Assembly: GCA_038496445.1 (NCBI GenBank)
Contig: JALMLS010000418.1
Span: 1-64,000 of the forward strand
Origin: Trichosphaerium sp. ATCC 40318
Lineage: Eukaryota > Protista > Tubulinea
Length of the DNA: 64,000 nt
Reading direction: 5' to 3'
The position numbers and the translations under genes were made by a program. A model generated the notes under the pieces. That model was not told where the DNA came from. It searched no databases and saw only the letters and a list, made by a program, of their open reading frames with translations. Shown in pieces: positions 1-64,000 of the stretch (positions within the stretch are counted from its first letter, which is position 1; the number at the start of each line of letters is the position of its first letter).

Positions 1-858
1 TTATTTGTCACCTGAAATACTGCTTGGATACTCTCACAGTACGTATACAAGATCTTTTGTGATGATTTATGAGCTAAATCATATTCTTTAGGTTCTGCTG
101 TGGATTGGTGGGCACTAGGAGTACTCATATTTGAGTTCTTAGCTGGTTATCCGCCTTTTAGTGGAGATACACCAGAAGAAATATTTGGCAATATTCTTAA
201 TAGAAAATTTTTTTTCCCAGATAGTTTCTCACCTGAAGCTCGTGATTTAATATCAAAGCTTCTTGAACGTGACCCTAAAAAGCGATTAGGTAGCACAGGT
301 ACTAACATTGCTTTCCTTTTTGAGAGTAGGGAGGCTGAGATGGGCTCACAGTTTTGTTTTTTTTTTTAGGTATCGGTGAAATAAAAAATCACCAATTTTT
401 TAAAGACATTTCATGGGATACGTTGCGCCAACAAGATCGTAACAATATTTTTGTACCAAAGCCTTCATCTAAAGAAGATACTACATATCATACTTGTAAG
501 TCAAGATGCCTACTAAACGGCATCAAAAACAAATATTTCGGGTGTTTTTTTTTGTTAGGATTTTCTTTGACTTTGTTTTTCGCAGCTCGGACTTCCATTT
601 ATGGCACTGAAGATGCTACTCCTGATGCTCTTGCTAAAGAGGTATGTTATTTTTATACATTTGAAGCGTTTATTCATTGTTACTTAGGACAGTGAGAGCG
701 TCCCTGGTCGAAATGTGAGCAAGTCTCATATTCCTGGCTTCGAGTTTGAAAACCTCGAATTTTTAGCTTTAAAGAATGATAGTGGGAGAAAAACTGCTCG
801 TGGATTACGCCGACCAAAAGCCGGTAGGCATAGACGAACAAATTCTAGTGTAACATAA
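1..858 (+). CDS. AGC-group Ser/Thr kinase, MAST/Greatwall/Rim15-like; 3' part only, multi-exon
   Basis: Spliced translation YLSPEILLG..VDWWALGVLIFEFLAGYPPF..DLISKLLERDPKKRLG..EIKNHQFF, then an AGC C-tail FVPKPSSKEDTTY..FEFENLEFLALKN. GT-AG introns join the frames. Stop TAA at 856-858. Confidence 0.9.
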
Positions 859-1205
859 AGTGGCTCCTATTTCTCTTGTAGAATAAAAAAAAACAAAACA
901 ATTTTTCAAATCAAAAAACAAATAAAGAAGATGTGAAACATCACCTCATTTCACATCTCGGTAGATAATAGAGATAAGTTTTTTGAAGTACCCACAACTA
1001 TGTTATTGTTCTCTTTGCACTGAGTTATTCCATCACTTCAAAGCCAGTTCGTGTTAACCGATTTCATTGAATCATTTGGAAGTTGACTTATAACACAACT
1101 GTTGATTACAACATTTAGAAACAAAAAAGTGTTTAAAAGAGAACAGCTATGCTATGAGAATCTTTTCCGTCTTCGATGTAGCAACTTGGGTTTCTTGATG
1201 GCGTT

Positions 1206-1528
1206 CTATTGTTCCAATTGGCGAACCGTGCTTCGTGGAAGAACAAATTTTGTTAACGGCTCTTTAGATAAATTAGTTCTGGTTATATTTGCTTCTCGCT
1301 GTCTCAAGTAGTAAATACAAGCAACCTCATTATTGCTGACAATAGCCTGTTGTACGCGTTCACCGCCTACTACTACATCATAATCAGGAGCCAAATTCTC
1401 TTCGTATGCTTAGTAGTTGTAGGGCAACCACAGATTCAAAACAAAAAAAAAAGTTACAACAAGAACGAGTGAAAGTACACAGTACAAAAACATGTAAATG
1501 CACATACCATGCCTTGGTCGTCGCTCAT
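1206..1528 (-). CDS. Small hypothetical protein (two-exon model, uncertain)
   Basis: An ATG at 1528 (MSDDQ) can be joined to ORF 1206-1394 only through a GC donor. No recognisable domain. Confidence 0.25.
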
Positions 1529-2635
1529 AATTCTATCGTGGTAAGTCGTGCATAATAGCTATTATTACCAGAGACTTGTATTGCGACAACCAAAATATTT
1601 CGAGTTACAATAGATAGATTCATTGGATGAGGAAACAGTAGTGGGTGCTTTAGTTATGAGTTTATGTTTAAAATGCTTTTTTAAGACGAAATTAACGGAA
1701 CTAACGGCAAAAACAACAAGTTTGCTGATTGGCAAATCCGATTAGTTCCAGAGTATTATCGAGATGCAGTAGAGACATTGCTATGCTGATTAGGGCATGA
1801 AATCACAACTGGAAAGCAGCTGTTTTGGTTTGGGAATGTATAGCCTGAAACTGCAAGCTGTTCACTGTTATAGCAGTGACACGCTATAAAAGACATGTGC
1901 CTGGTTCTTTGATAGCAGCGTCTACTTGAGCTCTTTTAAGTCGAAAACATGCTACCTTGCATTAGCACGTTGGCTATGTATAGTGTAACGCATTTGTAAG
2001 TTTAGTCATTTTCTTGACTTATAAATTTACGCGCTGGGCATTGAACGCTATTACATCTGCACGAAAAGCCGTAAGAGCACCCATGAAAGGCGTTTGTAAC
2101 AACCAAAGAGCAAAAACAAGTCAAACGACAAATGACGCTACAAATAGAAGCAAACACTGTTATACGCGTAGAAATATAGCTACAGAGTAGAAACAGGAGC
2201 TTTAGAAATTATAGCATAATAAATCTCATCATAAACCTCTACTATCTAGATAATTCTCCTTCTCTTTAATAACATAGCACACAAAGTTGGGTCACAAGGT
2301 GAACAAAATTCCACCGCTTCGCACTGTTCCGACGAAAACCCGTAAGAAGATACCTCCGTACAAATCTTTATTGATCACCCTCTCTAGTAAAACCCTATAA
2401 TTTCCCTTCGCATGTGCCTATTCAATCACGTGATACGCCCTCGACGGCAACAAGAAAAACGCACACAAACCCCGTTGGAATAGATTTTCTTTATGCTGTG
2501 CGTGCTGTAATACACCTATGGTTTAAACTACTGCAACATATGAACTTAAAAAATGTCGCCTAAGCCTACACGAAGTAAAATATCACCGACTCTCGGTACC
2601 AGGGCACAACCTCTTAAAAAACCATTATTATTAAA

Positions 2636-3244
2636 ATGGCACAAAGAAAGCGCCAACAAGTTAAAAAAGCCTGCACTAATTGTCGTGTCGCTCACGCCGC
2701 TTGTGCTGAAAACAGACCTTGCCCTAGATGCGTCTTACAAGGGCTAGAACACACTTGTATAGACAAGGCAAACACTAAACGTGCGCCTAGAGCTTCATCA
2801 AATAAAGAATTCAAAAGTGACTATTGGAATGGCCACGATGATAAAACAGTTACTTCTCAAAGGTCTATGGGTGCGCCACTGCTACCAACGCATCGACCTA
2901 CAAATAGACAAAAACAACAGCAACAGCAGCAAGCGCAGCTACAGCAACAGCAAAACAGCCTACCTAACACTCAGTGGCCAGCGACACAAAATGGTAATAC
3001 CTCGCCCGACAATGCGCTCAATCAAAGCAACTTGGGGCACGATATCCATCCCTTTATACATCAAATGTTTCATACCCTCAACCAGAAGATTAGCGCTATT
3101 GAAGAGAGTCTATATCTTCAAAGTTTAAGACTTGACAGAGTCGAAGAGTCGTTGACACCATATCACGAAAGCACATGGAATGAGCATGGCCACGTGATGT
3201 CTGATGGGTTATATCATAATGGTGGCTATACGAACCAGTGGTAG
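2636..3244 (+). CDS. Zn(II)2Cys6 binuclear-cluster transcription factor with Gln-rich region
   Basis: Intronless 202-aa ORF. RQQVKKACTNCRVAHAACAENRPCPRCVLQGLEHTC fits Cx2Cx6Cx5Cx2Cx8C. It is followed by polyQ and a probable coiled coil. Confidence 0.9.
   Translation: MAQRKRQQVKKACTNCRVAHAACAENRPCPRCVLQGLEHTCIDKANTKRAPRASSNKEFKSDYWNGHDDKTVTSQRSMGAPLLPTHRPTNRQKQQQQQQAQLQQQQNSLPNTQWPATQNGNTSPDNALNQSNLGHDIHPFIHQMFHTLNQKISAIEESLYLQSLRLDRVEESLTPYHESTWNEHGHVMSDGLYHNGGYTNQW
2915..2952 (+). repeat. CAA/CAG polyglutamine tract
   Basis: caacagcaacagcagcaagcgcagctacagcaacagcaa inside the Zn2Cys6 ORF. Confidence 0.8.
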
Positions 3245-4113
3245 CGAAGTAATTGTAGCAATTTAGAAACGAGACTAGCGAACCTTGGGAGAAAACAACA
3301 ACGCTTTAAAGTACTATAAAAATTGTAAGATAGAAAAAAAAACCTGAAGCGTGTTTTGTACATAAATAGACTAAAATTAGCGAAAATCACGTGTCATTAA
3401 ATTATTTCATAAGAACCCTATTAATTGTCTTTCTTTTAACTAGTATCCTTCAAACGCCAAAGTTTTGTGGGTTCAGTTTTTTCAGGTTTTTTTTCGGTTT
3501 TGCTTGGATTTAATTAAATCACATGGCACCTCAAAGCATAATAGTTTAACTGGGTAGTACTTCTCTTTGCCCTTTTAACTTTTTTGTTTTTCGTGAGGTA
3601 TATCTTTATATTCGCGCATTGACATAAACACCCAATATAAAAAAAAAAAGCCCGACACGAGTGTGTACTATTGTCTGAAACAAGTAACACGGAGTTAATA
3701 TCGAAATAGTTTTTCACATTATTGTTTAATTACAGGTTTCTCCGTTTGAACTACCTGTTTTTCGCGCTGTAATGATATTGATCCAGCGTCCTAATTCTTT
3801 TAACTAACACAAGGCTCAATAGTATTTTGCTGTCAACACTAGAATACAGCAGAAGACCTCGCCCATTATTAAAAGACTCACAAAAATTATCATTTTTTTT
3901 TGTAAGAAAACTTCACCAAAGAAGTAAATACAGAGACGCTCCAGTAGCATTAATGTGTTGTTTTATTATAGCGTTTACTCGTATACAAAGTCTCGTTACA
4001 ACTTCGAGATAATTAAAAATAGTGATGATGACCTTGGTGACACTGACTAAAAACTAAGTTTTTCGCTTACTGCAAAAAACAATCAAGAAAAAAAGATTGC
4101 TATTCACGTGATT

Positions 4114-4641
4114 TTAGTCTCCTCCATTTGCGAACAAAAACGTCATAGAGTCTTTCTTATAAATACATAAAGCTGCATCTCCACGAACACGAACAAAGTA
4201 GTTATAAGTACCGTTGTATCCGTCCATAAAGTTAACATCAAGGATGAAGAATCTGGCTGTTTTTTCCTCGTCAAAAGCTTCAGTTGACTCTGTAGCCAAA
4301 GCACTCGCTTCTTTTTCGGTTTTCCATGTTCTATAAGGACTAGCGTACTTTTCGTCTTTACCACAAAGCATTGCAACCAGTTCTTCTTGAAATTCGCTTC
4401 TAGTTATCTCTTTCATAGTTACATTGCATCCTTTATGTACCAGAGGCTTTTTAATCTCGTTTTTGCTGACTATGTCAAGTTCTATGCTCTTATTGGTAAA
4501 ATCTTGCGTAAACCGCTCTGATGTGATGTATTCAGCGACATTGACTTGCGCAGGTACTTTTTTGTTGATTGTTGTGGTATATACAATCGTATTAGAGTTT
4601 AGAGTACCGTTAAGCGCAGACACGAGTTTATCAGTTGCCAT
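4114..4641 (-). CDS. Hypothetical protein, intronless, 175 aa
   Basis: Clean ATG-to-stop ORF with globular composition. No family recognised. Confidence 0.7.
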   Translation of the reverse strand: MATDKLVSALNGTLNSNTIVYTTTINKKVPAQVNVAEYITSERFTQDFTNKSIELDIVSKNEIKKPLVHKGCNVTMKEITRSEFQEELVAMLCGKDEKYASPYRTWKTEKEASALATESTEAFDEEKTARFFILDVNFMDGYNGTYNYFVRVRGDAALCIYKKDSMTFLFANGGD

Positions 4642-4939
4642 TGTGAAGAAAGTAACTTTATCCCTTATTCCGAGTTTCAGAAACGCAGAAAACTCGATTT
4701 TTTAGCATACAGCCGAAAAGCATGATGATTGGAACGTCTCGCCAAATGCTACCATTTTTTCGGAATCAGCTGAATTAGTGTCTGTATTGCGACGCGACTA
4801 CAAAAAGCAGGACAAGAAAAATTGCGTCTGGTGGATCCTTTCTATCACACGTGTTTTGAAAGGTTTTTCCAACGCATTTTTTCTGTGCACTTAAGTCAGT
4901 TCGCCAGCGGAGAAGTAAGTATTCGTTATAGTTGTAGAG

Positions 4940-6966
4940 ATGTACGTTATCAAGTCACTCGTTTTACTAGGCGTCGTTATAGCCTGTGCGTTAGCTGTAC
5001 GGATTATAAGCGGCCTAATTTTGAATTAACGCGATAGATAGACACGCAATTGGTATGCTATTCCTGATTTAGACTATAAACAGTCTCAAGAACTTATTAC
5101 GAGCGTATGTCAAACCCTTCAACGACTTTTTCACTTTACTTTTCTTGTAGTCGCTTCTATTACAGTATAACCCTACCAGTGATAACACCTTGTAGGTTGA
5201 CACTTACGCCATTGTTTACAGAAAAATAGCAATTGTACAAGCCTCAGCATCATTAATAGCGCGTTACCCAACAGCAACACTTCTAAAATCTGTCTCAGGT
5301 CACTTTTCTCATCTGTTAACGCGTTGCTTAAGTTAACTTTTACTCAAGGAGATAACGAAGAGCTATTAGTTGTTCATTCTATTCAGCAAGAGGGAAAAGA
5401 GTCTCTACTAGATTTTGTAGGCGGATTAAGCTTAAACGATGTTTTACTGGCAGATGTTAAGCGTCACTACGCTGTACTACCTTCTTCAATTCCACTAGGA
5501 TTATACGATGAGATCACAGCTGATCCTAGTCTTGTTTTGTTTCACACTTCTACGTTCCCAATGCGTCCTGTAAGAAGTTACGGTCAAAAGTTTAATTACA
5601 CCGAAGCAGAAAAAAGGCAAGTTCGAACGTTCTCAGGGAATTGTTAACAGTAAATAGAAGCATCAAAGATCTCGTTGAGTCTGTGGATCGTGCAGCACTT
5701 CTCTCTACAGTAACCGAACTTTCGTCTCCTGAGATCTTTTCAAGGTAAGTTGTTTCTTGTTGAATAGCGAAAAAAAAGATTAGCTAACGAAATTATATCT
5801 AAACAAAGTTGTTAAGGTGTTCACGTGACCCAGGTGCTAAGTTAGCGCAAGACTGGATAGAAGAGAAATTTAAATCATTTGGATTACCTACAGAAACGTT
5901 CAACTTTAGAGCTGATATGAGCGATAACGTAATCGCAGAATTGAAAGGTACCACAAAGAATTCTTATTTTTTTCTGTATTTGAGTGAGTGTCTTAACATA
6001 CTCTACTAGGCACTGAACAACCAGATTTGATTGTTGTTGTCGGTGGCCATTATGACAGCCGTGCTGCAAATAGCGGATGCGCTAATCAAAGGTATATTCA
6101 ATTAAGGAGGTTGGTTTTTTTAAAAAAACCTTTAGAGCACCAGGAGCTGACGACAATGCTTCTGGAACTGCAACTGTTATAGAAATGGCAAGATTATTTA
6201 CAGAAAAGAAGGCTAGATTCAAGTATACAATACAATTCATGGCGTTCAGTGGAGAAGAGCAAGGTCTTCTAGGATCTGCTGCAATTGCTAATTACGTATG
6301 ATTTTATCTTTCTTACCAAGCCACACGAAGAGTTTAATCAGTCTTTAGATGGCTAATCAAGGAGACCGTGTTGTTGCTATGATGAACTTTGATATGACAT
6401 CTCATCGCGCTTCAGGTATTTATATTTTTTGTATCACTTGCTGCCCTCAAAGTCAAATTGTAGTTTCTCTAGTCTACTAGAAGACTGCCAGTGTAAATTA
6501 ACATTTTATTGAGGTGAATCTATCCAACTTGGATTCAAACCAAACGGAACTCCTTCTCTCACTGAAGAGATGATTGAGTTAGCGAATGCGGTATGATACA
6601 AAACAAAAAAAAGGAATGTTGCTAAACTTACAATACTAGTACATTCCAAGTGGTAGCCATCGTGTTTGCTACGGATTGTCTGGTTCAAGTGATTTCAGAT
6701 CTTTTATCAACGCAGGTTCGTTTCGCAAAATTTTACAGCAATGGCATGATGGTTTTCTGTCTTTCTTCTAAAAATGTTGTCAAGGGTACCAAGGTGTTGG
6801 TTTTTTTGAGAGATGTGGCGGAATTGTCAACCCTTGTTATCACAGAGAGTGCGATGAAATAGCTAGCAATAGTGCAAATGATTTTGATCAAGTAAAAGTT
6901 ATTGCTCAAGGTGGTGTTGCCGGTGTTGCCACTACTGCTGGATTCCTTGGTTTTGGTGATGAATAA
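4940..6966 (+). CDS. Secreted M28-family zinc aminopeptidase, many exons
   Basis: Signal peptide MYVIKSLVLLGVVIACALA. Motifs NVIAELKG, VVVGGHYDS, APGADDNASG, FSGEEQGLLGS, MNFDM and a YHRECD end match M28 metal ligands. Confidence 0.9.
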
Positions 6967-7174
6967 AAAGGCATTCGGAAAATCTTGGAATTTCTACTGG
7001 AAAATCTCCTTTGAAGTTTAATGATCCGCTCCAAACCCCACTCCACTATAATATAAATAAACATATGTTTCTACCAAGACTAATTCCAACAGCTTGATAG
7101 CCAAGTCAACTTCGCAAAATCAAAAATTTGAGAGCCTTCACTGAAACAATACAGATAGAAATTAAAACACGGAA

Positions 7175-8573
7175 ATGTCACACATTGGACCTGGTGGGCG
7201 ACCTGTTGAGCTACTGAAAAGCCTAAACATACGTAAAACAACCTCTGGGCGCGACAAAGATGGTAGTGCTATTTATTTCACCCTCAACAGCGAAATTCAG
7301 GTGTTTGAGAAGCCCTTACATATTATTGGCGTAATTTCTGTATCGGAAAATGAAATTGTTCTTGTTGATGACAGTTTTACAGTTTATTCGCACGACATAC
7401 GCACAGAAAAGGTACAGCGTAGATGTACAGGATGTATTGTAGCTTATTCGCAAATTAGACCGAAATACTTAAAAAGAGCCCTAATGGAGAGCAAAATGAT
7501 GTAAACGGCGTAATTTATAAACACGGGTTCCTTGCAAGTTGTTGTATGGAGGGTATAGCTGTTTTTAACATAGATACACGCCGGTACAAATTTTTTTTCG
7601 CAATTTTCTTGTTTTCTCACGTGTTTTAGATTTCGAATATTTCCGGCTAAGTATCCAACACCAATCCATGCAATTGATATCAACATGTTGGCCTCAAGTC
7701 CTAGTCTTGTAGTAGGACAAAAACACGAGGTAAAAGGTACGTCGAAACGTCAGATTTTAATCGGAATCTCAGGTCGTTTTGTAGTTTATGATTTGCGATC
7801 TGGAGGTCGTGTAGGTCAATCAAGGCTAGAGTGTAACTGTGTTAAGATACACCCTAGTGGTAGTAAGTTCTTGGTCGTGTCAGTAGATGGTTTATTTTCT
7901 ATTTGTACAATTTCACCAGCAGGTATAACAGAAACAGAGATTGGTCGAACAAATCATTCTTCTACCACTATAACTTCATGTGATTGGAGGCAAGATGGTA
8001 GAACGTTTGTTATTTGTTCTCTATACAGTATTGAAATGTGGTCATTTCCGGACGTCAATTTACTTTGGTGCAAAAACAACGTGTGACTCATTTTTCTGTA
8101 GTATTTTGATAGTGTGTTTAGGGAGCTGCTAGCCTCTCTCGATTTGTGCCTTATTCAAATGTTGTTGTCGACCTAATTACCAAAGCTATTGTAATTTATT
8201 CTGGAACTGTAAGGAATAACACCAACGATAGATGCAACCGCCAAATTGTGAACAAAACACATGAAGAAAACTTCACTTTTTCAGAACTCGGAAATGAATT
8301 AATAATTGGTACGTAATTATCTTATTTTTTTCGCGTACCCGGGTCACGTGATTAACAAAAATTCATTTTTTAGCATCAAGTCAAACTATTAAAATATGGA
8401 AAAGAGTAACAGTACCTCCTTTAATGGAATTATGTATAGCTTATATTCAAGAAAGAATGAGCGTAGAAGAAGTAAATGGTAAACTACCAGAAAGTATCTT
8501 GACAAGAATTTTTTCAGATCAATTAAAACCGATAAACAAAAGCAAGGATGAGAAGGGTTGTATAATACAATAG
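7175..8573 (+). CDS. WD40-like beta-propeller protein with C-terminal BC/SOCS box and CaaX motif
   Basis: WD-like strands (CVKIHPSGSKFLVVSVDG, ITSCDWRQDGRTFV, TIKIW). The last exon (about 8374-8573) reads VPPLMELCIAYIQ..LPESILTRIF..KGCIIQ-stop. Confidence 0.65.
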
Positions 8574-8657
8574 TAATAATTATTAATAATTTAAAAATCA
8601 AGATGCAGAAGCATCACAATAAAGTGAACTTAAAAAGAATCTCTTGCTCGCTTAAGG

Positions 8658-10674
8658 TCACCACACAAGAGATTGTGATATTGGTGCGCTAGGTACAATT
8701 GTGCTATTAGTACTAGGCGTAAAGTGACCTTGTGCAAATATTCTTTGCACTATGTATGCTGCTATTGTAACAAAACCGTAGCCAAGACGGAAAAGTCTTG
8801 CTCTTGTTACTGTAAATCCGAATAACAAATATCCTAAAGAAACATAATTTTTAGAACAATTAAATCACGTGACTGCTTGTAAGATAAATACCTGTCTGAC
8901 CACAGTTCTGCCATATCATAAAGTAGTTGTACAGCATTTTTAAGTCTCTTGAAGATTTAGGAGGATAGTTCTCACCCTCTTCCTCTGAGTCAATATCAAG
9001 AGTATACTCTTTATTTTTCATGAATGAAACATCAAGGAATAATTGTTGCATAGCTTGCGTTACTCCAGAAGTGAAACTAAAAATAGTCAGAAGATGTTTA
9101 CCTTGTGTTGTCCGAGGCCTAGCCTTCTCAACAGTTATAAACAATAAACGCACTATAATGTATGTGCAATACACCCACCAAGCGCTGCTAGATAAAGAAA
9201 AGAACGCCAAAATCCTTTAAGCCGTGATAAGTCATGGCTTATTACGATTGCCCACAAAGCAGTGACAAACGCTAGGCACCAAAAAACAGTAATAGTTGTC
9301 ATGTAAGTTTGTACCCAGTAAGAAGATGCTACATTCTTTAGCTTTACAAAAAGTGCTTCTTTTGAAAAAATGAAGCATCAAATTACTCAATAAGTGTTCG
9401 TTGTTAAACGTACTTTCAATACGTTTACGTAGTCTTATATGTCTATTGATAGCCTCAGCAGCAGATATATTTGAATTCAGAGCTAGAAATGTTGGTTAAA
9501 AGAAATTGGAAGTGATTTTGGCAATAATTACCTTCTCTGTACTGCTTAACATCTGTTAAATGGCTTAAGCTCATGATATACATCAGTAACGTTGCATGGA
9601 GTAGTGATAGAAGCGCAGTGGTATGTCTAGTCAAAAACAATAAATAACAGTCACGTGTTAAAAACAACCCTGACTACAAAAAAATAAAAAAAATGCTTGA
9701 ACCAACGCACTTTAGTGTTGCTATGATTATATCCAATATTTGCCAATATATCGGTAAACCCTTCCATGTGCCAGTAAATAAAGTACCTATGTAACGGTAT
9801 TAGCATTATAAGTATGTAATTGAAGTGAATCTCTCACCTCCAACAATCTCAGCTATTGACGTTGAAAATAGTGCAACAAAAAAAACTATAAGAGTGAACG
9901 CTCTGGCATAGCGTATACTCTTTTTATAGGAATAGATCAACTTAGTCGCATCTCCATATCCCACATGGACTAAAAAAACAATTTATTATCACATGGACTA
10001 ACGACTAAACAGATTTACCTTAAACAAAGAAAAAACCAGATAAAAAAAAAAAAAACAACCTTTGTTCTTGTCACGTGCCTTCCAGTCTCTTTCTTGTACT
10101 AGTATAACATATCATTTGTACTACAGTAAATGAAACTAATCCCACAGTACTATTATTGCCGTAAACCATGGTGAAGAGTCGCTCTTTTGCCTTCAAAAAT
10201 TCTACCTACCTCAAAAGTAGTCCAACAATCAGAGAAAAGTAAGTGCCATCGTATTGAGTCGTATCAAGGAATCTAGATAAACCCGTTATGAGCTTTAATA
10301 GCTTGTATTGCTTTACTACCCTACTACCCTGCACAGTTTCTTGTGTTTGAAGGCAAAACAAATGAATTGCATTATAAACCCTCCTAATTAGACGTTAAGT
10401 AATAAAAATACGGTATTTATTACCTGGCGTTAGTGTAACGGATGTGGCGATAATCACAAGGTAAGTATAACGAAGTATCCAGTGTAAGTGCGTGTTTACG
10501 GATGGTACGCCTAGTACACCTGCAATCCATGATATTTTATACTGTTCGAGTATATCACACACTCTAACTACTGTCTCCTGCTTTGTTGCTCAGTATAACA
10601 CCTTCTAGATCTTAATATACCTTTTCAGGATGAAATGGAGCCTCCAGGAGAGGTTTTGAGGACAAACGGTTCAT
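8658..10674 (-). CDS. Multi-pass (about 7 TM) membrane protein, candidate gustatory-receptor-like/DUF3537 7TM ion channel
   Basis: Hand-spliced model with about seven hydrophobic segments. C-terminus LYNYFMIWQNCGQTGYLLFGFTVTRARLFRLGYGFVTIAAYIVQ resembles the TM7 signature of that superfamily. Some middle exon boundaries are uncertain. Confidence 0.6.
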
Positions 10675-11208
10675 TTTTAGGTGAACTTATTTTAACAATT
10701 TGCCATGCCTTAAACAACTCTCAAAATAGCAACAATCTATGACGAACTCTAGTCACATAACATCTAAGTGCTTTTCGCACGTTAGAAAGCCAACTGTTAG
10801 ACAAACATAAAAGCTGTGCTTTGCACATAGACTTTTTGCAACTATTTGTACAGGTTCCTCATTGCGCCTTTATCATTGCGGAAAAATTGTGACCTTTCAA
10901 TTGTTGATTCATCGTGTTACAAGAGCATTACTATTGCGCTGACCACGTGACACTGAAAATTAGAGGAACAATAAAGTTTCATAGTGTGGCACAAGTTACT
11001 GTTAACATACATTGTTTCACAAAAGACAAACAAGCTAGATTCCAATGGTATTGGTGCATCTGTGTTACACAAGTACTCTTTTACGTACACCAGTACAGAC
11101 ATAATCAGGCTGGTTACTCTCAGAAAAGGGCAGACATTGTACTATTTACAACTTTTTTTGTTCTTTTTTTATTGGATTCGTTTAAAAACATAACTTACTT
11201 TTGTGACT

Positions 11209-13223
11209 TTATTGCGCCTTACGTTGACCCATACCTTTGACTATTTTAATTGGAGGTGCTTCACGTATTTTTGGGGTCAAAGCATGGTTTGTTGCCATCC
11301 AAATAAGAATCCACTTGACGTTAGTCAACAAATACTTCAACACTTGAGTCAAAGATGTATTTTCTCCAGACGAAAATGTAGGAAGCTTAGGTGCCAGGTT
11401 ATGTATTTTACCGTTTTCAATCCTTTAAAATAAACACATTAGAAAGAGAGTACGAAATGAGTTGTAAAGTGGTGTAAGGTATTGATTGGTAGACAAGAGG
11501 CTAAAAAATAAAAAGTTAAGGTTTTTTTCATACCTATATTCTGCTTTCCATTTGGCATCTTTTGCTTCTATCCAATCACAGATTTCCTTAACGCATTTGA
11601 GGAGACCTAAAACAGCTGTTTCGAATCTTTTAAACCACCATATTTGTGTAATATTCAAATCTCGTTCTGCATAACTAAAAACAATCTTTAATTGTAATTC
11701 ACTGGTGAAAAAAAGAAAAAAAAGAAAAACGTACAGTTCATAAGTTGAGTTATCCTTTCGCCTCTGCAGTTTTGATTGACTTCCTGCAGGCAATATATTG
11801 AATTCTTTAAGCTTTATTTGGAGTTGCTCAGCAATTATTTTAACCAGTTGCGCTGTGAGTCCAAACGCAGAGTTGATTTCTAATTTTTCATTAGAACTGA
11901 ACTTTGGCGACAACAATGTAAATACCATTCCATTCTACATGTTGAGAAGGTAGTCTTCCTAGGCGACAACCATTTATTGTAGCAAAATGGCCATCATACC
12001 AAATATGAAACGCATCGTTTAATAAATAAATTCGCCTAAAAGAGAAAAATCAACAAAGTGCTCTAAAAAACCAAAAAATAAGCAAAATGTACCTCTTCAC
12101 ATCTAGGCTCTCTCGAACTGTATGTCGTTGTCTCATTATAGAAATGCGTTGTTGATGTATACGCTGTTTCTCTGATGAATATTGTGTAAATAGTTTCCAG
12201 TACCTAAATGAAGCTTAAGAAGATTCTGAAAGAACATAAAAACAAAGTAGAAAATTGTATACCGTTGCTCAATATCAGCAATCTGTTGCAAATCTCCTTG
12301 AAGCCTAGCATCCTCTTCTTCTATAGCTTTACGCTCAGCGCGCGCTTTTGCTAATTTGGCTTCGAGTGCAGCAATTTCAGTGTCCTATAAAAGGTATTTA
12401 AATACAACGTGATTATTTTCGCAAATAAGTCAAGGACATATCAAACAATCAAAGGACAAAACCACGTACCATATCAGCATTTTCTTGAGTATATTTACGT
12501 ATATGTGCAGCGCCAGTATTACGAGATTCTATTTTTTGAGCATGATCTGTGTACGCTGAGATATCCATTTTAGTTTCGTTTAATTCTTTGGCTAGAGCAC
12601 CTATTTTTTTTGAAAATTAAATAAGTAACAAACTAAACACGTGTTTATCATCTAATCTTATGCGTACGTGTTGCATCATCAGCACAATCACTACACAGCG
12701 GAAAATCAACGCCAAATTCATCACCAATAGCTACAAACAACTTTTCAACACGCTCTGCATCAGGTTCAGGTAAAACACTTTCCATATCATGAAACAGAGG
12801 AGAATTTGTTGGCGTCGTCCTTTGTAATGTCAAGCGTGATTATAAAGGTCAATATTTGTTTTTTCAAAAACAAACATACGAAGGAGAACTTTTCCTTGAG
12901 TTATTCTTCCTTGCTCTTCTACTTCGCTTCTTGTCCTTACGCTCTAGCTTCTTCTAACCATAAATTATAAGAATACATAGTCTCACATCACCGTACACTA
13001 CGCTTACTGATAGGAGACTCACCTAGAAACAACAACATTAATTCAACAGTGGAAAAAAAAAAAAAAAAAAAATTTAAAACAGTTCTTCAGGGCTCTCTCA
13101 TTAACTTACCGATATCTACACTTGAGGGTGGCAAATGCTTATATGTTGGTACAGAATTGGCTGTTGTAACGCTATTTTGTTTACCGTTTTCGATAATGAC
13201 AAAGTCCCTAAGTCAAAAGTCAT
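11209..13223 (-). CDS. ATG6: Beclin-1/Atg6/Vps30 homolog
   Basis: [10 protein letters not shown] motif, a long coiled coil, [44 protein letters not shown] and [12 protein letters not shown] match the BARA/APG6 domain. Confidence 0.88.
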
Positions 13224-14059
13224 GTCATTACCCAACAATTTAGGAAGTTCTTTTCTAGCTATAAATAATTTCTTGAGGTAACAGACGCTTTTTTATGGTA
13301 TTGGCTGCTAACGTTGGTGTTTTGTGGTGGAATTGGCAATAAAATCAAATAGATGGTTTAAAAAGACCTACGCAAGCCTAATACCACGATTGTGAGGTGC
13401 AATGACCAAGTGTTCACCTTTCAAGACACAAAAGCATAAAAGTGCGCGGTTTTGAGCGCATACTTACTTGGAAAGTGAGGTTTTTCGCTCTGCCAAGGTC
13501 ATTGTACTTAATGAGTGGTGTAATTTAATTTTTGACCGAGCGCTGTCAAAGCTGGTTGACACATCGTTATGAGCAGCGTTAAGAAGAGGAGACGATGGAA
13601 TGGCAGTTTTTTCCAACGCTTCAATTACATTGCTTTCTGGTACGTAAATTAGTGACTTATGCGTCAGATGGAAATTTACAAGGCATCTTACCGTGCAAAG
13701 GCTTATCTATAACATCAGCGTTTATTCCTGCTAGACTTGCGTGTAAACGCAATGGGATAAGACAACCGTGGCAAACCCACTGCCTAGTGCCAGCCATAGG
13801 GTCAGACCGCACGACTGATTACCACAATTGACTAAACCGTGAAACCCTGCACAGGCGTCAGCAGTTTGTGGGATGAATTACACTTTATGACCGCGTTTTT
13901 AAGCGTAGCGATCCATACAGTTTTTTCCGCGTTGGTTTTCAGTAATCGTACTATGAGAACAAATACGCATGGGTTGCATTTGGAAGCACTCTCGAAATTA
14001 TTCCAGCCTCTTTACCTTTTTTGACATTATGACTCCTTTTTCACAATATTATCAATTCC

Positions 14060-14521
14060 ATGGCAACATATCGAGTTGCCGCAATTCTATTATGCTTTCT
14101 ACTTGCTGCAGTAAGCTCAAGAGCTGTTATAGACGGACCAGTTGCAAAAATGATGAAATCTGCGGTAAGAGCTGGCGTATCCTCGCAAACAGCGATGAAG
14201 TTTGTAAAACTATGGTGTCCTAGACACGTACCAGCCAACCACAAATACTACGCTGTATGCAGAGCAGCAAAAAGCGACGATCAACAAGGATTCAACACTG
14301 CTGCTTACAGCGCTGTGGTTAAAATGTCTGATTCAATACAAAATGCCTTTATTAAATTTGCAGTGAGGTTTAGACCCGCTCGCAGAGCATCTCCTAAAAG
14401 GTCACTATCCAACAGCGTCTCAAAGAGGCGTACTAAGTGGGAAAATGCTAGACGCCCTATCCGGTGGGTAAATTTGAAAATATCTATCGCGATTGGTATC
14501 ATGGGCATCGTAGGCGCATAG
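14060..14521 (+). CDS. Secreted basic orphan protein, possible prepropeptide
   Basis: Intronless 153-aa ORF with a signal peptide, two Cys, dibasic sites and a hydrophobic C-terminus. Confidence 0.65.
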   Translation: MATYRVAAILLCFLLAAVSSRAVIDGPVAKMMKSAVRAGVSSQTAMKFVKLWCPRHVPANHKYYAVCRAAKSDDQQGFNTAAYSAVVKMSDSIQNAFIKFAVRFRPARRASPKRSLSNSVSKRRTKWENARRPIRWVNLKISIAIGIMGIVGA

Positions 14522-14688
14522 AGATGGCGTCTATTCAACTAAACTAAACAACGTATTCTGTATCCTATAATTGGTTGATAGCTACGCTACAACGTAGCAA
14601 AAGTATGTATTATTACACAACATGAGGTAAAAATAAACTCCGTTTCGTGAAAATTCGTTTTTGTATTTGTACTCAAAACACAAAACAA

Positions 14689-16233
14689 ATGGCTGAAGCA
14701 CTTCAACATCCGCGTAAAAAGGCTAATGGTAGTACAGAGTTTATTGCTCATAGCGAATACCAACAGAGACAATACGAGCATGCTCAACGCAATAAAGAGA
14801 GGAAGGAAGAGCACTTGCGATTGTTGTTGGAGTATTTAGGAAGTTATGACACTGTTATGATCCTTGATTGCTCACAAGCAACGAGTGCGATTCTAGCAGC
14901 AATAAGGTCGGGATTACGAGCTCATGATGCTGTACTGACAATGTGTAAACAAGTAAGTTGTTGTTAAGCGCCGTCCAGGCGCTCCTAGCGGTTAAACCAC
15001 GCATGTGAGTAGCGTAACGGATTTTTTCTAGTCAATAATGCGTAAAGCTATTGAAATGCATGCTAAAAAATCTGCAACGACTAAAACCGCGTTAGCGGAG
15101 TACAAAAAATTACAAGGTACAATTACAAAAGCCAGAAACACAACAAAAAAAAACCATAAAAAATCGCACACAATCTCTATATTTGCCCGACATTTCGCTT
15201 GTTTTTAGAACTCTTTCTTATCTCATTAGCTACAATATAAAGTATGGTAGTGTGTTAACAGTGTTCTGGTTTAGCTGTAAGCTAGACTTCAATTGCAAGA
15301 GCGAATGGAGAATGAAGCTTTTTCTTTGATGATGTTCCTTGTTTTTTTTTCTTATTTTTCAGAGAACTTACCACAAATACTTCCTTGTAGCTCAACTTGC
15401 TGGTAGCCGTAGAGGTTTAATATTCACAAATGAAGATTTTAATGTTATTTCTGATTTGGTAGACCTTGTGTCAGAATTTCAGTATGCCAAAGTAGGTCAA
15501 ACTTGCCCAGTTGATGTTTTTCTTCGTCCAGGCATAACAAGCACGTGATCACACCGATTTAAACTCAAAGTTCTAATTGCCCTCTCAGATCTGGAACCAA
15601 CTCAAACGTGCTATACGCCTGGTACGTAACGTTCTGATAAACTGACACTAATTGTTTTGAGCAGCTTTAAATATTGCTTCTAGAATAACGCAAGGGAAAA
15701 TCGAAATTTTAAGGCTTAGGCATTTAATTCAAAAGGGTGATATTATAGGAGCTTCTGAGGCATCTTTATTGCGTAAGTTAAATTACAAGGTGCCGTTTGT
15801 GTTAGTTAATTGATCTTTATTCTCTAATGGATTTAAGTGTGTTCCAAGGCGTGCTAGTGTTATAGGAATATTCATTGATGGATTTTTTAATAATGCTTCT
15901 ATTCTGAACCACGGTGCAATGACTGTATTATCAAATGTAAGGTATGCTGCTCGCCAAATAGAAGCTATATCAGCAGTCACTGGTATACCGACAGTATGCT
16001 CAATGCAGGTACGTAACAGCACGCAAAAAAGTTGTTGATTGTGTAGCCTGGTACTTATTTTTTTTTAAAGCGGTACATAATGAATGGATACACGAATCTA
16101 CTGTCTGTTGTTATGGCCACTGATTATAAATTTGAACATGCTAAAATGGTATGGTAGTGCTCATGTTAAATATTGCTAACCAAAGCTTTAGATAATGGGC
16201 AAGATAATACAGAACAAATTGGACTATATTTAA
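14689..16233 (+). CDS. Divergent 60S acidic ribosomal protein P0 (uL10)-like paralog lacking the acidic tail
   Basis: Spliced segments align in order with P0: RKEEHLRLLLEYL..IRSGLRAHDAVLTMCKQSIMRKAI, GLIFTNED, AKVGQTCPVDVFLRPGITNLEPTQT, ALNIASRITQGKIEI..LIQKGDIIGASEASLL, TGIPTVCS, ATDYKFEHAK. Confidence 0.78.
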
Positions 16234-17590
16234 ATTTAGTGATATTGGTTCCACTAAGCTACAGGCTTATTATGTTCTGTTGTAATTCTAGAATGTGGAA
16301 TTGGTTTATTGGTAATTTAATAAACTACTTTTGCAAACTTTTTTTTCCCGATCACGTGGTCCGTTTACAACGTTATCTGTAAAATAAGTTGCACCTCACA
16401 TTTTTGATTGACGCCAAGTTTATTAGATTGTACACCTGCCTAGGCCTTCAAGCCCTCATCTGTTACATGTGTGCATGATAAATCAGCGTATGATCAATGC
16501 AACCACAAAGACAGCTTAGATAACTCGCAAAGCTGTTTTAAGACTACGTAACAGGTGATTACTAAAAAGATTGCCTTTTGTGAAGAAAAAATAAATCATC
16601 CTTGGCAATTTCTCAAACTCTTTGTTATTCATCCCTCACCAGATTTGACGCTATAACCCAGAGTTGTAGCTTCAGTGTTTGGTAGTACTTTAATCCAAGG
16701 AAAGAATGAGCTAAATAGGAAATGTCAACAAGTTATAAAAATGGTCATAAAGTCAATGTGCTGTAGCATTATATGCATTTCATCGCATGTTAAAGGAAAG
16801 GGGTGCTTATTTATCCTTGAGATAATCTGCTGCCGCTTATTGTGTCAAATATATCTTTACGTACGACTTTCGTCATTGACATGTTTAGCATTTCAGCACA
16901 TCAGCTACGCCCTTCAACCTAAAAAACCAAAATTAAATCAACTTTTTATGACCCTTTTTCATTCTTGTATTAATTTGTTATGGTTGTAGTATTGCTACAC
17001 TTGTATTTACCAAAGTGCTTCATTGCATTATCAGAAAAAACCACAAAACAATGATTCGAGACCTACAAAATCAGACCAGTTTTTTTTTTTTCGAAGAGGT
17101 CTATAGTGAGGTTTTGTAGACCACGTAGCTTCACGACAAAACGCGCCAACATACACTTCCACACCATACACGAAAAAACCCCAATACATTGTTTGCCACG
17201 TTTTTTTTTACAAAATTAATACTAGATATCTGTCGTGTATTATAAATTGACACGTGTTTTGACGTGATAGGAGCACTTGTATCTTTTTTTTCTCCTAATC
17301 CTAATTTTGGCTCAATAGTAATTTGGTTACTACAAAGCGTCACGGAGACTAAAAGAGCTACCTGTCTTGTATTGTTAACAACAAGTGGGTACGTATAGTA
17401 AGTTATCTATCGTCAATTGCCCGATGATTGCTTTTTGATCCATAAAACGCCAAAAAAGTATAAAACGTGCTCACTATAGCAAACGAGCTGCTGCGAGTTT
17501 GTGTAACCACACTTCACACTTGTGTTACGTTCAGTAAATGTGCAGATTACATACTCCCGTGTTTCTAAAATAACTTCACTCAAAAACACA

Positions 17591-18773
17591 ATGAAAGCCA
17601 CTTCTCTCGCGTTGATACTCGTTACTTTACTTATAAGTGTAAGCGTTGAGAAAGTTTCGAGCTCCCCAAGTTTGTACAAGCTAAGACTAAAACAACATTT
17701 CTACTGTAGGCATTCTCAACGCCATGCGATCCTATCAGATCAGGCGTCCAAGTTGATGATGGTTGCGACTATGATGATACCTACAATACAGCCCTTACAG
17801 AAGCCATTCAATCATGCACACAGTACGCACGTCGAGTGAGACTACTAGCACAACAACCTTTTAGTTTACCCGAAAAAATACTAGCACGTGATTTCACCCA
17901 CTCTATTCTCTTTAGCGAAACTAAAATAGTTAAAATAGCGAATGCAATTTGCTAGGAAAAATAGCTCATGTTGGTGAGTGTAAGAACACCACCGAGCTGT
18001 ATGAGTTAGATTGCTGTCCAAAAGATGAATTTTGGATTGTATCTGTTCAATGCGCTTGCTGTTGTTGCGATCCTACCCCTCCTACGACAAGGGCTCCAAC
18101 AACAGAACCCCCAACAAAACCTCCAACAAGGGCCCCAACGACGAGAGCTCCGACAACCGAACCTCCCACAACGAAACCACCAACAACACCTCCAACACCG
18201 CCTCCTACGAGACCACCAACAACAAGAGCTCCAACAACAAAGGCTCCAACAACTAAACCACCAACCACAAAACCACCCACCACAAACCCTCCAACAAGAC
18301 CGCCAACAACTAGAGCTCCCACAACACCTCCACCAACACCAGTACAATGAATACCTTACTTTGGCGTTTACTAATTTCTTGTTTTTAGACCGAAGAGTGT
18401 TGTAGGTATGACCGTCTCACTGACTCTTGTATTGATAACGGATGTCAAGCAAAGAGTCCAGCACTGGCTACACAATGTGTCAAGTACACCAAATACTTTC
18501 CACGTACGATATTGGTAACTAGTCTTCGTCATTATATTAACGATTTTGGTAGAGCTGGGTACACAACTTGAAGTATGTGCTTGTGTGCCTGTCGATGATG
18601 GGATTCGAAAAGACACTTGTGACGAACAGGGAGACCCTTGTAATGATGTAGAATGTGAAAACACCCTGACAATGTTTGGGATCGTGAATCCTGTCGGCTG
18701 TTGTCCGCTCGAAAATCGTGTAGACCCAACAGACTCAGGATGTCTTTGTGTAATTTGCTATGACCCAATCTAA
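17591..18773 (+). CDS. Secreted Cys-rich protein with Pro/Thr mucin-like linker, copy A
   Basis: Signal peptide, a Cys-rich domain ending QCACCCCDP, PTT(R/K)(A/P) repeats and a second Cys-rich domain. Introns are at the same positions as in copy B. Confidence 0.85.
18073..18343 (+). repeat. Coding low-complexity tandem repeat (PTTRA/PTTKP, 12-15 nt units)
   Basis: Repeated ccaacaac/cctccaac units. These explain the stacked ORFs in several frames. Confidence 0.9.
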
Positions 18774-19495
18774 AACGAAACCGCGAACCTTTTATTTCAA
18801 TAAAGCACAGCTATTCTTACTCGGTTGTATTTATAATCTAAAACAGATGATACATACATAGTACCACATTTTGATGAATCAATACACGGTAAACTACACA
18901 AAGAGTAGGTTGACAAAGTCAAAATAAAGACATGTGTATTGACGATAGACTGCATGGTGAGTAAAGAGTCGTATTAAAATGTACATCTAAGGGGCAAATG
19001 TAGTCGATGCTAGTAATATTGATTTCAAGCTTAACATTTCTCTCATTCTAAGCAATAGGTCAATGGGAACGGTCAAAGGCACATAGCAGGGTTCAAAGAT
19101 ATGATGCTATTTTTGGGTATATTTGCATTACAAAACAGTACTACGCACGTGATACTTTATATATAACGGTATTTATAGTTTATTTGCCATTCTTTTTTAC
19201 GTGGCATTCGTCACAATTGTACGACAATTGATTAACGCGCTAGTAGATACACAATTAACTGTTTCGAGTGAAACTCACATAGCTGGTTACGTACCAGGTG
19301 CTTGATATTGGTAATCCAGTTCGCAGTACGAAAACTCTGTTCGCTAGCTCCACAGATGAACATGATATTTTAGTTGTAGACTTCGCGCCTAACCTGTCAT
19401 TCAGGGCGTATTTTTTTTCTGGTTTTCAACAAATATACAGCTAACGGGTCTAATTTGGGAACGATCCAAAAATATCTTAACCAAAAAAACACAAT

Positions 19496-20498
19496 ATGAA
19501 AGCCGCTTCTCTGGTAGTACTTATTGCCATTTTAGTTCTCAGTGTAAGTGTTCAGATTCAAGCAGAAACTATTTATTACTACACTACATGCTAACAAGTA
19601 TTGAATCTACAGGCGTCGTCAGCACCTTGTGACCCCATCAGATCAGGCGTCAAAGTAGACGATGGTTGTGACTACGATGATACCTACGATACAGCCCAAG
19701 CAGAAGCCATTCAATCTTGTGTAGAGTACGTACATACGCGTATCTTTACGTTGAATAACACGTGTTTTTTATGACAACTCGCTGATTGTTTTGTAGTGCG
19801 TGTAATTTGTTAGGAAAAGTAGCTAATGTTGGTGAGTGTAAGAACACCACCGAGTTGTATGAGTTAGATTGCTGTCCAAAAGATGAATTTTGGATAGTAT
19901 CTGTTCAATGCGCTTGCTGTTGTTGCGATCCTACCCCTCCACCAACTGATCCGCCAACACCGCCACCAACACCTCCACCAACGCCTCCACCAACTGATCC
20001 GCCAACACCACCCCCAACACCTCCGCCAACACCAATACCACCACCTCCTACAACAGCAGTAAGATTAATACTTCACTTTGACTTTCGTATAAATGTCTTT
20101 TACTTATTTCGTCGTTTTTAGACTGGAGGTTGTTGTAGCTATGACGCACCTACCGACTCTTGTATAGATAATGGATGTCAATCTAGTAATCCAACTCTAC
20201 CAGTTTTCTGTACCAAGTACATAAAACACTTTCCAAGTACGGCGTCTACAACTATTACTATAATTATTAACAATGTCCTCAAGCTACCGGACAATCCGCA
20301 AGCGTTTGTGCTTGTTTGCCACGTGATCCTAATCTTCGATTAAACGGTTGCAACGAACAAGGAAATCCTTGCAATGACGTTACTTGTACACAAACACTAG
20401 TTACTACTTATAATGTTGTGAACCCTACCGGCTGTTGTCCATTAGATGGTGCCCCAGAATCAGGATGTATTTGTACAGTTTGTTATACCCCATACTAA
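19496..20498 (+). CDS. Secreted Cys-rich protein with Pro/Thr linker, copy B (tandem paralog)
   Basis: Same exon layout and Cys pattern as 17591-18773, with a shorter (PPPT)n linker at about 19931-20055. Confidence 0.85.
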
Positions 20499-21485
20499 AA
20501 CGAACACCCCAAACTTATGTCAAAACAAATAAACTAACCTTCTTGCTTGTCTGTACTGTAAAGCATGTTAAGATGTGGCACTATGTCGGAATTATTAAGA
20601 GTTTGATACGGTAGAAAAGCATACACTCAGCCTTTATCTGTGTAAAACTTTAGTATTTCATTCGCATTTGTGACGAAAACCATTTATGAGGATGAATAGC
20701 TTGGCTGAAGCTTCGTCTCATGGCGAGCATGGCATAAACAAAAGTATTAATATATTCTATCACAATAAGATACGTTGAGATGAGAGCCATGTACGTACAT
20801 TGAGGAGAATATGCAAGAGATTTAAATGCGAACGTCTAAAACGGCGAAAACGGCAATTGTTTCTGAATAGTATTTGTTGACATCATACGTTTAAAAAGAT
20901 TTCCCGAAGAACCGTGAAAGCTACAAAACTATTGTGCATATAGGTACCGACATGAAGTGTAAAAAGCTCCATTATAGCGTTGGTAGGGAAAAATGCAGTA
21001 TTTGTACAAACTAATACTAAAAAATACTGTGATCCTTTTCAAACCTTGCTTGCGCCTTTGAATACGCATGGATCATGCCAATAAGCGAGCTTGCGCTGTT
21101 GCCAGTTTTCGCGGGGGTGTTGGGACTAGTGGTCTAATGGAAGCATCATCACGACATGATTTTCGCATATCACCTCAACTGTGCGAAATTACTCGAGTTT
21201 TCATAGTACAAATTACACAACCACGTGATTTTGTAAATCTCAACGCAAAAACTAATAAACCATACACAATGATAATATTCGCTTGGTTTTTCTAGATTCT
21301 AGCAGTAGTTTAGCAAACTAGTAGATTTTTAGTTTTTTATTAGTTTTATAAAAATGTTGACGTCATACCGGAAAAACATATGCAATATTTAGCACTTTTT
21401 CTTGTGATACTTTTTTAACTCATAATCTTCAAAGATTTATCTGATAAACAACAATTCTAACAACACGAACAACATTACAACCGAC

Positions 21486-22610
21486 ATGTATTTGAAAATC
21501 GCTTGCTTGCTCTCTCTCATTGGTAACAACATCTTTTTTCTCATTGTTTACTAGTCTTACAAAACAAGTAGTGCTAGTACTTTCTCACGAGAATGGCGCA
21601 CCACCGTTCGCGAGTTGTACCGCAGAACCGCAATGCCAGGAATCAATTGGGGTTCGCTCGTGTGCAAGCTCAACTTGTACGACAATCACCACGGCTAACT
21701 CGAATATGGATGGTACAATTTGAGCACTAAACTGTGTAGCTTATTCGTTTAGTTACTTTGTCCGCAACCAATAGATGCGTTGTCATTTCCGCTCTTGTCA
21801 CCTACACTGGTACCATCACTGGATCAAACCAAGATGACTGTGTATACGTCAATGCAAACGCCAGAATTACTACTCCTCTCTCCCTAGGAGAAGGAAATGA
21901 CTACTTGTTCTTGTACAGTGGTACTTATTTGGATCGTGAAGTAACAATGGGTAATCAACAAATTGAAATCAACATCGTTACTAACGTGTATTAACAGGTC
22001 CTGGTAACGACTGTATACTTGGACTTGGTGCAGTAACAACAAAAGAAATATACTTGGACGATGGAGATGATGGAATAGTTTTAACTCAAACCAACACACG
22101 GTACGGTTCTTGAGAGATGTTCTCCAAACTTACCATGACTATAGCGGAAAAACCATTTGGGGAGGAGCTGGCAATGACGACATAAGAATTCAACATAACA
22201 ACCCAAGCACGCTTGCTGATGTTAGAGGTGGCGAAGGTGACGATTGCATAACGTTGAGTACAGGATCTAGCGTAAGCATCCACGGTAAGACCTAATACTC
22301 TCTTTTTGTTTTGTTGACATTGTTGCATTCAGGAAACGAAGGTAGTGATTACATCAACGTCCAAAATATGAAGTTCAAGAATGTTCACGCTGGTAAAGGA
22401 GAAGATAGAGTAATCGTTAATACTTGGAGTACATTATTACCTAATGGAGCAGTTTATGGTGGACAAGATGATGACGATCTTTCTGTATCTGGGTTTATAC
22501 CAAGTCTTAGCGATCCAACCGGTGGCGTAGATGGAGGTTTGGGTAACGATTATTGCTGCTTTGGTATCAACGAAGTTCCAAACGCTTGCGAAACGCTTGC
22601 TGTATGTTAA
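21486..22610 (+). CDS. Secreted protein with RTX/hemolysin-type Ca-binding repeats
   Basis: Signal peptide and about eight GGxGxDxh-like units (LGEGNDYLF, MGPGNDCIL, GGAGNDDIR, GGEGDDCIT, GNEGSDYIN, AGKGEDRVI, GGQDDDDLS, GGLGNDYCC). Four GT-AG introns. Confidence 0.8.
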
Positions 22611-22698
22611 TTCTCAACAATAAATAGCCACCTCATCATCAACCCCAATTATTGTTCAGTTTTGTTTCTTTTTTTAAAGGTTGGTAGTCAGGTGTCCT

Positions 22699-24853
22699 TT
22701 ATTGACATATGTTGGCTTGTGCTTCAAGTAATACAACGTAGCCATATGTTAGTGGATTTGCAACAATAGGAATGGCATCAGAGCTGTGCTTGCCTAGGAA
22801 ATCTTATTAAAAAACCATCTGAGTTGCCTTTGCGTAACCATTGATTGGTGGGAGGTTTCCGTCTTTAAATTCTAGTTTTTGTCCATTCAATATTGTTTCT
22901 TTTGTCCTTAAATCACCTTTTGGAGCTGAAAACCAATATTCAACTCTTGGTGTAAAGGCTAAACGACATGTGAGTGGTTTCTTAGTAGACTTTCTTAAAA
23001 CTGACCGTACCTTTAATGCCCTTGAGGTGAAATTCAAACGTTTCGTTTTTGCTATAGTTGATTATAGCGAGGACAACCTACAATACGCAGTTATTATTTA
23101 ACGACAAGCCAAACGTATTAAATGCATTGCCTACGTACTTGTCCTTTTCCCTCCAAACTGCAATGAGCATGAACACGAATATCTTGATTTAAATCATATT
23201 CTGTTTTCAGTACATTGCTTCCATAAATACGCCGTGTAGTAATCAAAAAAACAATTATAAAAATCACGTGATACAAAACTAAAAAACAACTTATCTTCTA
23301 CTATTGCTTACCTGGATTTGGAGCCATTGTATCTTTGTCAATGAGTTCGTACCTTTAAAGTTAAAAATCAACATTGCCTAGAAACATACTTACCATCCAC
23401 CAATTAGTGTTTGTCTGCAAAACCCGGTATTACCATTTCTAGCTAACGCACCAAGAGCATTCAAATAATAAAATCCAGATGAGAACGTGTTTGTGGTATT
23501 GTCTTGGCCGCTTTAAAGACAAAGTCAATGGGAATAACATCGACAATTTACCTGTGCCATGCAGCAGCCCCCTCTCCGAGCCATACCTGAGCGTTAGGGT
23601 CATATTTCTGAACCATGTTGTAGAAGAGTTCAGCAGTAGCATTCGATCTTTGAAAAGTTAAAAAGGGATATGTAACAGAGTGTGTACTGGTCGGCGAATT
23701 TTGTTGTTAAAATATCCTTTGGAAGTGATGGAGATAGACCGTAACCCTGTTTGTTAGAATAAGGCAGTATTTAGTTCAGTATCTTACATTATACATATGG
23801 TATGTGTATACATCATTTATTCCTTGTGTCAATTGCATATAAGTTTGAAACCTACCAGGAATATTTTAAGAAACAGCTAAAAGAAAAAAAGGTTACCACC
23901 CAACAGCTCCGTGGCCATCATCTGGAGCTATTATACGTGGCCTAAATAATATAAGTGGGGGAGGGTTAGTTAAGCATTAGTAAACCTTTTAGATTCGTCA
24001 GGATACAAAGTCGCCAACGTAACTGTAAAATAGTGAGTACAAAAAACAAAGCAGGAAATGCTTGCACTTGACCCATTTTGCATCAGTCGCGCAATCCTGT
24101 GGGTTAAGCTTTGAATTCAACTCATTACCAATCTCAAAACCTGTTGAGTATGAAATTAACTTCGGAACTCATAACGAGAGGTTTGTGAAGTACCATAGAT
24201 TGTGTCATCAAATGTTTGACGCGCTGTGTACTTTAAAAATGCCTCAACGTTTGAGGTGTTCCAAGGTTCGCCTTTTTTGCGCCCATCGTACATTTCGTTA
24301 AGACCAAAGGCCATTTTTACTCCTGTTGTTGATGCAAATTCATTCATTTGATGCCATCGCGTCATATTAAGGCAAGAAATACCTTTTATTGTTATCGGCA
24401 CTTTTTTTTTTGGAACCATTGTGCTTTACCTTTAGTGCATTCTGCATGAGGTATACCATCGATAACGTATACAACAGAGTCGCATAATGTACCTCCTATC
24501 CTTAGTATCGCGGGAGAAAGTGCTGTTGTAAGAGTTATCAAGCTTTTGTTTTCCAGGTCGACATTGTACACTCCAGCGTTTCCCCAGCCCTTTACCAATT
24601 GTTAAACACAAAGAGAAACACAACATAACGAACAGGACTCTGGCGTGGCCACCAATCCATATTAAACGATAAGAACTCCCTAGGTATCTCATGAAGTGCG
24701 TTATTAGTGTCTATCGTAACAACGACCTGTAAAAGCAAAATCACGTGTTAGAAAGCTAAATAAAATGAGAAAATAATCGGTATTTACAGGTGTATACGCA
24801 AGTGAGTTTAAAAAGAATGCTAAAATAGCCAAAATAAGATATCTTCCTATCAT
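22699..24853 (-). CDS. Glycoside hydrolase family 79 (heparanase/beta-glucuronidase-like)
   Basis: Signal peptide; FLSFNMDWW, LSPAILRIGGTLCD, LNMTRWHQMNEF, AFGLN, FEIGNE and IWIGEG motifs; C-terminal RVEYWFSAP..ILNGQKL. Confidence 0.9.
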
Positions 24854-25141
24854 TGCCCAATCGAATTGTATTGTTACTTTTCTCAGTGGAATGATTTGGA
24901 CTTATCGAGAGTGAAATATAAGTGGAGGGCTTTTAAGGGTACCTGCCAAGTGTATTGATTGGCTTGTATATAATGAGCATATTTTCTCATAATTCTTGGC
25001 TGAATACACGCAAGACTGCAGCAGGACGTTGTACCGACTTGTAGTGTACCAGGCAAAATACTTGCACGTAGCAAAATGACAACTACGTGGCAACATAGCC
25101 ACTACGTATACACATCTAATCGCAACTAATTACTGTTTGTA

Positions 25142-26528
25142 ATGCATAGAATCTTTCCTCTAACATCCAATAAGCTATACATGTTTTATTTAATGGCATG
25201 GTTGCCAGTTATTAGCTTAAATGATCAAGCTTACACCGAAGCTCTCAGTGTAGGAGTAATGGTACAAACAAATGGAAGTTCATGGGCTGTATTACCTATT
25301 ACTTTTCAAAACTACAACTACAGTATATCTCCTGGTACGCTATCTAGTCCATGGTTTATACCTACAAGGTTTGTAGAATGCAGTATTGAAATCAACGAAG
25401 AGTATGCTGCTCTGACAATATTATCTCCACAACAGTTCCTTCTGGCTACTTACCTCTCGAACACTACTTCTAATCCTTCGGATTACGTTCTACAGTCTTA
25501 CGACTTTACTTGCGCTACAAGTGCATGTCAGCCTATTACCCAACGTCCTTAACCTTCCCACTAGAGTGTGCGATGTACTTTTACCTCACAAACTCAAGTG
25601 CTGGCGCTTAGCCACCACGCCTCGATCAATACTACATACGCTGTTCTGCGCCAAAACAACTCTGTAGAAATCTACCTAGCTTCGTTATCCTACAACTGCT
25701 CTGTAAAGACACTCTGCGACACCAACGCATCTGTTGTCGGAGACGATCTACTTTGTAAGTGTATAGTTTACCGTGATATAAGTGCTAACTAAATCAGTTG
25801 AATACATTGACGAGAAATCCTTTATTGTCTCAGATAGTTCTATTTTAGTGCTCAATTCTACATGCGAGTTGGACCATAATATTACGCTTCCTTGTAATCC
25901 TAGAGGTACGTAATGAATCAACCAAAAGTTCTCTAATCGTGCGTTAAGCGTTGACAAGATCAAGCGAGCGGACTTTGCTGTTCATTTGCAGAAATAATTC
26001 TTTTGACTTCTTTATTGATACTCTTGAAATCAAATCTTCGAATTTTCTTAACATTCTTGACTCAAACACTACGGACTTTAAGTTATTCTACGCCCCTACA
26101 GCTCCCTCCCTACCACCTGCATCAAACATACCTATTGCACCAAGTGTGAAGGCACATCCAACGAGGTATCTTGAGAAAGACACTTTAATTGCTTACTACC
26201 ACCTAGTATGCAACCTGTGTCTGCAAAAAAGAAATTACCTGTTTATGCAAAGTATATTTTAGGTGCTGAATAGATAACAGTCTACTTAAATTAACGTTCT
26301 TTAGTAATTGGAATCACTATTATTGTTGTTATAATAATACTTATATCTCTCATCTGCTATACAGATTCATTGGAAGAAAGTTTTGGAGAGGAAATCCCAC
26401 AACAGTCACCAAAAAAGAACAATCACTCTAAAAATACTTCAGTGCTCATAGAGACTACACAAGGAAAACGCAATGTACCAAGGCTACAAATACCAAAATA
26501 AAGGTTTCCTGATTACTGTCTACAATGA
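25142..26528 (+). CDS. Hypothetical single-pass membrane protein (5' end unresolved)
   Basis: Consecutive plus-strand exons with a Ser/Thr/Asn-rich ectodomain, a Pro-rich stalk and the TM segment IGITIIVVIIILISLICY. Confidence 0.5.
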
Positions 26529-26651
26529 ATAATGTGTACTGTGCTTCGCCTATTTTGAGGAAGAATTAACGTAATGTTTTGCTACACTTGTGTAACACAA
26601 GATTCGGTACAAGCAATCCTTAACCAATTTCTCACCTCAACCACGTATACC

Positions 26652-27126
26652 ATGAACACTATTGTAGCCGTTTTATCCGTTGTATTGCTATGCGTTTCAT
26701 CTCTAAACGCTTCTTCACCTTGTCTGGGTGTAAACAATTCTGGAAACCTAAACTGCACATCAGCTCGCCTTTGTTGTGGCCGAGGAACAATAGAAGCATC
26801 TTGTTTGCCAGCTGACGACTCTAAAATATGCTGCACGTGGTACTTAGGAGCGACACAATGTGACAAAGAAGAAACATGCTGTGGAAGCTTGGGATATGGC
26901 GCAAGCTCAAGTGCTTTTTGTTGTACCGCCTTTTTCGGTGAGATTCAAACTAACGGTATGCGCAGGTACAGTTTGCTGTGATAAATCTGGTGATGGTGAC
27001 AATACTTGTTGTCAACCTACTGACATTTGTTGCGCCTCTCCTGGATCACAGAGCTGGTGTTGCCCTCAAGGATCTACTTGCGGTTATGCAGGCGACTGTA
27101 AGTCAAACAATCTGTTCAAGCAATAA
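26652..27126 (+). CDS. Small secreted Cys-Cys-rich (granulin-like pattern) protein
   Basis: Signal peptide and repeated CC pairs across two frames joined by one short intron ending at about 26965. Confidence 0.75.
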
Positions 27127-27306
27127 ATAATCGCATTTGTTCTCCCATACACCTCTATGCCTTGTAATATCGTACTACACCATCACCACAGTATTTAATA
27201 GAGCTTTATTCCGTTGGCGCGCGCACGTGCGAGCCAGAAACGAAATAGTTTGACAAACAACGCGTTTTTTTTTCTGCATCTTAACACCATCTTACGCCGT
27301 GATACA

Positions 27307-29957
27307 ATGCACAAAATAATGTCATGGCGCTCTGCAGCGCTATTAATGATATGCGTAACCCTCACATATCAAGCTTCAGGTCCTTGGGTTATAGACGACT
27401 TTGAAGACAATAGTCCCACAATTATATTCCCAGGTGTTAATTTTGACACTACAAGTGCTACTGTTGGATCAATTATTGGAGGAGAACGCGAAACTTCTGT
27501 TGTTAGAACTGGCGGTAGCGGTATGATATTAATGAGAATAATCGGAGTTGGAATTACGGTTTTTAGACGCTAGGATTTAATTGGTTTTCTTCCTCTTTTT
27601 TTTTTCTATTTGTGCTCTTATTTACTTGGTTTTTTGTAATTTTCTATTTCTAGGATTCGTAAGCCTTGTTACTACAAGCGGTAGGTTAGATGTATCAACA
27701 TCGGATGCAGCTACAATAGGCGTAGCCTCTGTTCTTTGGGATGGACCAGGAACCTCCGTATTGAACATGGATTACTCAAGCATTGCAGGCAAATATCAAC
27801 AAACAGCTAAAAGAAGGCGTCAAGTAATGTACTTTTAGATGCATTTTTGATCCGAGTCGCACAAGCAAACGCTGGTACTACTCTAGTATTTCAACTGGAG
27901 AGTGGTATTGCTCCATTCAGTCTTATGAGTAAGTAACCTTTTGATTTTACCGAAATCACGTGATTGTGTAAACCAAGTTATTAATTTTATTTTCAAGCAA
28001 CCGTGGATATTACTACTGAGATAACTACGCCAACGGATGTGGTTGTTGATCTTCCGGGTACAATCAAGGGTTTTTTTATTAATATTCGACGACAAACGCC
28101 TTTGTTACTTTTGTACAATATGCACCTTTAAACACTCGATTATGCAACCTAGACCGATACTCTATTGTCCCTCTAATTTTGGTGTATCTTAGGACTCTTG
28201 AATTTTTACACATTGATACAATCATTTGAATTGATGTTAAGACCACAAGAAGCGATTGTTGAACATATTTGTATTATTGCTAGATTGGAGTCAGTACTGA
28301 CAATGTCAACACTTACTCCGACTGTTAGTAAGTGAACTTGGATAATTTTGGTTTGGTTATTAATCAAACGCTTCTAGATGATCGCGTTACAGTTCAACTT
28401 GTCGTAGAAAATCCGGACTCTTTTCCAGCAACTGCTGAACTGGGTACGTTAACGTATACATACCAACTATCTCATTCCTTTTAGTCGACAGAATTACCAT
28501 TGAAGTACCTTCAAGTCACGCCATGGTAGACGCGGGATCCCTTACTACTTCAGCGGTAATATAGCATATGTACATTGTTTTTTGGTAACTTTTTTCAGGG
28601 TACAATCGTTGTCAATGGAAATGCTGTTTTTGTACAAAACACAGGAAACTTGGCAAATAATGCAATGCTTGTAATTGAGTTTGATATTATCGTTATAGCT
28701 GCAGGCCAATTGTCGCTTCAAGGTACGTTTTCATTGTTGTTACTTCAGCCCAACAAAACCACACCAACTCACTATTTTGTTAGCACAAGTTTTCCTCGGA
28801 TCAGGTATTATCGCATTGTCCAGTGATGTACCTAGAAGCGGCATAATGAGATGTTGTGCTGCTAACGCTACAGTGAGCCAAATTCAAGCTGTAAGTTTAG
28901 CAAAACCACCAGATAACCTGATAATGATAATTAATATTTCTTACAGCTGCCTCCTACTGCAAATCCAGGAAGCGGATCTGGAGATCCTCATTTTGTTGGT
29001 ACACTCACATTTTTGCATTTGATTCTTCCGTATATAATAACACCTTGTGGTATGACAGTTACTCACAGATCTTAGGTTTTCTTGATCAACACTACGACTT
29101 TCACGGATACAGCGGACAGATTTTTAAGTACGTCAAGACGCAAATGGCCATTTGCTTATTTCATGCGTAGTATCATCTCTGATCAAACTTTCCAATTGAA
29201 TGCGTACTTTGGAAATGCAGATAAACGACTACAAAAGAAAAAGACATACATGACAAAACTCGGTTAGTTTAAATTGTTTTGAATTTTCTTGCAACGAACA
29301 TCAGTTTTTAGTAGAGCGTACTGACTTTGTTGTACTAGGTGTACTCATGTGCGGAGCTCTAATCTACTTTGAGTGTGACAGAGAACACAAGAAACATATT
29401 GTAAAGTTCAACGGTAACGATATGAACCCTGGATCTCATATGAAGGTGAAACATGTTGCAAACGTAAAAAGGTAATTGTTTTTTTTTGACGATGCCAGAA
29501 ATTAATCACGTGATAAATTATTTGTAACAACTTCAAAGGATGGACATGAATAATTCAAAGACAACTATCAAAACTAGCAACTACAAAGTAGTAGTAAGGT
29601 TCTCCGAGAGTCACCACTCCTCATGCCATATCAACTTCAAACTTTCTTACGATCACATCCCAGGATCACCTTACCCTCATGGTACCTTATTATTAGTTAT
29701 TATACAACTTGTTTTGACAATTAAATCTAGGTGTCGTTGGACAAACATCTCAAGGAACACCAAAAGCAAAGGGTACAGGAATGAACAGTCCAAATATTGT
29801 TGAAGGAAAAGTTGAAGATTATATTATCACTGACGGAGATATCTTCGGAACTAAGTTCGCTTTTAACCGATTTGATTGGCAAGTATGTCTTAAAGGAGCT
29901 GATGTATATGTTCACGATACAGAGAATGCTGAGACCTTCCATTCATTTGGCGAATAA
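27307..29957 (+). CDS. Secreted multidomain protein with a C-terminal GDPH (VWD/ITI-heavy-chain/root-cap-like) domain
   Basis: Signal peptide, beta-rich domains (IDDF..IIGGERE..LWDG; a DUF11-like segment), then GSGDPHFVGFLDQHYDFHG..IISDQTFQLNAYF..PHGVVGQT..VEGKVEDYII..FGTKFAFNRF. Confidence 0.75.
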
Positions 29958-30228
29958 TTACGGAACATTTCTTCTCAACTTTTATGCTTGTACATGTCGT
30001 AGACGCCGAATCTATGTGTATAAGCAATGTTAGAATAGTAAAACGACGTTTTTCAATTAGTTGCAAATTTTCAGCAAAAAACATTGAAGACTGAAGCTTC
30101 TTTGAATCTTCCACGTACAGAACAACAATTAACATACTTTTATACACCTACTAAAGCTATTACCAGTAAGTTGTAGATCGGCTTAAGCTTTGCGTTAAGT
30201 TTTAACCACTTCGCATTCAGAAAACGTC

Positions 30229-32412
30229 ATGGCACACATCCCAACCGCTGGAATTGAATTACCTGAGTCAGGTCCACCTGTACTTGAGAACTGGACGAAC
30301 GATAAGCAAATATCAATAAACAACAGCGAAGTAAACGCTAAAAAATACCAAATAGGCTCTACTAATAATTACAAAACAGGTTAACCATACTGGTTATAAC
30401 TTTGGAACCGTACGCGGAACTGTTAAGGTCTACGCTGGTAGATGGTATTTCGAGGTAAAACTCAAAACTGGTGGCTCTGCTCGCATTGGATGGTGTACAG
30501 ATAAGTTTTATCCAGAATCGGTATGCTCAGTGCGCAAAATAGCGCCTTTGCAGCGTCTTGTGCGATCGACTTTCAGATCTATTCTCCAAGCGTCCCAAGT
30601 ATCGCTTTTAACGCAAATGAGCGCATTGCGTCAAAACTTATGTCAACCAAGACACTAAACGGCAAACTTTTAGAGATATTCTGGCCTGGGCGCCGACGAC
30701 TGCTCTTGGGGCTTCGACGGCTCTAGAAAAACGAAAATCCACAACGAAAAAGATGGTGACGGTTCACACTCCTACGGTGAATACTGGAACTCTGGTGTAC
30801 GCTTTAAACGCGTTTTACAACAGATAAAACCAATTTTACTCATTTCAGCAAAAATACCTTTTATTTTTTGTTTTAATCCATTGACACTCTTAATAGGATG
30901 TAGTTGGTTGTATCCTTGACCTCGGCACGCGCAAAATTTCATACACGCTCAATGGAAAGGACTTGGGCGTTGCGTTTTCTGGTGTGAGGTATGTTTGTTT
31001 ATAGACGCTCTAAATACGCTATAAACTGCGAGGAACACAAGTTCTGGTTATTGATACACGACATTTTTTACTCCGTTTCTATTTAATATGGCTCTAATTG
31101 TATTGTAGACCTGGTGATGCTTCTGGATTAATGCCTGCAGTGAGTGTTTACCGCAACACAAAAGTATCTGTCAATTTTGGCCGTAAATTCGCCAATCCAG
31201 CACCACACGCATGTCCTCTTAATGGTACTCTTACAAAAGCTCAAAAGAATTCATTGGATAAGGTTTTTAACAAGTATTTTGGTACGCAAGGCGTTTTAAT
31301 TCTGTTTTTTTTGTTTTTGTTTTTGTGAGCAATTTTTCTTCTTCCAATGATTCTTTGTTTGTGCTTATTGTTGCGTAGAAATCGGTATTAAACTAGCTGA
31401 ATCCGGTGATACTGGTGATGTTATTAAAGATCAAGGTGTTCTAGAGCTTGGTAAAGACCTTGGAGCTGTAGACGACTCAGTACGAGTTTTTTTTTTTTGA
31501 ACAGCTATTTTGTACAACAAAAAATATCACTTGGTGGACTCAACTGTTTATTCTCGCAAGGAGATAGGCTGCTTGAGGACTATTGTTTTTTTTATTTTTG
31601 AAATAATAGTTTATTTTTCAATTTTTTATCCAATATGTTCTTATATTTGTTAAAAGGATCCGTTATTGCTTATCCTCGCTTGGAAATTGAGGGCACAAGA
31701 GCAGTGGGAATTTTCTGCTGATGAATTTATCATCGGTTTTGGTTTACATGGGTACGTTGTGCGAATATTGTGTTGGTGTAGGCCAGGAACTTGTATTCTT
31801 TATCAACTTTTTTTTTTTTCCCTGTTCATTTCATTTGTGTGGTGGGCTTATTTTTCTTTCTTAGTGCTACGACCTTTGGAGCCATTAAAAAAATAGTCCA
31901 AAAGTGGAAAAAGGACATTGAGTCTGATGCTGCTCAGTTCAGATCATTTCACAACTTTATTTTCGAGTACCTTAAACCGGACAATGGTACTGCGTTGGGT
32001 AAAGAAGAGGCCTTAATGGCATGGAGTATGATTGGTATGCCAGGACGATGGACATTGTGGCCTAAATGGGAGGCATATTTGAACGTAAGTGTTATGATAA
32101 GCTAACTTTTTTTTTGCTTTTTTTTTCAGTTCATTCAACGAATTTTTGGAGTTTCTCTAACTGCTTCTATTAGCAATGCGAGCGTAAAGCTGTTACACGT
32201 GATACATGGCAAATGTTGTTGACGTTTATTGAGCAATTAGGAGCTGACTACAAGAACTACGATCCTATGGGTACGATGCCTTACACTTTTCTTGGCTTCA
32301 TTGTTTTTTGATAACTTGGTATCTTCTTTGATTTACTGACCTTTTCTTTTTTGTAGATTGTTGGCCAACTGCTATGGATGAGTTTTATGAATACTTGCAA
32401 GAAAACGAATAA
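30229..32412 (+). CDS. SPRY domain fused to a DCN1-like (PONY/cullin-binding) domain
   Basis: SPRY: GRWYFEVK..RIGW..SWGFDG..GDVVGCILDL..ISYTLNGKDLGVAF..PAVS..VNFG. DCN1: LLILAWKL..EFSADEF, FRSFHNFIFEY, AVTRDTWQMLLTF..NYDPMDCWPTAMDEFYEY. Confidence 0.88.
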
Positions 32413-32836
32413 ACTTAATAGTTGGTTGCTTGAAAATAAATAAACTTTTTGTATTGCTTGTCAAATAATGATTATTGTTTTATGGGAGTGTTGGTGGATA
32501 TGGTTAGGGCGTTGTAACGCCTGAAACATAGCAATAAAGTAATTAAAAGGATACATTGAAGCATGTTTACCAGAACAAGTTCGTGCTACAAGGAATGAAA
32601 GTGTTTCAAAATAATCTTGCAGATTTATTTATCTTATTTATGCTAACGAATATATCGCTAACTTTGATTGTGATACTTTTGAAACTGCTTCGCTTCAATA
32701 TTCCGCACACAACGTCTTCAATGAAGCGGAAATTAATCATGTCCGTTATGCGTGTAGCGTACAGTATTGAAAAAAAAACTTCATATTTATTGTACATTGC
32801 TACAAGAACTCAAAATCATCTTAGTTTTTTTTGTTA

Positions 32837-33367
32837 TTAGTTGTGTGCTACTTTTGAACCATTGTTCATCATGCATTCTAATGTTAGTTTTCCATTTTTA
32901 TCCCATTCTTTGTACTCACCATTATCCAAGTTATTTCTCATCATACTTTGAACTTTCATTTGCCCATTCTCATACCATTCTTTGTACTCTCCTTCAAACT
33001 TTGAGTTCACAAAGAAACATACTTTGCAAAGATTCCCGTTTTGGTACCACTCCTTGTACTCTCCTTCTTTCTTACCTCCCTTAAAGGAGTATGTAACATG
33101 CATTTGACCACACGTGTACCACATTGCACTTAAACCTTCAAGTTTACCATTAACATAAGTCAAGCATCGTTTCATTTGTCCGTTGGGATACCATTCTTTT
33201 TCTTCACCATGAGGAATACTGTCTTTTACGTGATAGTGTAAATATAACTGTCCATTCTTGTGCCAACATTTCACTTCGCCTTGTACTTTGTCGCCCCATC
33301 TATAGAGGCACTTTTTTAATAATCCATTATCATAGAACTCTTCATACTTCCCTGCCGTTTTACCAGA
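32837..33367 (-). pseudogene. MORN-variant (YwqK-like) repeat gene, apparently 5'-truncated
   Basis: Tandem GEYKEWYxNG repeats. The frame stays open upstream of the listed GTG up to a TAA at 33368-33370 with no ATG before the first repeats. Confidence 0.7.
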
Positions 33368-35189
33368 TTATACCAACACCAACTTGAGAAATGCGGTGAA
33401 AACCTTGATAGAAGAGCTTAGGTATGTTTTTGTTTCAATTGTATTTTTTTCTTAAACTGCTCGAAGGTGTCATTCAAGTAGGTTTTTATGGACATTGGGG
33501 AGGTACTCGACAACTGTTATAGACTTACATTGCCTTAAACTGTTCATATAGAGTGGAACCAAAGAGAAGGTTGTCCTAAAGCACCAAACTCTTTTTTGAA
33601 CATGCTCCTTGAAACATTTACAGAGTACTAGTATTTTATCGACCGTTGTTGAACTAACTCAGTTCACAAAGCTCATTTCAGATCACTCCTGTACAAGCTA
33701 GGTATCCTAATGACCTTGGTACATTCAAAGGATCAGATCTCAACATTGGGTTCCATGATGACTCTTTTGTAAGGACAAACTAGTGACAGCTTTTTAATAT
33801 CTAGTGATACCTTGGGTAACCAGCACATTTGTGGGCCAAATGGAATTGAATGATGGCCTTGATAACTGGAAAACAGCTCCAATAGGCGGAGAATTCAGAC
33901 CTGATGTTGGATTGTGTATATTCTCAACAGGCAATAGTCTTTCCTTGTTGTTTGGTAAACCAAGTTAACGCTATTGAATAGATCCTCATGCTGCTTGTAA
34001 AAACAACAATTTTACAGCACAAAACTACGAAGATAGCGTCGATTATTCACATACTTCGTGGATGGGGTACACGAAAGTAGAGTCGCACAGTGCTAACTAA
34101 CTTTTTATAGAGCCAGCGCTCTGTTTGGTAGCGGCGTAAGTAATAGTGTCAAGCAAAGAGCTATTATAGTACATACGGTTCTTCGACATTAACTTTTTCG
34201 GGTACCAAGCGACTTACCCGTCACGTGGTCTTACTGACTTGTTTTTTTTCTCTCGAAGGCAATCCTAATACTATTCTACCTCGAAATGACAAGATCTACT
34301 CCAGTGAAATCGAACTCACCAAAGTTTTATTTGTATCTTTCAGGAGATATATTATTAACTGGACGACCAATCGTATTCGCAGTTCAAGTATGATCACTAC
34401 ATAAAGATAATGTCGATTTCTCACATTGCATTAGGGAGCAGCATCAAATGGACAACTAACAGTATCTGTTGCCGGTACATAACAATCCGATATTGCTATT
34501 GCTTACATTTTATGTTAAGGTGATCCAAACTCAACACCTCCTCCACCATTGCCTTCTAATGATAAAAAGATAATCACTATGCAAAAAGGAAACGCTTTGA
34601 ATTTTGCAATGGATAGTAGACCTGGTGTCGAAGATAACAGACAAGTGTGTAGATTCTTGTCTCTTCAATTCCTGATGCGTTGTTTTTTAGATATGGCTGT
34701 GGTACGACAACCAACAGTGGGTTGAAGAAAGTGTTGGGGGAGGATTCTTTAGATTCAGAAAAGACACTACCTACTATTGTTTGGATGCTGGTGATGGTGG
34801 TGCGTATGGAAGAAAAGTAGCTTTGTATCGTTGCATAGATGGAAACCGAAACCAGCATTGGAAGAAAGGCACGTGACAAAAATTAAACAGCAAATCAATT
34901 CGTTATGAATAAACTAACAGATTAATGTAGTCCGCATTTCAAACAATGTATTCAGACTCGAAAAGAGAAATGCGCCTGGATTCTCTATTGACGGTGGCAA
35001 CGGAGGAGGTACAATAATTTTTTTTTGTTTTTTTGTATGTCTTTTGTCGTTCAAGTTTGCAGTGAAACCATTATTCCGTGTAAAATAGTTCTAAGCTTTT
35101 TAATAGACGGAATGCAACCTGTTAAATTGTGGGGCTCTAGTGATACAAATGAAAATCAACACTGGAAGTTTAGAACTGTTACACCTTGA
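33363..35189 (+). pseudogene. 5'-truncated DUF4832/glycoside-hydrolase-like plus ricin-B lectin gene
   Basis: Starts abruptly at PDYTNTNLRNAVKTLIEEL. Then IQVGFYGHWGEW, IGFHDDSF and WKTAPIGGEFRP, and C-terminal ricin repeats NQQW, NQHW, NQHW. No start codon was found, and the first junction looks out of phase. Confidence 0.6.
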
Positions 35190-35269
35190 AACAACTCGTT
35201 TTTTATTAGAAAAATAAACTCTTTCTTCAACTAGTTGCAATTTTTATGTGAGGTAAAAGAATGGTTGAT

Positions 35270-38200
35270 TCACAGATCTAACGTGGTGGCCATTTGTTTT
35301 AACAAGTCAGCGTCAGGAGGAATTTTACCAACAGTAGTTCCAGGATCACCTCCCTGTTTTTGCCAATCTTCAAGAGACATACCACATTCCTCTACCTAAA
35401 TCACGTGTTAGCTAATTTCATGAAGTCAGGGTTTGCTTACCTTAGCGTTTGGTGTAAACACTTTGTTGTCATGAACAACTGTCTTTCCTGGCGCCTTACA
35501 CTGAGGAGTACCGTACTTGCCATCTTTTGTCATTACTAAGTAGTTCTAATATCAAGAGTGTAAGCGAGTACTGAAATAAAATTCAATTGTGTAGCGTACA
35601 CCATAGAAGTAATCTTCATGGCCTGCCAATTGAGTGTTGTAAAGTTCAAATCCTGTTGCAACGTATGCATATACGTTGTAGTAGTGACGGTTGTCATGGC
35701 CTCCAAAATCGCTCTTACGAGGTATCAGAAGAAAAGAAATTAAACTTCTTCTGGCTTACCTTCATGCCGTTTCCACTGTATACAAACACATTATTATGCG
35801 TTTTATAATAGCGCGAACCATCGTCATTATCGATTGCCTCTTTACTAGAAACGCATCATTAATAAATCAAAGTCGCATTAATAGAAACCAAACCTGTTGT
35901 AATTTGCAATGATAAAGTTCTTTGTAATTTCATCCCACTCTTTGATTGTGCTTGGTGTTCCATCTCTTACTTTTGTAACATAAACCTAACATGTTGTGAG
36001 TCTATTAAAACGATGTGTTAATAAAAACATACTTGGCGATCCCAGCTATTGAATGGTCCCTACAAGAAACAATTGAGTTGATGTGTTCGACAAAGTGTCT
36101 AAAAGTCTTAAATTGGAAGTATGCTCACGTGATCTCCAGATTCGCGACAGGTATTGAAAATAACATTAGTTGTCATAAAATGACCACCTCCAAATCCATC
36201 GTTAAAGTTGACACCAGCACGAGGACCGTTGTAGAATATGTTGCGCTCTAATAAGGTCTGACTTGTTTTTGCCTGGAAATAAAAAGATGATTGCTTTTCC
36301 TAAAAAACCCCAGGTTATTAAAAGCAAATGCCCATAAATAGTGAGTTATGTGTACCCAGATACCAGTTTCATGAGCTAGATTGTTCTTAATTATATTAAA
36401 TCTAGGCTGATCACCACCTGTACCATCCCAACCCATATTGTACAAAGTACCTTCTCAAACAGTAAGTTTTTGAAACTTAGTGTAATTTCCAGTTTACCTT
36501 TAGCATCACCCCAAGAGGCTATGCATGAGTCACCAATCCACTTAAATTCGTTTCGTTGAATAGTGGTGTTACGATTGTACCCAGAAATCATGATAGCGTT
36601 ACCATCAAGCTTTGAAAACACGCAAGAGTCAATTTCACATTTTTCTGTTCCTTGAAAAAACAGAGCTCCAGAACGTTGAAGACCCCAGTCACCTCCAGAA
36701 GGCATACCATGAGGATCAAGGTAAGTGTAAACTGTATCCTTGAATCCAACGCCTCTAAAGACGATTTCTTTTACAGGGCTTGACTGTGTTCCTTGGTAGG
36801 CGAACAATGTCTGTAGCAGACCGTCAATATATTAGTGCATTACTTGATGTACCTTAAGATTCGTGACTTCAAACACTGTGTCTACTGGAGGCGAACCAGT
36901 GCCGTTGTACCAAAGATACAACATTTTCGTTTGAGTATCAAAGAACCACTCATTCTCGCTATCTAACTCCTCAAATACATTTTCAATGTAAAACTCATCT
37001 CCTTTCTCATTGCCACGTGCACCTTGGAAACCTCCTTTTGAAAAAGTAAAAGTTCCTGAAGATGCTACATAACTGCCAACCTACATCACGTGTTACTTCA
37101 GAAGTGCATTATAATACTAATCATACTCACCTCAAACATCCATGATGCCCAATGTGCGGGACGCCACGCTTGTATAACTGCGCCAATGGCGTTTTTGTAA
37201 GGAGTGTTTGGTAATATTTTTTTATCAGCGACTAAACCAGCAGGGATTCTGTGTTGTAATTTAGAACAGATTACGAAAGTATCATGTACTTGTAAGTTCC
37301 AGCGGCTCCTCCATGGGTCTCATTACCACACCAATACCCAGCTGGAGGTGTAAAATGTTCACAAGGACCTCCAATGCCAATTTGGTATCTTTGAAACTCT
37401 GTTGAAGTGTTACGGAAAGGAACTTTAGGGTAGATTTCTTCTTTCGGTATTGTAGGCAGATTTGGTTTTAACCAAGACTTGGCTTTCAACGTAGATCCAA
37501 ACCCAAACTCTAAGGGTTTTGTTATCAACACGTGTAAACTAATACAACTCTTTAAAACGCACCTGGATTGGCATTAGGGTAACGAGCCCGTATTGACCTT
37601 TCAGTGTTTATTCTCAAACCATGTACGTTTACTACATCACTTGAAAGAAATTATTAGCAATATTTAAGAACGACAACTATACCTGAGTGTTGTTACGTAT
37701 ATATTCTCACCGCTGGACACTTTGTATGGTTTCCATTCTGGCTGAATCAACCTTGCGCCACTAATCCATACCTAAAGCAAGTTTTGGTGAATACAGGTAA
37801 AAAGGAAAATCACGTGGAATTTTATCACTCACTTCTTCGTTAGGATAGTTTTGTATCGTAAGGCCATTGTATTTGGGCGTAAACATAATGGTGCTGTTGA
37901 AAGATGTTAGCAGAGATACATGATACTATAAACCACAAAAAGATTTAAAGAGTAGTAATACAACACTGGTCGAAAAAAAAAACTGAACCGAAAACCTCTC
38001 AGACATTTCTTTGGAATTTTTCGTACCTGCTCAAATGGAAAGTACCCTTTCGTAGCACGATGACTGCTCCTGTATATGAAGAAGGTGCTTCAATAGCTTT
38101 GTGAATACTTTGGAAAGGTTTATTGATTGTTCCAGGGTTCGAGTCGCTTCCTATTTTTCAACAATTAAAAAAGAAGTTACCGTTTCCATTTTTCTGTTTT

Positions 38201-38632
38201 TGGTGACTAGTTAGCTAGCATACCTCGTATGGCATCAACATAAAACGTTTCAGCGTTGGGTGCGTCGCGAATAGGAAACGAAGGTATTCTGTTACCACCA
38301 ACAAAGTCTGTCGGTACCTACACGTGATTTTAGGCTAGCAATGGAAAATAATGTCTTGAGGCTAAAGTCGGCCATTAACGTACTTTTACTGAACAATTTT
38401 GAGCTTCTTGAGCGCCATTTAAAGCGTCTGCGATATCTTGAAAGTTTTCTTTTGTACGAAACGGTTGAACCTAAGTTTTGTAAGCTCTAGAGGATGGCAT
38501 ACAACCAGGTACCTTCATGGCGTATTTCAATGCCATTTCGCGCATAGGGCAATCAAAAGTTTTTTCATCCGCGTGTACAACGCTTGCGGTTAATATTATA
38601 GCCAACAACGCAAGAATTACGTGTGGTGACAT
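35270..38632 (-). CDS. Secreted right-handed parallel beta-helix (pectin-lyase fold) protein
   Basis: Signal peptide; FYVDAIRGSDSNPGTINKPFQSIHKAI; ARYPNANP; GGFQGARG..FYIENVFEELDSENEWF; HGMPSGGDWGLQR; NGPRAG, DHGPFNSWDR, IDNDDGS. Confidence 0.82.
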
Positions 38633-38995
38633 ACTACTGAAGATTATACTTGTGACAAAAGAACGGATTTTCACGTGACTTAACAGCAAGTACTAGTACA
38701 AAAACCCAATGGTCCAAGAAAGACATGTAATGACAAATGGAATAAACTTACATTGACATCTTATCATAAAAACGTTGACAACCAATTTTACAGCCAAACA
38801 CACTTAATGAATGAATGTTTTGTTTATTAAGTCTATGGCTACATTTAAGACCCATAATTTTGGGTAGCTGTTTAAAGTTAGGCGCATCGACCTGGCCAGT
38901 ATTCAACCCAAACACACTTAAACAATTGGTTGTTAAGCCAATCATTCTCTCAGAGATTAGTCACTTTAAAAACGTCTTCCTCATTACCTACCACG

Positions 38996-39450
38996 ATGGC
39001 TGAAAGTAGTACTGATAGTTACGTTTACTCGGCTGGATTTCCTCGTAGTATAGCGGAGACTGTAATTTGGAACTATTTGCGTACTAGCGCCTGTGTAGCA
39101 CAGTTGTGTTGGATATCATTCTTTGAATGTTTACTGTTTTTAATATTAGAGTTATGTGTTTCGTTTGACACGTAAGAAACTATTTCTAATAACAGCTTAC
39201 TTAAGTAAAATTCTTCAAAACACTGCATGATATTTCGATAGAAATACTATCTACAGAGGCATGTGCAGAGTAGGTCAACAAGAGTGTATGTTAACGTGTA
39301 TTTGGAGCCCTGGAATCACTTTAGAGGGTCTTAACAATGTGGAGTACGGATCACGGGACATATACGTGAGTTCTGATTTTACAACTTGGACATAGTTTTA
39401 CTAATTTCTGTCTGAATAGATGGCGGTGCTTGATCCTAAAGTAAGTTACA
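38996..39450 (+). other. Possible short or decayed multi-exon gene fragment
   Basis: MAESSTDSYVYSAGFPRSIAET followed by intron-like spacers. No consistent full model could be built. Confidence 0.2.
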
Positions 39451-39532
39451 ATAGTGATCTTTAATGTACTGGCTTTGTTTTTTACTATTGCATTTTAACA
39501 ACGTAAAGGAGCCTCATTTGTAGCATAAAGAT

Positions 39533-42125
39533 TTATTCATTAGCTGTTAGCCTGTAAATAGTAAATTTGTACGAAGGATAAGCAGAAGGTAATACAAATT
39601 GTGCAACAAAACTATTGCTTTGTTTCTCAATACATAGTTTTTTGATCTTTGAACCTTTAACTTTAACAGCAAATTCTATGTTTAAGAGGTTAACAGTTTC
39701 AATAGCCACAGTAACATTACTGTCTAGTTTTGAAAAACACCTAGAGCAATGATCAACATGTTGAGTAAACAAACCATGAGGTACCACAAAAATCCTGCAA
39801 AGTAATACATACATCTTTGACCACATTCTGCTGTAATGGAAACCAATTCCCTACTTTTACTTCTAATATTGTAAATTTAAAGTTTTCAGGACATTGATAC
39901 AGTACTTTTTGCGTTCAGTTGTGCATGTTTGTATAAACGTTATTGCACTCTCATTCAGCTGCTTCTTGGTCACAATATCACCAATGTACTCATGCCACCA
40001 TAGTTTCTTAGGGTCATCTTTACACAAGTAAAGGTATGATGCGAAAGTAGGAGGCAATTGTTGTTCTAAGTTCTTGGCAATAGCATTATAAGATCCCATT
40101 CCTATTTTACTTGTTAGCATGGATTCTACCACACATTAAAAGATGTCAAACTAATCAAGATGCTTCATACTTGCAAGTATCCATAAATCTTCTTTTGTTC
40201 TTATAAAATACTCTCTACATTGTTTTTGGAGAAATATTTCAATAAGTGCTTTAGGCAATCTTATCTTTTTTCGGTTCACAGTGATAAGAGTGTTCATGAA
40301 TTCACTCCCACCTTCATCGCTGACAATGTGTAATAACAAACGCTGACAGTCTTTATCAGTTGCTGGCTTCAATAAACTACCTGCTAGCTCCAGTAGTTTG
40401 AAAAGATTGACTTTGGAATCAATTACTAATGACTTAAAAAAGTAGTATTGAATATCTTCAGCCAATACCTATCAGCTGGTTAACTAAAAGGATTGACGTT
40501 TTGTACTATATTGTATTAACCAATTACCTTCCCAAGTTTCACAATGACACCTTTGAGAGTATCAAAAGGAAGTTTTGATTCTTTGAGAAGGTCAATCTCT
40601 TTTCTCGAGTCCATACTTGTCATGACATTCAAGAAATGAAATGCGGAATCTGGTGTTTCACCATCAACAAGAACGTATTGGATCACATCTTCTTGTTTGA
40701 AACCGCTTGTGAACTGACTCAAGAAGTACCTAGCTATCTGATCAGAATGAAGTGTCTTGTGACTAGACATTACTTGGTATTTGCACACAAGGTGAAAGTG
40801 GAAGATTTGACTTGGAATATTGGTGTCTCTTTATCAATCACAACAAAAGTAAGATCGCAAACAGATGAAGTGCCATATCTAGTAATACAAGGAAGTTGCT
40901 TTGACTCAATACTATCCATGTCCACCCTATCAGCAATGGTAAGTTTCTGGCACAGTAGTATTGTTGTACTCAATGGATTGTAGAGACGGTAACTCTTGAC
41001 AAAAACGATCAATGTCTGTAGGATCATCTTTGATATTGTGAACCGAGTACCAAATAAACTCAAAGTTTTTAACAGTGACAATGTCAGATTGATTTGTTAG
41101 TGCAATATTCTTAGCCATTAAAAACATAGCTAGCATGCAATCGTGTATAGCTTTATCAAGAGCCACAAGTGCCTTCAATGTCACATGGTAGCCTACTTCT
41201 TTGATAATATGAAGTAATGCCATTGGTTGAAAGTAAGGCGCAGTAGATGTCTAATAGAACATTAGTTCTAATCAAAAATTAGTTAACATACCTTGGCTGC
41301 CTCTACTTCTTTTTGTCTTTGTTCCATTGATATGATCACTTCTTCTTTCGGAAGTATCAAATAATCCCATGCCTTTAGGTACTTATTATTTGTATCATCA
41401 ACACCCAATGGTTGAATGTCATTGTAGGTATCCAAAACATTGTCAACACTACAATGTATTAATAGATTTACCGATTATACACAAAATATTATTACTCTAC
41501 CTGATACAGTTGTACATGCTTTCTTCTTTCACCTTATCAACTGCACTTACAATTGCATGATAGTTCATAATATTGCTCTTATTGAGAGTAGACTTTGCCT
41601 TAAACAACAACCTGGTACAATTAGAAACACGTGATTACCACTTCACCACCTCACCTTGCTGTAACATGTCGACATACGTTATAAACCGTCTCGTACATGC
41701 CTTGTCCAGTATGTGTTATACCCGCTTTTCTTCCGATAGTACGGAGGCTATAAAATATCCAGAATTTATAGATGTTGATCTCACCATAGAAACAATCATG
41801 ACGAGAAGCCAACAATTTCTCTTTTTCTCTGGTTTTTGATATTTGTGGTTTCATTTTGTCTATGGCGTTTAAAAACGCTTGAAACGAGAGCTGACGCGTG
41901 GTGTTTGAGCATAGCGAGAGTTTTGCTACATCAGCAAGGGAACAAAGCTCAAGGACATTTTGTCTGACAGAAATGTCTGAAAGTAGCGTAACTACTTCAA
42001 TTACACCATCTACTCAATATTTAACGACTATCACTACTTTTTTTGGTAAAAACTGAATACAATAACGTACTCTCTTGTTTTTTAGGCGCTTTGGCATTCT
42101 TGGGAGTGTTCCCACATGTTTTCAT
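39533..42125 (-). CDS. Uncharacterised family with an N-terminal F-box-like motif, copy 1
   Basis: Paralog of 42786-45413 and 61297-63933 with shared intron positions and motifs (APYFQP, YHVTLKALVALDK, DGETPDSAFHFLN, LCKDDPKKLWWH). F-box-like segment LLSDISVRQNVLELCSLADVAKLSLCSNTTRQ. Confidence 0.75.
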
Positions 42126-42785
42126 TCCTTCGCTAGCAACAAATTACAAATTGACAAAACTTGACGGATGTGCTGTTAGCGCTTAGCCTGATTTTTACGG
42201 AATATGAAGTTATTGCTAGTGTTAGGGTTAGATTGCCCCAACACTTATCTAACACTTGGATGGTTTGTGAATATAGGTAGCCGTTTGCAACTCTGCAAGC
42301 TGTACCATTAGTGTATCCTTATGGAGTACTTAACGAACGCATAGGAACAGAAGTCACGTGTGAGCTACAAATCGGGAGTGCTCTTCTATCTTCTGTGAAG
42401 CTTTTAAAAGGAAAGTCACTTGGGAATTTACACTTCATTTTGATACTGAGCTCTCACAACACTTTGTCGTTTCGTCACATGTATGTTTAGAAATCTATCT
42501 ACAGAGTGAGGTGTTTCTAAACCCTCATCCTTTGTTGGAGTTCTATCATTTAATCTGAGTAATATTAAATAACGCCGATTAAATTCTTTGATGTGAACTC
42601 CTAGCAATATGTGCACATGCATAATATTTCTAGACCCACGTAGGTCTGTGAAGCCTCATGACCTATACACATACATGTAAAAGTGTCAGTACCGTAGTTA
42701 GTCTTAGATTGTGGCTGTTTTAAATCCAAGTCAACAGTTTTCATGGCTTAAACTCAAAATCAGAATATTAAAAATCCCGCTCTAA

Positions 42786-45413
42786 ATGGAACAAGCTATG
42801 AATCCACGTGAGAACACACCAACATCTACCAAAGCGACCAAAAAACAAGTCAGTACGTAAATACTGCCTTTCAGCCTAAGGGCTGTTGATTTCCACTATT
42901 ATCCGATAATACTTCGATTAGACGGTATCATTGAAGCAAAAACAGTAAATGGCATACTTACAGACAGTTCTGTGAGAAAAACAATTTTTGACCATTGTTC
43001 CGTTAATGACATATCCAAACTCTCATTAACATCAGCTCTCTTACGACAGTCTTCATTTTCAGCGTTATTAAATAAAATGGCTGAGATAACACCTCAAGTA
43101 ATTACAAAAGGGAGAGAAAAAGAAAAATTGCTAGCTTCTCGTTATGATTGCTTCGAAGACAAACACACCTATGAACTATGGATATTAGATGGTCTCCGTA
43201 CTATTGCAAGAAAAGCAGGCATAACACATACTGGACAAGGCATGTATGAAACAGCCTATGAGGCATGTCAATACATTACAGCAAGGTGAGGTGAAGACAG
43301 TTGTTAATTGAGTTTAATCACGTGAGTGATTCTAATTTTAGGTTATTGTTCGAAGCACATTCCAGTCTCAACTTTGGCGCTACAGATAGGGTAGATATTA
43401 TGAACTATAGCGGAATTGTGAGTGCAATTGAAAACGTGAAAGAAGAAAGCATGTATAATTGTCTCAAGTTGTGTAATACTTCCGATAAAGCGTTGCTCTC
43501 TCAGGGTAGTATAGATAATGTACCAGATACTTATGATGACGAGAAAGCATTGGATGTTGATGATACAAACAATAAATACCTGAAGGCATGGGATTATGCG
43601 ATACCTCCTAGTACAGATATAGTCATATCGCTGCAACAAAGAAAGAATCAAATGGAAGCAGCCAAGGTATGACATATTATGTTCAACTTGATTTTAATGT
43701 TCTATTACCAGGCATCTACTGCGCCTTACTTTCAACCAATAGCCTTCCTTCGCATGATCATGATAATGGGTTACCATGCGACATTGAAGGCACTTGTTGT
43801 TCTTGACAAAGCCGTTCATGATTGTATGCTATCTTTGTTTTCTGATGCTCGAGAGATATCGTTAACAAACCACTCTGACATTGTCACGGATAAAAACTTA
43901 CAGTTTGTTTGGAACTCAATTCACAATAATGAGAACGAGCCCTGGAATAGTTTCCAGTTCTATCAAGAGTTACCGTTGCTACATGAACCCAAAATTGAGT
44001 ACAATACAACTTTTGTAGTTGACAAGAATTTAACGCTATTTACAGGGTGGATCTAAGTACTATTGAGCTAAAACAGCTCCCTTGTATTGTTAGATATGGC
44101 AACTCATCTCTTTGCGATGTGACATTTGTTGTGATTGATAAAGAGACACCAGTATTCCAAGTCAAATCTTCAAGTTTTACAATGTCTGCTAATACCAAGT
44201 AACGAAAATATTCTTAATTCTCGTTTGTTGATTGGACTCATAGGTACTTCTTGAGTCAGTTCATAGGTGGTTTCAAACAAGAAAATGCAGTTCAATATGT
44301 TATTGTTGATGGTGAAACACCAGATTCCGCATTTCATTTCTTGAACATCATGACAAGTGTGGACTGGCGAGCTGAGATTACTATGCTCAAAGAATCAAAA
44401 CTTCCTTTTGATACTCTCAAAGGTGTCATTGTGAAACTCGGTCAGGTACCTGCTTAACAATAATAACTTACAAGTCAATCAACACATTCCTTTACTGAGA
44501 TAGCTGATAGGTATTGGCTGAAGATATTCAATACTACTTTTTTAAGGCATTGGTAATTGATTCCAAAGTCAATCTTTTCAAACTACTGGAGCTAGCAGGT
44601 AGTTTATTGAAGCCAGCAACTGATAAAGACTGTCAACGTTTGTTATGCTGTTTTTCCAATGAATATAAACAACGCTATAAGCTCCTAGACTGCCTTATTC
44701 GCGATGGGAAAAAACTGCATATTCCTAAAGCCCTTCTAAACTTATTACTTCAAACTAACATACTAACAACTACAGACATGTGGATACTTGCAAGTATGAG
44801 AATCCGTTATTTGTACTTTGACTAACATTATTTGACTCAATAGGAATGGGATCATATGACGATATAGCCGAGAAATTAGAGACAAAATTGCCTCCTACTT
44901 TCGCATCATACCTTTATTTGTGTAAGGATGACCCTAAGAAACTATGGTGGCATGAGTACATTGGTGATATTGTTACCAAAGAGCAGCTTAACAAAAGTGC
45001 AATAAGGCTTGTGCAGGCTTGCACTAGTGCTAAAACCGACAAGTAAGTGACACTCGCTTCTAAATCCACATTAACATCTATTAGTAAAAAAGAAAAACTG
45101 TGTACACGGAAGGTCACATTTAAGGACAAACAATGCTATACTATTTATGTTGAAGGCTTCATGTGGTATGTACAAGCTTTTTGTTCTGTAGTCTAATCTT
45201 TTATCCTCAAGGCGTGTCATTAAAATGGGCGATAACATTATTGTATCTCTTTTAGCTGATAACCTAATGCGTATAGATTTTACTGTAATGGTCAATACTT
45301 GCAGTAAAAAAATGTGTGTTGAAGTATGTAACAGTACCTGTGTTGTGCAACTTGTTACACCCATCTCGTCAAACCTGAAAGAGCAATCAATTCATTTTTT
45401 TGGACTGACATAG
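42786..45413 (+). CDS. Uncharacterised F-box-like family, copy 2 (head-to-head with copy 1)
   Basis: Same motif and exon order. ILTDSSVRKTIFDHCSVNDISKLSLTSALLRQ. Confidence 0.75.
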
Positions 45414-45646
45414 CTTGTATTCAATAAATAGCATCCACGTGGAAAGAATAAATAAATCTGAGACAATGTATTTACTAAGAGAAAAAAAACCAAAACGATG
45501 AAACTAAATCTGAGCGGACATAAATATAGTTTTATTTTACCTATTTACAACTTCGTCTTTACTTACTCTACGCAATCTATCCACGAAGTGTAGTTGCTTT
45601 AGCTACATCCAACTGAGGCTACATTGTCTAGTGTCGTATAATTAAG

Positions 45647-47967
45647 TTACAGATCTACTACTCTAGGTGACTCATCCGTTGCTGTTGTTACATCCGTCGT
45701 TACTTCTGAAGCGACTATACCCTTTTTTTTTGAACTTTTTTCAAGCCCAAATAGTGTTTGTAGTGGGTCCACAAAAGATGTTATTATCAGAGTTCGAAAA
45801 GACCTACAACTGGTATCAGTATAAGCCTTTTATATTCATATGTTACCTCGCAAACATGAACTCAAAGAAAAGAATAATACCACTTCCTACCATGTGCATG
45901 AGAAACTTGATTAAGTTAAAAACCCATACCTCCTGTTCCGAGCAAGAATATCAATGTTGCTGGTACATTCACTAAGTCCTTGAAACAAGCATCTATGTTG
46001 CCTGGGTTTTCTAATGCACACTTTCCAAGGTTACGCTCAGGTCTGTCAAATGCTGTTTCTGTGTATCCTCTGTAACTGTTTAAAGGCGTTAGGAAAGGAA
46101 ATACGAAATGATTCGTACGCAACAATAAAGATAACAACACTGAAGTACATGACAATATGTCCCAAAGCAAGGTTTCGTGTTTCATCTCTTTTTGAGTGTG
46201 CGGCCACATCTGGTTGCTATTAATTAACACTTTAGCTTTTATGCATGTATTGAAGCTACTACGTACTGTGTATAGATAAAATATCAAATACAAGAAGCAT
46301 CCAACACCAACGAGAGTGGCTGGTACAATAGGAAAACCGAAAAAAAGAAGCCATTGCCATGGCGTTTTTCGTGATACTAAGAAAATAAATCACGTGATCA
46401 TTTACACAAAAAGTGATCGCTCGTACTGAAGCAAAAATTAAAACCTGGTACTGCTTCTATGTTACCAGTGACCAATCCAATAAAAGTCAGTAGTCCAGGT
46501 GCACCCCAGATAGTACAATACACAAACTTTAAAAACCAGTTAGGAATAGTTCGTTAATTATTGTATAATACGTACCACTTTATAATGAAACGGAAACTCT
46601 CCACTAATCAGCTTGACACCCCTTTGTACAATATATGCAATGTTTACAGCCATGAGTACCCACCCGAATACAAGTTGGTTTGCAGCAAATACGATTATTG
46701 TCCCTAGAACAGTATTAGCGTAATCAAGGATTTTGAATATTGCTTCTGAAATTTTACCTTGGATAGTACACGGTATATGCCATGAGTGAGCCAGACGTGC
46801 TCTGTTTTCGCAAATAAAGAAATCAGGTGATATTGATGCAACAAAGACGCAAAGACCAACAACAAATGCATCGCCTGTAATGATAGCGAAGAACTGAGTT
46901 TGAAACTTTCTGAATCTGAAATCATAGATATTAGTTTAAAACATCACGCTTCATCACTTACTTTTTGCTTCCGATGAACAAGTAGAAACAAAAAGCTGAT
47001 AACAGCATACCAATACCACTAAGAGCAATTGAAAACGTATCTACGAGTTTCTGTGTAGGAGCTAATATAGAAGTAAACAACTACTGCAATAACGCCATAT
47101 TTTTTGGAATTCTCTTCGTACGGGAAAAAGCAGGTGGAGGGCACGCATAGCATGGTGCTTCGTCTAAAATTATTATTAAGTTTGCTTTTTATAGCTATAA
47201 ATCTTACTGTAAGACACTTCTTTCGTCTTAGGATCTGGGAACAATCTCGGTGGAAAGCAAACCAGTTCATTCATCAGATGTGCTAGAACAGAATAAGTAC
47301 TAAATCTTGATCTACCTGGATCAACCGTACAGTAGTTACCATTGTTGCTGTGGCACGTGGGAGATACTCTAGTTTGGTCCTGGCAATCTGGAACCAGGCT
47401 GTCACCAACAAGTGGTATAAAGGCATTGCAATACGTTATGGCATCTTCGCACGTGTTTAGGCATGGTCGTTGTGGAATAGATCCATTACATGTTGGAAAA
47501 GCAGACCGACATGCAAATAAAACAAAAGCTCTCTTGCACGCTAGGCCACCTATGATGTTCAGAATGTCTATGCCAGTGAGATCAATCTCAAGTTTACTAA
47601 AAAAGGAGTTAAAAAGGAATTTTGATTTGAACATTAAAACTATGTTTCTCAAGAGCTTGTGGTTTATCTTACGCTTGAATTATCGCTTGAGATAAGTTTC
47701 CGGTGAGAAATACAACAGTATCGTCTGTCATGTATTCATCGCATCTACGAGAGTAGGTTAAAACAAAACACGTGATTAATGAGAGTACAAAAAATCTACT
47801 TTCTGCAGATATTTGTACCCTCGCTTGCATATTGCGTAAGAGAGCCTTAAGGCTTTGATCTTTTTTTTCGCGTACCTGTGTGGGGTCCCTGTTATGTTCT
47901 TAACGTAGGGCGTACAGATTGATAGTACGCTAACTACGGCGCACAATAATAAGATGTAAATACGCAT
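45647..47967 (-). CDS. Frizzled/Smoothened-like GPCR (CRD plus 7TM), copy 1
   Basis: Signal peptide, Fz cysteine-rich domain (ACKRAFVLFACRSAFPTC..PCLNTCEDAITYC) and multiple TM exons. Confidence 0.8.
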
Positions 47968-48309
47968 AAGGTGCTAGAGTATTGACAGGAAGTATTCGTA
48001 GTCACTTATATTACGCGGTGTGAGTTATTTTGTAGTTTTTATTTACAAAGACTCCTAATTGAAGTTTTAAGCCAAAAAAAGTCACAAAATAAACGCTAAT
48101 AAGGAGTTAATTTAGTGAAGGTTACAATACATAACTACCGTGGTATCCTACATTCAGATTTATTGGTAATTTATCTTCAAACTTTAAGCGTCAATGCGCT
48201 AAAAACCCTAAAAAGGAAATACTACAATTTTACAAAAAATCTGCAATACGGCAACAATTACTACTACGAGTGGCTCAGTAATAATAATAACATTGAAAAT
48301 TACGTCAAT

Positions 48310-48745
48310 AAAGTCACATGACGAGTTCTGTTTTCAAATTAATAATCAACAGATGCAGACAGATTTATTTAAAGGGTACTAATAATGTTCTTGAACAAAA
48401 CCGAAAAAGGAATTCTTTCACGTAAAAACACGAGAATCTACAAACAATAACATGATATTGGCTAATATCAGTCGTACGAGTACTGCTTCCCTTTTGAGAT
48501 GATGGCTTTGAAAAGAATGCTTTATTTAATTTGTACATTGATTGGTTTAAATTCTGTTCTTTGGTCTTGCTAAGATAGCGACGAACAGCACAACCAAGTA
48601 GGCTACTAACACCGCTCTGATTTTCGCACTATCGTCCTTTATCCAACAAAAACTACAAATCTTGTCAACCGTGTAGGTCATAACGTAAGAAGAATCTCGT
48701 ACAGATAATTTCTTCGCTAGGTGAAAGGAAACAACTAAGACCAAA
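48310..48745 (-). pseudogene. Internally deleted relic of the GPCR gene at 51396-52777
   Basis: Collinear blocks similar to about 51190-51330, 51667-51680 and 52061-52213 (for example atccaacaaaaactacaaatcttgtcaacc). Confidence 0.75.
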
Positions 48746-48829
48746 AGCCATTATTTATGCAGGTTGCTTCAACTACATCCAACCGAGGCTACATTGTCCT
48801 CTATCTTACAAATGAAGTTACAGATCTAC

Positions 48830-51108
48830 TCAAGCTGACTCATCCGTTGCTGTTTGTACATCCATTGTTGCATGTGAAGCGACTAAAACCCTTGGTTTTG
48901 AACTTTTTCCAAGCCCAAATAGTGTTTGTAGTGGGTACACAAAAGATGTTATTATCAGAGTTCTAAAAGATCTACGACTGGTATCAGTATAAGCCTTTAT
49001 ATTCATATGGTACCTCGCAAACATAAACTCAAAGAAAAGAATAATACCAATCCCTACCATGTGCATGAGAAAAATTATAAAAAGATAAAAACCGTGCCTC
49101 CTGTTCCGAGCAAGAATATCAATGTTGCTGGTACATTCACTAAGTCCTTGAAACAAGCATCTATATTGCCTGGGTTTTCCAATGCACACTTTCCAAGGTT
49201 ACGCTCAGGTCTGTCAAATGCTGTTTCTGTGTATCCTCTGTACCTGTTCAAAGTAAATAGTCAAGAAAATAAATGATTCGTACGCAATAACAAAGACGAC
49301 AACACTGAAGTACATGGCAATATGTCCCAAAGCAAGGTTTCGTGTTTCATCCCGTTTTGAGTGTGCGGCCACATCTGGTTGCTATTAATTAACACTTTAG
49401 CCTTTATGCATTGAAGCTACTACGTACTGTGTATAGATAAAATATCAAATACAAGAAGCATCCAACACCAACGAGAGTGGCTGGTACAATTGGAAATCCG
49501 AAAAAAAGAAGCCATTGCCATGGCGTTTTTCGTGATACTAAGAAAATCATAAATCACGTGATATCAATTAAGTAGTCATGCCACATACTGAAGCAAAAAT
49601 TAAACCCTGGTACTGCCTCTATGTTACCAGTGACCAATCCAATAAAAGTCAGTAGTCCAGGTGCACCCCAGATAGTACAATACACAAACTTCAAAAATCA
49701 GTAAGGAATAGTATGTTAATTATTGCACAATACTTACCACTTTGTAATAAAACGGAAACTCTCCACTAATCAGCTTGACACCCCTTTGTACAATATATGC
49801 AATGTTTACAGCCATGAGTACCCATCCGAATACAAGTTGGTTTGCAGCAAATACGATTATTGTCCCTAGAACAGAATTAGCGTAATCAATAATTTGAATT
49901 TCGGCTTATGAACTTTACCTTGGATAGTACACGGTATATGCCATGAATGAGCCAGACGAGCTCTGTTTTCGCAAATAAAGAAATCAGGTGATATTGATGC
50001 AACAAAGACGCAAAGACCAACAACAAATGCATCGCCTGTAATAATAGGAAAGAACTGAGTTTGAAACTTTCTGAATCTGAAATCATAGATATTAGTTTTT
50101 TAAACATCACGCTTCATCACTTACTTTTTGCTTCCGATGAACAAGTAGAAACATAACGATGATAACAGCATACCAAATCCACTTATAGCAATTGAAAATG
50201 TGTCTACGAGTTTCTGTGTAGGCGCTAATATGAGTAAACAACTACCAGAAATAACGCCATATTTTTTGGAATTCTTTTCGTACGGGAAAAAGCAGGTGGA
50301 GGGCAAGCATAGCATGGTGCTTCATCTAAAACTATTAGATTGGTTATATGCGGGTAGATATCTCACTGTAAGACACTTCTTTCGCCTTGGGATCTGGGAA
50401 CAATCTCGGTGGAAAGCAAACCAGTTCATTCATCAGATGTGCTAGAACAGAATAAGTACTAAATCTTGATCTACCTTGATCAACCGTACAGTAGTTACCA
50501 TTGTTGCTGTGGCATGTGGGAGATACTCTAGTTTGGTCTTGGCAATCTGGAACCAGACTGTCACCAACAAGTGGTACAAAGGCATTGCAATACGTTATGG
50601 CATCTTCGCAAGTGTTTAGGCATGGTCGTTGTGGAATAGATCCATTACATGTTGGAAAAGCAGACCGACATGCAAATAAAACAAAAGCTCTCTTGCACGC
50701 TAGGCCACCTATGATGTTCAGAATGTCTATGCCAGTGAGATCAATCTCAAGTTTACTTAAAAAGGAGTTAGAAAGGTTAGATTTAAACATTAAAAACATG
50801 TTTCCGGTTTACGCTTGAATTGTCGCTTGAGATATGTTTCCATTGAGAAATACGAGAGTGTCGTCTGTCATGTATTCATCGCACCTACGAGAGTAGGTTA
50901 ATACAAACACGTGATTAATGAGAGTACAAAAAATCTACTTTCTGCAGATATTTGTACCCTCGCTTGCATATTGCGTAAGAGGACTTAAACAGCCCGTGAT
51001 CTTTTTTTTCGCGTACCTGTGTGGTGTCCCTGTTATGTTCTTAACGTAGGGCGTACAGATTGATAGTACGCTAACTACGGCACATAGTAATAAGATGTGA
51101 ATACGCAT
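48830..51108 (-). CDS. Frizzled/Smoothened-like GPCR, copy 2 (tandem duplicate)
   Basis: High nucleotide identity to 45647-47967 over exons and many introns. The stop falls four codons earlier. Confidence 0.8.
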
Positions 51109-51395
51109 GAAGGAGTAAGAGAATTGGCAGTCACTGTTACCCTGAGAAGTTATTTAGTTCGAAGTCACCAATAATAATTTCAAAAAAAGTCACGTGACCA
51201 AATCTTCTAGTTCAAATAATCAACAGGTACAGACACATATTTATTCAAGTGTACTAATAATGTTCCTGAACAAAAACGAAAAAGGAATTCGTTCACTTAA
51301 AAACACAAGAAACTACAAACAAAAACATAACACCAAATATCAACCGTAAACTAGCTTTGAAAAAATTTGTTTATTATCGCTTACAGTGTGATTGT

Positions 51396-52777
51396 TTAAT
51401 TCTCTTGTCTGATCTGTCTATAGTATCCGAAGACCTCAAGCTCTTTTATTATTATTTTATATGTTGCAAAGGGTTCATATCCACAGGTGGTATCATTGTG
51501 TAAGTACAGTTGATATTTCGGTTTTCCTCCCTTTTTAATTTGTAAGAGAATTATAATGACTTTCAACACGTACGACAAGACATCCTTGTAATATAACTTC
51601 CTGATGTGTAAAACAGCATATCAGCGAACCCAATCAATGGTCTTAATACAACGATGAAAATCATAAACCAAGTAGGCTACCCCTTTTTTAGCACTAGGAA
51701 TCAAAAAGAAGAATGTACCGGTTGCTCGTCGATCACCTCAAAGACTAGATAACGAATAGTAGGTCCTGACCATATAGTAAGAAGTATTATAGGATATCCG
51801 ATAAGCCTATACATTGCTAACTTCCTAGCAAGTGAAGCCTTTGAGTTTATAGGAGGATGTTTCTACATAAAAAATATTAACATCATTCAATGAAAAAATA
51901 CCTCTGTCGACACTTACTGACAGCATCTTACGCATTTGGATTAGTATTAGGATATTCAAAACAAAGATTGAGGGTACAGTAATAATAATAGGTATCCAGT
52001 AGGCAATAAGTTGCCATCTACAAAAGCAGTCAAAATCAAACAAAAAATAAAACAAACAAACTACTAACACCACACCGATTTTCCCACTGTCATCCTTTAT
52101 CCAACAAAAACTACAAATCTTGTCAACCTGGATTGTGATTCATAAGGTAAGGATCTCGCACGGATAATTTCTTCCATAGGTTTCACCTATGAAAGGCAAA
52201 CAACTAAGACCAAATCCGAATACAATCATCACCAAAAAATATATAATCTCTTTTGCCGCTGTATCCCTTCTATTTTTATAATGTTAGCAAGTGACCAAAA
52301 AAAACACGACACGTGCATTTTCCATCTTACAAAAATATACACATTAATTGAAATCGTAAGAGAAATAAACGGCTGTAGTAGTGTTATTGAGTTCATAAAA
52401 AAAGCCTGAACGACGCAAGCCCCTAAAGAAGAAATATTTAGCCAAAAAAAACGAAGAAAAAACACTAAACGTGTACAATTGCTATCAGACGTATGTTGGA
52501 ATACCCACGCCGTGCTTATATCAACACAAGCTATAAGGTAGTCTATTACAAACACTTGAAATACGAGTCTTTGTGCGGGTGTAGCGAAACGTCTTTTAAT
52601 TATGATATAAACAAGCTAAATCACGTGATTATTTGTTTAATACTATGCTACTATTTCTGTACTTACAACAACGGTACTAGCTATCAACGACACACATCCA
52701 GACGCTAGGTACGCATAGATCGTCGCCATTGGATACTCTGTGCCAGGTAGCTCTGTAATAGGTGGCTCTGACGCCAT
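51396..52777 (-). CDS. cAMP-receptor-like/family-2-like GPCR
   Basis: Short N-terminus and TM exons with ACVVQAFFMNS..LTISINVYIFV, LSCLPFIGETYG, CSFCWI, YWIPIII and YLVYDFHR-type segments. Confidence 0.65.
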
Positions 52778-53007
52778 TTTATGGTTTTGGCGGCTTCCTA
52801 CGCGTTATTTTTCTCCTGTGATTTACCAGTATGTTCCAGCGTATTTATACTGGTGACTTAGTTACAATGACGTTTAGTTCTACCACAAAATGATGACCGA
52901 ACTCGATTTTTTTTGCCTTACACATTTTCGAGAAATGTTGGATTGAAAAGTTAAGTTGACTTTCTGCCATGTTTAAACTGGGCTAAACGCTTTATTTTTA
53001 CTATAAC

Positions 53008-55177
53008 TTAGCTAACGGATTTATAGGTCCTAATTCGCCGCGCACGGCGTATTATTAATACTACTACAACAGTAACAACTAATCAGAGTAAGTACAACCC
53101 AAAAAAAACAAGAATCCAAAAAAAAAGTTCACCAAGTGTATCATAAACAACTTTCACAAAACTATTACATATCAGACATACCTATACTATAGATCAACCC
53201 AGATACAGCTATTATAAGATAAAACCACAAACTACCGTCTTGAAAAAGACAAATACATTAGCGCACAAAATAACTAAAAAAAAACCTGATATAAACACGT
53301 ACAGATACAAGCTCCACGGGTTTTGCTGTTTATCCTTAGTATTCCACATGGTGGTAAGCACTTTAGTGCACCTACAGTAGCCTCTGGGTGGTATGCAGAA
53401 GCATCTGAGCATACACTGCAAGCTGCAGACCCAAGTTTTGGTGTGTAAAGTCGCTTAGAAGCATCACACTCTAAACAAAACGTGCTATTGTCCGAGCTTG
53501 AGTAGTAGTCAAGACCACATTGCTGACAAGCAAGAATCTTAAATGCAGAGTAGTTTCCTGCGCCACAAGCCGCTTAAACGTACGTTAGAACTATAGAGGT
53601 GCGCCATAAACTTACGTAGATTAATCACGTAATTGTCTGTAATTATGACGTGATTTGGATCATAAGGTTCTATTAAAACAGAAGGACTTTTCCTTTCAAT
53701 GGTCTTTATGGACTTTAAGTCAGAATATCATACCGGCGAGAAGTGTTTAAAGGTAAAACAAACAATAAAAAAAAGCGTAACGTACATAATTTACATAAAG
53801 AAAGTTGCCGTCGAAAGTACACTTAACAATTGTTGTTGTTCCGTTTGTGGCAGGTGTAAGACGTGCTACAGAGATATCAAGAAGTGAACTAAAAATAAAA
53901 ATAAGAAAATAGCACGTGAGTATGACATCATTAATTGAACAAAGGTAATCGTACTAATTATCTGTGAAATCAACTTCAAAAAACTTGACTTTTGTGTAGT
54001 TAGCGACATTTAAAGAAAGGCCAACAGTATTTGACACAGATGATTTATCCATCACAAGAGATCCTCCATCCACGTTTATAGGTGAATTTTGTATTCCACC
54101 AGAGATGAAAGTCACATCCAAACCTGATCAAAAAATAAGTTTTAAAATTGGTACAATAAAAACCACCTATGTTTATCTTGATGGTCTTAATAACTCTGTA
54201 AAAACTTACCCTTGGTTGTTAATTGTGAGTCAATCAAAACCCCGTCATAAAGTGTAAGGCACGTGCTGGACAATCGTCTAAATTTGCTTGTCAGTGGGTA
54301 TTTTTGTTTCAAAGAATAACCCTTTTGAGGCGTTTTAATTAATGAGAAACACTGCAGTACCATCCTTGCTAGCTGTTATATTTGCTTTTTGGAAAGTAAG
54401 GGTATCCAATGTCGTGGTTCCTTTGAGACACAAACTTGGGAAATGGACTAAAAAGCGACAAATTGATGTAAGTGTTTATGACGTTTTAAGCAAAGCAACT
54501 AATTAAAGCATACCAGGTACACCATAGAAGCTGTTGCTTATTGATGTCATATCTACGTTTAACGTGATATGCTCAGCATCTCTATTATTGGATGCCTTGA
54601 CAATTGGCCAAGGGTAAATAGTGTCAAACGTTAAATTGAACACTGTTTCGTTTTTTGCTTCAAGCAATAACTTTGGTGGTATCTCCCACTGTAACATGGA
54701 GTAACAGTCATGATAATTTTCTGTTGCGTCATAGCAACTGATTGTAATACTATGAGACAGACTGATGATCGTAGGCTTATAAAATTGAGCTAGGGATACG
54801 TTAGCGCGACGAACGTTTGTTTCAAATAAAAATCAGGAATTATTACGTCAATTAATCGTACAAGCTATCGATACTTTGATACAAGGCGCTTTACTCTCGA
54901 TAGCAGATTTTAAAGACGCAAAAGGCTTACTAAATGAGCCGGTTCCCTGTAATTGTGTCAACGTCGTTTTTTAATATTCGTTTAGAGTACACTAAAGGCT
55001 CTAGTGTCAACGTAAACGCAATATTCATTTGGTGACGGTGCAGTGCCTAAAACTTATTAGTTACGCCTTTGTCAGGATTCGTAAGCATCTTAGGCTGCCG
55101 ATACACGTACGTTGAGAGTAAACGGAAAAAGAAAACGCTAGTATCGGTAGCAGCACGCATAATGAACGCAAAAACAT
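53008..55177 (-). CDS. Single-pass cell-surface protein with Cys-rich (CxxC) juxtamembrane repeats
   Basis: Signal peptide MFLRSLCVLLPILAFSF; VYVDT..GTGSFSKPFASFKSAI motif; CGAGNY..CQQCGLDYY repeats; TM followed by RRARRIR. Confidence 0.6.
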
Positions 55178-55354
55178 TATTCGCTAGCGTTACGCTCCAA
55201 GTTACCACTTCGTGAAAAAATGCGATTTAACTTAACACAGCTTTAAGCGGCAAGTTCAACAGTACGGCTTGTCAATACAGCTTGTGACGATTGGTACGTT
55301 CCGAGACATATTTCCAATTCAACCGCTAACTTTGCCTGAAAAGTGACAATCAAA

Positions 55355-56168
55355 ATGGCAACTCCCAGTATTTACACCACAGTTGCGTCGGAGATAATTC
55401 AAACCATTTTTCGAGAGGAACATATTGAATTCAAGCAAAAAGCCTTTGAACTCCTTAAACAACTCTCTATAGTATGTCTACGCGGGGAAGACCCAAACCA
55501 AGTCGATATTTCGATGGCATTCGAAATAATACGCTCCCTGGCAGAAGACGCTGTTAAACGGTAAGTGTTCAAGCAGTGCTACACATTTTCACAACAACAC
55601 TGCCCGTTTGCGCTATATTCGGGCCAAAAGAAACAATTTTGTGACAGTAGTTTTTTTAGAGCTCCGGAAGCAAATTCTACTGTTCTCCATCAACTCTACT
55701 TATCCGTTGTTGATCGCGAGATATCTGCTTTATCCACTGCAGCTTACTCGATGGAGCACGCGCTACGCTCAAATCGTACGTATAAAAAAGAAAACCGCTG
55801 GTTACTGGAAGTTTTGTGTAACAAAACACTTCGTTCCTAAATCAGCTTTGTAGCAAGCTCTGTTGATCCCCGACGCCAAACTGAATTATGTAATGAAGCT
55901 GACAGACTAAAACGCGTTTTGTTGAGTGTTCCACCTGGTACGCCTATTTTAGTGGCTTTTTCGCTCAGAATGTGCTGAACGTGCTAATTTAGTGGATATC
56001 TTTGTTATTGAAATGAAAGAACAGCTGAAAGCCATTATGAACTTGCACGTGTACGAATGTTTTGGGTTTTGAAGGTAATTCACCTTATACCTAGGTGGGT
56101 TTTTGGTCTTGGAGGGTTATCAATGGGTCGCATGTGAAGGAGCTAAAAAACAACAAAAATAAGCTTTG
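55355..56168 (+). CDS. Hypothetical helical protein (3' end approximate)
   Basis: An ATG and consecutive exons bounded by GT-AG. Confidence 0.5.
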
Positions 56169-56409
56169 AACGTACAAATATTTTTACAACGCTTTTTCCG
56201 TTTTAGGCCAGCATCTGCTTTTGGCTTCACGCTGTTCCATGGTTTGGTGCAGCGTCCCAACGCTTTACGCGGCTAAAAACACAAGATTTTTGCTAAGACG
56301 CACGCAACAGTGTTGGATAGAGCGAGGAGCGCTGTACCCTATTTTTCTGTACACCCAAAAAATAAATGTGTACTGCAAGAATCCATGTATAATTATCTAA
56401 TTCTCAACC

Positions 56410-56941
56410 ATGATGCGTCTTATCCTTGTTGCTTTTGCGCTCGTAGCACTTGCTATTTGCCTAGATGTTGTTCCACACGGTGCTTACTGTGGCTCTGACT
56501 CTTCACTCTTTACTATCCGTGTCGATGTAGTTTCTCTTACCGCCATTAATGTAAACGCTACTGTACTTGGTATGCCAGCGTATTGCGCAGACGAGGCTGT
56601 ACGTTCTAGTGATGCTCTTTTCCAATTTTTAAAACGATTGAGTAGGTAACGTACGACGATTCAACACACGTGATTACTATTCCAAACATTAACAAGCCTG
56701 ATGATTGCTTTAACAAGATTCTTGTTGGTAACGGCGTAGACCCAAGCGAAATCACCGTCACCTTCGCTCCAGCTAACAATACTATCATTATCGATGCCTC
56801 TGGAGCTACTATTGACATGCCTGAATGCACGAGCACTCTATCCATTGTAAGAGAAATTTTTTTTTTATGTCGTTTGTATTAACCACGCTGTAGTTGAATT
56901 CTGCTGAGTGGGCCAAGCTTGAAAAGCAGATTCGCGGTTAA
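56410..56941 (+). CDS. Small secreted protein with four to five Cys
   Basis: Signal peptide MMRLILVAFALVALAIC; three exons; PHGAYCGS..YCADEA..PDDCFNKIL. Confidence 0.7.
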
Positions 56942-57553
56942 ATTCAATAAAATGACGTCACTTCACAGCAAATTCGTTTTTGGTTTGTTTACAAACACTT
57001 TGTCAACGCAAAGCACGGTTTCCGTGCGAAAAGAGGAGAAATGGAGACTAAGAAAAGTAGTACTACTTTCTTTCCATCTTACATTCTATCCTTCTTCAAG
57101 AGTAAGCTACGGAGATAATAATCGCCGTCAGTGTCGCATTTTTTATCAAAACCTGTTTCACGCAGCTACATCATAAGTTTTGTCCAGTGATATTAAAATT
57201 TTGACACTTTTTGGTCATTTTGACACGTGACATTTAGAAAACACTACCCAGTATCAAAAAAAATGGTGCGCTCCTACGCTCGGTTTGTCATATCGTCTAC
57301 GCAGCAAACTGATAATTCAATGAACTTCAACAAAACATGTTGTGGATTGTTGGTTGATTAGGCTAAGGCAGATGTTTTACTTGAAAGCCAACACCGCCAG
57401 TGTAAGTCGAAACATAAACAGTATTTCCAATGCGGCGTGTACAGCGTGAGTGCTAGACGGAGTTTCTATTTTTTCTGCCGTGGTTTTTTATTTGAAAATG
57501 TCAGTTAAGCTTGTAGAGTAGCTAATTGCACTTACTTCTACCACGAACAACGT

Positions 57554-59504
57554 ATGGAGCCGTCAGCAGACAGCAATAAAACAACTGTACGCTATTCTAC
57601 AAAAATAGGCAATCACTAACGTGATGCGCTTAATACGCTGTGAATAGCGTTATAGCGTGGTTTTAATGTATTTACAATGTTTAGCCTACTAAAGCGCCTG
57701 CATGGAATCTAGCCATATCCTCGGAGCATCGCTTACGCGCTGAGAACCTCGCGTTTGATATAGACGTCTGGTATCCAGCTTTGAAGCAGTTTACTTTCCC
57801 AACGCTTTTCCACCCTCTCACGCGTACTGAGGCTACAGCTATATTTAACCACTATCGAACAAAGAACGGTTTAAAGCGAGATGCCGACTTGTCTCTTCAG
57901 GATATTCAAGCTTTGGATTCTTTAGAAAAACAACTCGATGTTTTGATTAAAACCAACTTTGGTGACACAGGTGCTTTTCTTAGATTATGTGGAAGAAGCC
58001 CTAAGGATGCCGATCCTCTTGATTACGAGAGCGTATACAGGAGATATACAGAACTATTGGCTGAGTACGAGAAAGAAGGAGAAGATCCAGATGATCCGAG
58101 TACAAAAGTAAAGGTAAAAAACACGTGTTTATTTGGCCGTTATTGTTTGCTATCTAACGGTGTTAATACTGATTTTAGGCGATTGCCCACGTATCAACAT
58201 TGCAAGTGAAATCAGGAGAAGAAGCTATGAGTTTGATTCTAACAAGTGAAAGGGTTTATGCCGATATTCTTGATTGGGTGTTATATGGTGAACCAGAACA
58301 AATAGTCTTACGTCAAGTACTAGCACGTAGCTTTTTGTTCACAGTACTAATTGCGTTGTATTTTAGTGGGAACCAAATTTATCTCTAGATTATGAGTTCC
58401 GTGCTTTTGTATGTAAGAACAAGGTTACTGCAATATCACAATATGATCATTATGGTGTATACCCTTACATATTCCCACTTAAAGAACGTATTCAACATCT
58501 CATACTTGAGAAGTGGGCTGAAGTTCATGAACATGTTGGTATGTAGTACAGTTGTTGTTGGATTATTTTCATAAGTGTTCCTCTTGTCTAATAGTAAATG
58601 TAGGTATTCCTAACTATTGTATGGATTTTGGCTACCTTCCTAATTCAGACAGTATTGTTGTTATTGAATTAAGTCCTTTCATGGACTGTACAGGGACCGC
58701 ATGTTTCAAGTGGAGTACAGATAGAGATTTACTCGAGAATGGCCCACTGACTTTCCGTATGAACCAGAAAATGCGTCCAGATATGGCTCAGGTATTAGAA
58801 GTAAACTGGGATATGGAATGGACAAAGAATGTGAAGCCTTACAAGGTTTATTTGGAAAAAGTTAAAAACAAGTTGTCAAAGGATTCTTCAATGTTAAGTG
58901 ACGCTGGGTCATGGTTCATGTCAAAGTTAAACACTGTGTATAAAAGAGAACCTAATGTACTTTTCGTTTATGGCACGTTGAAGAGAGGGTTTCATTGGAA
59001 CATGAAGTTTTTACAGAAATCAACTTTCGTATCAAAAGCAACAACAAATGTCGCTTTCCCGCTTGTTTTTGGGGAATCTGGAGTACCTTATCTTCTGGGA
59101 GACCAAGAAGGTAAAGGACATATGATTAGTGGCGAGCTTTGGCGTATCAGCGATGAAACACTTCTGGGACTAGACGAATACGAAGGTGTATCAAAAGGGT
59201 TAGTACAACTTTTTTTAACTTACTTTTCGGCTTGAGCTTGCATGCTCTCTTTAGAACTGACGTTGTCATAATTCTCACTACTTTTAGATACTATGAGCGT
59301 ATTGAGATCAAAGTAAAGAGAGAAGGAAGTACACGCGATGTAGTGGCATTTGTATATTGCTTAAAAAAGTCAACAACAGAATTGCTTGAAAAACCTTTCC
59401 AGAAAGCTTACGACTTAGCTTTTCATCAGAAGAATTATGATGCTATTAGACATATCCTTGTAAAACAAGAAAAATATCTTGGTCTAGCTGATGGTAAAGA
59501 TTAA
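57554..59504 (+). CDS. CDC123/R2K-clade ATP-grasp domain fused to a gamma-glutamylcyclotransferase (GGCT/GGACT, AIG2-like) domain
   Basis: FLRLCGRSPKDA, LILTSERVYADI, EFRAFV..AISQY and DF..VIELSPF (CDC123/R2K). In the same open exon: LFVYGTLKRGF..PYLL..ISGELW..LDEYEG, then YYER..AFVY (GGCT). Confidence 0.88.
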
Positions 59505-59806
59505 TCTAAAAATACAATACAGTCACGTGTGCTTGTGTCGAATAAATAACTTACATTCGCCTTTTTGTTTCATTTTGTCTTTAAACTATCCGGATCTTTT
59601 TACCATCTTGAGGTTCACACTTACTGTTATTTGTATGATGTTTATATTAGTTTATGTACCTTGATAGCCGTTTTGTAGCAAAAATGTAGTTTGTAGTTTA
59701 TAGTATGAGAACGAAGATGATAATCTTTATTGTTTTTGTAGTAACAACCCTAAGGCTCTTTGTTCTATTAATGAGGAACGCACGCAAAAAGACACGTGAG
59801 TGACTG

Positions 59807-59846
59807 AATTATTGTGAACAACTTTTTGTGTTTGTTCACAATAATT
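59807..59846. repeat. Perfect 15-bp inverted repeat with 10-nt loop
   Basis: aattattgtgaacaa (59807-59821) and ttgttcacaataatt (59832-59846). Confidence 0.85.
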
Positions 59847-60204
59847 TTTCATTTTGCGTTGCCAACACAAAGCGTCACAATCCCTCTGCAAAGGTGAGGC
59901 TCTTTCTCAAATAACCCCAAATAACGCTTTTTTGTTAGATGTCAAATATGTCAATTAATAGTAAAGGTGTCTCCGAACAACCAAACCCAACCACACTGTA
60001 CAAAGGAGACCCAAATACACGCAATACATATTGGTTTTATGATTTTGATGCCCTGTAAATAAAGAATAAAGTTTTGACGCTACCATCAGAATAGTGTTAA
60101 TCCACAGGCGCGTACAAGAGCTTGAATACTTGTAAACTAGAAACAATGTTTAAGTCAAGCCAGATAGTCCGTTATTGCCAACAAACTAACTGGGTACGCT
60201 CCTC

Positions 60205-61046
60205 ATGGATGAGCAAATCGATACAAGCCCTGAAAACAGGTGTATTAACATAATGCTTGTTGGAGACATAAATGTTGGTAAAACTAGCTTTTTAATGACC
60301 CACGTTAATGGGAGGCGACCTACAACTGAATTTCCGGCGCTTTTACCTGATTTTAAAGAAACAATAATATTTCGTGGCTCAACGCACGAGAGACAACTCA
60401 TTGATACATACCTGTGCGTAGCAGCCAATAAAATAAAAAAAAAACTCAAAAAATGCCGTTAGCTATGGTTACTATTCAGGAAGTCATGATATTAAACAAA
60501 AATGTACCTTTAAACAAATGGCAGAGCTTCAAGGTGGCAGGGTTCGTTTTGTAGTCTTATTTTTCAGGGAGAAACAAACTTATGTTGACATTCAGAAAAA
60601 AATAGGAAATTGATGTTTTCTTGTGTTGCTTTTCGTGTATAGACTTATGTTCTCTTGAACACTTACGGTATGTGCATGAATGCTTGCATGTTATATAACG
60701 CCTATATAGTGACGTTTACCACCCAGAAATAAAAAGATATTTCCCAGATGCAAAGATTGTTCTTTGTGGACTGAAATCAGATCTTCGGACTAGTTTAAAT
60801 ACCGTACAATCAGATAAAGTATTAATTGCAGTGTCTCATAACGATATTGATGAGATAGCTCAAGTACTTGAGGTGTGCTTGTCCAATTTACCACTGCGCA
60901 TGCTTATTTGTGGCTAGGCTTTTGCAGTATGTGAGTGCAGTGTCCTTGAAGGAAAGAAGGAGGCTGATAAGGTACTAGGTATTTGTATGTGTGCAGGTTT
61001 GGGATTGCCTATTATGAAGCCTAAAAGAAGTTGTGTTTTGATTTAG
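60205..61046 (+). CDS. Atypical Rho-family small GTPase
   Basis: IMLVGDINVGKTS, DVFLCCFS, IVLCGLKSDLR, ECS, and a polybasic plus CaaX end KPKRSCVLI. Confidence 0.85.
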
Positions 61047-61296
61047 AAAAGTCAGCAATCTACATACTTCTGGTAGAATTCACTGTACTAGCGTTCTTTG
61101 CTGCGCTCCTTTTAGCGCCTAGCATTGCGATCATATCAGCAAAACTACTCTCGCATAATGAGATGAACCATTTCAACTTATTCAGTAGAACGTGGTCACG
61201 ACCAAATAAACGACTTAATGCTTGAATTAATTAAGTTATCCACAAACTTGAGCCAGGAATATTTAGTAGTTGTTACTGACTCTTGTACCTGCGCAA

Positions 61297-63933
61297 ATGG
61301 AAGAAACAGACGAGAATACACCCAAAGCTGCTAAGGCGGTTTTAAAACGTACCAGTACGCCATAACGTAAATATAGACACTAAATACTAGCGATAAGCGG
61401 TTGTTTAAACGTTAAGACATTAATTGTGGTTGTTAGATGGTATTGAAGCAGCGCCACTGCACAAAATACTTTGGCACGCTGACTGGCTGTGCCTTGTAGT
61501 TGATCTGTGTTCGTTTGATGAAGTGGCGAAACTAAGTTTGTGTTCAAGTCTCTTAAGACAGCACTTTCTTCCTTACTATATTTCTGGACTTGCGCCTGAA
61601 AAGCCATGTGCTAACGACAAAAGACAAAGAAAGCTACAATTAGTGAACGCTGCTGTTGATGAATACGACATTTGTTATAGCTATCCTGATGACAACTGGA
61701 TGGTAGATGGTCTTCGCAATATTGTAAGAAAAGCAGATATACTTTACACAACCTTAAGCTATTATACTGGTTTGGAAGCTTGTCGTCACATTGTTGGAAG
61801 GTAATTATTTACGCTGTAAACCAGTTCTAACTTTTCATGATATCAGGATGTTGTTTGAAGCAAATGACATACTCAACATTGAAAGAAAAGGTATCAATAT
61901 TATGACTTATCACGGAATTGTAAGTGCAATTGAAAGAGTGGAAGATGAACGTCTATACAGTTGTCTCAGGTTGTATATTACTTTTTAACTTGATTGTTAA
62001 CGATAGTGTAGTGTTAGTTGTATTGCTGATATTTCAAATAATTATGATGATGTCCAGGCTTTATCCGTTCGTGGTACAATTGACAAATACCTTGGAGCAT
62101 CCGATTACGCCATTTCTCCAAGAACGTCTGTAGTCTTTTTGCCGGAAGATAGACAACGTGAAGTGGAAGAAGCAAAGGTACTGCTAAACGTTCATGTGGA
62201 TTATAATCCTCTGTTGCTAGGCATCTAGTGCGCCTTACTTTCAACCAATGGCATTACTTCATGTTGTCAAAAAATTAGGATACCACGTGACATTGAAGGC
62301 ACTTGTTGCTCTTGATAAAATACTTCACGATTGTATGCTATCTTTGTTTTCAATGGCCAAAGCACTTTCTCCATTGACAAATGATTATGGTCTTGTAACT
62401 GATGATAACTTTCAAACTATTTGGACAGGAGTTTATGATAGCGATTATATGCTTGAGTGTGGATATTCCCAAGACTTACCACCATTACAGAATCTGGCTA
62501 TTGAGTACGCATTTCTTGCTGTAGTGTTTACTGATCGTTACAAAGGGTGGATTTGAATAGCATTGATACAAAGGAGCTCCCTTGCATTGTTAGAAATGGT
62601 ACTTCGTCTCTATGCGATGTAACATTTGTTGTGATTGATAAAGAAACACCAGTATTCCAAGTCAAATCTTCAAGATACGCTGTCTCAACTACAAACAAGT
62701 ACAAATACCTTTGTCACTTTAAATAATAATGGTTGTTTAGGTACTTCTTGAGCCAGTTTACTGGTGGTTTCAAACAAGAAGATGTGATCCAATATGTTCT
62801 CATTGATGGCGAAACACCAGATTCCGCATTTCATTTCTTGAACATCATGACAAGCGTGAACTACAGAAAAGAGATTGACCTTCTCAAAGAAAAAAACCCA
62901 CCATTTAAGACACTCAAAGGTGTAGTCGTAAAACTAGGACAGGTAATAGTCTAAAGTCTAATAGGTAAGTATTAATAAGATACTTCAGGTTCTAGCTGAG
63001 GATATTCAATACTACTTTTTTACAACACTGTTCCACATCGGACTTACCAAACCAAGATTTCTTGATATGTTAGATATTGCAGGCAGTTTATTGAAGAAAC
63101 TGTCTAAAAGAAACTGCAAAAAACTTTATGTATCGTTAACTGGAATATTCAACAAAGGCTGCACGTTCATGACTTACATCATGAATAAGAAAAAAGCAAG
63201 AAAAATTCCTGAAGGTTTACTAGAGATGTTTTGTAAGTCCTATTTTGAGGACGATCCGCCTTATTTGCAATCAACGGCAGACTTGTGGATACTTGCAAGT
63301 ACGACAATCTTTTATTTGTACTTTGACTAACATTATTTGACTCAATAGGAATGGGATCACACGACGATATAGCCGAGAAATTAGAGACAAAATTACCTCC
63401 TACTTTTGCGTCACATCTTTACTTGTGTAAGGATGACCCTAAAAAACTATGGTGGCATAGTTGGTTTGGTGATTTTGTTACAAAAGAGCAGCTTCAACAA
63501 AGTGCACATAGGTTTCAACAGGCATGCACAAGTGTTAGAGTAACAAGGTATTTGAATTTTTGTTCTAAATGATAGTGACATCCTTTGCCAAGACCAGCAA
63601 TATTGGGTTCATATACTATAAAGCCAGGTGAAGACTATGTGCTCTTAGCTGGAGGATTAAAGTGGTAGGTTAGTTTCTAAACACTATTACTTATATTGAT
63701 GTAGGAATGTAACTCAACAAGACAGGAACATTACTGTGGCTCTGGACAGAAGTATTATCGGGAATATTTTGTACATGGACTACAAAGCCAAAATATTATC
63801 AAAATCAAAGAAATTATGTTTTAAAGAGTTGAATGGTAGATGTGTTGTACAGTTTACAGCTCGTATTGTTACTCCTGCAAGATGTTACCGCATAGTAATA
63901 AGTGGAAAGTCAGTGATTGATCTAAGTAGCTAA
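61297..63933 (+). CDS. Uncharacterised F-box-like family, copy 3
   Basis: Same motifs and introns as copies 1 and 2. LVVDLCSFDEVAKLSLCSSLLRQ. Confidence 0.75.
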
Positions 63934-64000
63934 TTTCAAACTTCCTGTACCAACTGTTTTTTTGGAATAAATGGTTCCTTTTTCTTGACAATAACGATGG

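What the first reader, a model, noticed from the sequence alone, without database searches (positions are those of the whole stretch)
57554..59504. CDC123/R2K ATP-grasp ligase fused to a gamma-glutamylcyclotransferase: a possible writer-eraser enzyme
Seen: both domains run through one uninterrupted ORF (58552-59235), so the fusion is not a splicing guess. The RSPKD, SER, EFR and IELSPF motifs and the GGCT catalytic LDEYEG motif are intact. Established: R2K/CDC123 enzymes are predicted peptide or protein ligases expanded in amoeboid eukaryotes, and GGACT-type enzymes cleave gamma-glutamyl-amine (isopeptide) bonds. Inference: one polypeptide could form and remove a gamma-glutamyl linkage, or ligate and then cyclise. 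That would be a modification cycle I do not know to be described.
Basis: partly seen in the sequence, partly recalled or inferred. Interest (0 to 1): 0.8.

Follow-up and report, generated by a model that had tools for sequence, protein, structure and literature searches.

The report
CDC123-like ligase fused to GGACT
This amoeba gene really does join a CDC123-like ATP-using enzyme to an enzyme that cuts gamma-glutamyl-amine bonds. It is one member of a large, well-conserved protein family found across many protist groups and in rotifers, and I found no paper that describes it.

Summary
A six-exon gene (57554-59504, + strand) encodes a 527-aa protein. All five introns are seen spliced out in public transcript contigs, and one contig runs from the ATP-grasp domain into the GGACT domain.

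The N-terminal ~335 aa belong to the CDC123 (R2K.1, Pfam D123) ATP-grasp family. This domain is not the eIF2-assembly CDC123 ortholog: it is only 18-20% identical to solved Cdc123 structures, and ExS replaces the canonical DxN motif. The C-terminal ~150 aa are a GGACT-type gamma-glutamylamine cyclotransferase with the YGTL motif and the catalytic Glu (E451, equivalent to human E82).

The fusion is not peculiar to this genome:
- At least 106 full-length relatives share the architecture.
- They come from Amoebozoa, Heterolobosea, malawimonads, foraminifera, stramenopiles, choanoflagellates, Syssomonas and rotifers.
- The closest are 47-50% identical end to end.
- The window protein keeps 92 of the 94 nearly invariant family positions.

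A relative folds with pLDDT 93 and pTM 0.91, which suggests a fixed two-domain body. About a third of relatives carry a membrane-hairpin-like stretch in the linker.

I found no paper describing the architecture. The make-and-break reading on a gamma-glutamyl-amine bond remains an inference. It has precedents in trypanothione synthetase-amidase and in BtrJ/BtrG.

The parts
57538..57553 (+). 5' untranslated leader; the transcript 5' end lies at about 57538
   Evidence: The X3 contig starts here, preceded by a template-switch (SMART) oligo loose end (table 7).
57554..57586 (+). Exon 1, residues 1-11 (start codon at 57554)
   Evidence: Joint 57586/57685 with GT..AG in transcript contig X3; translation.
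57685..58113 (+). Exon 2, residues 12-154. It holds the family-specific N-terminal motif (EHRLRAENLAFDIDVWYP) and FLRLCGRSPKD (R111, K118; RSPKD at 57994-58008).
   Evidence: joint 58113/58179 seen in X1, X2 and X3.
57771..57831 (+). Optional 61-nt intron inside exon 2. Removing it shifts the frame and gives a stop 13 codons later, so this isoform is unproductive.
   Evidence: Joint with GT..AG in X2 and X3 (another strain, 2 SNPs) but not in X1. The frame was worked out from the sequence.
58179..58316 (+). Exon 3, residues 155-200. It holds TSERV (SER at 58245-58253) and GEPEQIVLRQ (R199).
58367..58538 (+). Exon 4, residues 201-258. It holds the ExR motif (EFR at 58394-58402) and SQYD.
   Evidence: Pfam D123 at 27.3 bits on this exon alone; it aligns to EFRCFV and ISQRD of human CDC123.
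58604..59198 (+). Exon 5, residues 258-456. It holds the end of the ATP-grasp domain (D265 at 58624-58626; E279-L-S281 within IELSPF at 58663-58680), a 36-aa linker, and the first two thirds of the GGACT domain (YGTL at 58969-58980; catalytic E451 at 59182-59184 within LDEYEG at 59170-59187).
   Evidence: (GGACT E 3.6e-13).
59288..59504 (+). Exon 6, residues 456-527 plus the stop codon. It holds the rest of the GGACT domain (Y458, R460) and a conserved C-terminal tail (Y497, Y506, H511, K515, Q516, Y519).
   Evidence: Joint 59198/59288 in X1; conservation.
57709..58836 (+). CDC123-family (R2K.1) ATP-grasp domain, residues ~20-335 (introns included in this span)
   Evidence: With the profile of family alignment A1, the only PDB hits are CDC123: 8phd at 1.8e-18 and 4zgn at 1e-12. 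Foldseek of the model of relative P0174 gives Cdc123 at TMt 0.6-0.68.
58954..59501 (+). GGACT-type gamma-glutamylamine cyclotransferase domain with its C-terminal tail, residues ~375-527 (one intron included)
   Evidence: Pfam PF06094; human GGACT 3jub at E 4.5e-8 for relative P0006; Foldseek 1vkb and 3jub at TMt 0.78, rmsd 1.7-1.8 A, 30-32% identity.

Best explanation
The gene encodes a soluble, expressed, two-domain enzyme that belongs to a conserved family found across eukaryotes.

Shown:
- The N-terminal domain has the CDC123 (R2K.1) ATP-grasp fold and keeps its nucleotide- and metal-site residues.
- The C-terminal domain is a GGACT-type cyclotransferase and keeps its catalytic glutamate and substrate loop.
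- The two domains are always in this order, and a relative is predicted to fold as one fixed body.

Inferred:
- The ATP-grasp domain uses ATP to activate a carboxylate as an acyl-phosphate and joins it to an amine.
- The fused partner says which bond is concerned: a gamma-glutamyl-amine bond in which the glutamate keeps its free alpha-amino group.
- The GGACT domain breaks such a bond. The alpha-amine attacks the gamma-amide, releasing 5-oxoproline and the free amine.
- Together they would form a make-and-break pair that sets the level of a gamma-glutamylated amine.
- The high sequence conservation across supergroups suggests a small molecule (a polyamine, lysine or another amine) rather than a protein.
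- The two activities would have to be kept from running as a futile cycle by domain-level regulation, as in trypanothione synthetase-amidase.
For: Anatomy and expression.

Family:
- 146 clusters (50% identity) match exon 5 at E<=1e-10, many across both domains.
- 198 proteins match at E<=1e-10, and nearly all of the 120 listed carry PF07065 plus PF06094.
- Named sources span six or more eukaryotic groups.
- Identity is 47-50% end to end.

Active sites:
- R111, K118, S177-E178-R179, R199, E210-F211-R212, D265, E279, S281, Y380-G381-T382-L383, E451, Y458 and R460 are each at least 90% conserved in 106 relatives.
- The window protein keeps 92 of 94 such positions.
- E451 aligns with E82 of human GGACT.
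- D265 and E279-x-S281 align with the D and DxN of human CDC123.

Fold: pLDDT 93.2 and pTM 0.91 for relative P0174. The nearest solved structures are Cdc123 and GGACT.

Precedents: an ATP-grasp synthetase fused to an amidase that undoes its product (PMC2427367); a gamma-glutamyl group removed by the cyclotransferase BtrG in butirosin synthesis (10.1101/2025.01.15.633182). That this group is put on by the ATP-grasp enzyme BtrJ is my own recollection.
Against: - No CDC123-family protein has a demonstrated ligase activity. The canonical protein is an ATPase and chaperone (PMC12860950).
- The Asn of the ExN/DxN metal motif is Ser throughout this family, and the effect on catalysis is unknown.
- Nothing here shows that the ATP-grasp domain binds glutamate or activates its gamma-carboxylate.
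- Fused enzymes more often catalyse consecutive steps than opposing ones.
- An unregulated pair would simply burn ATP and turn glutamate into 5-oxoproline.
- I could not read model coordinates, so I do not know whether the two active sites face each other.
- The structure was predicted for a 50%-identical relative, not for the window protein.
Confidence: 0.38

Rival explanations
1. Consecutive steps of a salvage pathway, not opposing ones. The GGACT domain frees 5-oxoproline and an amine from gamma-glutamyl-amines, such as gamma-glutamyl-epsilon-lysine left after digestion of cross-linked prey proteins. The ATP-grasp domain then spends ATP on one of the products. It could re-use the amine in another amide, or act on 5-oxoproline itself, for example in an ATP-dependent ring opening.
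For: Fusions usually join consecutive steps (general knowledge). The family is commonest in phagotrophic protists and rotifers. A fixed two-domain body (pTM 0.91) would suit handing over a product. High conservation (47-50% across supergroups) fits housekeeping metabolism.
Against: No ATP-grasp enzyme is known to open 5-oxoproline; the known 5-oxoprolinases belong to other folds (my own knowledge). The ExR motif places the R2K clade among amide-forming ligases (PMC4431377). The family also occurs in photosynthetic diatoms and raphidophytes.
Confidence: 0.2
2. The ATP-grasp domain is not a ligase. As in canonical CDC123, it would be an ATP-binding or ATP-hydrolysing module that holds or regulates a partner. 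The GGACT domain would be the only chemical catalyst, switched or targeted by the ATP state.
For: Canonical CDC123 has ATPase and chaperone activity only (PMC12860950, PMC8844851). The Asn-to-Ser change in the metal motif is universal in the family. The nearest structures are Cdc123 complexes with eIF2-gamma domain III.
Against: There are many invariant polar residues beyond the nucleotide site (E25, H26, R29, E31, N32, D36, D38, S177-E178-R179, D183, D186, E192, E194, Q195). Together with very slow evolution, this looks like a small-molecule pocket rather than a protein-binding surface. Identity to CDC123 is only 18-20%.
Confidence: 0.15
3. A protein-directed writer-eraser. The enzyme would attach a free glutamate through its gamma-carboxyl to lysine side chains (or other amines) of proteins and take it off again as 5-oxoproline. 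This would be a reversible, ATP-driven protein modification.
For: R2K enzymes were predicted to be protein-peptide ligases (PMC4431377). Chemically, a gamma-glutamyl unit with a free alpha-amine on a protein lysine would be open to GGACT-type cyclisation. A third of relatives are anchored by a hairpin-like linker, as enzymes acting on localised targets might be.
Against: As I recall it, GGACT acts on free gamma-glutamyl-amines rather than on proteins. No such modification is known. The strong conservation without a co-conserved partner is uninformative. Nothing tested here points to a protein substrate.
Confidence: 0.12
4. Protecting-group logic, as in butirosin synthesis. A gamma-glutamyl group would be put on an amine of a biosynthetic intermediate, other enzymes would act, and the same protein would then remove it.
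For: BtrG removes a protective gamma-glutamyl group by cyclotransfer (10.1101/2025.01.15.633182, citing Llewellyn 2007). That the group is added by the ATP-grasp enzyme BtrJ is my recollection.
Against: No biosynthetic cluster context exists in eukaryotes. The domain is GGACT-type rather than BtrG-type: the best matches are 1vkb and 3jub, while YkqA (2qik) and YtfP (1xhs) are weaker. The distribution is broad, housekeeping-like and pan-eukaryotic.
Confidence: 0.1
5. Artefact: two neighbouring genes wrongly joined, or a pseudogene.
For: Two transcript contigs of another strain carry an extra 61-nt splice that breaks the frame.
Against: One exon (58604-59198) holds parts of both domains. The X1 contig spans both domains in frame. 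106 relatives have the same architecture. 92 of 94 conserved positions are kept.
Confidence: 0.01

Closest known systems
CDC123 / D123 (R2K.1 family of ATP-grasp proteins; Pfam PF07065; structures 4ZGN-4ZGQ, 8PHD)
   Same: - Same fold: Foldseek TMt 0.6-0.68.
- CDC123 is the only PDB family hit by the family profile, at E 1.8e-18.
- Shared WYP, ExR (EFR) and SQ.D motifs and the strand-4 Asp.
- Two positive residues in the FxRL...SPKD segment.
   Different: - Only 18-20% identical.
- Pfam matches cover only model positions ~105-279 of 300, at 50-75 bits.
- The metal motif is ExS instead of DxN.
- There is an extra, strongly conserved N-terminal segment (EHRLRxENLxFDID).
- It is fused to a GGACT domain.
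- It is therefore a paralogous subfamily, not the eIF2-assembly factor.
GGACT (gamma-glutamylamine cyclotransferase, A2LD1; Pfam PF06094; structures 3JUB, 3JUC, 1VKB)
   Same: - YGTLKRG loop.
- Catalytic Glu (E451, equivalent to E82).
- Y458 and R460, matching Y-x-R after the Glu.
- 30-32% identity, rmsd 1.7-1.8 A.
   Different: It is not a free-standing ~150-aa protein. It is the C-terminal domain of a 527-aa enzyme and has an added conserved tail (IRHILVKQxxYLG). Its substrate is not known.
Trypanothione / glutathionylspermidine synthetase-amidase
   Same: One polypeptide joins an ATP-grasp carboxylate-amine ligase to an enzyme that undoes an amide to an amine, and regulation is needed to avoid a futile cycle (PMC2427367). 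This is what the protein would work like.
   Different: The ATP-grasp family is unrelated. The breaking domain there is a CHAP/papain-like amidase placed at the N-terminus and works by hydrolysis. Here the breaking step would be cyclotransfer, which gives 5-oxoproline, so the glutamate is not recovered directly.
BtrJ / BtrG of butirosin biosynthesis
   Same: A gamma-glutamyl group on an amine is removed by a GGCT-fold cyclotransferase (10.1101/2025.01.15.633182). By my recollection it is added by an ATP-grasp ligase.
   Different: These are separate bacterial proteins in a biosynthetic cluster, working on a carrier-protein-bound substrate. The cyclotransferase is of the BtrG subfamily, not GGACT.

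Membership tests
CDC123 / R2K.1 ATP-grasp (Pfam D123) | Match to Pfam PF07065 above the gathering score | tested here: met
   Exon 4 alone scores 27.3 bits against a cut-off of 24. Full-length relatives score 50-75 bits.
CDC123 / R2K.1 ATP-grasp (Pfam D123) | Cdc123-like ATP-grasp fold | tested here: met
   Tested on the model of the 50%-identical relative P0174 (pLDDT 93). The top Foldseek hits are 4zgp, 4zgo and 8phd, at E 2e-11 to 4e-10 and TMt 0.6-0.68. It was not tested on the window protein itself.
CDC123 / R2K.1 ATP-grasp (Pfam D123) | ExR motif at the start of the kinase-like domain | tested here: met
   E210-F211-R212 aligns to EFRCFV of human and S. pombe CDC123 and is at least 90% conserved.
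CDC123 / R2K.1 ATP-grasp (Pfam D123) | Two positive residues: a conserved Lys in RAGNYA strand 2 and a Lys/Arg in the following loop (the 'R2K' signature, PMC4431377) | tested here: inconclusive
   FLRLCGRSPKD has R111 and K118, both at least 90% conserved, in a predicted strand followed by a loop. No tool gave a residue-level alignment of this segment to CDC123. The first position would be Arg rather than Lys.
CDC123 / R2K.1 ATP-grasp (Pfam D123) | Acidic residue in strand 4 plus an ExN/DxN metal motif in strand 5 | tested here: inconclusive
   D265 aligns with the Asp of FVFDI, and E279 with the Asp of IDFNPF. The Asn position is Ser281 in at least 95% of the family. The acids are kept and the Asn is replaced.
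Canonical eIF2-assembly CDC123 ortholog | Close, full-length similarity to CDC123 of model organisms | tested here: not met
   phmmer of relative P0006 against human CDC123 gives E 5.9e-5 over ~100 residues. Identity in structural alignment is 18-20%.
GGACT (gamma-glutamylamine cyclotransferase, PF06094) | Match to Pfam PF06094 above the gathering score | tested here: met
   50.6 bits against a cut-off of 22.8, E 3.6e-13, on exon 5 alone.
GGACT (gamma-glutamylamine cyclotransferase, PF06094) | YG(T/S)L substrate loop and catalytic Glu (human E82) | tested here: met
   Y380-G381-T382-L383 and E451 are present. The Glu aligns with E82 in 3jub and with Q82 of the 3jud mutant, shown for relative P0006. 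Both features are at least 90% conserved. The features are as described in 10.1101/2025.01.15.633182.
GGACT (gamma-glutamylamine cyclotransferase, PF06094) | GGACT fold, closer to GGACT than to GGCT, ChaC or BtrG-like proteins | tested here: met
   1vkb and 3jub give TMt 0.78 at rmsd 1.7-1.8 A. GGCT (2rbh) gives 0.53, ChaC2 0.4 and YkqA 0.33 (relative's model).
GGACT (gamma-glutamylamine cyclotransferase, PF06094) | Release of 5-oxoproline from gamma-glutamyl-amines | not testable with these tools
   This needs an enzyme assay.
Bifunctional synthetase/breaker enzymes (works-like class: TryS/GspS) | Both domains act on the same amide bond | not testable with these tools
   Only the fusion, its conservation and the fixed predicted arrangement (pTM 0.91) speak for coupling.

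The most novel reading that the evidence does not exclude
This family would be the first CDC123/R2K ATP-grasp whose chemistry can be read from its partner. On this reading it is an ATP-driven gamma-glutamyl-amine synthetase paired with its own cyclotransferase eraser. It would run a reversible gamma-glutamylation cycle on protein lysines, polyamines or membrane amines in many eukaryotic lineages, in soluble and membrane-anchored forms. That cycle has gone unnoticed because animals other than rotifers, fungi and plants seem to lack the gene (none appears among the hits).
Probability: 0.13. Interest if true: 0.85.

Novelty: new variant of a known kind. Interest (0 to 1): 0.58.

Why it matters
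Since 2015 the CDC123/R2K clade has been predicted to be amide-forming ligases. No substrate or product has been shown, and the canonical protein behaves as an ATPase and chaperone.

A slowly evolving subfamily that is permanently fused to a gamma-glutamyl-amine-cleaving enzyme gives a concrete chemical hypothesis that can be tested directly: gamma-glutamyl-amine bonds. The family is soluble in some members, well expressed and folds confidently.

If the two domains do act on one bond, this would be a second, independent case of the synthetase-amidase design known from trypanothione metabolism, and perhaps a new metabolite or protein mark. If they do not, the gene is still a conserved but unstudied eukaryotic enzyme missing from the usual model organisms.

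Tried and rejected
- The whole spliced protein could not be sent to the search, fold or look-up tools. It has no reference, and reading through introns meets stops. I therefore used exons by reference and full-length relatives returned by the searches. The structure is for P0174 (Mastigamoeba balamuthi, 50% identical), not the window protein.
- Bacterial or archaeal relatives of the ATP-grasp subfamily, sought for operon context: the search for related loci on genome contigs matched 178 patterns, and none was confirmed.
- Giant-virus or phage relatives: none.
- Exon 2 alone against PDB: only chance-level hits (glutamate dehydrogenase, E 0.07). No residue-level alignment of the RSPKD segment to CDC123 was obtained.
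- Tree of 30 named family members: poorly resolved, and the careful search did not finish. The window protein sits on a long branch with no supported sister. Some lineage-coherent groups appear (forams, Archamoebae, protostelids).
- Short 'stand-alone' D123-only or GGACT-only hits (P0237, P0059-P0062 and others): these look like pieces of fused genes cut by introns or contig ends. They are not evidence for split forms.
- The window protein itself was not found in either protein collection; the best match is 56% identical over exon 5.
- Earlier scan notes by place and by sequence: none for this locus.
- The chimera and pseudogene readings were rejected.
Full report
**1. What is in the sequence**

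The region is eukaryotic: 37-42% G+C with short GT..AG introns. Joining six exons gives a 1584-nt reading frame of 527 codons. The exons are 57554-57586, 57685-58113, 58179-58316, 58367-58538, 58604-59198 and 59288-59504.

That single exon carries the last third of the ATP-grasp domain (D265, IELSPF), the linker, and the first two thirds of the cyclotransferase domain (YGTLKRG, LDEYEG). So the fusion does not depend on any splice prediction.

Pfam on single exons gives D123 on exon 4 (27.3 bits, cut-off 24) and GGACT on exon 5 (50.6 bits, cut-off 22.8, E 3.6e-13).

**2. Expression and splicing**

Public runs from three studies hold the locus. Their contigs were laid on the window.
- One 1535-nt contig (X1, no differences from the window) covers 57737-59540. 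It lacks the four downstream introns exactly as modelled, including the intron that splits the GGACT domain.
- X3 shows intron 1 and begins at 57538, right after a template-switch oligo, which marks the 5' end.
- X2 and X3 come from another strain (two SNPs). They also lack 57771-57831, a 61-nt stretch with GT..AG ends. Removing it shifts the frame and gives a stop 13 codons on, so this isoform is unproductive.
- X2 also skips 72 nt in frame (58413-58484).

These are contigs, so they say nothing about expression levels.

**3. It is a family, not a one-off**

An exhaustive HMMER search with exon 5 found 1115 cluster representatives at E<=0.001. Of these, 146 reach E<=1e-10, and many of the best are 500-650 aa long and aligned over both halves of the query. 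Ten of them were checked and all have D123 followed by GGACT.

A word-based search with relative P0006 gave 198 proteins at E<=1e-10. Nearly all of the 120 listed carry PF07065 plus PF06094. Source names place them in:
- Amoebozoa: Mastigamoeba, Pelomyxa, Planoprotostelium, Protostelium, Clastostelium, Luapelamoeba, Physarum, Balamuthia
- Heterolobosea: Acrasis
- a malawimonad: Gefionella
- Holozoa: Syssomonas, Diaphanoeca
- foraminifera: Nonionella, Bolivina
- stramenopiles: Heterosigma, Seminavis, Epipyxis
- a dinoflagellate transcriptome: Polykrikos
- a rotifer: Didymodactylos

The ESM Atlas holds two clusters of this shape, with 216 and 52 members.

The spliced window protein aligns with these relatives from about residue 5-20 to 521-526 at 47-50% identity, with E down to 1e-177. 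This also validates the gene model. No bacterial, archaeal or viral relative of this ATP-grasp subfamily was found. Where the databases name these proteins at all, the name is 'gamma-glutamylcyclotransferase' or 'AIG2-like'.

**4. The two domains**

The family profile of the N-terminal part hits only CDC123 in the PDB: human 8PHD at E 1.8e-18 and S. pombe 4ZGN at 1e-12. Aligned motifs are LRxW, EFRxFV, ISQxD, the strand-4 Asp, and IELSPF against IDFNPF.

AlphaFold2 on the family alignment was run with Mastigamoeba P0174 as target, which is 50% identical to the window protein. It gives pLDDT 93.2 and pTM 0.91 over all 513 residues. A pTM this high would not be reached if the two domains were placed at random relative to each other.

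Foldseek finds Cdc123 for the first ~340 residues (TMt 0.6-0.68, 18-20% identity). For the last ~150 residues it finds mouse and human GGACT (TMt 0.78, rmsd 1.7-1.8 A, 30-32% identity). These matches are well ahead of GGCT, ChaC2, YkqA and YtfP.

The ATP-grasp domain is therefore a CDC123-family paralog and not the eIF2-assembly factor. By sequence alone, P0006 reaches human CDC123 only at E 5.9e-5 over ~100 residues.

**5. Are the sites alive?**

In 106 full-length relatives, 94 columns are at least 90% one residue, and the window protein matches 92 of them. The matching positions include:
- R111 and K118 (FLRLCGRSPKD)
- S177-E178-R179
- R199
- E210-F211-R212
- Q225-Y226-D227
- D265
- E279 and S281-P282
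- in the second domain: Y380-G381-T382-L383-K384, E451, G452, K455, Y458, R460

E451 is the counterpart of human GGACT E82, the proposed catalytic base (10.1101/2025.01.15.633182).

The one departure from ATP-grasp expectation is that the Asn of ExN/DxN is Ser throughout the family. PMC4431377 notes that this Asn is sometimes replaced by other polar residues.

A strongly conserved N-terminal segment (E25, H26, R29, E31, N32, D36, D38 before the WYP motif) and a conserved C-terminal tail are specific to this family.

**6. How it probably works**

Shown: a real, expressed, conserved two-domain protein with both residue sets intact and a confident joint fold.

Established from the families:
- R2K enzymes sit among amide-forming ATP-grasp ligases (PMC4431377).
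- Canonical CDC123 itself has so far been shown only to bind and hydrolyse ATP while assembling eIF2 (PMC12860950, PMC8844851).
- GGACT converts gamma-glutamyl-amines to 5-oxoproline plus the amine (10.1101/2025.01.15.633182).

Inferred: the permanent fusion means the ATP-grasp domain deals with gamma-glutamyl-amine chemistry. My preferred reading (about 0.38) is a make-and-break pair on one gamma-glutamylated amine. Cyclotransfer needs the free alpha-amine of the glutamate, so the 'writer' would have to activate the gamma-carboxyl of free glutamate.

There are precedents for this design. Trypanothione synthetase-amidase joins an ATP-grasp ligase to an amidase for its own product, and its C-terminus gates the amidase site (PMC2427367). 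BtrG removes a gamma-glutamyl protecting group (10.1101/2025.01.15.633182).

The rivals are:
- a consecutive salvage pathway (0.2)
- a non-ligase ATP module that regulates or targets GGACT (0.15)
- protecting-group use in a biosynthetic route (0.1)
- artefact (0.01)

The 47-50% identity between supergroups favours a small-molecule substrate.

**7. Comparison with the known, and novelty**

Both domains belong to known families, and the architecture sits unremarked in public protein sets. Full-text searches found nothing on the combination. I searched CDC123/R2K/ATP-grasp, D123+GGACT, CDC123+GGACT, R2K+cyclotransferase and amidoligases+cyclotransferase. The founding R2K paper mentions no cyclotransferase fusion.

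The library lacks most subscription journals, so the absence is not proof. I rate this a new variant of a known kind. The window gene is an ordinary member of a family I could not find described.

**8. Context in this genome**

First-stage notes list other CDC123/R2K-like fusions in the same genome: with a legumain-like peptidase and a 2OG oxygenase, with PTH2, with a RhoGEF, and with a WH2 peptide. They also list a neighbouring ligase/peptidase pair. I did not test these. If they hold up, this amoeba repeatedly couples such ATP-grasp domains to bond-breaking enzymes.

**9. Limits**

- Model coordinates were not readable, so the distance between the two active sites is unknown.
- The organism was not identified beyond 'amoeba-like'. 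The best relative is an archamoeba, but the tree is unresolved.

Noticed in passing
Relatives P0013, P0181, P0007, P0171, P0001, P0015, P0094 and others (linker between the two domains): 33 of the 106 full-length D123+GGACT relatives have 1-3 (often two) hydrophobic, transmembrane-like stretches inside a lengthened inter-domain linker (60-130 aa). This points to a membrane-hairpin-anchored form with both domains on the same side. The window protein (36-aa linker) and Mastigamoeba P0174 are the soluble form.
   Followed up: partly
window 57771-57831: An optional 61-nt GT..AG intron lies inside exon 2. It is spliced out in transcript contigs of another strain (X2, X3) but kept in X1. Removing it shifts the frame and stops translation 13 codons later, so this could be an unproductive or regulatory isoform.
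   Followed up: partly
window 58413-58484: One contig (X2) skips 72 nt in frame with GT..AG ends. This removes 24 residues between the ExR motif and D265 of the ATP-grasp domain. It is probably splicing noise.
   Followed up: no
window 60205-60462 (+): This ORF starts with a P-loop small-GTPase N-terminus (NIMLVGDINVGKTSFL). The Ras and Roc Pfam matches are below their cut-offs (E ~1e-3). It is probably the first exon of the next gene downstream.
   Followed up: partly
window 56410-56649 (+): This ORF begins with a signal-peptide-like hydrophobic N-terminus (MMRLILVAFALVALAICL). It has no Pfam match.
   Followed up: no
same genome, other windows (scan notes s1-393413, s1-397145, s1-400902, s1-390947, s1-406926): First-stage notes report further CDC123/R2K-like ATP-grasp domains fused to other partners in this genome: a legumain-like peptidase plus a 2OG oxygenase, PTH2, a RhoGEF, and a WH2 peptide. 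If they are real, this is a lineage expansion in which such domains are repeatedly joined to bond-breaking enzymes.
   Followed up: no
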